A program made the translations under genes and the position numbers. Source: Polyangiales bacterium (GTDB lineage Bacteria; Myxococcota_A; Polyangia; Polyangiales; Ga0077539). Taken from it: 64,000 nt of DNA. Within the stretch, counting starts at the first letter, position 1, and each line of letters starts with the position of its first letter. The notes under the pieces were generated by a model, which was not told where the DNA came from, searched no databases, and saw only the letters and a program-made list of their open reading frames with translations. Shown piece by piece: positions 1 to 64,000 of this stretch. The DNA lies in the NCBI GenBank assembly GCA_044229975.1, contig JBGARZ010000002.1, positions 256,001 to 320,000 on the forward strand, in the 5' to 3' direction.

Positions 1-1382
1 AGACGCTGCGAAGCGCGGTGCCGGTGACCAAGGGGGCGAAGGGCGCGGCGATCAGCGACCAGCGGGTCGAGTCGTTTCCGGGGCTGTGGGACGCGTATCC
101 GCGGCCGCTGCTCACGCTGCTGGCGAAGGCGCGCGCGACGGAGGTGCAGCAGTTTGCGCTGCTGGCGGTGAGACGGCGGCATCCCGATTTGTTGCGTGAG
201 GCGACGGCGCAGGAGCTCGCCGACATGCTGACGGCGGCACACCCGGACGTGTTGGAGCTCGCGGTCAACGAGCTCGATCGGAGGTTCGATCCGGCGAAGC
301 CCGACTGGGCTTTGCTCGAAGCGTTGATGGTCGACGATCGCGCGGTGATTCGTGAGCACGCGGTCGCGATGCTGGCGCGTTGCGCCGATCAGTGGACCTC
401 GGACATCGAGCGGGTGATGCGCTACGTGGGCGCGTCGGACGCGGCGCTCCGATCGACGGCGGCGTCGGTGGTGCTGGCGGCGCTGCCCGCGGCGGACGCG
501 TGGTTTCGTCGCGAGCTTGCCGAGCGGGTGCTGGCGAAGTTGCAGTCCGTGGAGCCGACGGAAGGAGCGCACGATGGCTACGCGCGCGTCGCGCGAGATG
601 GGCTGTCCGAAGAGCTCAACGCCATCCTCGGGCTCGACGAGATTCTCGCGATGATCGACGGCGGGTCGATCGCGGCGAAGGTGGCGGGCGGGGCGCTGCT
701 GGGGTCGCGGCCCGAGGCGGTGGAGACGCTCGGGACCGATCGCATCCTGGCGATGGCGATGAGCGACATCGCGGCGGTGCGGGCGTCGGCGCACGCGCTG
801 CTCCACGGCGCGGTGGCGAAGCTGCGAGCTGATCCGTCGGTGCTCTTCGCGCTGACAGACTCGGAGTGGAAGGACACGCGGACCTTTGCGTTCGAGCTGC
901 TGCGCGGGCCGGTGGACGTCGCGGCGCTGGGCCTCGATGGCATCGTGGGCCTGTGTGATTCCAATCGCGAAGACGTGCAGGGCTTCGGGCGCGAGATGGC
1001 GCTCAAGCACTTCGACGCGCTCGACACCGCGGAGCTGCTGCACCGGCTGGCGGAGCACCCGTCGGCGGTGATTCGTCGCTTCGCGGTCGACCTCGCGGTG
1101 GCGCACTTGAAGGACGGCTTCGTGGCGCTGTCGCGGCTGGAGGCGTTCTTCCGCAGGTCGTTGTTGGACGTGCGGCCTGACCGGCGCGAGAAGCGTCTGG
1201 TGGTGGACTTCCTGCGCGAGCGCGGACTGCGCGACGAGCGGCAGGCAGAGGTCGCGTCGCGGGTGCTGGGTGAGTTCGTGCGGACGCGGGGGAAGGCGGA
1301 CTTCGAGAGCGCGCTCGATGCGCTGGTGCGACTGAAGCTGCGCTACCCCGAGGTCGAGTCGGTGGTCGGAGGTCTCGCGTGA
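1..1382 (+). CDS. HEAT/ARM-repeat alpha-solenoid protein (5'-truncated), putative retron-associated effector component
   Basis: The frame is open back to the window edge. Repeated Leu/Ala-rich helical units end in HEAT-like patterns (e.g. DDRAVIREHAV, SDIAAVRASAH, DSNREDVQGFG, EHPSAVIRRFAV). The stop overlaps the next start (GTGA 1379-1382). Confidence 0.75.
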   Translation, partial: TLRSAVPVTKGAKGAAISDQRVESFPGLWDAYPRPLLTLLAKARATEVQQFALLAVRRRHPDLLREATAQELADMLTAAHPDVLELAVNELDRRFDPAKPDWALLEALMVDDRAVIREHAVAMLARCADQWTSDIERVMRYVGASDAALRSTAASVVLAALPAADAWFRRELAERVLAKLQSVEPTEGAHDGYARVARDGLSEELNAILGLDEILAMIDGGSIAAKVAGGALLGSRPEAVETLGTDRILAMAMSDIAAVRASAHALLHGAVAKLRADPSVLFALTDSEWKDTRTFAFELLRGPVDVAALGLDGIVGLCDSNREDVQGFGREMALKHFDALDTAELLHRLAEHPSAVIRRFAVDLAVAHLKDGFVALSRLEAFFRRSLLDVRPDRREKRLVVDFLRERGLRDERQAEVASRVLGEFVRTRGKADFESALDALVRLKLRYPEVESVVGGLA

Positions 1383-3067
1383 TCGTCGAGTTCAAGTACG
1401 CGGGCCAGAGCGGCATCGTGAGCGGGCTGCGCGACACGCGGGTGGGTCTCGCGACCAACAGCGTGCGCGACCCGGCGTTCTTCAAAGGAGTGATGCGCTC
1501 GCCGACGCTCTTCCGTGAAGGGATGGCGGCGCTCTATTCGGTGGTCGTCAGCGACTACAAGTTTCGCCCGCGCGACCGGCTGGCCTTCAAGGCGTGGCTC
1601 GACCAGCAGGACCAGAAGTTTCTCGCCAACCTGGGCAACCGCACCGAAGACGCCAGGCGACGCATCGCGGCGCTCGAAGCCCGGCGCGATGTGCTCGACC
1701 AGAAGCGCATCGACCGGCTCAAGCCCTTCTACCGGGCGCGCGCCGAGTACTTCGACTGGGTCTACACGCACCAGTACGAGCTGAAGTACCTGCTCGACCC
1801 GGTCATCACGGTGCACCCCGACGAGCTGTCCTTCGAGGCGTTTTCGAAGGACGAGAGCTCGTACGCGCGGGTGGGCGTGAAGTACGACCTCTTCGAGAAG
1901 ATCGACGAGTTCGCGTGCGGCACGACGAACATCGACTTCAGCGCGTCGCTGCACGGTGAGCTCGATCGGATGCGGAGCTATCGCCGTACGCGCTTCGACA
2001 TCGACCCGTCGGGCCTGGCGGTGGCGCGCGAGGGGAGCGCGTCGCACAAGGAGAAGAAGATCGACCTGCCTGAGAGCTGGGTGAAGGGATTTCTCCAGGT
2101 GCAGTCGGCGATGACGCTGGGGCTCACGCGGCTGCGCATCGAGCCGGTGGACCTCTACAACCTCTGCCGCTTTCTCAAGCGCCACAAGGCCAAGGAGTCG
2201 CCGCGGGCGATGCGGTGGGAGCTGGTCCCGGGCAAGCGCGCGCGGGTGGTGTTCGAGCCGTGGGAGGCCGCGGTGGAGATGGGCGCCAGCGCGGTGTACG
2301 ACGGCCCGAAACCGGTGAGCATCCGGACGTGGGGTCGCGATCGGTTGAGCACCCTCGCCCGCATCATCCCGATGGCTCAGCGCATCGACGTGTTTCTCGC
2401 CGGCACGGGGCTGCCGACGGTGTGGCTGGTCGACCTGGGTGAGATCACGTTCACGCTCGCGCTCTCGGGTTGGACCGACAACGACTGGACGGCGGGCACC
2501 GGGCGCTTCGATCTCCTGTCGCGCCGGATGGATGCGTCTCCGTTGGAGCTCGCTTCGACCTGGGATGCCCTCAAGGTGCAGCGGCGTGGCACGGACGTGG
2601 GGCTCTCACAAGCGACGGGCCTGGGGCTGGAGAAGACCCGCAGCGCCCTCTCGTATCTGTGTCAGGTGGGAAGGGCGATGTACGACCTGGGTGGCGGCGT
2701 CTATCGACAACGCGAGTTGTTCGCGGAGCCGTTTACCACCAAGGAGGCGGTGGCCGCGGCGGTGGCGCCTGCGCCGAGCGAGACCTCGCCCGCCGGGCAG
2801 AAGGCGCAGACCATCTTCAACGCGGGGGGCGTGCTCATCACGGCGCGGCGCCCGGTGTCCAATGGATACAAGCTGTCAGGTAGCGTGAAGGGGGTGGACG
2901 GTTATCGGTATCGCCCGATGCTGGGAGTGGACGCCGCGGGGAAGATCCTGGAGGCGACCTGTACTTGCGCCTGGTCGCAGAAGCATGGTCTAACGCAGGG
3001 GCCTTGTGAGCATGTGCTCGCGCTGCGCCTCGGCCACATGCACCGGCTCGAAGCCGAGGGCGCGTAG
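1379..3067 (+). CDS. SWIM zinc-finger domain protein, retron-associated
   Basis: C-terminal CxC...CxH SWIM motif (ATCTCAWSQKHGLTQGPCEHVLAL), an N-terminal coiled-coil-like segment and a possible winged-helix segment (GLSQATGLGLEKTRSALSYL). It lies directly upstream of the retron ncRNA and RT. Confidence 0.85.
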   Translation: MIVEFKYAGQSGIVSGLRDTRVGLATNSVRDPAFFKGVMRSPTLFREGMAALYSVVVSDYKFRPRDRLAFKAWLDQQDQKFLANLGNRTEDARRRIAALEARRDVLDQKRIDRLKPFYRARAEYFDWVYTHQYELKYLLDPVITVHPDELSFEAFSKDESSYARVGVKYDLFEKIDEFACGTTNIDFSASLHGELDRMRSYRRTRFDIDPSGLAVAREGSASHKEKKIDLPESWVKGFLQVQSAMTLGLTRLRIEPVDLYNLCRFLKRHKAKESPRAMRWELVPGKRARVVFEPWEAAVEMGASAVYDGPKPVSIRTWGRDRLSTLARIIPMAQRIDVFLAGTGLPTVWLVDLGEITFTLALSGWTDNDWTAGTGRFDLLSRRMDASPLELASTWDALKVQRRGTDVGLSQATGLGLEKTRSALSYLCQVGRAMYDLGGGVYRQRELFAEPFTTKEAVAAAVAPAPSETSPAGQKAQTIFNAGGVLITARRPVSNGYKLSGSVKGVDGYRYRPMLGVDAAGKILEATCTCAWSQKHGLTQGPCEHVLALRLGHMHRLEAEGA

Positions 3068-3069
3068 GA

Positions 3070-3362
3070 TGTCGAAGGAGGTGTTTCGAGAGGTCGATCG
3101 AGGACGGGGCGTGGTGAGTGCCTTAGCAATCTGTGCGGCGTTACGCCGCGCTTGTCGAAGTGCCCGCCATTCGTCACGAGCCCGTTCATCACACGCGTAC
3201 CCCGACGGTGCCCGGCGCCGTTCTGGTTGGGTGCCTCCGGCACCACGGCGCCATGGCACCATCGGGGTACGCTTTCAGTGGAACGGTCGCGTCCCAGGGA
3301 TGTTCGTAAGCCCACCGCGCCCCGTCCCCGATCGATCCTCGAAGCACCACTCTCTTCCGACA
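3070..3362 (+). ncRNA. Retron msr-msd non-coding RNA
   Basis: Terminal inverted repeat 3080-3116 / 3313-3348 (about 36 bp with 3 G-U pairs, 1 mismatch and 1 bulge, extendable by TGTCG 3070-3074 / CGACA 3358-3362). Small msr-like hairpin GCGGCG-TTA-CGCCGC (3135-3149). Long msd-like hairpin 3195-3272. It sits immediately upstream of a retron-type RT. Confidence 0.9.
3080..3348. repeat. a1/a2 inverted repeats of the retron ncRNA (3080-3116 and 3313-3348)
   Basis: GGTGTTTCGAGAGGTCGATCGAGGACGGGGCGTGGTG pairs base by base with CACCGCGCCCCGTCCCCGATCGATCCTCGAAGCACC. Confidence 0.92.
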
Positions 3363-3375
3363 ACGGAGGTCGCCC

Positions 3376-4761
3376 GTGGCCATTGACCACAAGGCCGCCC
3401 TCTACCGACGCCTCGTGCGCGAGGCGAGCGACGGCGCCGCGGTCGACCGTATGCGCGTCAACGGCTTCTGGCCGTGGGACCAAGGGATCCCCGCCGACCC
3501 GGCCGCCGAGCGGAAGGAGCGGGCCGAGATCGAGGGCGAGATCGCGAAGATCCAGGCCCAGTCGACCAAGGCCATCGACCCCGACAAGGCGCTGGCCCAG
3601 GAGCGCAAGCGGCGCTGGGAGGAGAGCAAGAAGCGCCGCGCGGCGAAGCGCCAGGAGCGCATGGCCAAGGCGAAGAAGCGCCGGGGCGACTTCCTCCTCT
3701 ATCGACAGCGCAACATCCTGCACCTCGGGATGGGCGTCAGCGCCGGGCTTCAGGACACCAATCCCGACACGCGTGAACTCGCGCGGCGCGGACTCCCCGT
3801 CGCCACGCAAGGCGCCGACCTCGCGATGATGATGGGGGTTCCGCTCGGCACGCTGCGCTGGTTGTGCTTCCACCGGAGGGGGGCGGCGCTGGTGCACTAC
3901 CACCGCTTCGGCATCCCCAAGAAGAGTGGCGGCATCCGCGCCATCTCGGCCCCGAAGCCTCGGCTCGCCAACGCGCAACGCTGGGTCTTTCAGAACATCC
4001 TCGAACGCCTCGACGTCGCACCGCCCGCGCATGGCTTCGTGCGGCACCGCTCCATCCTCACCAACGCGACCCCCCACGCAGGTCGCGCCGTGGTGATGAA
4101 CCTCGACCTCAAGGACTTCTTTCCTTCGGTGACGTTTCGTCGCGTGAAGGGGCTCTTCCGCAAGGTCGGATACAACGAGCACGTCGCGACCATCCTCGCG
4201 CTGCTCTGCACCGAACCGCCGCGGGCGAGGGTCGAGGTCGACGGTCGGGTGATCTACCTCGCGCTCGGCGACCGCGTGCTGCCGCAGGGTGCCTGCACCA
4301 GCCCGGCGATCACCAACGCCCTGTGCAAGCGGCTCGATGCGCGTCTGTCGGCGCTCGCGGCGCGACACGACTTCACGTACACGCGCTACGCCGATGACCT
4401 CACGTTCTCGGGAGAAGACGCCGCGCGCGTGGGTCGACTGCGACGCAGCGTGGTGAGCATCGTGACGTCGGAGGGCTTCACCGAAAACGCCGCCAAGACC
4501 CGCGTCATGCACAAGGGGTCGCGGCAGGAGGTGACCGGGCTCACCGTCAACGAGCGGCCGACGATGCCGCGCGACGAGTATCGGCAGCTCCGCGCGATGC
4601 TCCACAACGCGGCGAAGCTCGGCCTGGAGAGCCAGAACCGCGCACACCATCCGGCGTTTGCACAGTACCTCCAGGGACGCGTGGAGTTTGCGTGCTGGGC
4701 CGATCCGACGCGGGCGCCGAAGCTACGAGAGGCCCTCGCGGCTGCCCTCGCGCGAGGCTGA
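3376..4761 (+). CDS. Retron-type reverse transcriptase with N-terminal charged helical extension
   Basis: RT motifs DLKDFFPS, LPQGACTSP and YADD (4387-4398). Retron-specific region X NATPH (4063-4077) and region Y VTG (QEVTGLTVN, 4531-4539). GGAGG RBS at 3365-3369 before the GTG start. Confidence 0.95.
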   Translation: MAIDHKAALYRRLVREASDGAAVDRMRVNGFWPWDQGIPADPAAERKERAEIEGEIAKIQAQSTKAIDPDKALAQERKRRWEESKKRRAAKRQERMAKAKKRRGDFLLYRQRNILHLGMGVSAGLQDTNPDTRELARRGLPVATQGADLAMMMGVPLGTLRWLCFHRRGAALVHYHRFGIPKKSGGIRAISAPKPRLANAQRWVFQNILERLDVAPPAHGFVRHRSILTNATPHAGRAVVMNLDLKDFFPSVTFRRVKGLFRKVGYNEHVATILALLCTEPPRARVEVDGRVIYLALGDRVLPQGACTSPAITNALCKRLDARLSALAARHDFTYTRYADDLTFSGEDAARVGRLRRSVVSIVTSEGFTENAAKTRVMHKGSRQEVTGLTVNERPTMPRDEYRQLRAMLHNAAKLGLESQNRAHHPAFAQYLQGRVEFACWADPTRAPKLREALAAALARG

Positions 4762-4770
4762 CGCCGCGCC

Positions 4771-7605
4771 CTACGGTGGGGCGACGAGCGGCACGGCGGC
4801 GATCATCACCACCGCGAACGCGACGGACGACTGAAGGCTGACGGCGCGCAATCGACGCGGGTCGTCGAAGGTGACGACGAGCTGCTGGGTTCCGCGGCGG
4901 AGCGCGAAGGGCGGGGCGTCTTCCACGGTGAGCGCGCCGGCGTCCCGCGCGTTGATCTGGAGGTAGATGCGCTGCACCGGCGCGGGCTGCCGAGCGCGGA
5001 GGGCGACGCGAACGCGTCGTTGAAAACGCGGGGCGTTGGAGCGCGAGCCGAGGATGGTGTTGCCGGGCTCCTGGGCGCGAGCGAGGAGGTCACCGGCGCG
5101 ATCGAGGGGGTCGTTGGCGCCGAGGCCCGACGCGAGGCGGGGCACGACGTCGGGGTCGCCGAGGCTGATGAGCGCGTCGAGCGCCGCGCGGCGAGTCAAC
5201 GGGTAGCGGGTGCGCGCGAGCGTGGCGACCAGCGGGGGAATCGCGGACGCGTCGCCGAGGGCGCCCAGCGCTTCGGCGCCGACGGGGGCGAGGCGCGGGC
5301 TCTCCAGCAGCGCCTGCCAGGTGGCGCGCGAGGTGGGTGATCGCGCCGCGAGGAGCAACGCGATGGCGCGGTCGCGCTCGGCGTCGGAGGCGTGCTCGTC
5401 GGCCGCCCACGCGTTGAGCACCGGGATCGCCGCGGGGACCCGAAGTGCAGCCAAACCGAGCGCCGCCCTCCGTCGCTGGGCCTCGTCCGACGTCGCGGTG
5501 AGCACGCGGGTGGCGATCTCCTGTCCGCGCGCGTCGCCCAGCATCACGAGCGACACGGCGGCCTCGTCGGACAAGGGCGCCGGTCGCGGCAGCAGCGAGG
5601 CGAGCGCTTCGCGGACCTCCGCCGAGCGGTCGTCGAGGTCACCGAGCACACGCGCTGCTCTCGCCGCGAGCTCGGGGTCGCTGGCGAGTAGCAGCATCGC
5701 GACCTCCCTGGCGGCGTTGCGATCCCCCTGGAGCGCCCGCGCGAGCGCCGCGGGGATGACGGCCTCGGTACGTCGTGAACGCGCCGCTGCTGCGTCGCCG
5801 TGGGCGCCCTCCCAGCCGACGACCAACGATCGCAGCGCTCGCGTTCGTGCGGGGTCTTCGTCGGCGCGGTTGCGGCGCTCGCCGGGGTCGCGGGTGAGGT
5901 CGTAGCGCTCAAGGGTTCCGTCGGCGTTGTCGACGATGAGCTTGTCGTCGCCGTCGACGACCATGCGGAGGGAGCCGGTCTCGGCGAAGGCCAGCGTGGG
6001 CGGGCGATCGGTGGTCGCCAACGCGCCGAGGTCGCTGCCCTCGACGCCGGGAGGGAGCGCGCTTCCGACGCCGCGGAGGATGGTGGGCAGGAGGTCGACC
6101 AGGCTCACCGGCGCGGAGACCACGCGCGGCGTCACGCCCGGCGCGACGATGATGAGCGGAACGCGCGCCTGCTCGTCGTAGAGGGAGGTTCCGTGGAAGG
6201 AGCCGCCGTGCTCGCCGAACTCTTCGCCGTGGTCGGCGGTGATGATCCAGGTGACGGGGCGCGCCCAGCCGTCGATGAGCGCGCCGAGGGCGTCATCGAC
6301 CGCGCTGCATTCGGCGTCGTAGCGGGCGCGGGCGTCGCTTCCGTAGGGGTGCTCCGGGTGGACGACGTAGGGCTCGTGCGGCTCGAAGAGGTGCAGCCAC
6401 GCGAAGCCATGTTGGTCGCGGCGGAGCGTTCGCGACCAGCGGAGGGCGTCCTGCACGCGGGTGTCGGCGGGGGCCCACGACTCGTCGGCCATCTGGAGAT
6501 CCCAATGACGAGAGGCCAACGTGCGGAAGCGATCGCCGTCGACGAAGAAGACCGCCGGCGGGTACCAGCCCGCGGTGGTGTAGCCCGCTTCGCGCAGACG
6601 ACCCGCGAGGGTCATGGTGCGACCGAAGCGCGCGCCGAGGGCCATGGCGGCGCGGGCGTGTGTTCCGGTCATGAGCGAGGCGAGCGAGTAGCTCGTATGC
6701 GGCGTGGCGGTGTACGCACGGCGGAAGAGCAGGCCGCGCGCAGCGAGCGCGTCGAGGCGGGGCATGCGACCGCGACCGCCGAGCGCGCGGAGGGCGTCGG
6801 CGCGAAGTGCGTCGACGGTGACCAGGACCACGTCGCCCTCGGAGAGGGGGAGAGATGCACCGTCGGTGCGGCGGGCGCGGCGGACGACAGGCGTCGCGTC
6901 GTCGCCCGGATGGAGGAGGCCGGCCAGGCGCGCCGTGTACTGGCCGAGCGGCGAGAGGCGTCGCACGGAGGCGCGGGCGCCGTGTCCCGAGAGTAGCGAG
7001 ATCACTGCCCACGTCATCAACGCGACGACGGGCGCGCGAACGAGCCACACGCGACGGCCCGAGGCGCGAGGTTCGTTGAGCGACGCGGCGCCGCACCACG
7101 CGGTCGTCGCGATCCAGGCGAGGAGCGCGTGCAGGAGCTCGTACTGCCGCACCAGCACCGTCGCGTGGATGAGGTAGAGCGCCGTCGCGCCCATCGCGAT
7201 GACCCAGGATGACGCGCGCAGCGGGCGCTCCCGGCGCGCGGCGAGGAGTCCCACGATGGCGCTCGCGACGACCGCGAGTGCAACCAGTGGGCGATGCAGG
7301 CCGAGGCGATGGATGCCCGTTCCGGAGAAGAGGGCGAGGCCCGCCCACGCGCCGAAGCCGGCCGCCGCGAGCGTCGCGACCGCGGGGCGCAGCGACGCGG
7401 GAATGCGCCGCCAGATCGCGGACGCCGCGACGCGAGCGACGCCGACCACCGTCACGGCGAGGGCCGACGCGCCGAGGACCGTGAACAATCCAACGGTCCA
7501 CGCACCCTGTGCATCGCGGGAGAGGGCCATCACGGCGTCGAGCACCGCCGCCGCTCCCGCGACCGCGAGCGTCGCGTCGATGGCCCTCCCGCGCGCGACC
7601 ATCAC
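4771..7605 (-). CDS. Membrane-anchored sulfatase/alkaline-phosphatase-superfamily protein with C-terminal HEAT repeats
   Basis: Several N-terminal TM segments; motifs DVVLVTVDALRAD, HLFEPHEPY, TADHGE and VSLVDLLPT; HEAT-like C-terminus. Confidence 0.8.
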   Translation of the reverse strand: MMVARGRAIDATLAVAGAAAVLDAVMALSRDAQGAWTVGLFTVLGASALAVTVVGVARVAASAIWRRIPASLRPAVATLAAAGFGAWAGLALFSGTGIHRLGLHRPLVALAVVASAIVGLLAARRERPLRASSWVIAMGATALYLIHATVLVRQYELLHALLAWIATTAWCGAASLNEPRASGRRVWLVRAPVVALMTWAVISLLSGHGARASVRRLSPLGQYTARLAGLLHPGDDATPVVRRARRTDGASLPLSEGDVVLVTVDALRADALRALGGRGRMPRLDALAARGLLFRRAYTATPHTSYSLASLMTGTHARAAMALGARFGRTMTLAGRLREAGYTTAGWYPPAVFFVDGDRFRTLASRHWDLQMADESWAPADTRVQDALRWSRTLRRDQHGFAWLHLFEPHEPYVVHPEHPYGSDARARYDAECSAVDDALGALIDGWARPVTWIITADHGEEFGEHGGSFHGTSLYDEQARVPLIIVAPGVTPRVVSAPVSLVDLLPTILRGVGSALPPGVEGSDLGALATTDRPPTLAFAETGSLRMVVDGDDKLIVDNADGTLERYDLTRDPGERRNRADEDPARTRALRSLVVGWEGAHGDAAAARSRRTEAVIPAALARALQGDRNAAREVAMLLLASDPELAARAARVLGDLDDRSAEVREALASLLPRPAPLSDEAAVSLVMLGDARGQEIATRVLTATSDEAQRRRAALGLAALRVPAAIPVLNAWAADEHASDAERDRAIALLLAARSPTSRATWQALLESPRLAPVGAEALGALGDASAIPPLVATLARTRYPLTRRAALDALISLGDPDVVPRLASGLGANDPLDRAGDLLARAQEPGNTILGSRSNAPRFQRRVRVALRARQPAPVQRIYLQINARDAGALTVEDAPPFALRRGTQQLVVTFDDPRRLRAVSLQSSVAFAVVMIAAVPLVAPP

Positions 7606-7608
7606 CGC

Positions 7609-9750
7609 TCAGCCCGCCTCTTCTGCGATGGGGGCGGCGCCGCGTTGCAGGAGTCGACGCACAGCGCGCGAGAGTTGCGGGTGACGGGTGAGCGACGGGT
7701 CGTCGCCGACGATCTCCGTCGCCGCCTCGCGCGCTGCGACCATGAGCGCAGCATCGCGCACCGGGTCGGCGAAGCGCAGCGTCAGATCGGCGCCCGACTG
7801 TCGCTCACCGAACCACTCCCCTGCCCCGCGCCGCGCGAGATCGCGCTCCGCGAGCACGAAGCCGTCGGAGCAGCCCGCGATCTCCTCCAGTCGCGCGTTG
7901 GTCTCTTCTGCCTCGGCCTCGGGGACGAGCAGACAGGCCGCGCGTTGGCCCCCGCGACCGACTCGACCGCGGAGCTGATGCAACTGCGCCACCCCGAAGA
8001 ACTCCGCCCCCAGCACCACCATCAGGTTGGCCTCTGGCACGTCGAGGCCGACCTCCACGACGGTGGTTCCGATGAGCAGCGGGTGCGTGCCGCGGCGGAA
8101 GGCATCGAGCGCATCCTTCTGCGCGTCGGCCGTCATTCGCCCGTGAAGCACCACGATGCGATCGCGGCCCAGCGCCTCGCCCAGCCACGACTCTGCATCG
8201 GCGACACCCGTTCGCGGGCCCTCCTCCTCGTCGGCCATCCCGTCGATGCGCGGAACCACCACGAACACCCGCCCCCCCGCGTCGAGCGCTCGCTCGATGG
8301 TGCGCTGCACGAAGGCCCGATCATCGGCCTTCACCACCCGCGTCGTCACGGGCTGCCGGTTGGCGGGTCGCTCGGCGAGCGTCACGAGGTCGAGGTCGCC
8401 GTAGCGCGCGAGCGCGAGGGTGCGAGGGATGGGCGTGGCCGACAGCACCAGCAGGTGGGGACTGGGCGATCGACCCGCGACCATGGCCAGCCGCTGCGCC
8501 ACGCCGAAGCGGTGCTGCTCGTCGATGACCACGAGGTCGAGCGCGGGAGGCGTTCCGCCCTCTTCGAGGATCGCGTGGGTGCCCACGACCATCCGCACCA
8601 GACCCTCGGCGATGACCTTCTCCGCCTGCCGCCGGGCGCGCGCCGTGGTCGACCCGAGCAGCACCGCCATGGGGCCCGCGTCGCCCGCGAGACCGCGCTC
8701 CAGGGTCTTCGCGTGCTGCGCCGCCACGAGGGTCGTCGGGCAGAGCCACGCGACGCTCCCACCGCCGCGCAGCACCGCCAGCGACGTGGCGAGGGCGACG
8801 GCGGTCTTGCCGGACCCGACATCGCCGACCAGCAAGCGTCGCATCGGCTGACCGCTCGCAAGGTCGCCCAGGAGCGTGTCGATGGCGCTGCGCTGACCGG
8901 CGGTGAGCGAGAGGCCGAGGCGCTGTCCGGTGAGGTCGGCGACGCTTGATGTGTCGGTGAACACCCGCGCGCCGCCGACGGTGCGGCGGGTGCGTTCGTG
9001 GGCCACGCTGACGGCGAGGAGTTCTTCGAAGGCGAGGCGGCGGTGGGCCTCGCTGCGGCCCTCGACGAGCGCGGCGAGGACCTCGGGCGTGACCGATCCA
9101 TCGGGCGCGTGGAGGAGCTTGAGCGAGGCGGGTGCGGACGGCAGCGAGAGCGCGCGGGCGACGGGCGCGGGGACCGGGTCACCCCAGCGGGCGATGCCGG
9201 TGAGCGCGGCGGCGACGATGCGGGCAATGGTTCCGGGCGGGACGCTGCCGATGCCCGCGTAGACGGGCTCGATGGCGCGCGAGCGGGTGCCGGGCGCGAG
9301 CACCTTGGGCTGCACCAGCTCGGGGCCGTTGGGCTGCTGCTTGATGGTACCGGTGAGGCGCACCGTCATGCCGGGCGCGAGCCGCGCGGACATGCCCGCC
9401 TTCGCGTGGAAGAACACCGCGCGCAGCACGGTCGTACCGCGGGGCTCGCGCAGCGCGAGGGTGAGCCGACGGGCGCGCGGGTTGCCCGCGAGGCGGGCGT
9501 CTTCGATGAAGCCCTCTACGGAGACCAGCGTGCCCGACTCGGCGTGGCGCACCCGGCGCCAGTCGTCGGCGCCGCGCAGGTCGAGGTAGCGGCGCGGGAG
9601 GTGCGCGAGGAGGTCGCCCACGGTCGCGAAGCCGCGCGCGCGGAGCACGGTCGCGACGGTCGGACCGACGTGCAACACGCTCTCGATGGGCGCGTCCTGG
9701 AGGTCACCCTCCGGGGGAGGAACGGTCGCGACGACGGGTCGTTCCTTCAT
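7609..9750 (-). CDS. recG: ATP-dependent DNA helicase RecG
   Basis: RLLVGDVGSGKT, DEQHRFG, SATPIPRT, QLHQLRGRVGRG, and an N-terminal OB/wedge region. Confidence 0.95.
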   Translation of the reverse strand: MKERPVVATVPPPEGDLQDAPIESVLHVGPTVATVLRARGFATVGDLLAHLPRRYLDLRGADDWRRVRHAESGTLVSVEGFIEDARLAGNPRARRLTLALREPRGTTVLRAVFFHAKAGMSARLAPGMTVRLTGTIKQQPNGPELVQPKVLAPGTRSRAIEPVYAGIGSVPPGTIARIVAAALTGIARWGDPVPAPVARALSLPSAPASLKLLHAPDGSVTPEVLAALVEGRSEAHRRLAFEELLAVSVAHERTRRTVGGARVFTDTSSVADLTGQRLGLSLTAGQRSAIDTLLGDLASGQPMRRLLVGDVGSGKTAVALATSLAVLRGGGSVAWLCPTTLVAAQHAKTLERGLAGDAGPMAVLLGSTTARARRQAEKVIAEGLVRMVVGTHAILEEGGTPPALDLVVIDEQHRFGVAQRLAMVAGRSPSPHLLVLSATPIPRTLALARYGDLDLVTLAERPANRQPVTTRVVKADDRAFVQRTIERALDAGGRVFVVVPRIDGMADEEEGPRTGVADAESWLGEALGRDRIVVLHGRMTADAQKDALDAFRRGTHPLLIGTTVVEVGLDVPEANLMVVLGAEFFGVAQLHQLRGRVGRGGQRAACLLVPEAEAEETNARLEEIAGCSDGFVLAERDLARRGAGEWFGERQSGADLTLRFADPVRDAALMVAAREAATEIVGDDPSLTRHPQLSRAVRRLLQRGAAPIAEEAG

Positions 9751-9783
9751 CGGTCGGCGGGTGAGCGGGAGTGGATCTGGCGC

Positions 9784-10266
9784 TCAGCCCTTGAAGCTGA
9801 CTTCGAGCACCTCGTAGGTGCGCTTGCCGCCGGGCGTCTGCACGTTGACCTCGTCGCCGGCCTCGCGCCCGATGAGCTGCTTGGCGATGGGCGACGCGAT
9901 GGAGATGGAGCCGCGCGCGATGTCGGCCTCGGACGGCCCCACGATGCGGTAGGTGACCTCCTCGCCGGTGTCGCTGTTGCTGATGCGAACCGTCGCGCCG
10001 AAGGTGACCTTGGAGCCCTTGAGCTTCGTCGTGTCGATGATCTCGACGCGCCCCATGATGGACTCGAGCTCCGCGATGCGGCCCTCGATGAAGCCCTGCT
10101 TCTCCTTGGCCGCGTGGTACTCGGCGTTTTCCCTCAGGTCGCCGTGCTCGCGCGCCGTCGCGATCTCTTGAATGACCTTCGGGCGCTGCACCGACTTCAG
10201 GTCGCGCAGCTCATCGGTGTGGCGCTGGTGACCTTCGGGCGTGATGGGGACGGTGCCGGTGCTCAT
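9784..10266 (-). CDS. greA: Transcription elongation factor GreA
   Basis: AREHGDLRENAEYHAAK and ISIASPIAKQLIG. The start is taken at ATG 10266; the upstream extension in the ORF track is spurious. Confidence 0.95.
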   Translation of the reverse strand: MSTGTVPITPEGHQRHTDELRDLKSVQRPKVIQEIATAREHGDLRENAEYHAAKEKQGFIEGRIAELESIMGRVEIIDTTKLKGSKVTFGATVRISNSDTGEEVTYRIVGPSEADIARGSISIASPIAKQLIGREAGDEVNVQTPGGKRTYEVLEVSFKG

Positions 10267-10330
10267 GGTTCCACTCTGGTACCAGAACAGTGCCCCTTCG
10301 CAAGCAATGCTTTCGACGGCCGCGCCCGCG

Positions 10331-11617
10331 CTATCGCTGGCCCGCGCAGGTGAAGCGCGCGACCTCGGCGCCGCCCTCTCCAACGCGTCCGATCCACGCC
10401 GTCGCCCGCTCGTCGACCCACGTCGGCAAGGCCGCCCCCAGCGCCGGCTCGACCCACGCGGACAGCGCTCCCTGCTGAGGTCGCCCCGACGCATCCACGC
10501 CCCGGTGCCGCACCTCCACACGCTCGCCCACGCGCTCACGCCACCAGATCTCGACGGACGCTCCCGGACCCAGCGCGCGCGTGACTCGCGGCGCTCCCGT
10601 GGGGTTGGCGCCGTCATCGGAGAGCACCGCGACGTCGCCTGCGTGCGTCAACCCGGCAGGCCCGACATCGACGCGCACTGCGCGCACCTCGCCGCCGTCT
10701 CCGCGCCCCTCGCTGTCACTCGGGCCGCCGCCACGAAACGCCACCCACACCGCATCGGAGCCCGCGAGCGCCGCGAGGCCGAAGTGGTGATCGACCGCGC
10801 GCGTCACCCGTAGCGGCACGCCCAGGGGCGCACCTGTTGTGCTGACCGCGACGCCCCAGACATCCGTCGCCGTGTCGTTGGACTCCGACGCGTCCACGTC
10901 CCTCGCCGTCAGCCAGAACACCGCCGCGCGCCCGCCCGGCAACGCCACGACGGTCGGGTCGGTCGCGTCTTGCGCGGCGGGCGAGAGCGCGCGCGGAGGA
11001 CCGCAGCGGAGGCCCGTCGGCGTGGGCGTCGCGACCTGCACGCGAATGCTTCCGGCGGCGGGCGCGGGGCCGTCCTCGTCCCACGCGACGATCCATCCAT
11101 GGGCGAGTCCCGCGAGCGCGAGCGAGAGACCCTCGTCCCTCCCCTCGGGCACCACGCAGCGACCGGCGTCTCCGTCCGCGGTCCAGACGATGTGTTCGCG
11201 CACTGCCATTCCGGAGCGCACCCAGGCCGCCGCGAGGGCGCCCGTCCCGTCGACGGCCAGCACGGGGTCGGACCGCTCGCCGACGCCGCTGCTCACCCGA
11301 CCGACGGTGGGGTCGGGGTACGACCAGTGCCCGAGCGAGTCGGCGCCCGAGACGCTCCAGAAGGTCCTGACCCCGCGGGCACCCGGCGCGATGACCAGCG
11401 CTTCGAGGCCGCCGTCGGCCGCCTGTCCGAGCGTGGGAATCGGCGTGACTCCCAACCGACGACACGCCGTCCGCACCGGAGGAGCGTCCAGGCGGGGAGA
11501 CGGAAGAATGGGGTCGTCGCCCTCGCCCGCGTCGTCGGCGAACACGGGCGGCGGGCGGTGACAGCCGCGGCCGCAGCCTGTGGTGAGAAGCGCCAGCATG
11601 AGCGTCCAGACCCGCAT
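10331..11617 (-). CDS. Hypothetical lipoprotein, probable beta-propeller
   Basis: Lipobox-like LLTTGC after a hydrophobic stretch; repeated short beta-strand patterns (AAAW, IVAW, AVFW, WVAF). Confidence 0.6.
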   Translation of the reverse strand: MRVWTLMLALLTTGCGRGCHRPPPVFADDAGEGDDPILPSPRLDAPPVRTACRRLGVTPIPTLGQAADGGLEALVIAPGARGVRTFWSVSGADSLGHWSYPDPTVGRVSSGVGERSDPVLAVDGTGALAAAWVRSGMAVREHIVWTADGDAGRCVVPEGRDEGLSLALAGLAHGWIVAWDEDGPAPAAGSIRVQVATPTPTGLRCGPPRALSPAAQDATDPTVVALPGGRAAVFWLTARDVDASESNDTATDVWGVAVSTTGAPLGVPLRVTRAVDHHFGLAALAGSDAVWVAFRGGGPSDSEGRGDGGEVRAVRVDVGPAGLTHAGDVAVLSDDGANPTGAPRVTRALGPGASVEIWWRERVGERVEVRHRGVDASGRPQQGALSAWVEPALGAALPTWVDERATAWIGRVGEGGAEVARFTCAGQR

Positions 11618-11770
11618 CGCGCCGCATCTTGCGCGAGGTCGTGGGACACCGCGCAAAGAACTTCGTCAGATTCTTGATGAGCGCACCCGAAGCACGCTAG
11701 CGGCCCACTCGGCGGTTGCGAGAGGCCGGTCGTGGCCCGCGGCAACACGCAGAGGGAGTCGTCTGCGACC

Positions 11771-12424
11771 ATGCGCAAGCTGGTGCTCGGTGCGGTGTTG
11801 GTTCCGGTGTTGGCGGTGGTTGCGGTGCGCGGTGCGCGGTCTCCGAGAGACGCTCACGCAGCCTCGGCCCGTGACGGCGTGGCGCTCGCCGTGAGCCGCG
11901 CCCTGGAGGGTCGCTTCGTGGCACCCGCGGCGCGCACCGCCAGCGGAACGCGTCCGGCCGTCGCCCGCCGCGTCTGCGAGGTGACCGCCCCCAACCTCGG
12001 CGAGCACGTCTTCTACCTGGAGGACGCCTTCGCCTCGTCGCCGCAGCGACCCTTCGCGTCCGCGTTGCTCATCGTGACGCCCGTCGACGGCACCCACGCG
12101 CGCATCGCCGAGCTCCGCCCGCGCGACACCGCGGCCCTCGCCGGCACCTGCGACCGCGCGAGCACCACCGCCCGCGCCGCGCCGGTCATGGCCGAGCCCG
12201 GCTGCGTCATGAACGCCGAGGTGCGCGCCCACGGTCTCACCGCCCGCACCGAAGGCGACCGCTGCCCGTCGGTGCTCAACGGCGCCCACCACCGCGCGCG
12301 AACGCTCACCGTCGACGGGGACTCTCTCGCCGTCCTCGACCTCGGCCTCACCCGCTCCGGCGCCATCGCGTGGGGAGATCCGGCCGCGCCCGTCCGCTAT
12401 CGACGCCTGCCCGCTGCACGCTGA
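11771..12424 (+). CDS. Secreted CpcT/CpeT-like (bilin lyase family) protein, degenerate
   Basis: N-terminal signal-like segment. The pattern VFYLED..SPQRPF..., PGC, GDRCPSVLNGA, LAVLDLG...AWG resembles the CpcT/CpeT family layout. Confidence 0.6.
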   Translation: MRKLVLGAVLVPVLAVVAVRGARSPRDAHAASARDGVALAVSRALEGRFVAPAARTASGTRPAVARRVCEVTAPNLGEHVFYLEDAFASSPQRPFASALLIVTPVDGTHARIAELRPRDTAALAGTCDRASTTARAAPVMAEPGCVMNAEVRAHGLTARTEGDRCPSVLNGAHHRARTLTVDGDSLAVLDLGLTRSGAIAWGDPAAPVRYRRLPAAR

Positions 12425-12481
12425 TCGACGCCCGGCGTCCGTCACCCCACGACGGACGGGCGGAGGGTATTCTCCGCGCCG

Positions 12482-14611
12482 ATGCGCCTCCTCCCGCTCG
12501 CTCCCGTTGTTCTTACCTTTGGCTGTATGACCGCGACGCCCGCTCCCGACGCGGGAGACGCGCAGACGCCTGACGTGCCCTTCGCCGACGACCTCGGTAC
12601 CCCGAAGCCCGACGTCGGCACGGTGATGGACGCGGGCATCGACGCCGGATTTCCGCAGGACGTGGTCGTCGAGCCGAGGGACGTACCGCCGCCGCGCGAT
12701 GTGCCGCCGGTCGATCCGACCGTTGCGCGCTGGGTGCTGCCCCGTCCCGCCGATGGTGACTTCCACGAAGCCTTCGCGCTCCCGTGGCCCAACGACATCG
12801 CGCGCGATGCCGAGGGCAAGCTCGACCTCACGTTCTTCCCGAGCGAGGGCGCCCATCCGCTCGTGACGCAGTACCTCCGCGCCTTCAACCACCGCCTCGC
12901 GGGCTTCTCTCCCGCTGGCGCGATCTACTTCACCTTCGGCGCCAACCTCGACCCGGCCACCCTCCCCGCCGACGCCGCCTCCACGCGCAGCGCCGAGTCG
13001 CCGCTGCAGCTCCTCGACGTCGACCCGCGCAGCCCCACCCGCGGCGCGCGCATCCCGCTCCAGTGGTTCGTGCGCGAGGCGGCGACCCGCTACTGGCCCG
13101 CCCACTCGCTCGCCGTCGCGCCGGTGTTCGGCTTCCCGATGCGCCCGGGCACCCGCTATGCCCTCGTGATCACCGACGCGCTCCGCACCGCTGGCGGAAC
13201 GCCGTTTCGCCGCGACGTCGACCTGCAGCGCATGCTCTTCGACGACTCGACCACCGACCCGGTGATCCGCGCGGCGCGCGACGTCTACGCGCCCGCCCTG
13301 GCCGAACTGGAGCGCGCCGGGGTCACGCGCGAGCATGTGCTGTCGGTCACGACCTTCACCACCGACGATCCGACGGTGGAGTTCTTCCGGGCGGCGGACT
13401 GGATACACCGCGCGGGTGCCGAGCCTGCGCTCATGGACCTCGGTGACCCGGCCGACGGCGCGGACTTCGTGACCCTGCGCGGCCACTACGGCCCCAATCT
13501 CATCTTCCAGACCGGGCCTTCGCCCTACTCGGTCCAGGGGTCCGGGGACTTCACCCTCGACGCCGACGGCACGCCCGTCCAGCAGCGCACGGAAAACGTC
13601 CGCTTCGCCCTCACGCTCCCGCACACGCCGATGCCCGCGAGCGGTTACCCCGTCGCCATCTACGCGCACGGCACGGGCGGCGACTACCAGAGCTTCATCC
13701 GCGATCGCACGGCCGCCGCCCTCGCCGCGCAAGGCGTCGCGGTCATCGGCTTCGACCAGATCTTCCACGGCGAGCGCGCGGCCGCGGGAACCTCACCCGA
13801 GAGCGCGTTCTTCAACTTCACCAACCCCAGCGCGGGGCGCACCAACAACCGCCAGGCCGCCCTCGACCTCGTGCAGGCGGGGCGCTTCGCGCGGCGGTTC
13901 ACCTTCCCGCTGCGCCTCGGTGACGCGGGCGCCGTCACGGTGCGCTTCGACCCCGCGCACGTGATGTTCTTCGGTCACTCGCAGGGTGGGCTCAACGGGC
14001 CGCTCTGGCTCGCGGCCGACGACGGAGCGAGCGCCGCGGTGCTCTCCGGCGCGGGCGGCTCCATCGCCATCGCGCTGCTGGAGAAGACCGAGCCCATCAA
14101 CATCCCCAACCTCATCACCGCCGCGCTCGGTCTGTCTCGTGGGGAGTTCGTCGAGCTCCATCCCGTGGTGTCCCTGCTGCAGATGCTGGTCGACCCCTCC
14201 GACCCGCAGCACTACGGGCGCTTCATCATCCGCGAGCCGCGGCCGACCATGCGTCCGGCGCACGTCTACCAGACGCAGGGCTTCGTCGATCACTACGCGC
14301 CGCCGGCGGGCATCGCGGCGCTGGCGCTCACCATCGGGCTGCCCCTCACGTTGCCCGTGTACCACGCCGAGCTCGGCCCGACGCTGGTGGGCGGTCCGCT
14401 CGCGCGGCTGCCGCTGCGGGGCAACCTCGGGACGATGGCCGCGCCCGTCAGCGGATCGTGGATGCAGTTCGAGTCCGAGGTGGGCCGCGACGGTCACTTC
14501 GTGGTGTTCGACATCCCCGCGGCGCGGCTGAGGGCAGCGGCGTTTCTCGGCACGGCGGCGCGCGACCCGGCGGGGATTCCGACGGTGCTCGACGAGGTGA
14601 TGGGGGAGTAG
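12482..14611 (+). CDS. Lipoprotein alpha/beta hydrolase (lipase-like)
   Basis: Lipobox TFGC, YAHGTGG oxyanion region and nucleophile elbow GHSQG. Confidence 0.8.
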   Translation: MRLLPLAPVVLTFGCMTATPAPDAGDAQTPDVPFADDLGTPKPDVGTVMDAGIDAGFPQDVVVEPRDVPPPRDVPPVDPTVARWVLPRPADGDFHEAFALPWPNDIARDAEGKLDLTFFPSEGAHPLVTQYLRAFNHRLAGFSPAGAIYFTFGANLDPATLPADAASTRSAESPLQLLDVDPRSPTRGARIPLQWFVREAATRYWPAHSLAVAPVFGFPMRPGTRYALVITDALRTAGGTPFRRDVDLQRMLFDDSTTDPVIRAARDVYAPALAELERAGVTREHVLSVTTFTTDDPTVEFFRAADWIHRAGAEPALMDLGDPADGADFVTLRGHYGPNLIFQTGPSPYSVQGSGDFTLDADGTPVQQRTENVRFALTLPHTPMPASGYPVAIYAHGTGGDYQSFIRDRTAAALAAQGVAVIGFDQIFHGERAAAGTSPESAFFNFTNPSAGRTNNRQAALDLVQAGRFARRFTFPLRLGDAGAVTVRFDPAHVMFFGHSQGGLNGPLWLAADDGASAAVLSGAGGSIAIALLEKTEPINIPNLITAALGLSRGEFVELHPVVSLLQMLVDPSDPQHYGRFIIREPRPTMRPAHVYQTQGFVDHYAPPAGIAALALTIGLPLTLPVYHAELGPTLVGGPLARLPLRGNLGTMAAPVSGSWMQFESEVGRDGHFVVFDIPAARLRAAAFLGTAARDPAGIPTVLDEVMGE

Positions 14612-14648
14612 CGGGCGGGAGGGAGCGGCGGGAGGGAGCGACGTTCGA

Positions 14649-15497
14649 TCAGGCCTTGCCGGCCGCGAACTTCGTGATGGGGCCCATCGCCATGTACTCG
14701 CCCTTGTGGGCCTTCATCGCGTTGAGCACCATCAGGACCAGGTAGCCCAGCCAGAGCAGCGAGCCGATCATGGCGAGGACGCCCGAGATCTGCGCGAGCA
14801 CCACGCTGATGACGTTGAGCAGGATCGACGATCCGATGCAGAACAGGATCGCCTGCCACGCGTGGAAGCGAACCCAGCGACGCTGCGGCTCCTGGGGCTC
14901 GGTCACCGCGATGATGATCGCAATGATCGGGATGATGTACCCGGCGAGCGCCGCGATGTTGTAGTCGAGGCCGAGCGTCTGGGTCTTCATCCCCGGCGTG
15001 TACGGCGGAACGTCACCACCACCACCACCACCCGCCGGCTGCATGGCGTTGCCCGGCGGGGGGCCGAAGCCACCCGGCTGCTGGCCGTACTGCGGCTGCT
15101 GGGGCTGGGCGCCGAAGCCACCCGGCTGCTGGCCGCCGTACTGCTGCTGTTGCGGCTGCTGGGGCTGAGCGCCAAAGCCACCCTGCTGCGGCTGGCCATA
15201 CTGCTGTTGCGGCTGAGCGCCGAAGCCACCCTGCTGCGGCTGGCCATACTGCGGCTGCTGGGGCTGAGCACCGAAGCCACCCGGCTGCGAACCAGGCTGC
15301 ACGGGCTGAAACCCAGGCATCGCCTGCGTCGCGCCGTAGCCAGGGTTTTGCGGCTGTTGCTGCTGCTGGGGGTAACCCGGCTGCGCCCCGTAGCCGCCCT
15401 GCTGTTGCTGCTGGGGGTAACCTTGCTGGGGGAAGCCCGGTTGACCGCCCGGGGGGTAGCCGCCTGGGGGATATCCGCCGCCCGGAGGTTGCTGCAT
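14649..15497 (-). CDS. Membrane protein (DUF4870-like C-terminus) with a long Q/G/P/Y low-complexity N-terminus
   Basis: N-terminal repeats of [15 protein letters not shown]-terminal three-TM module with [14 protein letters not shown] and AMKAHKGEY. Confidence 0.75.
15060..15290 (-). repeat. Imperfect intragenic tandem repeats encoding GGFG(AQPQQ)xQYGQ units
   Basis: About five recurrences of GCCGAAGCCACCC-type blocks interspersed with CTGCTG runs on the + strand. Confidence 0.7.
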
Positions 15498-15664
15498 GGT
15501 GAGCTCGTCCTTCCTTACTGCGCCTCGCCCGAACCTTCCGAGCTGAGCCGGGCGGTACCTTCGCAAACGCGCGCCTCGGGTGTCAACGTCCTGCCCTGTT
15601 GAAACGCGCTCGCGGCGGTGGTTGCGTGGGGCGTCCGTTCGGCGCTATGCCCCGCCCGCGAATC

Positions 15665-15883
15665 ATGACGGAGCGCGCGGCGGACATCGCGATCGTGGTC
15701 AACGGTGAGCCGATGTCGGTGGCCGGGGGCCTCACCGTGCGCGCCCTCCTCGACCACCTGGGCATGCCCGGCCTCGCGGCGGTGGAGCGCAACCGTGAGC
15801 TCGTCCCGCGCGCCCGGCACGCGGTCGAGGTCGTCGAAGGCGGCGACGTGTTGGAGATCGTCCACCTCGTGGGCGGCGGCTGA
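15665..15883 (+). CDS. thiS: Sulfur carrier protein ThiS
   Basis: IVVNGE...AVERN...[13 protein letters not shown] with C-terminal GG; directly upstream of thiG. The start is uncertain (15647 or 15665). Confidence 0.92.
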
Positions 15884-15898
15884 GCGGAGGTCTTGGAG

Positions 15899-16702
15899 AT
15901 GAGCGACGACGCACTCACCATCGGCGGGCGAACCTTCGGGTCGCGCCTCTTCGTGGGCACCGGGAAGTACCGCGACGTCGACGAGACCCGCGCCGCGCTG
16001 CGCGCCTCCGGGGCGACGGTGGTGACTGTTGCGGTGCGCCGCGTCGACCTCACGCAGACCGGGAAGGGGTCGATGTTCGGCATGCTGCGCGAGGAGGGCT
16101 TCGTGCTGCTGCCCAACACCGCCGGCTGCTACACGGCCGACGACGCCGCGCGCTGCGCGCGCCTCGGGCGAGAGGCCGCCGAGACCGACCTCGTGAAGCT
16201 GGAGGTCATCGGCGACCCGAAGACGCTCTTCCCCGACACCGAGGCGCTCGTGGCGGCTGCGCGTGTGCTGGTGAAGGAAGGCTTCTTCGTGCTGCCGTAC
16301 ACCAACGACGACCCCATCGTGGCGCGCAAGCTCGCCGACGTCGGTTGCCCCGCGGTGATGCCCCTCGGCGCGCCCATCGGCTCGGGCCTCGGCATCCGCA
16401 ACCCGCACAACCTCCGCATCCTCATGGAGACGGTGAGCGTTCCGGTCATCGTCGACGCGGGCGTCGGGACGGCCAGCGACGCCGCCGTCGCGATGGAGCT
16501 TGGCGCCGACGGCGTGCTCATGAACACCGCCATCGCCCTCGCGAAGAACCCCGTGCAGATGGCCGCTGCCATGAAGCTCGGGGTCGAGGCTGGTCGCCTC
16601 GCGTTCCTCGCGGGTCGGATGGAGCGGAAGCTCTACGCCAACGCGAGCTCGCCCCTCACCGGGACCATCGCCTCGTCCGCGTCGCCGCTCTCCATCGAGT
16701 GA
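15899..16702 (+). CDS. thiG: Thiazole synthase ThiG
   Basis: [37 protein letters not shown] and DAGVG. Confidence 0.97.
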
Positions 16703-16950
16703 TGGTCGGCCTTCGTTCGTTCGCGCTGCTCGCTCTCCTGGGAGCGCCGCTCCAGTGCCCGTCGCGCGCCCAGCCTGAGCTCGCCCGCGAGGACGGCCCC
16801 GACGAGGCGCTGTGGACTCTCGCCGAGCGCTTCGGTCGGGAAGGCAACGAGCCAGCGCGGCGCACCACGCTCCAGCAGCTCGTCGAGCGCTACCCGAGCT
16901 CGCGGTACAGCGCTCGCGCGTCGCTGGCCCTCGCCGACGCCGGGCGATGA
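16702..16950 (+). CDS. Small secreted TPR-like protein
   Basis: Its ATG overlaps the thiG TGA and its stop overlaps the thiE ATG (ATGA). It has a signal-like N-terminus and a TPR-like EALWTLAE...LVERYPSSRYSARA segment. Confidence 0.6.
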   Translation: MVGLRSFALLALLGAPLQCPSRAQPELAREDGPDEALWTLAERFGREGNEPARRTTLQQLVERYPSSRYSARASLALADAGR

Positions 16951-17564
16951 ACGCGCTGCCGCGGTTGTGGCTCTGCGCGGACGTCGACGGCGTCGCCGCC
17001 GCCGAGCTCATCGCGCGCACCCGCGACGCCCTTCGGTCGGGGCCCTCGGTGGTCTGGCTGCGCTCTCCCCAGGGTTGGCCCGCCGGGCCGCTCGCCTCGC
17101 TCGCCTCGTCGCTCATGGACGCGGTCGGTGCGAGCGCGTCGCTGTTGTTGGTGGGCGATCGGGTCGACGTTGCGCTCGCGGCCGGCGCGCACGGCGTGCA
17201 CCTCACCGAGCGCAGCCTCGCGGTCTCGGACGTGCGTCGACTCCTCGGCCACGAGCGACTGGTCTCGCAAGCGGTTCATGATGCCGCGGGCATCGACCGG
17301 GCGCGGGTCGGCGTGGATGCCATGGTGCTCTCGCCCTTCGGACCGGTTGCGGGGAAGGGACCTGCCCTCGGTGCACCGGGCTTCGCGGCGCTGCGAAACA
17401 GGGCGCCCGAGGTGTTCACTGTCGCGTTGGGTGGTGTGACCGATGCGGAGGTCGTGACGGCCGCGCTCGCGGCGGGCGCGGATGGGGTCGCGGTGCGGCG
17501 GGCCCTGTTGGAGTCGACCGACGTCGCTGAGGCCGTCGCGGCGCTACGCCGTGCGATGTCTTGA
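16947..17564 (+). CDS. thiE: Thiamine-phosphate synthase (ThiE/TenI family)
   Basis: DRVDVALAAGAHGVHL, ALGGV and AGADGVAV; lies in the thiS-thiG operon. Confidence 0.8.
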   Translation: MNALPRLWLCADVDGVAAAELIARTRDALRSGPSVVWLRSPQGWPAGPLASLASSLMDAVGASASLLLVGDRVDVALAAGAHGVHLTERSLAVSDVRRLLGHERLVSQAVHDAAGIDRARVGVDAMVLSPFGPVAGKGPALGAPGFAALRNRAPEVFTVALGGVTDAEVVTAALAAGADGVAVRRALLESTDVAEAVAALRRAMS

Positions 17565-17598
17565 CCCCTGCGCGCGTTGGTGCGATCGAACCGCGGCC

Positions 17599-18180
17599 AT
17601 GAAAGCCCTCTGCGTCGCTCTCGGACTCTCGTTGCTCGTCTGCCCCCCGCTCGCGAGCGCGCAGACCGAGCCTCGGTATCTGCCGCAGGTGCGAACCGAG
17701 CTCACCGCGATGGGCTACACGGCGCAGTGCGCGGCCGTGAGCGCGACGGTGGGCACCTGCCGCGTCGAGCACGTCGGGGCCCAGGCCGCGGGCGCGACCA
17801 GCGCCGGGCGACGCTTCGAGCTGGTGGTGGAGTACAGCGACGTGACCGACACCGTGTACGCGTACCTCGCTCGCTACGCGACGCTGCGGGTCGAGCAGCC
17901 CAACGCCACCACGGCCTTCCGCCGCATCGCCGAGATGAACTGGGAGATGCTCGTGGGGAAGTTCGAGTGGAACGCGGCGTCAGGCGAGCTCCGCCTCGGC
18001 ACCGTGATGCACACCGACTCCAACTTCGACCGTCGTGCCTTCCGCGGTGCGGTGCGCTCGCTGCTGCGGCTGGGTGATCGATACGCCGACGAGGTCGGTC
18101 GTCTCACGGCTGGGACGGTGGGCGAAGCGCCCGCGATCGCGCCGGGCACCACGATGGCGCCCATCGCCGCTCCGCGCTGA
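17599..18180 (+). CDS. Secreted YbjN-like domain protein
   Basis: Signal peptide ending in ASA; the segment EMNWEMLVGKFEW...GELRL resembles the YbjN fold pattern. Confidence 0.55.
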   Translation: MKALCVALGLSLLVCPPLASAQTEPRYLPQVRTELTAMGYTAQCAAVSATVGTCRVEHVGAQAAGATSAGRRFELVVEYSDVTDTVYAYLARYATLRVEQPNATTAFRRIAEMNWEMLVGKFEWNAASGELRLGTVMHTDSNFDRRAFRGAVRSLLRLGDRYADEVGRLTAGTVGEAPAIAPGTTMAPIAAPR

Positions 18181-18189
18181 AGGACTGCG

Positions 18190-19074
18190 CTACTGGCGCA
18201 GCGGCGCGCGAAACACCACAAGGCCATCGCCCGGAGCGAGCGAAGGCGCCGGGGTCACCGCGGCGCCCCACTGCATCGCGCCGTTGTTCTCGGCGAAGGT
18301 GAAGGTGAACGACTCCCCGCGCGTGAGCCGCGCCGCGGTGTTGCCAGGGATGCGCGGCAGCAGCGAGTCGGGCACCAGCATGGCGGCGGGCACGTCGCTG
18401 TCCTGACCCGACGGCACGATTCGACCGCCGTGCCAGAAGCCCACCGCGAGCTGCACCCGATCGCGCAACGTCGTGATGTTGAGCGCCTGGCGGATGGCCT
18501 TGGCCACCATGCCGTAGGTCATCGCGCCGACGAGCGCGCCGAGCACCGGCCCGTCGGGCGTCGCACGCAGCGGAACCGCTGACAGCATGTATCCGCGCAT
18601 CGGCGCACCTTCCATGGTCACGAAGTCGCCCGTGCACGACCCTGCCGTGCCCGCGAGCGCGGCGCCCACGCAGGCGAAGGGCGTACGCAGATCGAGGCCC
18701 GGAAGGTAGTCCCTCCCCGGCTCGCGATCGCCCGCGAGGCCCTTCCCGTCGGGGCCCACCACGCCGACGAAGTACGTGGGGTAGAGCGAGAGCTGGCGAC
18801 CGTTGGCGCTGCGGTCGTCGTGGAGGTCGCGCACCCGGTTGCGCAGGCGGCCCACGTCGAAGGGCGCGTCGAAGCCCGAGATCACCGTCGGCGCGGCGTT
18901 GGTGAGCGTCGTCTGGAGCCCGTTGGTGAGGCGCCCGAGCGCTTCGAGGCCCTCGCGGGTGTGAGCCTGCGCGTGCGTCGCAGCCTCCCGACCGACCGCG
19001 TCGTTGTTGCCCTTGGAGCAACCGAGGCCGCACAGCACCAGCACCCAGGACCATCGCGTGTTCATCGCCGTCAT
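18190..19074 (-). CDS. Hypothetical lipoprotein
   Basis: Lipobox GLGC; normal globular composition. Confidence 0.65.
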   Translation of the reverse strand: MTAMNTRWSWVLVLCGLGCSKGNNDAVGREAATHAQAHTREGLEALGRLTNGLQTTLTNAAPTVISGFDAPFDVGRLRNRVRDLHDDRSANGRQLSLYPTYFVGVVGPDGKGLAGDREPGRDYLPGLDLRTPFACVGAALAGTAGSCTGDFVTMEGAPMRGYMLSAVPLRATPDGPVLGALVGAMTYGMVAKAIRQALNITTLRDRVQLAVGFWHGGRIVPSGQDSDVPAAMLVPDSLLPRIPGNTAARLTRGESFTFTFAENNGAMQWGAAVTPAPSLAPGDGLVVFRAPLRQ

Positions 19075-19134
19075 CGCTCTCTACCGACACCGCCGACCGC
19101 CGACGGTTCCCGCTTCATCGAGTACCACATCACT

Positions 19135-20334
19135 TCACTCGTACCGGAGCGCTTCGACGGGGTCGAGCTGCGCCGCCCGACGCGCCGGAACCACCCCCGA
19201 CACCACGCCCGTCACGAAGGAGCTGCCGAAGGCGACGGCGGCGATCCAGGGCGAGAGGGCGACCGGGACGTCGGGCGCGTAGCGGCGCACGAGGAAGATG
19301 ATGAGCGCCCCGGTGCCGAGACCGACGGCTCCGCCGATGGTGGAGATCACCACGCTCTCCAACAAGAACTGCCAGAGGATGTCCTGCTGCGTGGCCCCGA
19401 CGGCGCGGCGCACGCCGATCTCGCGGGTGCGCTCGCGGACGCTCACCAGCATGATGTTCATGATGCCGATGCCGCCAACCACGAGGGAGATGGAGGCGAT
19501 GGCGAGCAGCACCATGGTCATCGCGCCAGTGATGGCGCCGAAGGTCTTGAGCAGGTCTTCCTGGCTCTGGACGGTGAACGATCGCTCGCCGTTGCGGCGC
19601 CGCGCGAGCACCTCCTCGATCTCCGCAATGGCCGCGGCGGTCTCCTCCTTCGAGCGCGCCGCCGTCACGAGCTGCGAGACGTGATCGAGACCGAAGAGGT
19701 CCATCGCGGAGGTCGCAGGGATGAAGACGAGGTCGTCGAGGTCGAAGCCGAGCGAGCGACCCTTGGGCTCCATCACGCCGACCACGCGAAAGCGCCCGCC
19801 CGCGATGCGCACCGGCTGACCGAGCGGGCTCTCGTCGCCGAAGAGTTCCTGCACCACGCGGCGGCCCAGGACGGCCACGCGGCGGCGCGAGGTGATGTCC
19901 TCCTCGCGCACGAACTCCCCCGCGTCGACGTGCATGTTGCGCAGGTCGCTGAAGGCCGGGCCGACGCCCAGCACCATGGTGTCGCGCTGCCGGTTGCGAA
20001 AGCGCACCGCGCCGCCGCCCTGCACCATCGGCGACACGCCGCGCAGCAGCGACGCCTGACGACTCAGCGCGCGGGCGTCGTCCATGGTGAGCGGGCGCGC
20101 GAGCCCCTGCGCAGGCGGACCAAACCCGCGGGTCTCGGTGCGGCCCGGAACCACGCTGAGCAGGTTGCTGCCGATGCCCGAGAGCGTGTTGTTGAGGTAC
20201 ACGCGGGCACCATCACCGACGCTCACCAGCAGCGTGACCGCGAGAACGCCGATGACCACGCCCAGCATCGTGAGAGCGGCGCGAAGCTTGTTGGCGCTGA
20301 GGGCCAGAAGCGCGCTGAGCATGTGCTCGAACAC
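19135..20334 (-). CDS. MacB/FtsX-like ABC transporter permease
   Basis: LRAALTMLGVVIGV, GGIGIMNIMLVSVRERTREIGVRRAVGA and PARRAAQLDPVEALRYE. Confidence 0.95.
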   Translation of the reverse strand: MFEHMLSALLALSANKLRAALTMLGVVIGVLAVTLLVSVGDGARVYLNNTLSGIGSNLLSVVPGRTETRGFGPPAQGLARPLTMDDARALSRQASLLRGVSPMVQGGGAVRFRNRQRDTMVLGVGPAFSDLRNMHVDAGEFVREEDITSRRRVAVLGRRVVQELFGDESPLGQPVRIAGGRFRVVGVMEPKGRSLGFDLDDLVFIPATSAMDLFGLDHVSQLVTAARSKEETAAAIAEIEEVLARRRNGERSFTVQSQEDLLKTFGAITGAMTMVLLAIASISLVVGGIGIMNIMLVSVRERTREIGVRRAVGATQQDILWQFLLESVVISTIGGAVGLGTGALIIFLVRRYAPDVPVALSPWIAAVAFGSSFVTGVVSGVVPARRAAQLDPVEALRYE

Positions 20335-20335
20335 G

Positions 20336-21043
20336 TCAGTGCCCCTCCAGCGGCGCGCCGTCGTGGACGAGCTGACCGTCGACCAGCTTGATGTTGCGCC
20401 GCGCGCGTCGGGCCATCGCGGGGTCGTGGGTGACGATCACCACCGTGACGCCGAGGTCGCTGTTGAGCGCCTCGAAGAGCTTGACGATCTCCTGGCCTAC
20501 CTTCTGATCGAGGTTGCCGGTGGGCTCGTCGCAGAGCAGCAGCGCGGGCTTCGTGACGATGGCGCGCGCGATGGCCACCCGCTGCCGCTCGCCGCCCGAG
20601 AGGCGATCGGGCGGATGATCCCAGCGGTGGCCGAGGCCCACCCGGTCGAGCGCCTCGCGGGCGCGGCTGCGTCGCTCGCGCACGCCGACGCCGGCGTAGC
20701 GCAGCGGGAGCGCGACGTTGTCCACCGCGCTCGTCCTCGCCAGCAGATTGAACGACTGGAACACGAAGCCGATGAAGCGGTTGCGGAGCGAGGCGAGCTC
20801 GTCGTCGTCGAGCGTTCCGACGTCGTAGCCCGCGAGCCGGTACGTGCCGCGCGACGGCGTGTCGAGGCACCCGAGCTGGTACATCATCGTGCTCTTGCCG
20901 CTGCCCGACGGGCCGATGATGGCGACGTACTCGCCGCGCTCGATGGTGAAGCTCACGCCCCGCAGCGCCCTCACCTCCTCCTCGCCGAGCGTAAACGACC
21001 GCTCCAGATCGATGACCTCCATCAGCGGTCCACCCTCGCTCAT
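20336..21043 (-). CDS. ABC transporter ATP-binding protein (MacB/LolD-like)
   Basis: [31 protein letters not shown] and VTHD. Confidence 0.95.
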
Positions 21044-22209
21044 CGCGGGGCTGTCCCACCTCGATCGACCGACGACACCCTCACCGCCGACCCGTCGCGC
21101 AGACCCTCGACGTTGGTGTTGAGGATCACCACCTCGCCGGGTCGCAGCCCGTCGACGACCTCCACCGACTCCCACGTGGCAACGCCGACGCGCACCGTCC
21201 GACGCTGCGCCTTGCCCTCCGTGACGACGTAGACGGCGCGGTCGGTTCCGCGACCCACGACCGCGATGGGCGGGACGAAGATCACGTCGCTGCGCGTGGC
21301 GGCGATCACGTCCGCGTCGGCGCTCATCCCGACCCGCAGCCGCGCGTCTGTCGGCAGCTCGACCCGGATGGCGATGGAGCGATTGCCCCGACCGTCGGCC
21401 GTCACGCTTGGCGCGATCTCCTGCACGCGACCCGCGATGCGGTCGTTGGGAAACGCGTCGAGCGACACCTCCGCGATGAGCCCGACGGTCACCCGACCGA
21501 GGTCGGCCTCGTCGACGTCCGTGTCGAGGTGCAACCGCGACACGTCCGCGAGCGCCAACAGCGGACCGCCCGGCGCCGTCACCTCCCCCTCCTCCACGCT
21601 CGTCGTCAGCACCATCCCCGCGAAGGGGGCGCGCACCACGGAGCGGCTCATCGCCCCCCGCGCCATCGCGACGTTGGCGACCCCCTGCGCCCTCGCTGCT
21701 TCCGCCGCCGACACTGCCCGCAGCGCGACCTCCGCCTGCCCCGCGAGCGTCTCGGCTTCCGCGGTCGGTGCGGCCCCGCTCTCACTGAGCCGCCCGATGC
21801 GAGCGGCCGTGCGCTGGGCCAGCCGTGCGCTCGACTCGGCCTGCGCCCGCTGCGCCCCCGCGACGAGCACCCCGGTCTCGGCGCTGTGCAGCCGGTCGCG
21901 CAGGTCGGACGTGTCGTAGGTCACCAGCGGCTCACCTGCCGCCACGCGCTCGCCGCGTCGGTGATGCAACCGCACCACGCGCCCGGCGATCTCCGCCCGC
22001 AGCATCGCCTCACGCTCGGCCGCGATGCGACCCGTCGACACCGACGACACCAGGTCGCGCACGCTCCCACGCCGCACCTGCCACGCCCGCACCGCGAGGC
22101 CCTCTGGGGGTCGTCGCTTCTTCCAGACGACCCCGCCGGCGACCAGCGCCGCGGCGACGAGCAGCCACGCCACCCAACCGCGACGCTTGCGCCGGAGGCT
22201 CTCAGCCAC
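21040..22209 (-). CDS. Efflux periplasmic adaptor (MacA-like membrane fusion protein)
   Basis: N-terminal [29 protein letters not shown] and GLRPGE. The start is approximate. Confidence 0.9.
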
Positions 22210-22924
22210 CGCGAACTCCGACTTCCCAGCGCGCGAAGATGGCGTCCATCGTCTCCGGGCTCTCGCAGGCGGCGCCGCGTGCGTCCTCCTCCAACCTCGC
22301 ATCGGCGGGCATCAGGTGGCGCCCGCGAAACAGCACCGCGCGCATCCCCGCATCCCTCGCGCCGACGTAGTCCGCCGACCACGAATCGCCCACGTGGACG
22401 ATGTCCGCGGGTGCGACGCCGAGGCGCTCGGCGGTCCAATCGAAGATCGCCCGATCGGGCTTCTCCATCCCGAGCGCGCCGCTGTCGGCGACCACGTCGA
22501 AGTCGGCGCTCCACCCCATCTCTTCGATGAGAAACGCGAGGGCCCCCTCGGAGTTGGAGATCACCCCGACGGGCACTCCCCTCGCCCGCAGCGCGCGCAC
22601 CCGCTCGATCATCCCAACGATGGGACGCCGCCACAGGTTGCGCCGCGGCTGCTCGGTGAAGAGCCATTCCGCGAGCGGTGAGACGGAGGCATCGGCCACC
22701 CCGACGCTCCGCAGCAGCGTCGACATCAGAAGCACCCACGGGTGACCGCCGAGGCCCTCGCGAATCGCCTCGTTGTACCGGCGCCACATCGCAGGTCGCG
22801 CGTCTTCGAGCGCGTCGGGCGACACCGTCACGCCACGCTCGGCGAGGCGCGCAGCGAGCATCGCGGTGTCCATCTCGGCGAGCGTCTGTCCGAAGTCGAA
22901 GGTCACCGCGCGCACGACCGTCAC
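22202..22924 (-). CDS. HAD-family hydrolase
   Basis: FDFGQTL, VISN, EKPD and HVGDSWSADYVGARDAG. Confidence 0.9.
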   Translation of the reverse strand: MTVVRAVTFDFGQTLAEMDTAMLAARLAERGVTVSPDALEDARPAMWRRYNEAIREGLGGHPWVLLMSTLLRSVGVADASVSPLAEWLFTEQPRRNLWRRPIVGMIERVRALRARGVPVGVISNSEGALAFLIEEMGWSADFDVVADSGALGMEKPDRAIFDWTAERLGVAPADIVHVGDSWSADYVGARDAGMRAVLFRGRHLMPADARLEEDARGAACESPETMDAIFARWEVGVRGG

Positions 22925-25491
22925 GTGGCTCCGCGGACGATCTGCGCCTCGCCCGCGCCCTCCTGCACGACCCACACGACCCCGCGCATCGTGTCGACGT
23001 CCCAGCACCGGGTGCAGCGCCCGTCGCGCGCATCGGCGTTGCGCGTGAGGCCACTGCCTCCGACCGTCACACCCGTCACCATGCTCGCCGCGGTGCCCGC
23101 GACCAGCTCGCTTCGAAGCACCGATACGGTGCCCGTCGGCTGCCACGCGATGGTCCACCCGGTCGAGGTGCGCTCGACCCGCACGTTGGCGTCGGTGCCG
23201 AGCGCGCGCATCGTGGCCGTCGCGCCGGGGAAGGCCCTCATCCGACGGATCGTCGCGCGATCGGAGAGATCCACCACCTGGTCACCCTCGGTCGGCACCA
23301 GCGACTGAACCTCCTGCGGGTTCATCGGCACCACCGTCCCCTCGCGCACCAGCAGCACGGGCTGCCCGATCGGCGCCGCGATGGTCGCGTCGCTCCGCCC
23401 TTCGTACGACGTCCCCGTCCACCAGTGGACCCAGCGCCCAGGCGGCACCCGCACCGCGCGCGTCGTCGCATCGGCAGTCACCACCGGCGCCACGAAGAGG
23501 TCATCACCGAGCAGGTACGCCTCCGGGTCGCGCGCCGACATCGCGTCGTCGGGGAAGGCCACGGCCGCCGACACCAACGGCGGAACGCCCGTCGCCGAGG
23601 CCCGCAGCGCGTGCTCGATGTAGTACGGCGTGAGGTCGTCGTGGAGCCGCGCCAGGCCGCGGTAGATGCGCGTGGCGTCCTCGTCATACGACCACGGGTT
23701 GTGCGACTCGCCGCCGCCGCCGAGTTGCATGAAGGGGCTCAGCGCCGTGTGCTCGGCCCAGCGCAGCAGCACCTCCTTGGTGGGCCTGCCCCCGCGGTAG
23801 CCGCCGGTGTCCGACGCGTAGCTGGGGAACCCGCTCTCGGCGAGCGACACCATGCCGTGAATGGCCGCGCGCAGGCCGCCCACGTTGACCTCGTCGTGGT
23901 TGGAGAGGTCGTTGTCGAGGTCGCCCGGCCAGATGAGGTCGGAGATGGCCTGACCGCCCCACGACGACGCGCGCCCCAGGAGGAATCCGTCGCCGCCCGC
24001 CCACCGGTCGAGCGCCGCGCGGTAGGCCGCGTGATAGCCCTGCGGGTAGAACCAATGGCCGCGCCGCTCGGTGTCGCCGTTGAAGAAGCGGAAGCCGGGC
24101 CGCGTGCCGATGAGCTCGCTGACGACGTCCTCGGCGTAGTCGAGCTTGAAGCCGCGCGCCCCGAGCTCGATGACGGGACGAAGCTGCTGCACCCAGAACT
24201 CTGTCGCGGCGGGGTTGGTCCAGTCGAGCGGCGAGCCGTTGGCGTTGGACATGCCGCTCGGGCCGCCGTAGCGCGTCGGCGTGATGTACGGGCGGCCGCT
24301 CGACGAGCGCACGAGGAGGTTCTGCTCGCGGGCCTGCACCCAGAGGCGTTCGGCGGGGTTTTGCGGCGTCTCGCCGTCGGTCACCGCGTCGAGGAAGGGA
24401 ACGCTCCAGAAGATGCTGCGGAACCCCAGCGACCGCAGCGTCGCCATCATCGCCTCGGGCTCGCGGAAGCGGACGCGGTCGATGGTGTGGTCGGAGTAGG
24501 AGGTCTGCCAGGGGTTGTCGATCCAGATGGTCGACGTCGGGATGCCTTCGGAGCGCAGCCGCCGCGCGTCTTCCAACACCTGCGCGTCGTTGTCCCAGGC
24601 GTTGCGCCACTGCTGATGCCCGAACGACCACCGCGGCGGCATCCGCGGCAACCCCGTGAGGCGCGTGTACGCCGCGATGACCCCGCGCGGCGTCGCCTGC
24701 GCGAAGAGGTGCAGCGTCGCGCGGGTGCCCTCGAAGCGTGCGCTCCAGCGCCCCGGCTCGGTCGCCCCCACGTCGAAGGCGCCCGCTTCGTAGGTCTCCA
24801 CGAAGACGCCGTAGCCCTTTGTCGACACCATGAAGGGCACCGGTACGTGCGCCTCGTTGGTGCCCGACTCCGACTGCCCCGACACATGGAACTGCGCCGG
24901 CACCACCCGACCACGCGCGTCGAAGCCCGCGAACTGCTCGCCGAGACCGTGGTAGCCGCCGTCGTCCATCGGCGCGTCGAAGCGCAGCATCGCCACGTCG
25001 GGCCCGCGCGCCTCGACCGCCAGCGACAGCACGTCGTCGTTGGTGCGCGTCAGTCGCAGCACCACGTCGCCTGTCGACGGGTGCGTGAGCGTGACCGTCC
25101 CGGCGGCCTCGTCGACCGAGCGCACCTCCGTCGGCACCACCCACTCGATGCCCGCGGGGTTGGCCTGCCGCGGGTCGTGAAAGCGCGTCGGGCTGATGCC
25201 TCCCGAGCGCGTCCCGATGACCACCAGCGGCATCGCCTCCGGGCTCTCGATGAGCCCCGTCGACGCGCGCCTCAATCGCAGCCGCGCGGGCGATCCCGCG
25301 AGCGTCGCTTCGAAGCCCGACCCCATCGCGCGGAGGCTCCACGGAATGGCCGGAGCGGGCGCGTCGATGCCCGCCTCCGTCGCGTCGGTGGTGACGTCGA
25401 CCACGCGAGCGTCCATCGCGCCGCCGCTGGGCACGTCGTCGTCGCAGGCGATGGGAAGGAGGGAAGCGAAGAGAAGGAGCGCGCGCTTCAT
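22921..25491 (-). CDS. Glycoside hydrolase family 31 lipoprotein
   Basis: Lipobox PIAC; YTRLTGLPRMPPRW, IWIDNPW, GFKLDYAE (nucleophile), WPGD (acid/base) and YLLGDDLFVAPV. Confidence 0.92.
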   Translation of the reverse strand: MKRALLLFASLLPIACDDDVPSGGAMDARVVDVTTDATEAGIDAPAPAIPWSLRAMGSGFEATLAGSPARLRLRRASTGLIESPEAMPLVVIGTRSGGISPTRFHDPRQANPAGIEWVVPTEVRSVDEAAGTVTLTHPSTGDVVLRLTRTNDDVLSLAVEARGPDVAMLRFDAPMDDGGYHGLGEQFAGFDARGRVVPAQFHVSGQSESGTNEAHVPVPFMVSTKGYGVFVETYEAGAFDVGATEPGRWSARFEGTRATLHLFAQATPRGVIAAYTRLTGLPRMPPRWSFGHQQWRNAWDNDAQVLEDARRLRSEGIPTSTIWIDNPWQTSYSDHTIDRVRFREPEAMMATLRSLGFRSIFWSVPFLDAVTDGETPQNPAERLWVQAREQNLLVRSSSGRPYITPTRYGGPSGMSNANGSPLDWTNPAATEFWVQQLRPVIELGARGFKLDYAEDVVSELIGTRPGFRFFNGDTERRGHWFYPQGYHAAYRAALDRWAGGDGFLLGRASSWGGQAISDLIWPGDLDNDLSNHDEVNVGGLRAAIHGMVSLAESGFPSYASDTGGYRGGRPTKEVLLRWAEHTALSPFMQLGGGGESHNPWSYDEDATRIYRGLARLHDDLTPYYIEHALRASATGVPPLVSAAVAFPDDAMSARDPEAYLLGDDLFVAPVVTADATTRAVRVPPGRWVHWWTGTSYEGRSDATIAAPIGQPVLLVREGTVVPMNPQEVQSLVPTEGDQVVDLSDRATIRRMRAFPGATATMRALGTDANVRVERTSTGWTIAWQPTGTVSVLRSELVAGTAASMVTGVTVGGSGLTRNADARDGRCTRCWDVDTMRGVVWVVQEGAGEAQIVRGAT

Positions 25492-25516
25492 GGCGGCGCA
25501 GGATATCCGAACTAGG

Positions 25517-26137
25517 TCAGACGTCGTGGGGCCTTCGCCGCCAGAGCACGGCCGCGCCCGCGATGGTCGACACAACACCAACAGCACCCAACAGCATCGG
25601 CAGCGGCGTGCTTGGCGTGGCGGGCGGCGGCGCAGCGATCTTCGCGCGCTCGTCGGCGGTCTCGGCGCGGCGTCGCAGCAGCTCCAGCTTCAACGATTCC
25701 AATCCCCGCGCCATGGCCCACTCGTGGTTGGCCGAGAACGCGGGCTTGAGCACGAAGGACAAGCTCCGCAGCAGCGGCTTCTCCGCGCGCACGGTCCACT
25801 TGTACGTGACGACGCAGGTGGAGCCCGCGGCTTCGAGGGTCCACTCGCCGTGACCTTCGAGGTCACCGAAGGCGTCGAGGGCGATGGTGCGCGGTCGCTC
25901 GGCCGCAGTGACCCGCGCGCTCCAACGGAGCGTGTAGGGCAGCCAACCCTTGGTGAAGAAGCTCGTCACGCGACCGATGCCGTCGGCCGCGCCGTGCTCG
26001 ACCTCGGTCACCTCCAGGTAGACCGACGGCCACCAGCGCGGCAGCGACGGGGCGTCCTCCAGGATGCCGAACACCTCCTCGGGCGTCGCCTCGACCTCCC
26101 AGCGCGTGACGAACTCGTACTCGTTGTCGGCTGCCAT
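25517..26137 (-). CDS. SRPBCC (polyketide cyclase/dehydrase-like) protein with C-terminal TM
   Basis: FVTRWEVEATPEEVF...PRWWP, GDLEGHGEWTL and FSANHEWAMARG. Confidence 0.8.
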   Translation of the reverse strand: MAADNEYEFVTRWEVEATPEEVFGILEDAPSLPRWWPSVYLEVTEVEHGAADGIGRVTSFFTKGWLPYTLRWSARVTAAERPRTIALDAFGDLEGHGEWTLEAAGSTCVVTYKWTVRAEKPLLRSLSFVLKPAFSANHEWAMARGLESLKLELLRRRAETADERAKIAAPPPATPSTPLPMLLGAVGVVSTIAGAAVLWRRRPHDV

Positions 26138-27309
26138 CAGGCGTGTCCCGGCAGCGCGCAGAAGTTCTCGTAGTCGATGTACTCGGTGATGCTCGGGGCC
26201 TTGCCGCACATCGGGCACTCGTCGTCGCGGCGCAGCTTGAGCTCGCGAAACTTCATCCCGAGCGAGTCGTAGGTGAGCAGTCGACCGACGAGCGGCTTGC
26301 CGATCTTGAGCACCAGCTTGATGGCCTCGGTGGCCTGGATGACCCCGACGATGCCGGGCAGCACGCCGAGCACACCGGCCTCCTGGCACGACGGCGCGAG
26401 GTGCGCGGGCGGCGGCTCCGGGTACAGGCACCGGTAGCAGGGACCCTCGTAGGGGACGAAGGTCGTCACCTGCCCCTCGAAGCGGAAGATGCTCCCGTGC
26501 ACGACGGGCTTGCGCTTCATCACCGACGCGTCGTTGACCAGGTAGCGCGTCGGGAAGTTGTCGCAGCCGTCCACGATGACGTCGAAGCCCTCGAAGATGC
26601 GGTCGACGTTTTCGCTGGTGAGCCGCTCCTGAAACTTCACCACGTTGAGCTCGGGGTTGAGTCCCTTGAGGGTCTTCTCGGCGGAGTCGACCTTCGGGAG
26701 GCCCACCGTCGACATGCTGTGGATGACCTGCCGTTGCAGGTTGGACGCGTCGACCACGTCGGCGTCCACCAGCCCGATGGTTCCGACACCGGCGGCCGCG
26801 AGGTAGAGCGCGGCGGGAGCGCCGAGGCCGCCCGCGCCGAGGCAGAGCACCTTGGCGTCGAGCAGCTTCGCCTGCCCCTTCTCGCCGATCTCGGGGAGCA
26901 GCAGGTGGCGCGAGTAGCGGTCCCGCTGGTCGGCCGTGAGCACCCGCGGAACCTCCATCGGATAGCGACGGTCCTTCCACTGCGAGAAGCCCGGGTTGGC
27001 GCTCTCGATGTTGGTGTAGCCCATCTCCTGGAGGGTCTTCGCGGCGAGCGCCGACCGCGTGCCGCCCGCGCAATACAGCACGATGCGCGCGCCCTTCTCG
27101 ACGAGCGTCGACTCGGCCTTGCTCTCCAGGTGTCCCCTCGGGATGTGCACCGCGCCGGGGATGTGCCCCGCCCTGAACTCGTCGCCCTCGCGCACGTCCA
27201 CGAGCGTGAAGTCGCGCGGGCCCTCCAGTCGGGTCTTCAGCTCCTCCAGCGAGATCTCGCGGATCGCGCGGCGGGTCTCGGCCATGATGTCCTGAAATGT
27301 CTTCGCCAT
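26137..27309 (-). CDS. moeB: Rhodanese-ThiF/MoeB fusion sulfur-carrier adenylyltransferase
   Basis: N-terminal rhodanese (DVRE..EF..GHIPGA, YCAGGTRS); RYSRH, GAGGLG, SNLQRQ and CxxC pairs. Confidence 0.9.
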   Translation of the reverse strand: MAKTFQDIMAETRRAIREISLEELKTRLEGPRDFTLVDVREGDEFRAGHIPGAVHIPRGHLESKAESTLVEKGARIVLYCAGGTRSALAAKTLQEMGYTNIESANPGFSQWKDRRYPMEVPRVLTADQRDRYSRHLLLPEIGEKGQAKLLDAKVLCLGAGGLGAPAALYLAAAGVGTIGLVDADVVDASNLQRQVIHSMSTVGLPKVDSAEKTLKGLNPELNVVKFQERLTSENVDRIFEGFDVIVDGCDNFPTRYLVNDASVMKRKPVVHGSIFRFEGQVTTFVPYEGPCYRCLYPEPPPAHLAPSCQEAGVLGVLPGIVGVIQATEAIKLVLKIGKPLVGRLLTYDSLGMKFRELKLRRDDECPMCGKAPSITEYIDYENFCALPGHA

Positions 27310-27487
27310 GACTGCGATGCTCCAGTGGGACGCCGAAGGATCGGGCGCCGCGCCGAAGAGACTCGGCTCGCTGGCACCGTCACCATGATGGACGCGGGTT
27401 CTACGATAATGGAGCCCGTGGGGCCAGCGTCGAAGCGTCGCTCGGCATTGACGGTGCGACCGTCGATCCCGTAGGTGTTGCCCGGCA

Positions 27488-28531
27488 ATGGCACGACTGA
27501 CCTATCGGGATGCTGGTGTGGACACGGCCATGGGCGACGCCGTGGTGGAGCGCATCAAGCCCATGGTGGCCTCGACGCGGCGCCCGGAGGTGCTGGGCGA
27601 CCTCGGCGGCTTCGCGGGTCTGTGTCGGCTCCCGATGGGTTTGCGCGACCCGGTGCTGGTGAGCGGCACCGACGGCGTCGGCACCAAGTTGAAGGTGGCG
27701 TTCGCGATGAACCGCCACGACTCGGTGGGCATCGACCTCGTCGCGATGTGCGCCAACGACGTGGCGACGGTGGGCGCCGACTGCCTCTTCTTCCTCGACT
27801 ACTTCGCGACCGGGGTGCTCGAACCCGGTATCGCGCAGGACGTCATCGCGGGCGTGGCCGAGGGCTGCCGCCGCGCCGGGTGCGCGCTGCTGGGCGGCGA
27901 GACCGCGGAGCTGCCGGGGATGTATCCCCGCAACGAGTACGACCTGGCGGGTTTCTGCGTGGGCGTGGTCGACCGTCACAAGATGCTCGACGCGTCGCAG
28001 GTGAAGGTCGGCGACGTGGTGATCGGGGTGCACTCCTCGGGGCTGCACTCCAACGGCTACTCGCTCGCCCGGAGGGCTCTGTTGGAAGAGGCGAAGTACC
28101 CGCTCGACGCGCCGGCGGGCAACCTCAAGCGCACGCTCGGCGAGGAGCTCCTGGAACCGACACGCATCTACGCAAAGGCGGTGCAGCGCGCGGTGGTGAC
28201 CGGTCAGGTGAGGGCCGTCGCGCACATCACGGGGGCCGGGCTGCCGGGCAACATCCCGCGCGTGCTGCCCGATCGTCACGGCGTGACGCTCGACCCGCGG
28301 CGCTGGCCCCGGCCGGAGATCTTCCGTCTCATCCAGGAGGCGGGCGACGTGGAGGAGGCCGAGATGCGGCGCACCTTCAACCTGGGCCTCGGGCTCGTGG
28401 TGGTGGCGGCCGCCCAGGGCGCCGACGCGGTGCTCGCGTCCTTCCGCGAGATGGGCCAGGGGGCGGACATCGTCGGCGAGGTGGTTCCGTCCGACGCGGT
28501 GGACGACGACCGCGTGGTCTTCCTGGGCTGA
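27488..28531 (+). CDS. purM: Phosphoribosylformylglycinamidine cyclo-ligase (AIR synthetase)
   Basis: TYRDAGVD, TDGVGTK, GGETAELPG and GLHSNGYSL. Confidence 0.97.
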   Translation: MARLTYRDAGVDTAMGDAVVERIKPMVASTRRPEVLGDLGGFAGLCRLPMGLRDPVLVSGTDGVGTKLKVAFAMNRHDSVGIDLVAMCANDVATVGADCLFFLDYFATGVLEPGIAQDVIAGVAEGCRRAGCALLGGETAELPGMYPRNEYDLAGFCVGVVDRHKMLDASQVKVGDVVIGVHSSGLHSNGYSLARRALLEEAKYPLDAPAGNLKRTLGEELLEPTRIYAKAVQRAVVTGQVRAVAHITGAGLPGNIPRVLPDRHGVTLDPRRWPRPEIFRLIQEAGDVEEAEMRRTFNLGLGLVVVAAAQGADAVLASFREMGQGADIVGEVVPSDAVDDDRVVFLG

Positions 28532-28540
28532 GCCGTCGCC

Positions 28541-29146
28541 GTGCGCATCGTCGTCCTCGTCTCCGGCGGCGGAACCAACCTCCAGTCGCTCCTCGACGCC
28601 TCCCGCGCTGGTTCGCTCGGCGCGGCTGAGATCGTCGGCGTCATCTCCAACCGCCCCGGCGCGGGCGGGCTCGATCGCGCTACCAGGGCTGGCGTGCCGA
28701 CGCGCGTGATCGACCACCGCAACTTCGCCGAGCGCTCCGCCTTCGACGCTGCGCTGCGGGCCGAGGTGCAGTCGTTTGGCGCCGAGCTCGTGGTGCTCGC
28801 GGGCTTCATGCGGGTGCTGACGGAGACCTTCCTCTCGGGTCTCGAAGACCGGGTCATCAACATCCACCCCTCCCTGCTCCCCGCCTTCCCGGGCGTGCGC
28901 GCCCAGTCGCAGGCGTTGCACCACGGGGCGAAGGTCGCGGGCTGCACGGTGCACTTCGTCGACGCGGGCCTCGACTCTGGCGCCATCATCGCGCAGGCCG
29001 CCGTCCCGGTGCTCGACGACGACACCGAGGAGAGCTTGCAGGCGCGCATCCTCACCGAAGAGCACCGGCTGCTCCCGGCGGTGGTGGCCGACCTCGCCGC
29101 GGGGCGCGTGCGGCGCGAGGGGCGGCGGGTCTTCCGGGCGACGTGA
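28541..29146 (+). CDS. purN: Phosphoribosylglycinamide formyltransferase
   Basis: SGGGTNLQ, LAGFMR, NIHPSLLP and GCTVHFVD. Confidence 0.97.
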   Translation: MRIVVLVSGGGTNLQSLLDASRAGSLGAAEIVGVISNRPGAGGLDRATRAGVPTRVIDHRNFAERSAFDAALRAEVQSFGAELVVLAGFMRVLTETFLSGLEDRVINIHPSLLPAFPGVRAQSQALHHGAKVAGCTVHFVDAGLDSGAIIAQAAVPVLDDDTEESLQARILTEEHRLLPAVVADLAAGRVRREGRRVFRAT

Positions 29147-30651
29147 CGCCGCCGCGAAGCTCCTACGACGTCGTCGTGATCGGCCTCTCGCTCGGGGCCC
29201 TCGCCACGGGTGCGCTGCTCGCTCGTCGCGGCTTTCGCGTGGTGGCGCTCGGCCACGGATCGCTACCGTTTCGCTACGAGCGCGCCGGCCACGCGCTCTA
29301 CCGCTCGCTCGGAACGCTCACCGCCCACGAGAGCCCCGCGTTCCGTCGGGTGTTCGCCGAGCTCGCGCTCCTGCCCGCGGTGCGCCGGCGTCTCACGGCG
29401 CTCGACCCGCCGTGGCAGGTGGTGCTGCCGCGACAGCGCGTCGACGTCCCCGCCAACGTCGACCGGCGCGTCGCCGAGGTGTTGCGGGAGTTTCCCGAGG
29501 TGCCGCGCGCGGTGGAGGAGTTCTACGCGCTGCTGAGCGAGGCCGACCCGGCCCTCGATGCGCTGCTCGGGGCCGACCTCTCGTGGCCGCCCGACGGCTT
29601 CTGGGAGCGACGGCGGGCGCGCGCGCTGGCGGATGCTGTTCCGCTGCGGCTCAACGCCGACGCGCTGGGTGCGTTTGCGAGTGACCATGGCTTTCGCACC
29701 TTCGTCGATGCCCAGTGTCGCTTCGCCGGCGCGAGCGACCCCGACGCCCTCGACACCCTGCGACGCGCCCGCGCCCATGGTGTCGCGCGCGCCGCCATGC
29801 TCGACGGCGACGAGCACGACGAGATCACCCGGATGCTCCTGGAGAAGATCCAGCAGCACGGCGGCGAGGTGCGAACACGCGACCACGTCGAGCGCATCGT
29901 GGTGCGCCGCGGGCGCGCCGTGGGCGTGGAGCTCTCCGGGGTCGACGAGGGTCTCGGTGCGTCGTGGATCGTCACCGGGCTCGACGCGGGCGCGGCCCAC
30001 CGCCTCACGCAGGAGCCCGCCTCGCGGGACTACACCCAGTCGCTGCTCTCGGCGCGGGCGCGGCACTACCGCTACCTCCTGAACGTGGTGGTGCGGCGCG
30101 AGGTCATCCCGACGGGCATGGCGCGTCGGCTCTTCGCGGTGATGGAGCTCGCGCGCCCGCTCACCGAGGAGAACCTCCTCGCCGTCGAAGTCGCACCGGG
30201 CGACGGGCCCGAGGCGACCCTCCGCGTGGGCGCGCTCCTCCCGCGCGCGCTCGTCGACGCGGGCGATGCGACGCTGCGGCGCGTGCGTCCGCGGGTGCTC
30301 GGCGCGCTGGGTCGGGTGATCCCCTTCCTCGATCGCAACACGCTCTGGGTCGAGTCACCGCACGACGGCCTCGCACCCGAAGACCCGACGGGCGCGCACG
30401 ACGGACGCGCCCCGGTGAAGGAGCCCATGGAGGCGCTGGAGGAGTTCACCTCGCCGGGCTTCCTCGGGCTCTGCGGTCACCCCATGCGCGGCGACGTCGA
30501 GCGGCTGCTGCTGCCGGGTCGACAGACGGTGCCCGCGCTCGGCACCGAAGGAGAGCTCATGGCCGCCCTCTCCGCCGCGCGGACCATCACGCGCAGCGAT
30601 CCGTCGAAGGAGCGTCTGCGCGTCGAGCTCTGGTCACGCGTCGAGTCGTGA
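29143..30651 (+). CDS. FAD-dependent oxidoreductase, phytoene-desaturase-like (degenerate)
   Basis: YDVVVIGLSLGAL..GALLARRG Rossmann start and GGEVR..VERI...GRAVGV. Confidence 0.7.
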   Translation: MTPPRSSYDVVVIGLSLGALATGALLARRGFRVVALGHGSLPFRYERAGHALYRSLGTLTAHESPAFRRVFAELALLPAVRRRLTALDPPWQVVLPRQRVDVPANVDRRVAEVLREFPEVPRAVEEFYALLSEADPALDALLGADLSWPPDGFWERRRARALADAVPLRLNADALGAFASDHGFRTFVDAQCRFAGASDPDALDTLRRARAHGVARAAMLDGDEHDEITRMLLEKIQQHGGEVRTRDHVERIVVRRGRAVGVELSGVDEGLGASWIVTGLDAGAAHRLTQEPASRDYTQSLLSARARHYRYLLNVVVRREVIPTGMARRLFAVMELARPLTEENLLAVEVAPGDGPEATLRVGALLPRALVDAGDATLRRVRPRVLGALGRVIPFLDRNTLWVESPHDGLAPEDPTGAHDGRAPVKEPMEALEEFTSPGFLGLCGHPMRGDVERLLLPGRQTVPALGTEGELMAALSAARTITRSDPSKERLRVELWSRVES

Positions 30652-30765
30652 CGAGTCGACGCGCAGGTGAAGGTGCGGCGACAGTCGGTTGACGGCTTCG
30701 GCAATTCCACATAGCGTCCGCGCGCCCTCGGCAGCCATGTGCCGAAAGCAACCACACATCTCCTC

Positions 30766-31392
30766 GTGCAGCTCCGAACCTTCATCCACCTCGACGTGCT
30801 TCAGCCCCAGCTCGCGGGCTTCTTCCAGACCGTTGCGTCGGGCTTCCAGCCCCTCGCGGGTCAGGCCGCACTGTTGGTGGAGATCGCTCCGGGCATCTCC
30901 ATCAACAGCCTCACCGACGCGGCGCTCAAGGCCACGCGGGTGTTGCCGGGGATGCAGATCGTCGAGCGCGCCTTCGGGATGGTGGAGGTGCACCATTTCG
31001 ATCAGGGCGACGTGCGCGCGGCAGGCGACGCGATGCTCGATCGCGCGGGGCTCAAGGTCGAAGACCGGATGACCGCGGAGATCATCTCGCGCGAGGTCAT
31101 CACGGGCATCGACGCGCACCAGGCGATGCTGGTCAACCGCATGCGCCACGGGCAGCTCCTGCTCGAAGGCGAGACCCTCTATGTGTTGGAAGTGGCCCCG
31201 GCGGGTTACGCCGCGCTCGCGGCCAACGAGGCCGAGAAGGCCGCCAACATCAACCTGTTGGAGGTCGTGACCTTCGGGCAGTTCGGGCGGCTCTATCTCG
31301 GTGGTCGCGAGGAAGAAGTCGCTCAGGCGGCGGCCGCTGCGGAGCGCGCGCTGCGGGCTGTGACCGGTCGCCCTCCCAAGGCGAAGGGTTGA
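30766..31392 (+). CDS. Bacterial microcompartment tandem-domain shell protein (BMC-T)
   Basis: LQPQLA, VEIAPG, D.ALKAT, VERAFG, LE..PAGYAALAANEAEKAA and FGRLYLGG. This pattern resembles CsoS1D/CcmP-type and Haliangium BMC-T proteins as I recall them. Confidence 0.9.
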   Translation: MQLRTFIHLDVLQPQLAGFFQTVASGFQPLAGQAALLVEIAPGISINSLTDAALKATRVLPGMQIVERAFGMVEVHHFDQGDVRAAGDAMLDRAGLKVEDRMTAEIISREVITGIDAHQAMLVNRMRHGQLLLEGETLYVLEVAPAGYAALAANEAEKAANINLLEVVTFGQFGRLYLGGREEEVAQAAAAAERALRAVTGRPPKAKG

Positions 31393-31525
31393 GCGGCATC
31401 AGTGGTCCGGGATTCCATCATCAACAACGGCACGTGAGTCGTGGCAGATACGACAGCGTGTTTCTTGGGCGGCGCCGCCCTCATGTCGGCGCGAACGTGA
31501 ATCAGTGCATCGACAGGAGGCTCCA

Positions 31526-32584
31526 GTGAAGCGGAACAGCGGTTGGCTTGTCATCATTCTTTCGACTATCGCGGCGTGCAGCGACCCGGCAGTCAACAAC
31601 CCGACGCCCGACGCGGGCAACCCCATCGACGTCCAGGTCCCGGCCGACATGGGCACCACCACCACGGACCAGCCGCGTGTCACCGACAACGGCGTCCGCG
31701 CCGACGTTCGCCCCGACTCGGGCACCGCGTCGCGCACCGCCGTCGTGGCGGGCCGCGCCTGCATGAGCGACGAGACCTGCACGAGCGAGACCGCCGACCT
31801 GGTCTGTACCGCCCTCCCCGGTGGCCGCATCTGCTCCGGCGCCGAGTTCTGCGAGCAGGGCAACGTCGCGGCGGAAGAGGCCGCCTGCGGCGGTCGCTTC
31901 TCGACCTGCCTCGTGGTCGGCAACTTCACCAACGGCACCCAGGCCAGCGCGTGCACCCGCGCCTGCGTCCCCGCCGCCAACACCGAGGCGCTCGGCCAGT
32001 GCCCGGCAGGGTCCATCTGCACCAACAACTGGCTGCAGCTCATGACCGGTCAGACCGAGGCGGCGGGCTGCCTGCCGTTCTGCACCGAGGACAGCCAGTG
32101 CGCGGGCCTCACCGCGGGTGACGCCTCGCTCATGCGCTGCAACGTCCGCACGGGTCGCTGCGCGAGCGCGCCGGTCAACATGGCACTCCTCCCCGACGGC
32201 TCGGCCTGCAACCCGATGCTCGCCCAGAGCAGCGGCGTCAACCCGTGCCGCGGCATCTGCTTCGCGGTCACCACGGGTCGGCCGACCGAGGGTCTCTGCG
32301 GGTCGTTCATCAACCTCCGCGCCGCTGCGGATGGCTGCCCCGATGGCGCTTCGTTCCAGCCGCGTGGTCCGGGAGACAACCTCTCGGTCTGCATCTTCAA
32401 GGACTGCGACAACAACACGCAGTGCGAGGGTGATCTGCGCTGCGTGTTCCCGGAAAACGCCATGGGCATCATCGCCGGTCAGCCCGCGAGCTGCGGCTAC
32501 CGCACGACGCTCCAGCCCAACGGCATCCCGCTCGCCGGTGCTGACGGTGGCGTCCCCTCGGACGCCGGCATCCCCACCGACTGA
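31526..32584 (+). CDS. Cysteine-rich myxobacterial lipoprotein
   Basis: AGGAGG RBS before GTG 31526, lipobox IAAC, many spaced Cys residues and DAG/DGG motifs at both ends. Confidence 0.75.
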   Translation: MKRNSGWLVIILSTIAACSDPAVNNPTPDAGNPIDVQVPADMGTTTTDQPRVTDNGVRADVRPDSGTASRTAVVAGRACMSDETCTSETADLVCTALPGGRICSGAEFCEQGNVAAEEAACGGRFSTCLVVGNFTNGTQASACTRACVPAANTEALGQCPAGSICTNNWLQLMTGQTEAAGCLPFCTEDSQCAGLTAGDASLMRCNVRTGRCASAPVNMALLPDGSACNPMLAQSSGVNPCRGICFAVTTGRPTEGLCGSFINLRAAADGCPDGASFQPRGPGDNLSVCIFKDCDNNTQCEGDLRCVFPENAMGIIAGQPASCGYRTTLQPNGIPLAGADGGVPSDAGIPTD

Positions 32585-32636
32585 TCGCTCCCACCTCCCT
32601 CTCTCTCCTCCCTTCAAGACCACTCACCCCCCGCCT

Positions 32637-32659
32637 GCGACCGTTCACCGAACGGTCGC
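32637..32659. terminator. Perfect 10-bp hairpin downstream of the Cys-rich lipoprotein gene
   Basis: GCGACCGTTC-ACC-GAACGGTCGC. There is no U-tract, so a terminator role is uncertain. Confidence 0.4.
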
Positions 32660-32718
32660 GGCGCAGGGTGATTCACGCCTTGACCTCCCGAGGTCTTTCC
32701 CACTACTCCCAGCGCGCG

Positions 32719-33468
32719 ATGAGCGAGCACGACAACGGCCACACGCCGGCCGAGCCCCGACCCCACCCGCGTCTCTCGGTGGTGATCCCGATCTACAACG
32801 AAGAGAAGATCCTTCACGCCGCGGTCACCGACCTGCGCGACCAGCTCACCGAGTTCGGGTGGCCCTTCGAGATCATCCTGGCCGAAAACGGCTCGCGCGA
32901 CGGCACCGTCCCCCTCGCCCGCGCGCTCTCCGAGAAGTACCCGGAGGTGGTGTCGTTCTCGCTGGGTGAGCCCAACTACGGCAAGGCCCTGCGCGAGGGC
33001 ATCTTCAAGGCCCGCGGCGAGTTCGTCATGTGCGACGAGATCGACCTCTGCCAGATGGACTTCTACCGCCGCTCGCTCGACGTGCTCACCCAGGACGAGG
33101 CCGACCTCGTCATCGGGTCGAAGGTGCTCGAAGGCGCCTCCGACGAGCGACCGATGGTGCGCCACGCGGCCACGCTCTTCTTCAACGGCCTCCTGCGCCT
33201 CACGCTCAACTTCAAGGGCACCGACACGCACGGGCTCAAGGCGTTTCGCCGCACGGCCATGCTCGACGTGGTGCGCGCCTGCCTCGTCGACAAGGACGTC
33301 TTCGCGAGCGAGCTCGTCATCCGCGCCGAGCGCGGCGGCGTTCGCATCAAGGAGATCCCGGTGCGCATCCTCGAGAAGCGCCCGCCCTCCATCAACCTCT
33401 TCAAGCGCGTGCCCAACGTCCTCAAAAACGTCGGCAAGCTCTTCGTCGCCATCCGCATCAAGGGCTGA
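32719..33468 (+). CDS. Family 2 glycosyltransferase (polyprenol-phosphate glycosyltransferase-like)
   Basis: LSVVIPIYNE, ENGSRDGT, GKALREG and TDTHGLKAFRR. Confidence 0.9.
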   Translation: MSEHDNGHTPAEPRPHPRLSVVIPIYNEEKILHAAVTDLRDQLTEFGWPFEIILAENGSRDGTVPLARALSEKYPEVVSFSLGEPNYGKALREGIFKARGEFVMCDEIDLCQMDFYRRSLDVLTQDEADLVIGSKVLEGASDERPMVRHAATLFFNGLLRLTLNFKGTDTHGLKAFRRTAMLDVVRACLVDKDVFASELVIRAERGGVRIKEIPVRILEKRPPSINLFKRVPNVLKNVGKLFVAIRIKG

Positions 33469-33472
33469 CACC

Positions 33473-33497
33473 GCGCTCCCCTCTCCCCGGGGAGCGC
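33473..33497. terminator. GC-rich hairpin between the convergent GT2 and rnj genes
   Basis: GCGCTCCCC-(7 nt)-GGGGAGCGC in a ~45-nt convergent gap. Confidence 0.5.
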
Positions 33498-33513
33498 CGT
33501 CGCCTTCAGCGCA

Positions 33514-35145
33514 TCAACGCTCTTCCACCGCGACCACCAGCGTCGGCCGCCCGGCCGTCTCCGGCAGCACCCGCCGCGCCGCTCGTCGCGCCGCCTCGCG
33601 CACGGTCTCCGCGCCCGGTCGCGGCTCCGACCCGGCGTGCTCTCGCACCGCGCGCTCCACCGCGTCGCGCAGCTTGTCGACCATCTCCGGCGACGTCACC
33701 ACACCGCGCGCGAGCACGCCCACCGACCCGTCGAGCCGCCACTGCGGCGTCACCGGAACCGTCACGAACAGCGCCCCCGACTCCGCCATCATCGCGCGCT
33801 CCTTGAGCACCTCGGTGGGCACCTCCTGCCCGGCGTCGATGTGCACGCGACCGACGCGCACCGACGCGCCCGTGCTCAGCCCGTTGGAGTCGACGAGCAC
33901 GGTCTGACCGTTCTCCACGAGCTCGACCTCGGAGACGCCCAACGTGCGCGCGAGCTTCGCGTGCTGCATCAGGTGGTGGAAGCTGCCGTGCACGGGAACG
34001 AAGCCGCGCGGCTGGATCCACTCGATCATGCGCGACTGCTCCTCGCGGCACGCGTGACCCGAGACGTGCACCGACGGATCGGTCGCCGGGACGTGCACGT
34101 CGATGCCCTTGCGCTCGAACTCGCAGACGAGGTCCCACACCGCGCGGTCGTTGCCGGGGATGGTGCGCGCCGACAGGATCACCGCGTCGCCCGCGTTGAG
34201 CTTCAGCCGCGGATGGTCGCCCCACGCGAGGCGCGAGAGCGCGCTCTGGGGCTCTGCCTGCGTGCCCGCCGCGATGACCAGCAGCTCCGAGCGCGGGACC
34301 TCCCTGGCGCGATCGGGCGACACCATGAGGTCGCCGGTGAACCCGAGGCGGCCGAGCTCCGTCGCGGCGCGCGAGTGCGTCTGCACGCTGCGGCCGATGA
34401 GGCAGATGCGGCGGCCGGTGGCGCGCGCGACCTCACCGAGGGTCTTCAGTCGGTAGATGTTGGACGGGAAGATGCCCACCACGACGCGGTGGCGCTTGGA
34501 GGCGATGAGCGTGCGGAGCGTCGCGGCGACGTCGGCCTCGCGCCCGGCGGTGCCCGGCACGTCGACGTTGGTGCTGTCGGAGAGCAGCAGCGAGACGCCC
34601 TGCTTGCCGAGCGCCTCGAAGCGCTCGCGGTCGTACCCCTCGCCATCGAGAGGACCATCTTCGAGCTTGAAGTCGCCCGTGTGGATGACCATTCCGCCGG
34701 GGGTCTCGATGGCCAGCGCGGTCGCGTCGGGGATGGAGTGCGTGACCCGCAGCGGCTCGACCCGGTAGCGGCCGACGGAGAAGCGCTGCCGCGGAGTGGT
34801 GGGGTTGAGCTCCATCTCGGGGACGTCGCGAAACTCCTTGAGGCGCTCGCGGATGAGGGCGAGCGCGTAGGGCGGAGCCCACACCGGGCACGGGACCTTG
34901 CGGAGCAGATACGGGAGCGCGCCGATGTGGTCTTCGTGGCCGTGGGTGATGACCACCCCGCGGAGGTCGTCGGCGCGCTCTTCGAGGTACTCGAACAGCG
35001 GGTGGATGACGTCGACGCCGTACTTCTCTCGCGGGAAGGTGATGCCGCAGTCGACCACCAGGATGCCGTCGGGCGACTCCAGGGCCATGCAGTTCATCCC
35101 GATCTCACCGAGACCCCCCAGCGGAACCACTCGCAGATAGCTCAC
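33514..35145 (-). CDS. rnj: Ribonuclease J
   Basis: PLGGLGEIGMN, THGHEDHIG, HTGDFK, SDSTN and HVSGH. Confidence 0.95.
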   Translation of the reverse strand: MSYLRVVPLGGLGEIGMNCMALESPDGILVVDCGITFPREKYGVDVIHPLFEYLEERADDLRGVVITHGHEDHIGALPYLLRKVPCPVWAPPYALALIRERLKEFRDVPEMELNPTTPRQRFSVGRYRVEPLRVTHSIPDATALAIETPGGMVIHTGDFKLEDGPLDGEGYDRERFEALGKQGVSLLLSDSTNVDVPGTAGREADVAATLRTLIASKRHRVVVGIFPSNIYRLKTLGEVARATGRRICLIGRSVQTHSRAATELGRLGFTGDLMVSPDRAREVPRSELLVIAAGTQAEPQSALSRLAWGDHPRLKLNAGDAVILSARTIPGNDRAVWDLVCEFERKGIDVHVPATDPSVHVSGHACREEQSRMIEWIQPRGFVPVHGSFHHLMQHAKLARTLGVSEVELVENGQTVLVDSNGLSTGASVRVGRVHIDAGQEVPTEVLKERAMMAESGALFVTVPVTPQWRLDGSVGVLARGVVTSPEMVDKLRDAVERAVREHAGSEPRPGAETVREAARRAARRVLPETAGRPTLVVAVEER

Positions 35146-35369
35146 ATATTCCCTTTAGGCTTCGCGGCGACGCCGTCACGGCCTCTTGAAGGTGCGCGCC
35201 CGGGGCGTAACCGCAGGCGCGGCGCAACCTACGTCCCGGCTCTCCGCACGGTCAAGCGTCGCCGCGCTCGCGTCGGCGATGACGCGCGTTGACGGTGCTC
35301 TCGCGCGCATGTTAGCCCCTGCCGCCGCCTCGTTCGGGTCGTCTCGGACGGATGGGGCACCGGAGGTCC

Positions 35370-37253
35370 ATGCGTCGCCCGTCGCCTGCCGCTCTCGCCG
35401 TGATCGTCGCCGCGTTCACCCCCGCCGCGCTCGCTCAAACCGCCTCGCAGACCCCCGCCCCCACCGCCACGCCGTCGGTCGACTCCGCGGGCATCAACAT
35501 GGCCGCCGCCACGGCGGAGGAGCGCACCGCCACGACCGGCGATCGCCCCACGCCGACGCCACCGCCGAGCAACCTGCTCGACCGCATCGGCAGCATGTTC
35601 GAGATCCACGGTTACCTCCGCGTGCGCCCCGAGTGGATGCACCAGTTCGACCTCGGGTGGGATGACATTGCGCTGCGCGATGTGCGGCGCGACATCTACG
35701 CGCAGTCGCAGCTCCCGTGGACCCGCAACCCAGACAACGGCGTCAGCCTCTGCCCCGGCAGCGGCCTCGGCCCGATGGGTGATCGCTGCACGGGCCGCAC
35801 GCAGACGATGGCCAACATGCGCTTCCGGATCAACCCGGAGATCCATGTCACGGACAACATCGCGATCTACTCGCAGATCGACATCTTCGAAAACCTCATC
35901 CTCGGCTCGACCCCGCAGGGCTTCTACACCCGCGGCCAGGCGTCGCCCTGGGCGCCCGTCGGCGCCTTCACGCAGACGCAGGTCGCGCCCACCGAGCAGA
36001 ACAGCCTCACGCCGTCCATCCTCGTGAGCCGCGCCTGGGCCGAGGTCACCAACCAGAACCTCGGACAGATTCGCTTCGGCCGCATGCCCGGCCAGTGGGG
36101 CCTCGGCATCCTCGCCAACGCCGGCAACGGCATCGACAGCGACTACCAGACCCACACCGACCGCATCATGTACGCGGCGCGCATCCGCCCGCTGCACCTC
36201 TTCCTCGCGGCCTTCTATGACTTCGCCTCGACGGGCCTGACGTCGCAGACCTTCCTGCGCGAGCCCGGCCAGGGCCAGCCCATCGACGTGTCGCAGCTCG
36301 ACGACGTGAACCAGTTCGGCCTCGCGCTCGGGCGCCGCGTCGATCCCGCCGAGGCGCGTCAGCGGCTCAACCGCGGACAGCTCGTCATCAACGGCGGTCT
36401 CTACGGCCTCTACCGCAACCAGCAGCTCTCCTCCGAGCTCGCGGGCGTCGGCGGCACCGGCAACGTCGACCAGCGCACCGTCGGCACCACCGATGCTGCG
36501 TCCGCCGGCCTCATCAACCGCAACGCCTGGGCCGTCATCAGCGACCTGTGGTTCCAGGTGTTGCACCGCAATTTCCGCTTCGAGATGGAGGCCGCGCTCA
36601 TCTACGGCGAGACCACCATCAACCGCACCGCCGCGCCCAACCAGCAGCGCTACGAGCTCGCGCAGTTCGGCGGAGCGATGGAGTTCGAATACCGCCTGCT
36701 CAACAACCGCCTCACCATCGACTTCCGCACCGGCTACGCCAGCGGCGACAGCGACGTCGAGGGGCTCAACTTCCAGAACAGCTTTACGCCCCCCATCCGC
36801 GGCACCACGAAGGCGTTCACGACCTTCCGCTTCCACCCCGACTACCGCGTCGACCTGATTCTCTGGCGGCAGATCATGCGGCAGATCTCGGGCGCCTACT
36901 ACTTCCGCCCGGCGGTGAGCTACGCCTTCGTCAACTCGCCCGGCGGCGATCGCCTCTTCGCCCGCGTCGCCGGCATCTGGTCGCGCGCCAGCGATCCCGT
37001 CCAGACCCGCGGCAACGCCGCCGACCTCGGCATCGAGCTCAACGCCGAGGTCACGTACCAGTCCAACTTCCGCGACACCACCCTCGGCGATCGCCCTGGC
37101 GCGGGCTTCTTCGCGTCGCTCCAGTACGGCGTGCTCTTCCCCATGGCGGGCCTCGGTCCGCGCGACGACGAGCGCAGCAGCTCGTCCTCCTACTCGGGCT
37201 TCAGCTTCAGCACCGCGCAGACACTCCGCGGTGTCGTCGGTGTGATGTACTGA
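35370..37253 (+). CDS. Myxobacterial outer-membrane beta-barrel protein (TIGR04551-like)
   Basis: GGAGG RBS, signal peptide ending ALA, HGYLRVR, ANMRFRINPE, GRMPGQWGLG, FRFHPDY and an aromatic C-terminal residue. Confidence 0.75.
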   Translation: MRRPSPAALAVIVAAFTPAALAQTASQTPAPTATPSVDSAGINMAAATAEERTATTGDRPTPTPPPSNLLDRIGSMFEIHGYLRVRPEWMHQFDLGWDDIALRDVRRDIYAQSQLPWTRNPDNGVSLCPGSGLGPMGDRCTGRTQTMANMRFRINPEIHVTDNIAIYSQIDIFENLILGSTPQGFYTRGQASPWAPVGAFTQTQVAPTEQNSLTPSILVSRAWAEVTNQNLGQIRFGRMPGQWGLGILANAGNGIDSDYQTHTDRIMYAARIRPLHLFLAAFYDFASTGLTSQTFLREPGQGQPIDVSQLDDVNQFGLALGRRVDPAEARQRLNRGQLVINGGLYGLYRNQQLSSELAGVGGTGNVDQRTVGTTDAASAGLINRNAWAVISDLWFQVLHRNFRFEMEAALIYGETTINRTAAPNQQRYELAQFGGAMEFEYRLLNNRLTIDFRTGYASGDSDVEGLNFQNSFTPPIRGTTKAFTTFRFHPDYRVDLILWRQIMRQISGAYYFRPAVSYAFVNSPGGDRLFARVAGIWSRASDPVQTRGNAADLGIELNAEVTYQSNFRDTTLGDRPGAGFFASLQYGVLFPMAGLGPRDDERSSSSSYSGFSFSTAQTLRGVVGVMY

Positions 37254-37314
37254 GAGACATTCCCTGTCACGGGAATGATTGCGCCGTGACGTCGCGGCGC
37301 GCTACGACCCGCCC

Positions 37315-38721
37315 GTGAAGGACACCGCCGTCTTCGTCTGTCAGTCCTGCGGCGCGTCGCAGCCCAAGTGGTCCGGTCGCTGCCCCGCCTGCGGCGTCTG
37401 GAACAACATGGTCGAAGAGCGCGCCCCCCGCGGCCGCGCAGCCCGCGCGCGCAACGCCATCGCGGTGTCGGCGGGGGGCGGCGCGGTCTCCCTCGACGAG
37501 GCGATGGACGCCGAGTGCCCCCGGGTCGAGACGGGCCTCCCGGAGTTTGACCGCGTCCTCGGCGGCGGTCTCGTGCATGGCTCGGTGGTGCTGCTCGGCG
37601 GCGAGCCCGGCGTGGGCAAGAGCACCCTGCTCCTCCAGGTGGTGGCCGCGCTCGTGGCGCGTACCCGCGGGGAGGACGTTCGCGGCGGCGTGCTGTACGT
37701 GAGCGGCGAGGAGTCGGCCTCGCAGGTGGCCTCGCGCGCACGGCGCCTCGGGGTGGCGGGTGACGCGGCGCTGAAGCTCCTGGCGACGGGCGAGCTCGAC
37801 GCCCTGGAGGCCGCGGTGGCGAAGATCGACCCGTCGGTCATCGCCGTCGACTCGGTGCAGACGATGCGCGCGACCGACCTGGAGAGCGCGGCGGGCAGCG
37901 TCTCGCAGCTCCGCGAGGTGACGGCGCGGCTGGTGACCATGGCCAAGCAGCAGGGCCGCACGGTGCTGCTCGTGGGGCACGTCACCAAGGACGGATCGCT
38001 CGCCGGCCCGAAGCTGCTGGAGCACCTCGTCGACGTGGTGCTCGCCTTCGAGGGACAGCGCTCGGGCGGGCCGCGCATTCTGCGAGGCATCAAGAACCGC
38101 TTCGGCGCGTCGGGCGAGCTGTGCGTGATGGAGATGACCCGCGACGGCCTGCGCGAGGTGGCCGACCCCTCGGCGCTGTTTCTGGCCGAGCGCCCGAAGG
38201 ACGTCCCAGGCTCCGTGGTGGTGTCGTCGGCCGACGGCGCGCGCCCGCTGCTGCTGGAGGTGCAGGCCCTGGTGACTCCGTCGGCGGCGCCCAACCCGCG
38301 GCGCATCGCGACGGGCGTGGATGGCACGCGGCTGTCGATCCTCGCGGCGGTGCTGGCCCAACGCGCGGGGCTGCCGCTGCGCGACCGGGACGTGTTCGTA
38401 TCGGTGGCGGGCGGCGCGTCCATCGAGGAGCCCTCGGTCGACCTCGCGGTGACCTGCGCCGTCGCGTCGAGCGTCGTGGAGATGGCGATGCCGTCTGACC
38501 TTGTTGTGTTTGGCGAGGTCGGCCTCGCGGGAGAGGTGCGGGCCGTCCCGCGGTGCACGCCGCGGTTGGAGGAGGCGCTCAAGCTCGGCTTCAAGCGGGC
38601 GCTCATCCCGAAGGCCAATCTCGATCGGGGGGAGGTTCCGCCCGGCATCACGGCGCACGGCGTCGCGCACGCCCGGGAGGTTGCCGCGTGGATCGAGCGC
38701 CGGGCCCGGTCGCGCGACTGA
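37315..38721 (+). CDS. radA: DNA repair protein RadA/Sms
   Basis: N-terminal C4 zinc finger, GEPGVGKSTL, KNRFG and a Lon-like C-terminus (FGEVGLAGEVR). Confidence 0.96.
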   Translation: MKDTAVFVCQSCGASQPKWSGRCPACGVWNNMVEERAPRGRAARARNAIAVSAGGGAVSLDEAMDAECPRVETGLPEFDRVLGGGLVHGSVVLLGGEPGVGKSTLLLQVVAALVARTRGEDVRGGVLYVSGEESASQVASRARRLGVAGDAALKLLATGELDALEAAVAKIDPSVIAVDSVQTMRATDLESAAGSVSQLREVTARLVTMAKQQGRTVLLVGHVTKDGSLAGPKLLEHLVDVVLAFEGQRSGGPRILRGIKNRFGASGELCVMEMTRDGLREVADPSALFLAERPKDVPGSVVVSSADGARPLLLEVQALVTPSAAPNPRRIATGVDGTRLSILAAVLAQRAGLPLRDRDVFVSVAGGASIEEPSVDLAVTCAVASSVVEMAMPSDLVVFGEVGLAGEVRAVPRCTPRLEEALKLGFKRALIPKANLDRGEVPPGITAHGVAHAREVAAWIERRARSRD

Positions 38722-38798
38722 TCGTTGGGCAGCGAACCACTCACTAAACGCGCGAGCAGCGTTTGCGGTGGGCGAGCGTTTACCGTTACTGGTAAGGG

Positions 38799-39263
38799 AT
38801 GTCCGACCGCCTGCCCAAGTCGCTGCGCGAGAGCCCACTGTTCCTGACGGCGCGAGCGGCGCAGGCGCTGAGCCAGCGCTGCCGGGAGGCGTTGTCGAAG
38901 GCGGGCTTCGAGGACGTCGGCGCGCCCGACCTCGCGGTGCTCGCCGCGCTGGAGGGCCTCGACGGCGGAGAGAACCCCTCGAAGCTGGCGCGCACCCTGC
39001 GCTACGAGAAGTCCACGCTCACCCCCATCCTGCTGCGTCTCCGCGAGGCGGGGCTCATCGTCCAGGAGAAGGACCCCAAGGACGCGCGGGCCCTCCGGGT
39101 GACCATCACGAAGAAGGGCTCGAAGCGCCGCAAGGAGGCCGAAGCGGTGATCGAGGAGACCACCGCGGCGCTACTGAGCGACGTGCCGAAGAAGGTGCTG
39201 CGGCACCACGTGGAGTTCTGCGAGTCGGTGCTCCGGGCGGTCGAGAGCGACGAGGAGAAGTAG
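38799..39263 (+). CDS. MarR-family transcriptional regulator
   Basis: [25 protein letters not shown]...[16 protein letters not shown]. Confidence 0.9.
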
Positions 39264-39303
39264 TCTCCACGGGTCGCGGCGAGCGCTGGTAGAGTCGCTC
39301 TCC

Positions 39304-39462
39304 ATGAGGCGCTACCGCTGCACCGTGTGTGACCACATCTACGACCCGGCCGAGGGAGACCCGGACTCTGGCATCGCGCCGGGGACGCCCTTCGAGAGCT
39401 TGCCCGCCGACTGGTCGTGTCCCGACTGCGGCGCGCAGAAGGCGGACTTCGAGCCCATCTGA
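39304..39462 (+). CDS. Rubredoxin (52 aa, absent from the ORF track)
   Basis: Manual translation: [52 protein letters not shown], with two CxxC motifs in canonical spacing. Confidence 0.97.
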
Positions 39463-39481
39463 CGCGAAGGTGGAGGACGGC

Positions 39482-40447
39482 GTGACGCTGCGGGCGACGG
39501 TCGAGCGGGAGGTGCCCATGCGCTACCGCGACGGGGCGGACGACGGCACCGATCGACCCGCGTTCGTGCGCGCGGGCTCCGGTGTGACGTGGTGGCAGGG
39601 ACGACTCGCCGTGGTGCAGGACGACACGGCGTTTGTCGCGCTCGTCGACCCGGAGACGGGGCTCGCCGACGCCATCACGCTGCCCTCGACGGACGGCGTT
39701 CGGCAGTTTGGTAATGACCGCGGCAACAAGCACCTCAAGGCCGACCTCGAAGCCGTGCTCACGCTCCCCGATGGACGGCTGCTGGCCTTCGGATCGGGGT
39801 CGACGTCGGCCCGCGAGCGGCTCCTCCTGCTCGACGTCGACGGCTCGCCGCGGTGGGTCGACGCGGCGCCGCTCTACCGCGCGCTGCGTGAGGCGCGGGC
39901 GTTCTCGGGGAGCGAGCTCAACATCGAAGGCGCGACGGTGCGCGGCGATCGGGTGTGCCTCTTCCAACGGGGCAACGGCGCGGTGGTCGACGGCGTCGCT
40001 CCCATCAACGCGACGGTGGAGCTGTCGCTCGAAGAGCTCCTCGCGTCGCTCTCGCGGTGGGTGTTGGGCCTCGACGCTCCGTCCCCCGCGCTCGGCGAGG
40101 TGCGAGCGTACGACCTGGGCACCGTCGCGGGGGTCGCCCTGAGCTTCACCGACGCGAGTCCCTGGTCGGCCGCCCACCCGGGGCGCATCGCGTGGATCGG
40201 CGCCGCCGAGGACTCCCCGGACACCTATCGCGACGGCGAGTGCGTGGGCGCCGCGCTGGGGTGGATCGACCCGGACGGCCGCGTCGCGCAGGCCCCGCTG
40301 CGAACGCCCGACGGCGCGCTGTACGCGACGAAGGCCGAGGGTCTGGTGTTCGACCGCGACGACCCGACGCTCGCGTGGGTGGTGTGCGACGTCGACGACC
40401 CGACGCGCCCGTCGTGCCTGTGCCGCGTGCGCGTCGTCACCGGGTGA
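39482..40447 (+). CDS. Conserved hypothetical protein (DUF6910/DUF6929-like, probable beta-propeller)
   Basis: RAGSG, VVQDD, KADLEA, FGSGST..RE, ELNIEGA, FQRGNG and KAEG; GGAGG precedes GTG 39482. Confidence 0.65.
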   Translation: MTLRATVEREVPMRYRDGADDGTDRPAFVRAGSGVTWWQGRLAVVQDDTAFVALVDPETGLADAITLPSTDGVRQFGNDRGNKHLKADLEAVLTLPDGRLLAFGSGSTSARERLLLLDVDGSPRWVDAAPLYRALREARAFSGSELNIEGATVRGDRVCLFQRGNGAVVDGVAPINATVELSLEELLASLSRWVLGLDAPSPALGEVRAYDLGTVAGVALSFTDASPWSAAHPGRIAWIGAAEDSPDTYRDGECVGAALGWIDPDGRVAQAPLRTPDGALYATKAEGLVFDRDDPTLAWVVCDVDDPTRPSCLCRVRVVTG

Positions 40448-42956
40448 AGGTGACGTAGTCCTCGCGGGCGCAGCGCTCGACGAGACCATCGAGCTTGCCG
40501 AGGCAGCGCGGCAGCGGCGGGGCAGCAACCCGCGTCGTGGGCTCACGAACCGAACGTCCGCTCGATGATTCGGTCTGCGAACCATCGGGCGAGAGCGCCG
40601 CGCGGGCGTCCTTGAGGAGCGCGTGGAGCTCGCGGCGTGCGCCGCTCCAGCGGGGGAGCACCTTGCCGAGCAGCGCGTGGTCGAGGGCCCAGCCGGGCGG
40701 CACGGCGAGCTCGTCGCGGTCGCAGCGGTCGACGAAGCGGAGCACCTCGGAGACGACGCGAAACCCGAAGGGTCGACCGTGGGTGGACATCACGGCGTGG
40801 AGGCGGTCGAGGGTGGCGCCGACGCCGTCGCGGCCCATGGCGAGCAGCATGGCGCGCGTGGGGTCGTCGTCATCGCCCGCGGAGAGGAGCGCGAGGCGCT
40901 CGGCGGGCACGGCGGGCTCCTCGGCGGGGCTCGGATCGACCCAGGCGGTGAGCAGCGCGCTCGGCGCAGCGGCGGGAAACTCCCAGAGCCAGGCGCGGTC
41001 GAGCACCTTGGGGCTGAGCGGGTGGGTGGTCTCGTCGACGTTGATGGTGGCGATGACGACCACGTTGCGACCGATGGCCACGGACGATGGTACGGCGACC
41101 GAACGATCGGCCGAGAGCACCGGGTCGACGCGGCCGTGCAGGTCGACGGGCGCCCCGCTCTCGACGGCGGAGAGCAGCTCGGCGAGGTAGTGCTCGGGGC
41201 GGGCGAGGTTCATCTCGTCGAGGATGAGGAAGTGGGCCTCGTCGGGGTGAGCCGCGGCGTGCAGCAGCACGCGCAGCGCGGGCGTGGGCTCGTAGTGGGG
41301 CGGGTCGCGGAGCACGTTGACGTAGCCGAGGAGCCCGCGGGAGTCGATCCAGTCGGGGCGCACCGAGACCACGGCGACCCGCGGCGCCGACCCCCCCGGG
41401 AGCGCGCCGGTGACGAACTGCGCGAGCCGGAGCGCGAGGCGGGTCTTGCCGGTGCCCGAGACGCCCGCGAAGACGGCGAAGGGGCGGGTGCGAAGGCCCA
41501 CGAGGACGGCTCGCAGGAGGTCGAGCTCGAAGCGCAGCCCCTCGGCCCGCAGCGATCGCTCGAAGCGCCGCGCGAGGGCCTCCAGCGTGGCGGGGCGCTG
41601 CATCGCTGGAACGATCTCCCACGCCCGCGCGAGCAGCACCTCCGCGGGCCCCGTCGACGCCGCCGGGGCGCACTGGAGGTCTCCCAATGCGCGGTGTGCC
41701 GCGAGCCAGAGCAGCGGACGAACGGCGGCGTCGGTGAGGCAGTCGTGCAACGCCGCCCACGACGGCCCGAGGAGCCCCGCGTCGAGGAGGCGCGAGGCCC
41801 CCGTCGCGGCCTGGAGCGACCACCGCGGGCGCACCCGCGACGCGACGCTGGTGGGGTCGGGTGATCCCGTCCACGGCGCCCCGACGAGGAGACCGACGAG
41901 GGCGACCGCGACGTCGCCGCTGGCGTCTCCGAGCGCGTGCGCGACGAGGGCCGACAGCACCGGCGCGTCGCCGTCGCGAAAGCTTGAGGGGACCAGGAGG
42001 TTCGCCCGGTGAACCATCGCCCCGTCGCCGTCGAGGTGACGCGCTCGCAGCCAGGACAGGAGACGGGCGCGCAGCGCGGGGTCGGCCGATCGACGGTGCT
42101 CGGCCGGGGCGCCTTCGGCGTGCGGATGGCGCTCGCTCCACCGGGCGTTGGCGACGGTCGGTGGGGAGAGCGCAGTGAATCGTTGGGGGGCGAACCACCC
42201 GGTCGTCGGGTCGTAGCACCACGCATCGGACGACGGCAGGAGGGCCGCGGGCGGGGCGTCGAGTGCGACGGCGCGCTCGTCCCAGCGCAGCGAGCGAATC
42301 GCGGCGATGGGTCCGCGCGATGGGGGCGTCGGCGCGAGCGGGAGCTTCCAGCCCAGGAGGAGCGCCCAGAAGTCCAGCAGGCGGGCGCACCGCTCGGAGG
42401 CCCAGCGGGCGAGCAGCAGTGGGGAAGGACCAGGGAGCGCGAGTCGTCCGCGCACGTCCGCGACGGCCGGGTCGTCGGAGGCGCGGAAGCGGACGGCGCC
42501 CGCGGCGACGGCGGCGATCCAGTCGAGCTCGGACAGGGCCTCGACGGATTCGCGGTGGGCGTGGAGCGTCGCGCCCGCGGCGCGGAGGGCGGCGAGCAGC
42601 GTCGGGAGCACGTCGGCCAGGTCGCGCTTGCGACGGGCGAGGTCACCGAGGCGCGGGCGGCGTCCGGCGTCTTCGCGACCGCGGGCGGAGAAGCCCGCCG
42701 TCACCACCACGTCGTCGGGGGTGAGCGCGACGACGAGCGCGGCGTCTTCGACGGCGCCGGGGGGCGCCCAGCGCACCCAGTGGGTGTCGGACGACGGATG
42801 GTTCGTGGTGCGTACCATCACCGCGAGCGGCGGGAGCAACGCCTGGATGGCAGCGGCGAGCTGTCGGACGAGCCGACGGCGCGCGGGCTTGTCCGAGGCG
42901 TCGGTCGGGTCGGGGAGCATCGGGTCCGTCGGGGGAGAGCGCTTCGACCGCACCAT
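40437..42956 (-). CDS. McrB-like AAA+ NTPase with a long unrecognised N-terminal region
   Basis: Walker A GVSGTGKT, VSVRPDW, Walker B LILDEMNLARPEHY, TINVDETT..LSPKVLDRA and FGFRV. The start is uncertain (42920, 42956 or 42983). Confidence 0.8.
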   Translation of the reverse strand: MVRSKRSPPTDPMLPDPTDASDKPARRRLVRQLAAAIQALLPPLAVMVRTTNHPSSDTHWVRWAPPGAVEDAALVVALTPDDVVVTAGFSARGREDAGRRPRLGDLARRKRDLADVLPTLLAALRAAGATLHAHRESVEALSELDWIAAVAAGAVRFRASDDPAVADVRGRLALPGPSPLLLARWASERCARLLDFWALLLGWKLPLAPTPPSRGPIAAIRSLRWDERAVALDAPPAALLPSSDAWCYDPTTGWFAPQRFTALSPPTVANARWSERHPHAEGAPAEHRRSADPALRARLLSWLRARHLDGDGAMVHRANLLVPSSFRDGDAPVLSALVAHALGDASGDVAVALVGLLVGAPWTGSPDPTSVASRVRPRWSLQAATGASRLLDAGLLGPSWAALHDCLTDAAVRPLLWLAAHRALGDLQCAPAASTGPAEVLLARAWEIVPAMQRPATLEALARRFERSLRAEGLRFELDLLRAVLVGLRTRPFAVFAGVSGTGKTRLALRLAQFVTGALPGGSAPRVAVVSVRPDWIDSRGLLGYVNVLRDPPHYEPTPALRVLLHAAAHPDEAHFLILDEMNLARPEHYLAELLSAVESGAPVDLHGRVDPVLSADRSVAVPSSVAIGRNVVVIATINVDETTHPLSPKVLDRAWLWEFPAAAPSALLTAWVDPSPAEEPAVPAERLALLSAGDDDDPTRAMLLAMGRDGVGATLDRLHAVMSTHGRPFGFRVVSEVLRFVDRCDRDELAVPPGWALDHALLGKVLPRWSGARRELHALLKDARAALSPDGSQTESSSGRSVREPTTRVAAPPLPRCLGKLDGLVERCAREDYVTFTR

Positions 42957-43056
42957 GGGCGCCGATGCGCGCGACGCTACCATGTGACCGGTGCGCGCCG
43001 AGCGGTGGACGTGTACGCTCGCGGCTCGCAGACCCAACGACAGGGAGAACAACTCG

Positions 43057-44145
43057 ATGAGCGGGATGGCGGCAGGATCACGGGTGATGGCCTCATGGCT
43101 CGGCGGCGGCTTCGCGCCAGGCACCGCGGTGGAGATCAACCCCGCCGCGCAACTGGTGAAGGTCCGCTTCGATGACGGCCGCGAGGCGTGGGTGAGCAAC
43201 ATGAACGTCCGCCTCGCGCCCAACGCCCCCGCAGGAGCGCCTCAGCCCATCGGCGCGCCCGTGGCCGGTGGCAACTTCGGCGCGGGAGGGTCCTTCGGCG
43301 CAGGAGGCTTCCAGCCCATGGCCGCCGGGGGCATGGTCGGAGGCAGCCCCTTGGCGGGCCTCAATCCCTTCTCGAAGCCCAGCGCCCCGGCCGCTCCGGG
43401 CGCTCCGCCCGCGGCGCCCCAGGCACCGGGTGGCGGTGGGTTTCTCGCTTCCGCGGCCGGCGCTCTCTCGGCTGGCGTCGCGCGCATCGCCACCTTTGGC
43501 GGCCCGCCCAACGCTCCGCCCGCTGCACCCGGCCAGGCGGCTCCTCCGATGCCACAGATGCAGCCGCCGCCGCAGGCGCCGGGGTTCAACCCCTTCGCCG
43601 CACAGTCGCCGCAGGCCGCCCCTCCTGCGCAGGCACCACAGGCTCAGTTCAACCCCTTCGCCGCGCAGGCCGCTCCGCCCGCCCAGGCACCTGCCGCTCC
43701 CTTCAACCCCTTCGCGGCCAACGCGCCCCCTGCCCAGGCTGCGGCTCCCGCGCAGGCGCCGTTCAACCCCTTCGCGGCGGGCCCGCCCCCGGCGCCGCCT
43801 CCCGCTGTCCAGGGCAACATCCCCGAGCCCGCCTTCAACCCCTTCGCCGCGGCCCAGCCCGCAGCCCAGGCGGCGCCTCCCGGCTTTCCGCCCACCCAGG
43901 CGATGCCCGCGATGCCGATGCCCATGGGCGCTCCCGCTGCGCCGCAGGGCAACATCCCCGAGCCGTCGTTCAACCCCTTCGCTGCGACCGCGCCCGCGGA
44001 TGCTGCCGCGCCGTTCAACCCCTTCGCGTCGGCGCCGGAGGCGCCCGCCAACGCACCGCAGGCCGCTCCCGCCGCGGCCGCCGCCGAGGCCCCGCTCCCG
44101 CCGCCGCCCGGGGAGTTCAAGCCCTTCGTCCCGTCCGGCTCCTGA
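43057..44145 (+). CDS. Pro/Ala/Gln-rich protein with an N-terminal Tudor/SH3-like domain and FNPFA repeats
   Basis: GSRVMASW...PGTAVE...VKVRFDDGREAWV followed by a low-complexity tail with seven FNPFA copies; GGAG precedes the ATG. Confidence 0.75.
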   Translation: MSGMAAGSRVMASWLGGGFAPGTAVEINPAAQLVKVRFDDGREAWVSNMNVRLAPNAPAGAPQPIGAPVAGGNFGAGGSFGAGGFQPMAAGGMVGGSPLAGLNPFSKPSAPAAPGAPPAAPQAPGGGGFLASAAGALSAGVARIATFGGPPNAPPAAPGQAAPPMPQMQPPPQAPGFNPFAAQSPQAAPPAQAPQAQFNPFAAQAAPPAQAPAAPFNPFAANAPPAQAAAPAQAPFNPFAAGPPPAPPPAVQGNIPEPAFNPFAAAQPAAQAAPPGFPPTQAMPAMPMPMGAPAAPQGNIPEPSFNPFAATAPADAAAPFNPFASAPEAPANAPQAAPAAAAAEAPLPPPPGEFKPFVPSGS

Positions 44146-44191
44146 ACCCACTTCCCACCATCGGCCTCGCGCCCGAAGGAGTAACCCTGCC

Positions 44192-45691
44192 GTGACGACC
44201 TCTCCCCGGACGCTCCTCCATCACATCGGCGCGGGCGACGTCCCGTCCCACCAGGGCGACACCTTCGAGGTGCGCTCTCCCACCGACGGCTCCGTCGTGG
44301 CGGTCGTCGCGCGCGGGTCGCTGGTGGACGTCGAGCGCGCCGTCGCGGCGGCCCGCACTGCCTTCGGTCGGTGGTCCAACACACCAGCGCCTGCCCGTGG
44401 TGAGGTGCTCTTCCGCGCGGCGCAGCTCCTCGTCGAGCGACGTGACGCCATCGCGGAGGTGATGGCGAAGGAGATGGGCAAGCGGCTCGAAGAGGCGCGC
44501 GGCGACATCCAGGAGGCCATCGACACTGCCTTCTACGCGGGCAGCGAAGGACGCCGTCTCTTCGGTCGTACGGCCCCGTCCGAGCTTGGCGAGAAGATGG
44601 GCTTCACCCTCCGCCGCCCCATCGGCGTCGTCGGCGTCATCACCGCCTGGAACTTCCCCGTCGCCGTCCCGAGCTGGAAGATCCTGCCCGCGCTGGTGTG
44701 CGGCAACACCGTCGTGTGGAAGCCCGCCGAGGAGTCCCCCGCGAGCGGCGCGATGTTCGCCCAGGCGCTCTGGGACGCCGGGCTTCCGCCGGGCGTTCTC
44801 AACGTGGTCCATGGCTTCGGCGAGGAGGTCGGCGCCGCGATCGTCGAGCACCCCGACACGCGCGTCCTGACCTTCACGGGTAGCACCCCGGTGGGTCGCG
44901 CCATCGCCGAGTCGGCGGGTCGTCGACTGAAGCGTGTCTCCCTGGAGATGGGCGGGAAGAACCCCGTCATCGTGATGCCCGACGCCGACGTCACGCTCGC
45001 GCTCGACGGTGTCCTGTGGGGCGCCTTCGGCACCGCGGGCCAGCGCTGCACCGCCACCAGTCGGCTCATCGTGGTGGGCGACGCGCATGACCGGCTCGTC
45101 GACGCCCTCGTGGGGCGCGCGAAGGCGCTGCGGTTGGGCGACCCCCTCGACCCGACGACGGAGGTGGGGCCCCTCGTGAGCGAGGCGCAGCGCGCGCGGG
45201 TGCACGGATTCGTCGAGCGAGCGGCGGCGTCCGGGGCGACCGTTCGTTGCGGCGGCGCGGTGCCCACCGAGGCGGCGTTGCAGGGCGGCTGGTTCTACCC
45301 GGCGACGGTCGTCGACGACGTGGCGCGCACGAGCGAGATCGCGACGACGGAGGTGTTCGGCCCGGTGCTGTCGGTGATTCGCGCGGCGAGCTTCGACGAG
45401 GCCGTGGAGATCGCCAACGAGGTGCCCTACGGCCTGAGCTCGTCGATCTACACGCGCGACATCAACCTCGCGATGCGCGCCGTGCACCGCATCGAGGCGG
45501 GCATCACCTATGTCAACGCGCCCACCATCGGCGCCGAGGCGCACTTCCCCTTCGGCGGCGTGAAGGACACCGGCAACGGCCACCGCGAGGGCGGTTGGGC
45601 CCCGTACGAGTTCTTCACCGAGCTGAAGACCGTCTACGTCGACTACTCGGGCGCCCTGCAGCGCGCGCAGATCGACAACCGCGACGGCTGA
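44192..45691 (+). CDS. Aldehyde dehydrogenase
   Basis: AAGGAG RBS; ITAWNFP, FTGST, LEMGGKNP, GQRCTA, EVFGPV and PFGGVK. Confidence 0.95.
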   Translation: MTTSPRTLLHHIGAGDVPSHQGDTFEVRSPTDGSVVAVVARGSLVDVERAVAAARTAFGRWSNTPAPARGEVLFRAAQLLVERRDAIAEVMAKEMGKRLEEARGDIQEAIDTAFYAGSEGRRLFGRTAPSELGEKMGFTLRRPIGVVGVITAWNFPVAVPSWKILPALVCGNTVVWKPAEESPASGAMFAQALWDAGLPPGVLNVVHGFGEEVGAAIVEHPDTRVLTFTGSTPVGRAIAESAGRRLKRVSLEMGGKNPVIVMPDADVTLALDGVLWGAFGTAGQRCTATSRLIVVGDAHDRLVDALVGRAKALRLGDPLDPTTEVGPLVSEAQRARVHGFVERAAASGATVRCGGAVPTEAALQGGWFYPATVVDDVARTSEIATTEVFGPVLSVIRAASFDEAVEIANEVPYGLSSSIYTRDINLAMRAVHRIEAGITYVNAPTIGAEAHFPFGGVKDTGNGHREGGWAPYEFFTELKTVYVDYSGALQRAQIDNRDG

Positions 45692-45697
45692 GTCACT

Positions 45698-46651
45698 TCA
45701 CTCCACGATGATGGTGCGCTCGATGACGTCGAAGCCGCCGCGCGTGTCCTGCGCCGTGAAGAAGAAGCGCGCGGTGCCCGCGGCCGTGGGGGCCGTCCAG
45801 CGGCTGCGGATGGGGCCGTTGGGCATCACCGACGAGTCGACGCGGAAGGCGCTGTCGATGGTCCCCTTGTCGACGAAGAACCCGAACTGAAGGCGCTCGG
45901 GGGTCATCACCCGGTTGCCCTGGAGGTCGAAGGTCTGCTGGGTCTCGCGCGACCCGTCGGTCACGCGGAGCTCGATGGTGTGCTCGGGGCACGGGTCGGT
46001 CGTGCAGCGCGCCACCCGCAGCGGAGCGTCGGCGACGAGCGGGACGGCCCCTTCGCTGGTGAGCCCGCTGCGGATGAAGAGCACCTCGGTCAACGCCGGG
46101 TTGTGGTTGGGCGGGAGCGTCTCCTCGGTGCGAACGAGAATCGACCGGGTCATCACCCACGAGGCGCTCCCCTCGCCGCGACACGAGGGCTGCATGGTGG
46201 TCGGGTCGAGGGCGACGGTCCCCCCGGCGCACGCGAGGGCGATGGCCTGGATGCGCGGGCGGTTGGAGCTGTCGACGGCGTACTCGATGCGCGGCACCGG
46301 GTACTCGACGGTGGTTCCGTTGAGCACGCTGAGCCCGCCGCCGGCGCAGCCGAAGGTGGTGCCGGTGACGACGGCCTGCGGACAGATGACCCAAGTGACG
46401 CTGAGGTTGCGCGGGGTAGGCGCTGGGTCGACGTAGCTGAGCGAGAGACGGACGGTGTCACCCGGCGCGGCCTCGGTGACGCCGGGGTCGGGCGTCGGGC
46501 GGGCGGCGCGGGTGAGGTTCTCGATCTTGGCGCCGAAGAGTCGGAAGGCGCGAATCTCCCAGGCGGGGGCGAGGTCGTCGCCGCAGCCGCCCAGGAAGAG
46601 GGCTCCCACGAGGCAGGCGGCGACCCGATATCCGATGAGCTCAGTATTCAA
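45698..46651 (-). CDS. Lipoprotein co-transcribed with the TonB-dependent receptor
   Basis: Lipobox LGGC, PNHNP and C-terminal D.RGG. It overlaps the TBDR stop; the start is approximate. Confidence 0.7.
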   Translation of the reverse strand: MNTELIGYRVAACLVGALFLGGCGDDLAPAWEIRAFRLFGAKIENLTRAARPTPDPGVTEAAPGDTVRLSLSYVDPAPTPRNLSVTWVICPQAVVTGTTFGCAGGGLSVLNGTTVEYPVPRIEYAVDSSNRPRIQAIALACAGGTVALDPTTMQPSCRGEGSASWVMTRSILVRTEETLPPNHNPALTEVLFIRSGLTSEGAVPLVADAPLRVARCTTDPCPEHTIELRVTDGSRETQQTFDLQGNRVMTPERLQFGFFVDKGTIDSAFRVDSSVMPNGPIRSRWTAPTAAGTARFFFTAQDTRGGFDVIERTIIVE

Positions 46652-49298
46652 AGCGCAACCCGAGGTTGGGGAAGAACGGGATTCCCGTGATCGTGGTCGA
46701 TTGGGTGTAGTTGTAGTTGTACTGAATGCCTTCGGGGTTGGCATTGTTGTAGACGTTGAGGACTTCCAGGTAGAGGTCGAGGTTGCCTCGCCGGAAGTTC
46801 CACACCTTGTCGACGCGCAGGTCGAGCTGGTGGAAGGGCGCGTTGCGCACCGAGAAGGGCACGCCGGGAATCTGCTGATAGGTCCCGCTGTCGCCGTTGT
46901 AGATCGCGCCGATGATGGGCGTCGCGGGGTTGCCGGTGACGAAGCGGAAGCGCAGGCCCACCTCCCAGCCGCGGCCGAGGCGGTAGCTGCCGATGAGCGT
47001 GAGGATGTGCGTCTGATCGAACTGGAAGATGCGGTACGCGGACTCCGGGGAGTCGCGGCGCTCGGAGCGCGAGATGGTGTACGCGAGCCACCCGAAGAAG
47101 CGCGCCGACGGCCGATGTCGGAAGAGAATCTCGGCGCCGTAGATGCGCCCGATACCCGTGTTGAGATAGGCCGGGCCCTGGACGGAGGGCTGCGCGATGA
47201 CCTGGTCGTCGAGGTCTTTGTAGAAGCCCTCGACGGAGAGGGAGAGGTATCGGGAGAAGTTGTGCTCGACGCCGAGGCCGTAGTGCACCGAGCGCTGCGT
47301 GGCGAGGAAGGGGTTGCCGACGGTGGTCGACGGGTTGAAGGAGTTGACCGCGCTCGAGCTCTGCTGCGGCTGCGGCGGCTGGTTGAAGAGACCGACGCCG
47401 CCCTTCAAGAACCAGTCGCGCACGAACTCCCACCGAAACGAGAAGCGCGGCTGCACGGCCCACGAGCGGTCGGCGTCGCGGGTGTAGTCCACGCGCAGCG
47501 AGGGGATGAGCCGCAGCCGGGGCGTCGGTGTCACCTCGAACTCGGCGTAGGCGCCCGGTCGGTAGAGCGTGTCGGCGTCCTGGGTGGAGACGCGGGCGAG
47601 GGCTTGCGGGTTGACGTTCTGCCCCTCGGTGGGCGCCCGAACACCATTGAACTGAATGGTCGCGGGGCCGCCCGTGAGGTCGAGGCCGAAGTTGCCGCGG
47701 ACGTGTCGGTTGAGCTGTGCGGTGAGCTCGTAGCGGCCCGTGATGTTGAGGAAGGTGAGGTCGAGGCCGAAGACGTCGCCGCCGCCGATGTTGATGGCGT
47801 TGCGGTTGATGGAGAACATCGCGCGGCTGGAGACGTTGGCCGAGAAGGTGTGGTCCCAGAGGAGCTGCCCGGCGTGGAAGCCGATGCCTGTGGAGAAGCT
47901 GCCAGAGAAGCGCGGCGCCGCCTCGGACGGCGTGTTGAGGATGAGCGAGAGCGAGTCGTCGGAGCCCAGAAACGCGAGGCGGATGCGATCGCGCGACGTG
48001 GGCCGGTACTCCAGCAGCGCCTGGTAGTCCCAGTAGACGGGGAGCGAGGTGAAGGACACCGCGCTGACCCCGGTGAGCACCGCCCCGAGGATGGCGTCGA
48101 TGTAGCTGCGGCGAAACGACACCGCGAAGGAGAGGTTGCGGGTGATGGCCCCCTCGGCGAACACGCTCGCGTCGATGAGGTTGAGGTTGGCGACGAAGCG
48201 GTAGCCCGTCCGGCGCGGCGAGCGCAGCCCGACGTCGACGATGCCGCCCTGGGCGCGGCCGTACCGGGCGCTGTAGTTGCCCGGGTAGAAGTCGATGCGG
48301 TCGAGGAGCTCGGTGCTGATGACCGAGGAGAGCCCGCCGAAGTGATAGACGAGCGGGATGTTGGTGCCGTCAGCGAAGATCTGCGTGTCTTGCGGGGTCG
48401 ACCCGCGGACGATGAGCAGGCCGTTGATGGCGCGCGCGACGCCGGGGAAGTTCTGCACGGCGCGGAGAGCGTCGCCGCCGGTGCCGGGCATGCGGAGAAT
48501 CTCGCGAAACTCCAACGACTGACGGGTGACCTCGCGCGGCGGGCGGCGGGCCCGCACGGTGGCCTCATCCTCCTCGGCGGCGGGCGCAGCGGCGGGGCCG
48601 GGCGTCGTCGGCGCCGCCGTCGGCGCGGGGCGCGTCGGGGTGAGACGGTAGGTGAGCGAGACGTCTTCGCGATCGGCGACGGCTTCGGTCACCTCCGTCT
48701 GGTCGTAACCGTCGGCGCGAATCGTCAGGCGGAGGTTGCCCACCACGTCGAGCTCGAAGCGAAACGCACCCGTCGCGTCGGTGGTGGCGGTGCGCGTGCT
48801 CTCGTCGGGCAGCGTGAGGGTGACCGTCGCCCCCGCGAGCGCGACGTCCCCCCTGCCCCGCACGGTCGCTCGCAGCAGCGCGTGAACGCGGGGCTGCTGG
48901 GCAGCGCGGGCCGCCGCCGCGCTGAAGCGGTAGCGGTAGCGGAGGATGGACGCGACGGGGCTGCCGTCACGACGCGCAGGCTCGAAGATGAAGTTGCGCG
49001 CGGCGGCCGTGGCCGCTTCGTCGAAGCCGTGGGACAGGGCCTGGACGACCGTGACCTGCGTGACGTGCCCCGTCGGGTCGATGGTGAGTTCGAGGAGCAC
49101 CGAGCCTTCGAGGCCCTGCGCGAGGGCCTCGGCGGGGTAGTCGGCCTGCACGAACTGGGTGAGCCGCGGAGCTGCCGTGGCGGCGGGCGCAGGCGTCGCC
49201 GGATCGGTCTGGGTGGTGGCCCCGATCTGCGCGGACGCGGGAGCCGCGGCGGCGAGGGTGGCGACGAAAACGCGAGCACGAGTCCGGCGGATCAACAC
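46641..49298 (-). CDS. TonB-dependent receptor with an N-terminal TonB C-terminal domain and a carboxypeptidase-regulatory-like domain
   Basis: ADYPAEA..QGLEGSV.L.LTID..G.V (TonB-C); plug D.LRAVQNFPGV..LIVRGS; YPGNYSARYG; C-terminal LGLRFEY. Confidence 0.9.
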   Translation of the reverse strand: MLIRRTRARVFVATLAAAAPASAQIGATTQTDPATPAPAATAAPRLTQFVQADYPAEALAQGLEGSVLLELTIDPTGHVTQVTVVQALSHGFDEAATAAARNFIFEPARRDGSPVASILRYRYRFSAAAARAAQQPRVHALLRATVRGRGDVALAGATVTLTLPDESTRTATTDATGAFRFELDVVGNLRLTIRADGYDQTEVTEAVADREDVSLTYRLTPTRPAPTAAPTTPGPAAAPAAEEDEATVRARRPPREVTRQSLEFREILRMPGTGGDALRAVQNFPGVARAINGLLIVRGSTPQDTQIFADGTNIPLVYHFGGLSSVISTELLDRIDFYPGNYSARYGRAQGGIVDVGLRSPRRTGYRFVANLNLIDASVFAEGAITRNLSFAVSFRRSYIDAILGAVLTGVSAVSFTSLPVYWDYQALLEYRPTSRDRIRLAFLGSDDSLSLILNTPSEAAPRFSGSFSTGIGFHAGQLLWDHTFSANVSSRAMFSINRNAINIGGGDVFGLDLTFLNITGRYELTAQLNRHVRGNFGLDLTGGPATIQFNGVRAPTEGQNVNPQALARVSTQDADTLYRPGAYAEFEVTPTPRLRLIPSLRVDYTRDADRSWAVQPRFSFRWEFVRDWFLKGGVGLFNQPPQPQQSSSAVNSFNPSTTVGNPFLATQRSVHYGLGVEHNFSRYLSLSVEGFYKDLDDQVIAQPSVQGPAYLNTGIGRIYGAEILFRHRPSARFFGWLAYTISRSERRDSPESAYRIFQFDQTHILTLIGSYRLGRGWEVGLRFRFVTGNPATPIIGAIYNGDSGTYQQIPGVPFSVRNAPFHQLDLRVDKVWNFRRGNLDLYLEVLNVYNNANPEGIQYNYNYTQSTTITGIPFFPNLGLRFEY

Positions 49299-49366
49299 GT
49301 CGCCTCGGTAGATGCATCGGGACACGATGCAGTTGCAAGCTCTTCGCGCTGCGGCGGCAGAGCCGC

Positions 49367-51271
49367 TCAGGCGGGCGCTGCGGCGCGAAGCATCGTGAGC
49401 AGCGCCTGGCCGTAGGCCTCGACGCGGGCGGGCCCGAGGCCGTGCACCTGCGCGAGCGCCGCGAGGTCGTTGGGGCGTCGGGCGGCGACCTCCTGGAGCG
49501 TTCGGTCGAAGGCGACGACGTAGGCCGGGAGCCCACGGCGCTTCGCCTCTTCGGCGCGCCACGCACGCAGTCGGTCGTAGAGGGCGTGGTCGTAGTGGCC
49601 CACCGTCGCCTCCGGGGCGGCGGGGCGTCGGGCGGTCGCAGTGCGCGGGCGCTCGCGGTCGGGGGGCAGGCGAAAGCGCACGGCGTCGTTGGCTCGCATC
49701 ACCGCGGCACCCGCTGCCGTGACGAAGGGAACCGGGTGCTCGGTCGGCGTCAGGTCGATCCATCCGGCGGCGAGGAGGCCACGGAGCAGGGAGAGCACCC
49801 ACGGCTGCGAGCGGTCGCGCAGAAGGCCGAAGGTGGAGAGCTGGTCGAAGCCGAATCGCATCGTGCGCTGGGAGTGGGCGCCGCGGAGCATCTCCGCGAT
49901 GGCCTGGAGACCGCCGCGCTGTCGGGCGCGCGCGACCCCCGAGAGTGCCATGCGAACGGCGGTGTCGACCTGCGACTGGGGGACATCGTCGGTGGGCTGG
50001 TCGAGGCTCGCGCAGATGTCGCAGTGACCGCAGCCACCGAGGATCTCCCGCTCGTCGCCGAAGTACCGGAGCATGAAGTCGTGTCGGCAGGTGCCGGCGT
50101 CGAGGTAGCGCAGGAGATCGCAGAAGAGGTGCCACGCGCGGGCCGACTGCGCGGGGTCGGGGGCCTGCCCGTCGGAGCCCATCTGGGTGAGCCGTCGGCG
50201 TAGCGCGATGTCGACGCCCGAGCAGAGGAGCAGGCCGTGGGCTTCGGCGCCGTCGCGGCCGGCGCGCCCGACCTCCTGATAGTAGGACTCGATGCTCGAC
50301 GGGGGTTGGAGATGGAGCACCGTGCGGATGTCGGGCCGGTCGATGCCCATGCCAAAGGCGTTGGTCGCGACGACGACGTCGAGGGTGCGCGCGCTGAAGC
50401 GCTCCGAGAGGCTCGACCGCTCGTCCGGTGCGAGGCCGGCGTGGTAGGGCGCGGCGTTCCACCCGGCGCGGCGCAGCTCGTCGGCGACCTGCTCGGTGGC
50501 CTTGCGCGTGGCGGCGTACACGATGGCTCCGCCCGCGGGACGCGTCGGCTCGCCGAGCACGCGCTTCAGCTCGCGTCGCACCGTCTCCTTGGACTCGGTG
50601 GGCCCGTCGACGGTGCGCGCCGAGAGGTGGAGGTTGGGCCGCGCGAAGCCTCGGAGGACGACCCTCACCTTCTCGCGATCGAAGCGCAGTCGTTCGAGGA
50701 TCTCGTTGCGGACGTCGGGCGTCGCGGTGGCGGTGCAGGCGAGCAGGCGCGGCGGGCGGAGGCGCTCGATGAGGTCGCCGATGCGAAGGTAGTCGGGCCG
50801 GAAGTCGTGGCCCCACATGGAGATGCAGTGGGCTTCGTCCACGGCGAGCAGCGAGATCTTCGCGCGGGCGCACGCGTCGACGAAGCCGTCGAACTGGAGG
50901 CGCTCGGGCGCGAGGTACACCAGCTTGTAGCGGCCCGCGATCATCCCCGAGATGCGCGCCCGACGGACGTCGGGGGTGAGCGTCGAGGCGAGGAAGGTGG
51001 CCGAGACGCCGCGCTGATCGAGCGCCCGCACCTGGTCTTCCATGAGCGCGACGAGCGGCGAGATGACCAGCGTGACGCCGGGGAGGCAGGTCGCGGTGAA
51101 CTGATAGGTGAGGCTCTTGCCGCCTCCGGTCGGGGCGACCACCAGTGTCTGCCCACCGTCGAGGAGGGCCTCGATGGACTCCCGCTGCCACGGGCGGAAA
51201 TCATCGAGCCCAAAACGATCGAGGAGTGCTTCGCGGAGGGGGTCGCGAGCGACGGGTGGGTCAGCGTCCAT
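49367..51271 (-). CDS. recQ: ATP-dependent DNA helicase RecQ
   Basis: APTGGGKSL, DEAHC..WGHDFRP, ATNAFGMGID, YYQEVGRAGRDG, RQC Cys cluster and HRDC (LYDRLRAWR). Confidence 0.95.
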   Translation of the reverse strand: MDADPPVARDPLREALLDRFGLDDFRPWQRESIEALLDGGQTLVVAPTGGGKSLTYQFTATCLPGVTLVISPLVALMEDQVRALDQRGVSATFLASTLTPDVRRARISGMIAGRYKLVYLAPERLQFDGFVDACARAKISLLAVDEAHCISMWGHDFRPDYLRIGDLIERLRPPRLLACTATATPDVRNEILERLRFDREKVRVVLRGFARPNLHLSARTVDGPTESKETVRRELKRVLGEPTRPAGGAIVYAATRKATEQVADELRRAGWNAAPYHAGLAPDERSSLSERFSARTLDVVVATNAFGMGIDRPDIRTVLHLQPPSSIESYYQEVGRAGRDGAEAHGLLLCSGVDIALRRRLTQMGSDGQAPDPAQSARAWHLFCDLLRYLDAGTCRHDFMLRYFGDEREILGGCGHCDICASLDQPTDDVPQSQVDTAVRMALSGVARARQRGGLQAIAEMLRGAHSQRTMRFGFDQLSTFGLLRDRSQPWVLSLLRGLLAAGWIDLTPTEHPVPFVTAAGAAVMRANDAVRFRLPPDRERPRTATARRPAAPEATVGHYDHALYDRLRAWRAEEAKRRGLPAYVVAFDRTLQEVAARRPNDLAALAQVHGLGPARVEAYGQALLTMLRAAAPA

Positions 51272-51365
51272 GGGGCGGTGGCGGACCATAGCATCACGCC
51301 GCGAGCGCCCGCCGCTGAGCATCGGCGAGGGCGGGGACATAGCCTGTCCGAGTTGTTCGGAGGGG

Positions 51366-51713
51366 CTACGCCGCCCTGGCGTGGGCGTCGATGGCGGTGA
51401 CGTCGTTGGCGAAGGGCGCCGTCACGTCGATGCGAGAGAGGCGGCGCGCGGTGATGGCCAGCGAGAGGGTGACGGCCTGCGCCTCGACGCTGCGACCGGC
51501 TGCCATCGGAATCGAGCGGGCGAGCGCGAGGAGGGCGAGCGCGCGCCCGCGGATCGCGTCGCGGGTGTCGTCGGCGATGGCACACGTGACCCAGTGCCGA
51601 CGGCCGGTGCTGGGGTCGACGCGCCACAGGCTGACGCGCGCCTGGCCTTGGGCTATACGACGCCAGGTAAAGCAGAAGCCGGCGGCGCGGAGGATGGGGG
51701 CGGGGTTGATCAT
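51366..51713 (-). CDS. Hypothetical protein
   Basis: 115-aa ORF with an upstream GGAG that fills the gap before recQ; no recognised family. Confidence 0.45.
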   Translation of the reverse strand: MINPAPILRAAGFCFTWRRIAQGQARVSLWRVDPSTGRRHWVTCAIADDTRDAIRGRALALLALARSIPMAAGRSVEAQAVTLSLAITARRLSRIDVTAPFANDVTAIDAHARAA

Positions 51714-51768
51714 CGGGGGACTCCGTGTGGGTGGTGGGTTGTTGCTCGGCCGGGCGGTCTGCCCTTCG

Positions 51769-51829
51769 GCTGAACGGATGTACCCTGGCTTCCGTCGGGT
51801 TTCATAAATTGTGGCAACGGATGTTCAGC
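51769..51829. promoter_or_regulatory. Two GAAC-N4-GTTC-like imperfect palindromes (possible LexA/SOS operators)
   Basis: GCTGAACGGATGTACCC (51769-51785) and GGCAACGGATGTTCAGC (51813-51829) flank an AT-rich patch in a divergent intergenic region. Confidence 0.3.
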
Positions 51830-51896
51830 TACTGCGATCGTGCAGGTGGCCGATAAGAAGATTGGAGACAGCGACGATGGTGACGGGGGCGGAGCG

Positions 51897-52880
51897 ATGG
51901 GCGATCTGAACGGGATGTCGACGGAAGACCGGGTGGCGGTCGACCGCATCTTCGAGCGCCTGTCGGGGCGGACGCACTACGAGGTGCTGCAGATCGCCCC
52001 GGACTCGTCGTGGGAGGTCATCGACCAGGCGCTGCGCGACCTTCGGCGTCGGTGCGATCCGGCGCGATTTGTGGGCATCCCGAGTGACGAATATCGGTAC
52101 CGCATCGACGCCATCGTCCGCGCCTTCGACGAGGCGACGCAGGTGCTCGGCGACCCCGTGCGGCGCTTCCTCTACGACCAGCAGACCCTCCGCGGCGAAG
52201 GGCGGCGAGGCGTCACGCCCCCTCCCCCGCAGTCAGCCGTTACGCCCATTCCTCCGCGCCCCATCGCGTCGGGTCGGATGCCCGAACGCGACACCCCGTC
52301 CATCCGACCTCCTGCGATGGACTCGCCGCTCGTGGTGCCCGCGCCGCTGAAGCGCGACGGCGGCGGCGTCACGGAGACGCGAGGCAGCTACCGCCCATCG
52401 GGCAACCGCCCGTCGGTGGCGCCGGGGCGCCCGGAGGTGAAGGTCCCTGTCGACCAGGGAGCGCCGCGCGTGGCGCCGGGTGACGACGCCCATCACCGCG
52501 ACCTCACGGCGTTGATGGTGGAGGTCGAGCGCATCGCGGTGGCGGTGCAGTTCTGCATCGCGCAGTCGATCGATCCGCAGGCCGAGCGGGTTCCGGCGCT
52601 GCAGACTGCGGGGCAGGCCCTTGCAGACACCCGGTCGGCGCTGGCGTCCATCCAGGCACGTCGTGAGGAGGAGGTCGGGCGCTGGGCGGAGGCTGCCATC
52701 CATTGGCAGCGTGCGTCGCGCGCGAGACCGATGGACGCGACGATTCTCGCGCGGCTCGCCGAGGCGCTGAGTCGTTCGGGCGACCCGCGCGCCGCGGACG
52801 ACGCCGCTAGACGCGCGCTGACCATCGACCCGGCGTGCGAGGCGGCGCGCACCACGCTCTCCGCGATCGGTCGCCGCTAG
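51897..52880 (+). CDS. J-domain-like protein (lacking HPD) with a Pro-rich linker and C-terminal TPR
   Basis: THYEVLQI...RRRCDPARF...EATQVLGDPVRRFLYD and C-terminal TPR-like helices (ALTIDP). Confidence 0.75.
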   Translation: MGDLNGMSTEDRVAVDRIFERLSGRTHYEVLQIAPDSSWEVIDQALRDLRRRCDPARFVGIPSDEYRYRIDAIVRAFDEATQVLGDPVRRFLYDQQTLRGEGRRGVTPPPPQSAVTPIPPRPIASGRMPERDTPSIRPPAMDSPLVVPAPLKRDGGGVTETRGSYRPSGNRPSVAPGRPEVKVPVDQGAPRVAPGDDAHHRDLTALMVEVERIAVAVQFCIAQSIDPQAERVPALQTAGQALADTRSALASIQARREEEVGRWAEAAIHWQRASRARPMDATILARLAEALSRSGDPRAADDAARRALTIDPACEAARTTLSAIGRR

Positions 52881-52926
52881 GCGTTTGAGGCTATCGGGGG
52901 GCTCCGACCGGAGCCCGTCAGTGCGC

Positions 52927-53115
52927 TCAACCTCCGGTTGGCGCGGCGGCGGGCGCGGGGGCCGACGGGTCGACGGCGGGCGCCGGATCAGGCGTCGGGG
53001 CCACGACAGCGACCGGCGCGGGGGGCGGCGGTTCGGCCGGCTCGGCGGGAGCGTTGAGGGCCGCGCCGACGCACACGAGGGCGACGGCGCTGAGGTAACC
53101 AAGCCACTGGGTCAT
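52927..53115 (-). CDS. Small Pro/Ala-rich membrane or secreted peptide
   Basis: Hydrophobic N-terminus followed by a P/A-rich tail; same strand as, and just downstream of, the kinase gene. Confidence 0.4.
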   Translation of the reverse strand: MTQWLGYLSAVALVCVGAALNAPAEPAEPPPPAPVAVVAPTPDPAPAVDPSAPAPAAAPTGG

Positions 53116-53167
53116 GGGGTGCGAGTACCATGCGCAGGCGGTGCGCGACAACGGATCCGACGGGTGG

Positions 53168-55477
53168 TCAGGGGCGGCGGGCCAGCGCGTCGCGTACGCG
53201 GGTGGGAAGCGCCTCGACGTCGTCGAGCGAGGCAGGCCCGTCGAGGCGAACGAAGGGTGATTGCTCCAGCGCCGAGCGCGCGAAGGCTCCGACGGGACCC
53301 GTCATCGCGGTGAAGCGGGCGGTGGCGTCGACGCCTCCGACGTCGCGCACGAGCGTGTCGCCGTTGGCGCCGTTGGCCAGCGTGAGCAGAAGGCGCGCAG
53401 CTCGGGCGGCGCGGGCCGATCCGAGGCCGAGGCACCAACCCCAGGTGCGACCGATCACCGCGCGCCCGCCCTCTTCGGTGGTGTCGCCGAGAGCATCGAG
53501 CTGCAAGCGGTCGCCGCGGGGAGGACGGGCGAGGACCCAACCCTCGGCGCCGTGGGCGTTCCACCACGAGAGCGAGGCCCAGCGTGCGACGACGGACGCG
53601 TCGTCCGCGCCGGCGATCGCGCCCATGGAGGACAACAACGTCTGGGCCTCGCGGGCCGGTGTGAGGGCATCACCCGCCGGAACATTGCCGTCGAGCGTCA
53701 CGCCGAGCGAGCCCCAGCGCGCGAGCGTCGCGGCGACGCCTGCCGGGTCGTGGGCCTCGGCGGCCGCGAGGTGCGAGCCGTCGCGAGACCAGCACCACGA
53801 GGCGGCGACGAGGTCCCACGACGTCCAGGTACCGAGGTCGTGTCGCGGGCCGAGCCCTGACGGGAGGCGCAGCCCATGATGCGCGCGCAGCCACGTCTCG
53901 ATCTCTGCTCGTCGCGTCGAGACGCACTCGTTTGCGTCTTGCAGGGCGTCGGCGCGCACCCCGAAGGCCACGAGATCGACCGCGACGGGGAGCGCGTAGG
54001 TGCCCTCACCCGCGACGCCGACGCTCGCGCCCCAGGGCAGCGTCTCGGCGCGGAGCGTCGTCCGGAGCGCGAGGTATCCGCTCCCATCGACTTCGGGCAA
54101 CAGCGTGTCGAGGCGCCGCACGGAGTCGGTCGTCACCAACGCGCGCAGGGACTCCGAGGGGACGAGCGCCACGTCGACCTCGCCCGTTCGGAGAGCGCGC
54201 GCGGTCGCGACGGCTCCGCCCAGGTCGACACGCTCGACGCGCGCACCGACCGCCGCTTCGAGGCGACGCCGAACATCGGGCTGCAACCATCCAGCGCCGA
54301 GCCCCGCTGGTACGCCGAGGCGCAGCGGGCTCCCGCGCGGCACCACCGCCCGCTGCGTCGAGGGCCCGCGCGCGGCCGGTCGCGTGCGTCGTTCGGCGAG
54401 CACGCTCACGACCAGCACGCCGACGGCGATGGCGACGCGCTCGAACAACACCCTCCGCTTGCGCAACGCCGCGGGCACGACCGACGGCGGCGAGGCAGGC
54501 CCGCGATCTTCTGGCGACGCGGCGTCGGTGAGCGTTCGATCGCTCGGGGCGAGCGCCGGCGCGTCGGGCCCCGAAGCGACGGCCACGAGGGCGCGGAGGC
54601 CATCGACGTCCGGTCGCACCCCGAGAGCTTCGGCCGCGGCGCGCAGGGCCTGACGCAACTCGGCCGCCGTGGCGAAGCGCGTGTCACGGGCGCTGGCGAG
54701 GGCGCGGTCGAACACTGGTGCGAAGGCCGCGAGCGAGGCGGGCAGCGCGACGGGCTCCACCTGTCCGAGGGTCGCGCGCTCGCGGAGGTTCTCTCCTGTC
54801 GCGGTCCCGTAGGCGCGGGTGCCGGTCAGCATCTCGCGCAGCACCGACGCCGCCGAGAAGAGGTCGGCCCTCGCGTCGACGGCCTCTCCCCTCGCCTGCT
54901 CGGGCGCCATGTACGCGAGCTTGCCCATCACGGCTCCCGCGTCGGCGGTCGACGTCGCGCTCGTCTGGGCGGCGTGGGCGATGCCGAAGTCCGCGAGCTT
55001 CACCTCGCCCGCGTGCCCGAGCAGCACGTTATGCGGCGAGACATCGCGGTGCACGAGACCCAGCGGGTCGCCGTTGGTCGAGCGCAGCGCGTGGACGTAC
55101 CCGAGCCCGTCGAGCAGGGCTTCGACCACGGCGAGTGCGACCCCGGGCGGCAGTTGTCCATCGTCGGCGCGGCGCAGCAGGGCGGCGAGGTCACATCCCT
55201 CGACCAGCTCCATGGCGAGGAAGTAGTGGTCGCCCGCGCGGCCGAACTCGTACACCTGCACGACGTTGGGGTGGCGCAGCCTCGCGGCGACGCGCGCCTC
55301 GTCGACGAAGCGCCGCACCGCCTCGGGGTCGAGCGCGAGCCGCGGGTGCACCCGCTTGATGACGAGCTCGCGGGTGATGCCCTCCGCGCTCACGAGCTCG
55401 GCGCGGAACACCTCTGCCATTCCTCCAGCGCCGATGCGTCGGAGCAGCCGATAGCGCTGCGGGAGCCCTTCCGTCAC
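53168..55477 (-). CDS. Hanks-type Ser/Thr protein kinase with a TM segment and an extracytoplasmic solute-binding-like domain
   Basis: IGAGGMAEV, VIKR, HRDVSPHNV, DFG and YMAPEQ; TM VAIAVGVLVVSVLA. Confidence 0.88.
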   Translation of the reverse strand: MTEGLPQRYRLLRRIGAGGMAEVFRAELVSAEGITRELVIKRVHPRLALDPEAVRRFVDEARVAARLRHPNVVQVYEFGRAGDHYFLAMELVEGCDLAALLRRADDGQLPPGVALAVVEALLDGLGYVHALRSTNGDPLGLVHRDVSPHNVLLGHAGEVKLADFGIAHAAQTSATSTADAGAVMGKLAYMAPEQARGEAVDARADLFSAASVLREMLTGTRAYGTATGENLRERATLGQVEPVALPASLAAFAPVFDRALASARDTRFATAAELRQALRAAAEALGVRPDVDGLRALVAVASGPDAPALAPSDRTLTDAASPEDRGPASPPSVVPAALRKRRVLFERVAIAVGVLVVSVLAERRTRPAARGPSTQRAVVPRGSPLRLGVPAGLGAGWLQPDVRRRLEAAVGARVERVDLGGAVATARALRTGEVDVALVPSESLRALVTTDSVRRLDTLLPEVDGSGYLALRTTLRAETLPWGASVGVAGEGTYALPVAVDLVAFGVRADALQDANECVSTRRAEIETWLRAHHGLRLPSGLGPRHDLGTWTSWDLVAASWCWSRDGSHLAAAEAHDPAGVAATLARWGSLGVTLDGNVPAGDALTPAREAQTLLSSMGAIAGADDASVVARWASLSWWNAHGAEGWVLARPPRGDRLQLDALGDTTEEGGRAVIGRTWGWCLGLGSARAARAARLLLTLANGANGDTLVRDVGGVDATARFTAMTGPVGAFARSALEQSPFVRLDGPASLDDVEALPTRVRDALARRP

Positions 55478-55508
55478 GGGCGAACTCTACTAGACTCCGA
55501 GCCATCCC

Positions 55509-57443
55509 ATGGACCTCGTGACACTCCGGCGGAACGGGCAGAGCCCGCCCCGCGACTTGCGCCGCTTTCTGCCCACCACCCGGGAGGAGATGGAAGCGCG
55601 CGGCTGGGATGCGATCGACATCCTCATCGTCAACGGCGACGCCTACGTCGACCACCCGGCCTTCGGCGGCGCGCTCATCGGGCGCTTCCTGGAGGGTCGG
55701 GGTTTTCGCGTCGGGATGATCGCGCAGCCCGACTGGCGCGACACCAAAGACCTCCTGCGGATGGGTGTTCCGCGGCTGATGGTGGGCATCACGGCGGGCA
55801 ACCTCGACTCGATGCTCAACAAGCTCACCGCGCAGAAGAAGACCCGCGCGGAGGACCAATACTCCCCCGGCGGTCGCACGGGCTTGCGCCCCAACCGCGC
55901 GTCCATCGTCTACGCCAACCTGTGCCGGCAGGCGTTTCCGGGCGTGCCGCTGGTGCTCGGCGGCATCGAGGCGTCGCTGCGACGCATCGCCCACTACGAC
56001 TACTGGTCTGACAGCGTGCGGCGCTCGCTGCTCCTCGACGCCAAGGCCGACCTGCTCATCTTCGGCATGGGCGAGAGCCCGGTGTGGGAGGTCGCGCGGC
56101 GACTCAAGGCGGGCGAGCGCATCGATCAGATTCGCGACGTGCGCGGCACCGCCTATGTGCTCCGCAAGGGCCAGTGGGAGGACATCCCGCCGAGCAAGCA
56201 CGTCACCGACGGCGGCGTCGTGGTGCTGCCCTCCTACGACGAGGTCCGCACCAGCAAGGACGCCTTCGCCGAGATGTCGCGGGCGTTTCAGTACGAGACC
56301 AACCCGGGCAACGCGCGGCCGCTGGTGCAGGCCCACGAGCACGAGGCGGTGTACTTCAATCCCCCAGCGTTCGCGCTCGACACGCAGACCATGGACGGGC
56401 TCTACGACCTGCCGTTTCTGCGCAAGGCGCACTGGCAGTACGACGCGCCCATCCCTGCGTTCGAGACGGTGAAGCACTCCATCGTCACGATGCGCGGGTG
56501 CTTTGGTGGGTGCACGTTCTGCTCGATCACCGAGCACGAGGGGCGGGTGATCTCGTCGCGCTCGGCTGACAGCGTGATGCGCGAGGTGCGCGCGCTGCGC
56601 CGGATGGACGGCTTCAACGGCGTCATCAGCGACCTCGGCGGCCCGACGGCCAACATGTACGAGATGCGCTGCAAGGACGACAAGATCGAGAGCGCCTGCC
56701 GACGGCTCTCGTGCGTGCACCCGGGCATCTGCGAAAACCTCGTGACCGACCACGGGCCGTTGCTCTCGCTGATGAAGCGGGTGCGCGAAGAGCCCGGGGT
56801 GAAGAAGGTCTTCCTCGCGTCGGGCGTGCGCTACGACATCGCCGAGCGGTCGCCGGAGTTCATCGAGACGCTGGCGAAGCACCACACGGGCGGACAGCTC
56901 TCGGTGGCGCCCGAGCACTCCAACAAGGACGTGCTCGACAAGATGAAGAAGCCCGGCATCGAGAGCTACGAGCGCTTCGCCGAGCAGTTTCAGTGCGCGA
57001 GCGAAGAGGCCGGGAAGAACCAGTTCCTCGTGCCGTACTTCATCAGCGGGCACCCGGGCTCGACGCTCAAGGACATGGTCGACCTCGCGCTCTGGCTGAA
57101 GGAGCGAAACATGAAGCCCAGGCAGGTGCAGGACTTCATCCCGACGCCGATGAGCGTGGCCACGACGATGTACTTCACGGGCATCGATCCGCTGTCGCGC
57201 ACGCCCGTCTACACGGCGCGTGACCTCTACGAGAAGCGGCTCCAGAAGGCGCTGATCCTGTACTGGGATCCTGCGCACCACGACGAGACGCGCGAGGCGC
57301 TGGTGAAGGCGGGCCGCGGTGACCTCATCGGGACCCGACCGGGGTGTCTCGTTCCGCCGGCGTCGGGGAAGGGATCGCTGTCGATCCACCAGCAGCGGGC
57401 GGGGGCGAAGGGTCGGCCGCTGGGTCGCGAACGTCGCGGTTGA
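55509..57443 (+). CDS. YgiQ-family radical SAM protein
   Basis: FLPTT..EM...[25 protein letters not shown] (CxxxCxxC) and QVQDFIPTP. Confidence 0.92.
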
Positions 57444-57596
57444 AGCGACCGAACGGGCAAAGTATGGTTCGCCCCGCGTGAGGCGAGGCCGGTGGTCGGC
57501 GGGGCGACGAAAGCTCTGTCGGCCAACGTGCGTAAGACGTCGCCGAGTGGCGGTGTGGGTGGCGCTCGGTGAGCGTCACCAGAGGAGTTCGGTGAA

Positions 57597-58931
57597 ATGG
57601 GACTGATCGACAGCGCGAAGAACTTCCTGCAGAGCGATGTGGTGAAGAACGGCGTCCGCGAGATGATGATCGCGCGCCCGGAGGACAACAACGACCTGAT
57701 CTGGAAGCACCCCGATCAGACCATCCCGATGTTCGCGCAGTGCACGGTGCGCGCGGACGAGTGGGGTGTGTTCTCCAAGGAGGGTCGTCCCGTCGGTACG
57801 CTCGACGCGGGTCGCTGCACCCTGTCGACGGCCAACATCCCGTTCTTGTCGAACTTCATCGACCAGTACACGGGCGGCAACTTCCTCATGACGGAGCTTT
57901 TCTTCGTCAAGCGCACGCCCTTCCCCAAGAAGTTCGGCGGCACGCTCGGCAACATGATCGACCCGATGACCAGCATCCGCCTCCGGGCGCGCTGCCACGG
58001 TGAGATCCTGCTCCGTGTCGAAAACCCCGAGACGCTGATCTACCAGTACTTCGGGATGCGGAAGTTCCAGGAGCACGCCGACATCTTCGACTGGTTCGTC
58101 AACAGCTTCTTCAACACGGTGAAGAGCACCATCGGCAAGCTCGCTCGCGAGCAGCGCCGCTCGGTCCTCGACATCATGGACATGCAGGACGAGCTCGCGC
58201 AGGCGTGCGTCGCCAACGCGACGGAGCTCGCGCAGGCCGGCATCCGCATCGTCAAGGTGACCAAGCTCGAAGTCGACGTCCCCGAGGAGGACGTGAAGCG
58301 CTTCGACGAGATGCGCCAGAAGGTCGCCGAGCAGATGGTCGGCCTCCAGGTCGACGAGATCGGCATCCAGCGCGCCGCCCTCCAGGCGCAGGCCGCCGCG
58401 GCCGCCGCGCAGGTCGGCGTCTCGACGGCGCAGTACCAGGCCCAGGCCGCCCAGTTCGGCATCGACCAGCGGCGCGCCAACGACGCCGCCTACGTTGGGC
58501 TGGCGGGTGGTGACATCAACCGCCTCGGTCAGTTCGAGGCGATGCGTGGCGCGGGCGCGGGCCTCGCGCAGGGCGGCGGCAACACGGGCCTCGCGGGCAT
58601 GGCCGCGCAGGTTGGCGTGGGCGCGTCGCTCGGGTCCAACCTCGCAGGCGGCGCCCTCGGCGGGCTCGTCGGCGGTGGCGCCGGTGCTCTCGCGGGCGCG
58701 GTCGCCGGTGGTGCGGTCGCGGGCGGCGCAGCGGCGCAGGGCGCGCTCATCGCGTGCCCGCACTGCAACGCGCAGGTGCGCCCCGGGAAGTTCTGCGCGG
58801 AGTGCGGTGGCAACATCGCCGTCGCCGCGAAGAAGAACTGCGCCAACTGCGGCGTGGAGCTGGGCGCCAACGCCCGCTTCTGCCCCGAGTGCGGCACCCC
58901 GGCGGTCGCTCCGGCCGCTGCCCAGCGCTGA
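57597..58931 (+). CDS. SPFH/band-7 domain protein with C-terminal double zinc ribbon
   Basis: LIWKHP...LSTANIPFL...KFG SPFH-like N-terminus, a Gly/Ala-rich linker and four CxxC pairs (KFCAECG, RFCPECG). Confidence 0.85.
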   Translation: MGLIDSAKNFLQSDVVKNGVREMMIARPEDNNDLIWKHPDQTIPMFAQCTVRADEWGVFSKEGRPVGTLDAGRCTLSTANIPFLSNFIDQYTGGNFLMTELFFVKRTPFPKKFGGTLGNMIDPMTSIRLRARCHGEILLRVENPETLIYQYFGMRKFQEHADIFDWFVNSFFNTVKSTIGKLAREQRRSVLDIMDMQDELAQACVANATELAQAGIRIVKVTKLEVDVPEEDVKRFDEMRQKVAEQMVGLQVDEIGIQRAALQAQAAAAAAQVGVSTAQYQAQAAQFGIDQRRANDAAYVGLAGGDINRLGQFEAMRGAGAGLAQGGGNTGLAGMAAQVGVGASLGSNLAGGALGGLVGGGAGALAGAVAGGAVAGGAAAQGALIACPHCNAQVRPGKFCAECGGNIAVAAKKNCANCGVELGANARFCPECGTPAVAPAAAQR

Positions 58932-58949
58932 CGGCAGCTCGCTCCCGAG

Positions 58950-58973
58950 GAGGGCGCTCCCCCCGGCGCCCTC
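58950..58973. terminator. Hairpin between convergent genes
   Basis: GAGGGCGC-(8 nt)-GCGCCCTC. Confidence 0.45.
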
Positions 58974-59007
58974 ATCCCCTCCCCCCAACACCTCGATCAG
59001 ACGTCGA

Positions 59008-59835
59008 TCAGAACTCCATCGCCAGGCCGAGGTTCCACGTCTCGGAGCCGAGGTGGAGCTGCGCGCGCGCGCCGATGGTGCCGAGGTCGGAGCGCGTGTA
59101 CTCGGCGAAGAGGTAGCTGTGGTTGACGCCCATCTGCTGGTCCCACGCGCGCTGCACCGCGGGCTCGAACACGTCGAGGCGCAGCATCAACCCCAGCGCG
59201 AGGTGGGTGCCGATCGACCCGCCGGTGGCGGCCTGGCCGAGGTCGGGGTCGCTCGCGTTGGCACCCGGGGAGAGCGTGAGCGAGCGGCGCGAGAGGGTGT
59301 CACCGTTGGTGATCCACCAGTAGGCATACCCGACGCCGTATTTCACGTACGGCACCACGGGGATCACCGTGCGGCGCGCCAGCACGTCGAGGCGAAACAC
59401 GCCGACGACGTAGCCAGGGATGACCTCCAGCGCGGTCTGCTGACCATCCGTGGGTCGCTGCCAGCCGGAGGCCGGAGGCATCGGCGACTGGGTGAGCGGC
59501 GCGATGGCAGAGATGGACGTGTAGCCCGCGCCGACGCCGAGACCGAGCGACCCGATGGGGTTGATGCGCAGAAACTGCCAATCGATTTCCGCCGAGAGCA
59601 GCAGGCGATCAGTGGTGCCGAACATGTCGGCGAAGGGCGTCGCGCCGTTGTTGAACTCCGAGTCGACGGCCGGGTACCAGGGCCCGCCGCGGAGCTCGAC
59701 GAGGAAGTTCTGCGACGACTCGTGGCGGCTCACCGACCGGTCACGACCGAAGAGCTCGAAGGTCTGCGCCTCCACGACGGACGGTGCCGTCCCCGCGAGA
59801 AGGCCCGCGACCGCACATGCCCACCAGCGCCTCAT
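59008..59835 (-). CDS. MXAN_2562-like outer-membrane beta-barrel protein
   Basis: Signal peptide, ELRGGPWYPAVDSEF, VPYVKYG, GVNHSYLFAEY and C-terminal LAMEF. Confidence 0.7.
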   Translation of the reverse strand: MRRWWACAVAGLLAGTAPSVVEAQTFELFGRDRSVSRHESSQNFLVELRGGPWYPAVDSEFNNGATPFADMFGTTDRLLLSAEIDWQFLRINPIGSLGLGVGAGYTSISAIAPLTQSPMPPASGWQRPTDGQQTALEVIPGYVVGVFRLDVLARRTVIPVVPYVKYGVGYAYWWITNGDTLSRRSLTLSPGANASDPDLGQAATGGSIGTHLALGLMLRLDVFEPAVQRAWDQQMGVNHSYLFAEYTRSDLGTIGARAQLHLGSETWNLGLAMEF

Positions 59836-61010
59836 CGACTCTTCCTCCTCCGACGCACCCAGACCGCGACGCCAACCACGAGACCCATCCACGCACCCGA
59901 AGCGCCCACGCGACCCGCCGACACCGCACAAGCGCCGGGCAGCGCCTGGCCGCCCGCGGCCCGGTACGACTCCCAGAAGTCCGTCACCGGAACCGGGGTC
60001 ACGCACCGAGGAGCCACCGACACCACGCTGCGGTTGCCCGCGAGGTCCTGCGCCACCACCGCGAGGTGATACGGGCGGCCGTTGGTGAGGCCCTGCGCCA
60101 CCGCGCGCGTGGCCGTCGCGCCCACGAGATCGCTGCACCGATACCGGGCAAACGCGGCGCTGTCGTTGGGGTTGAGCGTCGTCAGCGCGGAGGCTCCGCA
60201 GGTGCCGCCCGCTCCGTCGTCTCCCTCGTCCTCGTCGTCCGCGTCGAGGCGCACGTACGAGGAGTCGCCCGCGTCGGTTCCGCCGTCAGAGGCGGTGGCG
60301 CTCAGCGGCGGATCGCACAACAACCAGTAGCCCTGGAGGTCGGGCGGCGCGGCCGTCGTGGTGCCGCCGTCGGTGTCGGTCGAGAGCGAGCCGGGGTACG
60401 TCCACGTCACGATGGCGGCGCCCTCGCCGGGGCCAGCGACGACGTCGGTCGGCGCGTCGGGCGGCGTGACGTCGTACGCGACGGAGTACGTGCCCACCAC
60501 GTTGCTGTCCGAGGGAGGAAACGCCAGCAGTGAGAGGTAGTTGGTGTTGGCCGTCCCCTGCGTGGTGCCGGGCGTCGCGCAGTTGCCGCCCTCGGGGTCG
60601 ACCAGGTAGCGGCTCTGGATGCGCACCGTGTAGCTGAGCGGCGTCGTCGGGTTGGTGAACGTCAGCGACGGCGTCTGGCGGATGGGCCAGCAGCGGGCCG
60701 TGCCCGACGTCACCGGCGCGCGCGCGTTGGCCATGGTGCAGGCCATCGCGTCGGCGCCGACGAAATACTGAAGCGACGTCGTGGTCATGCCGCCGGGGTT
60801 GGCGGAGAAGTTGATCGTGAAGGTCCACTCCTCGCTCTCGCAGTCGCGCAGCCCGATGGGCGACGTGATGTTGAGCGACGACTGGATGCCGCCGGGGTCT
60901 TGCGTGCGAGGTGAGCCCGAGCGCGAGATGTTGGTGAACACCTGCGCCGACGCCTCGCTCGTCAGTCCGAGGAGGGCCACCGCCAACAGCAGCGAGGTCG
61001 TGCGCGACAT
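59832..61010 (-). CDS. MXAN_2561-like surface protein with an FnIII-like domain and a MYXO-CTERM-like anchor
   Basis: Signal peptide ending ASA; PPDAPTDV..GPGEG and GLTNG..Y...V.A.D.AGN (FnIII); DFWESY; C-terminal GACAV..., hydrophobic stretch and RRRRK. Confidence 0.75.
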   Translation of the reverse strand: MSRTTSLLLAVALLGLTSEASAQVFTNISRSGSPRTQDPGGIQSSLNITSPIGLRDCESEEWTFTINFSANPGGMTTTSLQYFVGADAMACTMANARAPVTSGTARCWPIRQTPSLTFTNPTTPLSYTVRIQSRYLVDPEGGNCATPGTTQGTANTNYLSLLAFPPSDSNVVGTYSVAYDVTPPDAPTDVVAGPGEGAAIVTWTYPGSLSTDTDGGTTTAAPPDLQGYWLLCDPPLSATASDGGTDAGDSSYVRLDADDEDEGDDGAGGTCGASALTTLNPNDSAAFARYRCSDLVGATATRAVAQGLTNGRPYHLAVVAQDLAGNRSVVSVAPRCVTPVPVTDFWESYRAAGGQALPGACAVSAGRVGASGAWMGLVVGVAVWVRRRRKSR

Positions 61011-61126
61011 CCGCGGGATGAACAGCAAGGCGCGTTCCTCACGGGGAGCGACGTCGCGAGCGGAGTTCTCCGCGGATTCACGTATGGAGAGCGATGCCAC
61101 GCGCTGCCAGGATGTCACGCCGACGG

Positions 61127-62152
61127 TCATGCCCGGGTCGAAGGCGTCACACCGAAGGCCCGCTCGGCGACCTGAACGGCGTTGAGCGCGGCACCCTTGC
61201 GGAGGTTGTCGCCAACCACCCAGAGGGACAGCGCTTGCGGGTCGTTGAGGTCTTGCCGCACGCGGCCCACGGCGACGGCGTCGGTGCCCGACACCTGCCG
61301 CGGCTGCGGATGCTGGCCGGGCCCGATGCGGTCGTCGACCACCACGCCCGGCGCGGCGCGCAAGCAAGCGAGCGCCTCGTCGCGCGTGACGGTGCGGCTG
61401 AAGCGCGCCCAGACGCTCTGCGAGTGGGCGTTGCGCACGGGCACGCGCACGCAGGTCGGAGACACGCGGAGCCCCGGCAGCTCCATGATCTTGCGGCTCT
61501 CGGCGACGATCTTCAGCTCCTCCTCGGAGAAGCCCGAGGGCTCGTGCGACCAGTCCGCGAGCAGGTTGCCCGCAAGCACGCCGGGCAGCACCGCCGTCGG
61601 AGGCTCTTCGCCCGCTGCGATGGCGCGCTGCTGACGCTCGAACTCGTCGACGGCCCGCGCGCCCTTGCCCGAGATGGCCTGGTAGGTCGACACCACGACG
61701 TGTTCGAGGCCCGCGAGGTCGTGCAGGGGCTTGAGCGCGAGCAGTAGCTGGATGGTCGAGCAGTTGGGGTTGGCGACGATGCCGACGCGCGACGCTGGGA
61801 TGCGGTGGCCGTTGACCTCGGGCACCACCAGCGGGAGGTCGTCGTGCATGCGGAACGCGCTGGAGTTGTCGACCACCAGGCAGCCCGCCTTCGCCGCGAT
61901 GGGGCCCCACTCGCGGGCCACCGACGAGCCCGCCGAGAACAGCGCCACCGAGGCGCCCTCGAAGACGCTCGCCGAAGGCGGCTGCAGGGTGAGGGGCTCG
62001 CCGCGGAAGTTCACCGTGCCGCCCGCGGACTTCTCCGACGCGATGGCGCGCAGCTGGCGCACGGGAAAGTCACGCTGCTCCAGCACGCGGAGCATCTCCT
62101 GCCCGACAGCGCCGGTCGCGCCGACGAGCACCACATCCATGCGTTCGTTCAT
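61127..62152 (-). CDS. asd: Aspartate-semialdehyde dehydrogenase
   Basis: VGATGAVG, DNSSAFR, ANPNCST and DNLRKGAALNAVQ. Confidence 0.96.
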   Translation of the reverse strand: MNERMDVVLVGATGAVGQEMLRVLEQRDFPVRQLRAIASEKSAGGTVNFRGEPLTLQPPSASVFEGASVALFSAGSSVAREWGPIAAKAGCLVVDNSSAFRMHDDLPLVVPEVNGHRIPASRVGIVANPNCSTIQLLLALKPLHDLAGLEHVVVSTYQAISGKGARAVDEFERQQRAIAAGEEPPTAVLPGVLAGNLLADWSHEPSGFSEEELKIVAESRKIMELPGLRVSPTCVRVPVRNAHSQSVWARFSRTVTRDEALACLRAAPGVVVDDRIGPGQHPQPRQVSGTDAVAVGRVRQDLNDPQALSLWVVGDNLRKGAALNAVQVAERAFGVTPSTRA

Positions 62153-62243
62153 GGCGGAACTCTCTACCGAAGATTGGTCCCCGCGCACAATCGCGCGGAG
62201 ACCGATCGGGTGATTTGGGAGGGGGATTTCGGAAGGAGGATCT

Positions 62244-64000
62244 TCAGCGACGCGGGCGATCACCACCGCGGCCGGGCGGGCCGCGACGGTCACCACCGGA
62301 GCTGCGGGGCGGCTCGTTGTGGGACTTCTCCATCCGCTCCTTGGCGCGCTCGCCCTCCTCCCCTTCGGGGAGCGGGAGCACCGCGCGGCGGGAGAGGCGG
62401 ATCTTGCCGGTGCCATCCTCGATGGAGAGCACCTTGACCTCGACCTCCTGGCCCTCCTTGAGGACGTCGGCGACGTTCTCGATGCGGACGTGGTCGAGCT
62501 CGCTCACGTGCACGAGCCCTTCGGTGCCAGGGAAGATCTCGACGAAGGCGCCGAAGTCGACGACCCGCTTCACGGTGCCCTTGTACACGGCCCCGATCTC
62601 CGCCTCGGCGGTGAGGCCGCGGATGATGTCGATGGCGCGCTGCACCGCGACGCTGTCGGCGCTCGCGATGTTGACCGTTCCGTCGTCCTCGACGTCGATG
62701 GCGACGCCGGTCTGGTCGACGATGCCCTTGATGGTCTTGCCGCCGGGGCCGATGACGAGGCGGATCTGCGAGGGATTGACCTTGAGCGTCGTGATGCGCG
62801 GCGCGTACTTCGACAGCTCGGTGCGGTGCGTCGGCAGCGTCGCGAGCATGCGCCCGAGGATGTGCAGCCGCGCGTCGCGGGCCTGCTTGAGGGCCTTCTC
62901 CAGGATCTCGCGCGAGAGCCCGTCGATCTTGATGTCCATCTGGATCGCGGTGACGCCCTTGGCGGTGCCGCAGACCTTGAAGTCCATGTCGCCGAGGTGA
63001 TCTTCGTCGCCGAGGATGTCGGTGAGGATGGCGATCTTGTCGCCCTCCTTGATGAGACCCATCGCGATGCCGGCGACGGGGGCCTTGATGGGCACGCCGG
63101 CGTCCATGAGGGCGAGCGCGCCGCCGCAGACCGAGGCCATGGAGCTCGACCCGTTGGACTCGGTGATCTCGCTCACGATGCGGACGGTGTACGGAAACTG
63201 CTCGGCCGGCGGGATCATCCGCGCGAGCGCGCGCTCGGCGAGGTTGCCGTGACCGATCTCGCGACGGCCGGGGCCGCGCATGGGCTTGGTCTCGCCGACC
63301 GAGTACGGCGGGAAGTTGTAGTGGAGCAGGAAGCGCTTCCACTTCTCGCCGACGAGGCCGTCGATCTTCTGCTCGTCCTGCGCGGTGCCGAGGGTGGCGG
63401 TGACGATGCCCTGGGTTTCGCCGCGGGTGAAGAGCGCGCTGCCGTGCACGCGCGGGAGCAGGCCGACCTCGCACGCGATGGGTCGCACGGTGACGCTGTC
63501 GCGGCCGTCGATGCGCACCTGCTCGTCGACGATCATCGTGCGCATGACGTTGCCCTGCACCTCGCTGAACGCCTCCTTGAGCAGCCCCTCCTTCTCGGGG
63601 AACTCGGGCTTGAGCGCCTCGAGCATCTGGCTCTTGAGCGCCTTGAACTTCCCGTAGCGCTCGCCCTTCACGCGGGTGCGCGACGCGTCGCTCAGGCCCG
63701 CGCCGACGACCTCGCGGATGCGGCGGAACATGTCGTCCGTGGGGCGCTTCGCAGCGAAGACCTTCTTGGTCTTGCCCACCGCCTCGCGGATGCGCTCCTG
63801 GAGTTCGAGCACCGGCTGCATGCTGCGGTGCGCGAACATGAGCGCCTCGATGAGCTCGTCCTCGGAGAACTCGTCGGCGGCCCCCTCGACCATCACGATG
63901 GCGTCCTTGCTGCCCGCGACGATCATGTCGAGATCGCTCTTGGCGATCTCGTCGAAGGTGGGGTTGGCGACAAGCTTGCCGTCCACGCGACCCACGCGAA
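62244..64000 (-). CDS. pnp: Polyribonucleotide nucleotidyltransferase (5' end outside the window)
   Basis: RIDGR, HGSALFTRGETQ, RREIGHG, SNGSSSMAS, GDMDFKV and KH plus S1 domains. Confidence 0.97.
   Translation of the reverse strand, partial: RVGRVDGKLVANPTFDEIAKSDLDMIVAGSKDAIVMVEGAADEFSEDELIEALMFAHRSMQPVLELQERIREAVGKTKKVFAAKRPTDDMFRRIREVVGAGLSDASRTRVKGERYGKFKALKSQMLEALKPEFPEKEGLLKEAFSEVQGNVMRTMIVDEQVRIDGRDSVTVRPIACEVGLLPRVHGSALFTRGETQGIVTATLGTAQDEQKIDGLVGEKWKRFLLHYNFPPYSVGETKPMRGPGRREIGHGNLAERALARMIPPAEQFPYTVRIVSEITESNGSSSMASVCGGALALMDAGVPIKAPVAGIAMGLIKEGDKIAILTDILGDEDHLGDMDFKVCGTAKGVTAIQMDIKIDGLSREILEKALKQARDARLHILGRMLATLPTHRTELSKYAPRITTLKVNPSQIRLVIGPGGKTIKGIVDQTGVAIDVEDDGTVNIASADSVAVQRAIDIIRGLTAEAEIGAVYKGTVKRVVDFGAFVEIFPGTEGLVHVSELDHVRIENVADVLKEGQEVEVKVLSIEDGTGKIRLSRRAVLPLPEGEEGERAKERMEKSHNEPPRSSGGDRRGPPGRGGDRPRR

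Follow-up and report, generated by a model that had tools for sequence, protein, structure and literature searches.

The interval 3070-3362 on the forward strand of the window (the whole 64,000-nt stretch of DNA analysed here) is the msr-msd non-coding RNA gene of a type XIII retron, in agreement with a preliminary description that had read it as a retron msr-msd from the letters alone. The retron belongs to a gene cluster that opens with a PARP gene followed by a macrodomain gene, and we consider it probable that a conserved bulge in its msd, in DNA form, binds accessory proteins and helps to control the PARP. The RNA gene takes up the space between the SWIM stop codon and the reverse transcriptase (RT) gene, and the order on the forward strand is WGR/HEAT, SWIM, ncRNA and RT. 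The WGR-like/HEAT-ARM accessory gene encodes 844 aa, starts before the window (L051:8848) and occupies positions 1-1382 (+) with its 3′ part (PADLOC WGR_XIII, E 2.9e-104, and HEAT-ARM_XIII). It is followed by the SWIM zinc-finger accessory gene of 562 aa (1379-3067, +; PADLOC SWIM_XIII, E 2.8e-181, and Pfam SWIM), whose protein carries a CxCx12CxH motif at aa 528; in an Atlas neighbour cluster, WHD_DprA was found in 13% of the members, which is a lead only for a winged helix in the SWIM protein. Behind the RNA, a GGAGG ribosome-binding-like site (3365-3369, +) precedes the gene of the retron RT, a protein of 461 aa with an extended N-terminus (3376-4761, +; PADLOC RT_XIII, E 4.8e-158). Its best PADLOC model, RT_XIII, reached 525 bits compared to 364 for the next model, NATPH was found at aa 230, YADD at 338 and VTG at 386, Pfam RVT_1 matched, and in a quick tree the protein fell among SWIM-linked RTs, with three outgroup RTs standing apart. 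Because the PADLOC models WGR_XIII, SWIM_XIII and RT_XIII were matched in the gene arrangement of Mestre et al. (PMC7736814, as far as its accessible text goes), the locus is assigned to type XIII, with a clade 10 RT, a linked SWIM gene and a WGR-like/HEAT-ARM gene before it. Two overlapping ORFs (3006-3386 and 3152-3829) were not accepted as genes, judged from the RNA-type covariation.

The 293-nt interval folds at -176.8 kcal/mol, compared to -118.9 ± 5.3 kcal/mol for shuffled sequences (z -10.86, 0 of 200 as low). All helices of the preliminary description were present when each pair was checked, and 3122-3125/3307-3310, 3127-3129/3152-3154 and 3176-3178/3290-3292 are added to them here. 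The outer stem joins the a1 arm (3080-3116, +) to 3313-3348 through 35 pairs, three of them G-U, and is interrupted twice, by a bulged A at 3091 and by an A-C mismatch at 3101/3328; the pair probability was at least 0.98 for 34 of the 35 pairs and 0.77 for the outermost one. A weaker extension continues outwards (3070-3079/3351-3362, pair probability 0.58-0.96), and a2, including its side of the inner helix (3307-3310), spans 3307-3348 (+). The stem had been called unusually long. This holds against the approximately 8-30 bases given in the accessible text of PMC6868368, but not within the subfamily, where the window has 44 high-probability a1/a2 pairs compared to 18-52 pairs overall (median 33; n = 29); the stem is toward the long side of its subfamily, yet not special.

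Related loci were collected from GTDB contigs (15), from relatives (an RT match in 23 of 41 genomes), from metagenomes (80 kept of 557) and from two further genomes. Sequence motifs served to anchor 29 ncRNAs of one subfamily, among them L094 through a fallback rule slightly favouring pairing; near-duplicates (L005, L006, L007, L044, L100) and sequences without an anchor (L090, L091, L096) were removed before the counts, L087 was counted with L086, and L177 was omitted from the stem measurement in the sister lineage. Alignment A3, made on sequence alone, holds 27 of the 29, with L001 and L089 omitted because of insertions. When the structure derived from the window was laid over these 27 homologues, 84.1% of the cells were paired, compared to 68.5% after shuffling and 33-43% in slid controls. 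Compensatory changes occurred at 42 of 61 pairs and none of 500 shuffles reached any of the measures, in controls that leave relatedness in and for a structure derived from a single member. The covariation among homologues that the preliminary description had named as the check on its fold is therefore present, and RNAalifold independently recovered the msr hairpin, the msd stems and the tip, though not the 4-bp inner helix. Five planctomycete RNAs fetched after the analysis served as a held-out check.

In a genome of ~70% GC, one might suspect a repeat element or a GC-rich inverted repeat that arose by chance and has no connection to the RT, the more so as Rfam yielded no retron family, and only chance matches to miRNA, CRISPR-repeat and snoRNA families below the gathering score. 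Such an origin is hardly conceivable and is refuted by the covariation: the fold has a z of -10.9, the covariance model built from the homologues found a single copy of the ncRNA in the 10-Mb genome, and in more than 30 loci the ncRNA accompanies a related RT. The features expected of a retron were found together, namely an adjacent ncRNA with complementary a1/a2 ends, an msr hairpin and a long msd stem-loop.

Several loci deviate from this layout. The insertions in L001 (5734-5970) and L089 (8754-8970) measure 35 and 14 nt; they follow the branch G and precede the msr hairpin, and the longer one folds into an extra hairpin. L090 and L091 hold subfamily RTs without SWIM and without an upstream ncRNA, and in L090 a weak covariance-model match lies directly after the RT (6429-6651, 29 bits). 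Tandem complete ncRNA copies that differ in their msd stems precede one RT in L081 (1560-1763 and 1890-2094) and L010 (5464-5663 and 5731-5930). Members of the sister (Mx162-like) lineage often carry two to four msr-msd motifs, mostly ~270-360 nt apart (G604:C5:1214490-1215448, G645:C129, G596:C22, G705:C75, G512:C43, L050/L065), which suggests ncRNA arrays. Genome G000 also contains five equal-scoring copies of another RT with 515-aa frames (C4, C14, C32 and two places in C34), which probably represent a mobile element, for instance a group II intron.

The RT very probably primes on G3126 (+) in TTAGC, the position that the preliminary description had kept as its second choice. This G was present in 27/27 aligned homologues, as was C3127 next to it, and it directly follows the inner a1/a2 helix formed by 3122-3125 (+) and 3307-3310. 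In this helix, 107 of 116 cells were paired (82.2 ± 3.0 when shuffled; 0 of 10,000 as high) and four of four pairs showed compensatory changes, with swaps between A-U and G-C, between U-A, G-C and C-G, and between U-A, C-G and G-C. The held-out planctomycete RNAs had 17 of 20 cells paired and G-C at the branch site in 5/5, one of them with a new C-G pair adjoining the G. According to the accessible text of PMC6868368, TAGC is the commonest context of the priming G and the a1/a2 stem ends just 5′ of it, and that of PMC10849725 states that the branching G is often preceded by TTA and that the first RT-DNA base is most often G. Because G3126 is invariant, stands in TAGC and directly follows a covarying 4-bp helix, it is the predicted branching guanosine. 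Copying would begin at C3305, the predicted first templating base, beside an unpaired G3306 opposite the branch G (3305-3306, +; G at the latter position in 26/27 aligned homologues), and both the priming and the start site fit the statements of the two papers. The first proposal, in which G3118 primes and copying starts near 3310, draws on the location of G3118 only 2 nt past the long stem and on the minimum-energy fold of the window, which lacks the 4-bp inner helix. It is nevertheless very improbable, as the position is G in only 10/29 homologues and 0/5 held-out RNAs (a column 8 nt before G3126 that is only roughly homologous, the internal loop varying in length) and 3307-3310 covaries with 3122-3125, leading up to an invariant G in TAGC.

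The msr stem-loop (3127-3154, +) consists of the hairpin 3133-3151, which is as previously described and had 100% of its cells paired, and of the surrounding helix 3127-3129/3152-3154, with five compensatory cells at the second pair. The msd forms one long hairpin of 117 nt (3176-3292, +), and 113-119 nt were found in 29/29 homologues. Its base, 3176-3178/3290-3292, was paired in 27/27 with one compensatory change and begins six bases before the first helix of the preliminary description. The helices 3182-3187/3281-3286, 3195-3205/3262-3272, 3207-3212/3255-3260, 3214-3221/3245-3252 and 3230-3235/3239-3244 are exact reverse complements (probability 0.83-1.0), and the middle stems vary freely in sequence yet keep pairing. 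Counted in the RNA sense in 25 of the 27 sequences (L003 and L004 omitted), the msr helices held 38 G-U and 0 A-C oppositions compared to 6 G-U and 36 A-C in the msd stems, the A-C excess being concentrated in few columns whose cells are not independent. Since A-C in the RNA sense corresponds to G-T in the copied DNA, the msd appears to be selected to fold as DNA, and the hairpin likely folds as reverse-strand DNA. An alternative fold through the duplicated GGTGCC/GGCACC hexamers had been suggested, but it is 14-16 kcal/mol worse (14.1-15.6 kcal/mol as RNA, 14.2-16.4 as DNA) with a probability of ~1e-10, and the duplicated hexamer occurs in 4/29 homologues, three of them near-identical; this fold is rejected. 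An 8-nt near-repeat, TTCGTCAC (3170-3177) and TTCATCAC (3185-3192), flanks the base of the msd stem and is often exact in the homologues.

The RT would stop in a zone of RNA-DNA overlap before the msd (3161-3175, +), where GC at 3162-3163 and CAxxCGTC at 3168-3175 are conserved. A stop at the conserved block starting at 3168 gives an RT-DNA of 138 nt. In the sister lineage, represented by the Archangium, Hyalangium and Sorangium RTs, the msd stems measure 127-129 nt and are followed by a tail of 16-17 nt to the opposite G, counted by eye from printed sequences. We take Mx162 to belong to this lineage. Its msd is given as 162 nt in the accessible part of PMC6868368; if it shares the sister-lineage geometry, its stop would lie 4-7 nt before the shared CAT-like motif. 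Transferred to the window, a weak calibration, such a stop would fall at 3161-3164 and give an RT-DNA of 142-145 nt. The RT-DNA is thus probably 138-145 nt long with its 3′ end in this zone, and the 130-150 nt estimated before contain the new range. The earlier template start at about 3310 is replaced by C3305.

Close to the tip, the msd stem is interrupted by an 8-nt one-sided bulge, TCTGGTTG (3222-3229, +), which is as described before and has an invariant CTG(G) at 3223-3226. The element is under selection, with CTG in 27/27 and the next G in 26/27 aligned homologues and CTGG in 5/5 held-out ones. It lies 46-50 nt from the stem base in 29/29 homologues and adjoins a 6-bp tip hairpin with a 3-nt loop (3230-3244, +), in which six of six pairs showed compensatory changes and 93.8% of the cells were paired. 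We regard the bulge as real because its CTG never varies and keeps a set distance to the stem base, even as the stems on either side covary. When folded as DNA, the T position was predicted to be unpaired in 29/29 (probability at least 0.69), and both G positions of the motif in 23/29, being mostly paired in 6/29; the CTGG motif was partly paired in the held-out L231, L233 and L235. Pairing of the bulge with CCAG at 3294-3297 was dropped, since the CCAG stretch varies in the alignment and the bulge is constant. Conservation within an unpaired element at a fixed distance points to a protein contact, and the stem of fixed length can plausibly be seen as a ruler positioning the bulge for a protein partner, a reading we hold to be rather probable. 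Other type XIII lineages match the covariance model of the window weakly (29-92 bits). By inspection, L009-L015, L103-L105, L129, L133 and L167-L168, which represent such lineages, each have their own conserved irregular msd tip, and the tip sequence may track the type of accessory protein. The group with the CTG bulge was not resolved as one clade in the quick tree of 116 RTs.

For better comparison with known systems, the type XIII retrons of clade 10 come first (Retron-Mxa1/Mx162, Mxa2/Mx65, Sau1/Sa163 and Nex2/Ne144; accessible part of PMC7736814). They share with the window the WGR-like/HEAT-ARM and SWIM genes, the ncRNA and an RT with an extended N-terminus, and in both the a1/a2 stem ends just 5′ of the G in AGC and is followed by an msr hairpin and one long msd stem-loop. 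In contrast, the PARP and macrodomain genes that head the window's cluster are absent from the type XIII table rows of that source, and the CTG(G) bulge with its 6-bp tip is specific to the window's lineage. The window RT is ~46-51% identical to those of the Archangium/Hyalangium/Sorangium lineage, from which its msd stem of 117 nt also differs, and 62% identical to P0033, named Tautonia plasticadhaerens RT at NCBI, so that a host in culture is available. Retron-Eco1 (Ec86) and other tested retrons, as far as covered by the accessible text of PMC6868368 and PMC10849725, resemble the window in the TTA before the branching G, in the NAxxH, YADD and VTG motifs and in a first RT-DNA base G, which is predicted here; the window has a longer a1/a2 stem and msd and other accessory genes, and defence was shown for those systems. 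The first msDNA to be discovered, in Myxococcus in 1984 (as cited in PMC6868368), belongs to type XIII, and for this type no demonstrated function was found in the literature within reach. The word bulge is absent from the main text of PMC7736814, whose supplement with consensus structures and cluster tables could differ.

Upstream of the window and on the same strand, a gene for a WGR-PARP_reg-PARP protein of 482 aa (L051:6552-8000; Pfam) and a macrodomain gene of 260 aa (L051:8012-8794) directly precede the WGR/HEAT gene, with gaps of 11 nt between PARP and macrodomain gene and 53 nt between macrodomain and WGR/HEAT gene. The PARP keeps the catalytic triad H-Y-E (H355-Y394-E463); its best solved relative is human PARP4 (8sx1, E 7.6e-43), and it matches PARP2 over residues 28-426. 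Judged from its sequence, it has the domain set of the DNA-dependent, PARP1/2-like enzymes, i.e., a WGR, a regulatory helical and a catalytic domain. The bacterial PARPs of Herpetosiphon aurantiacus and Clostridioides difficile CD160 (accessible text of PMC8120803) and human PARP4 and PARP2 share WGR, PARP_reg and H-Y-E with it; the retron-linked PARP differs in having a macrodomain gene beside it and a retron in its cluster. According to that review, neither the target nor the function of bacterial PARPs is known; it describes DNA-dependent and WGR-dependent activation of a bacterial PARP and, in the same accessible text, mentions retrons 0 times. Among the papers searched, outside of which most subscription papers lay, none paired a retron with a PARP, a macrodomain or a WGR protein, and PARP, macro and ADP-ribos occur 0 times in the accessible text of PMC13712802. 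Two more PARP genes in G000 (C11:407536-408120 and C24:121128-121472) are ~26% identical to the retron-linked one.

The PARP and macrodomain genes were found adjacent, upstream of the retron, in 28 of 38 subfamily loci from Myxococcota, Planctomycetota and Acidobacteriota, a count that includes eight close kin of the window (seven genomes and L100) and overstates independence; the other ten loci comprise three with the macrodomain gene only and seven with neither. With regard to the 28 genomes, the pair lies directly upstream in 19 (G000-G005, G007, G014, G015, G021, G752, G753, G780, G892, G912, G928, G956, G968 and G1054; the contig ends before the RT in G007, G015, G780 and G892), the macrodomain gene alone in two (G018, G254), and neither gene in seven (G011, G012, G019, G020, G023, G274, G894), all seven of which keep a PARP orthologue elsewhere. 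No PARP orthologue was found in the genome of G018. Distinct metagenome loci with enough flank had the pair in 9/10 and only the macrodomain gene in 1/10. In a sample of 301 planctomycete genomes around G752, a PARP orthologue was present in 8/8 genomes with an RT match, the sample centre G752 included, compared to 4 of the 293 others, and in one of these four the cluster is complete, though its RT is frameshifted. PARP matches were absent from nine genomes (6 + 3) in which the type XIII RTs retrieved were those of other lineages, and no PARP lay within ~8.5 kb in 11 metagenome loci of other lineages, a weak result given that accessory genes can reach further. PARP-linked loci sit on deep and shallow branches of the quick tree of 116 RTs. 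An ADP-ribosylglycohydrolase directly follows the RT in eight loci, and in L095 (10384-13440), L098 (10443-13799) and L101 (10490-13732) an ADP-ribosylglycohydrolase fused to an NAD-dependent DNA ligase was found after the RT; the window genome has none after the RT and four elsewhere. Split alignments for SWIM, RT or PARP in L055 (G018), L059 (G021) and L243 (G956) represent decay or assembly error.

From this arrangement, the retron and the PARP/macrodomain pair have a somewhat better than even chance of being functionally linked. The RT would bind the msr hairpin, prime on G3126 and copy from C3305 back to approximately 3162-3168, which would yield a branched DNA of ~140 nt. The rigid msd stem would present the bulge to the SWIM or the WGR/HEAT protein, and the assembled complex would restrain the PARP for as long as the DNA stays undisturbed. 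If phage infection then damaged or removed the msDNA, NAD-consuming ADP-ribosylation would be released, to be reversed by the macrodomain and, in some relatives, by the ADP-ribosylglycohydrolase. This mechanism for the link is offered tentatively: its RNA-making half is well supported by comparison, and its PARP-control half draws on gene context only. That a freed DNA 5′ end would be the activating signal follows the example of eukaryotic PARP2/3. A bolder version, which we think rather unlikely, is a six-part subtype of PARP, macrodomain, WGR/HEAT, SWIM, ncRNA and RT, in which the msDNA is both a ruler of fixed length and a capped decoy. Its 5′ end, tied to RNA, would hold a PARP of the eukaryotic type silent, and cutting or debranching would expose a DNA end and switch ADP-ribosylation on until the erasers of the cluster reverse it.

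The surroundings of the locus bear on these readings. Downstream, on the opposite strand, lies a sulfatase-HEAT gene (4771-7605, -), followed by what are presumably RecG-like (7609-9750, -) and GreA-like (9784-10617, -) ORFs, and no defence island was seen among these neighbours. PADLOC made no defence call on the PARP, the macrodomain protein and the flanking ORFs tested besides weak helicase-type matches, and 30 pattern matches on viral contigs included none encoding a relative. A promoter scan returned 0 sigma-70-like sites over the cluster, and terminator-like matches were near chance (6 compared to 3.4 ± 2.0). Small shares of the stretch (0.06-0.19) were matched by 17 sequencing runs; four RNA runs gave contigs of relatives, mostly less than 95% alike and in some cases covering 3122-3344, which are uninformative on ends, strand and transcription. 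Because of the non-defence neighbours, the lack of a viral relative among those contigs and the vertical inheritance of type XIII retrons reported in the accessible text of PMC7736814, the cluster fits a typical mobile defence system poorly. The neighbours and the inheritance also keep alive two accounts that do without a phage-triggered PARP.

One of these, to which we give a minor share of the probability, sees an ordinary type XIII retron whose bulge serves only the RT, SWIM or HEAT proteins, next to a PARP-macrodomain pair that is an independent unit of shared ancestry and often shared location. It would explain why the two genes remain neighbours at a site other than the retron locus in G011, G012, G019, G020 and G023, why three planctomycete genomes (G1022, G858, G966) have the PARP without this retron beside it, and why other type XIII lineages have conserved tip motifs of their own and no PARP. 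However, it sits less well with the same gene order and tight spacing in three phyla, with the co-occurrence in the planctomycete sample, with a second ADP-ribose eraser after the RT in eight loci, and with the PARP being kept elsewhere in all seven genomes that lack the adjacent pair. The other account, to which we assign a similarly modest weight, lets retron and PARP act jointly in DNA-break signalling or repair, with the msDNA as a standing ligand or scaffold of the PARP and with erasers and ligase finishing the task. The ligase fusions, the non-defence neighbours, the vertical inheritance and the DNA-dependent activation of a bacterial PARP are all in its favour; the fusion, however, occurs in three loci only and not beside the window RT, and tested retrons are described as phage-defence systems in the literature accessible to us. 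A retron whose msd bulge acts through accessory proteins on the PARP is still the reading we prefer.

The RNA itself adds a well-resolved member to a known retron type, with the branch point, the start site and one invariant bulge now pinned by covariation, and its wider context matters more. If the decoy version were true, the PARP output of this retron would be reversible, and the cluster would supply a defined native trigger for a bacterial PARP. With a recurrent retron-PARP cluster at hand, both the function of type XIII retrons and the role of bacterial PARPs become testable with one construct.
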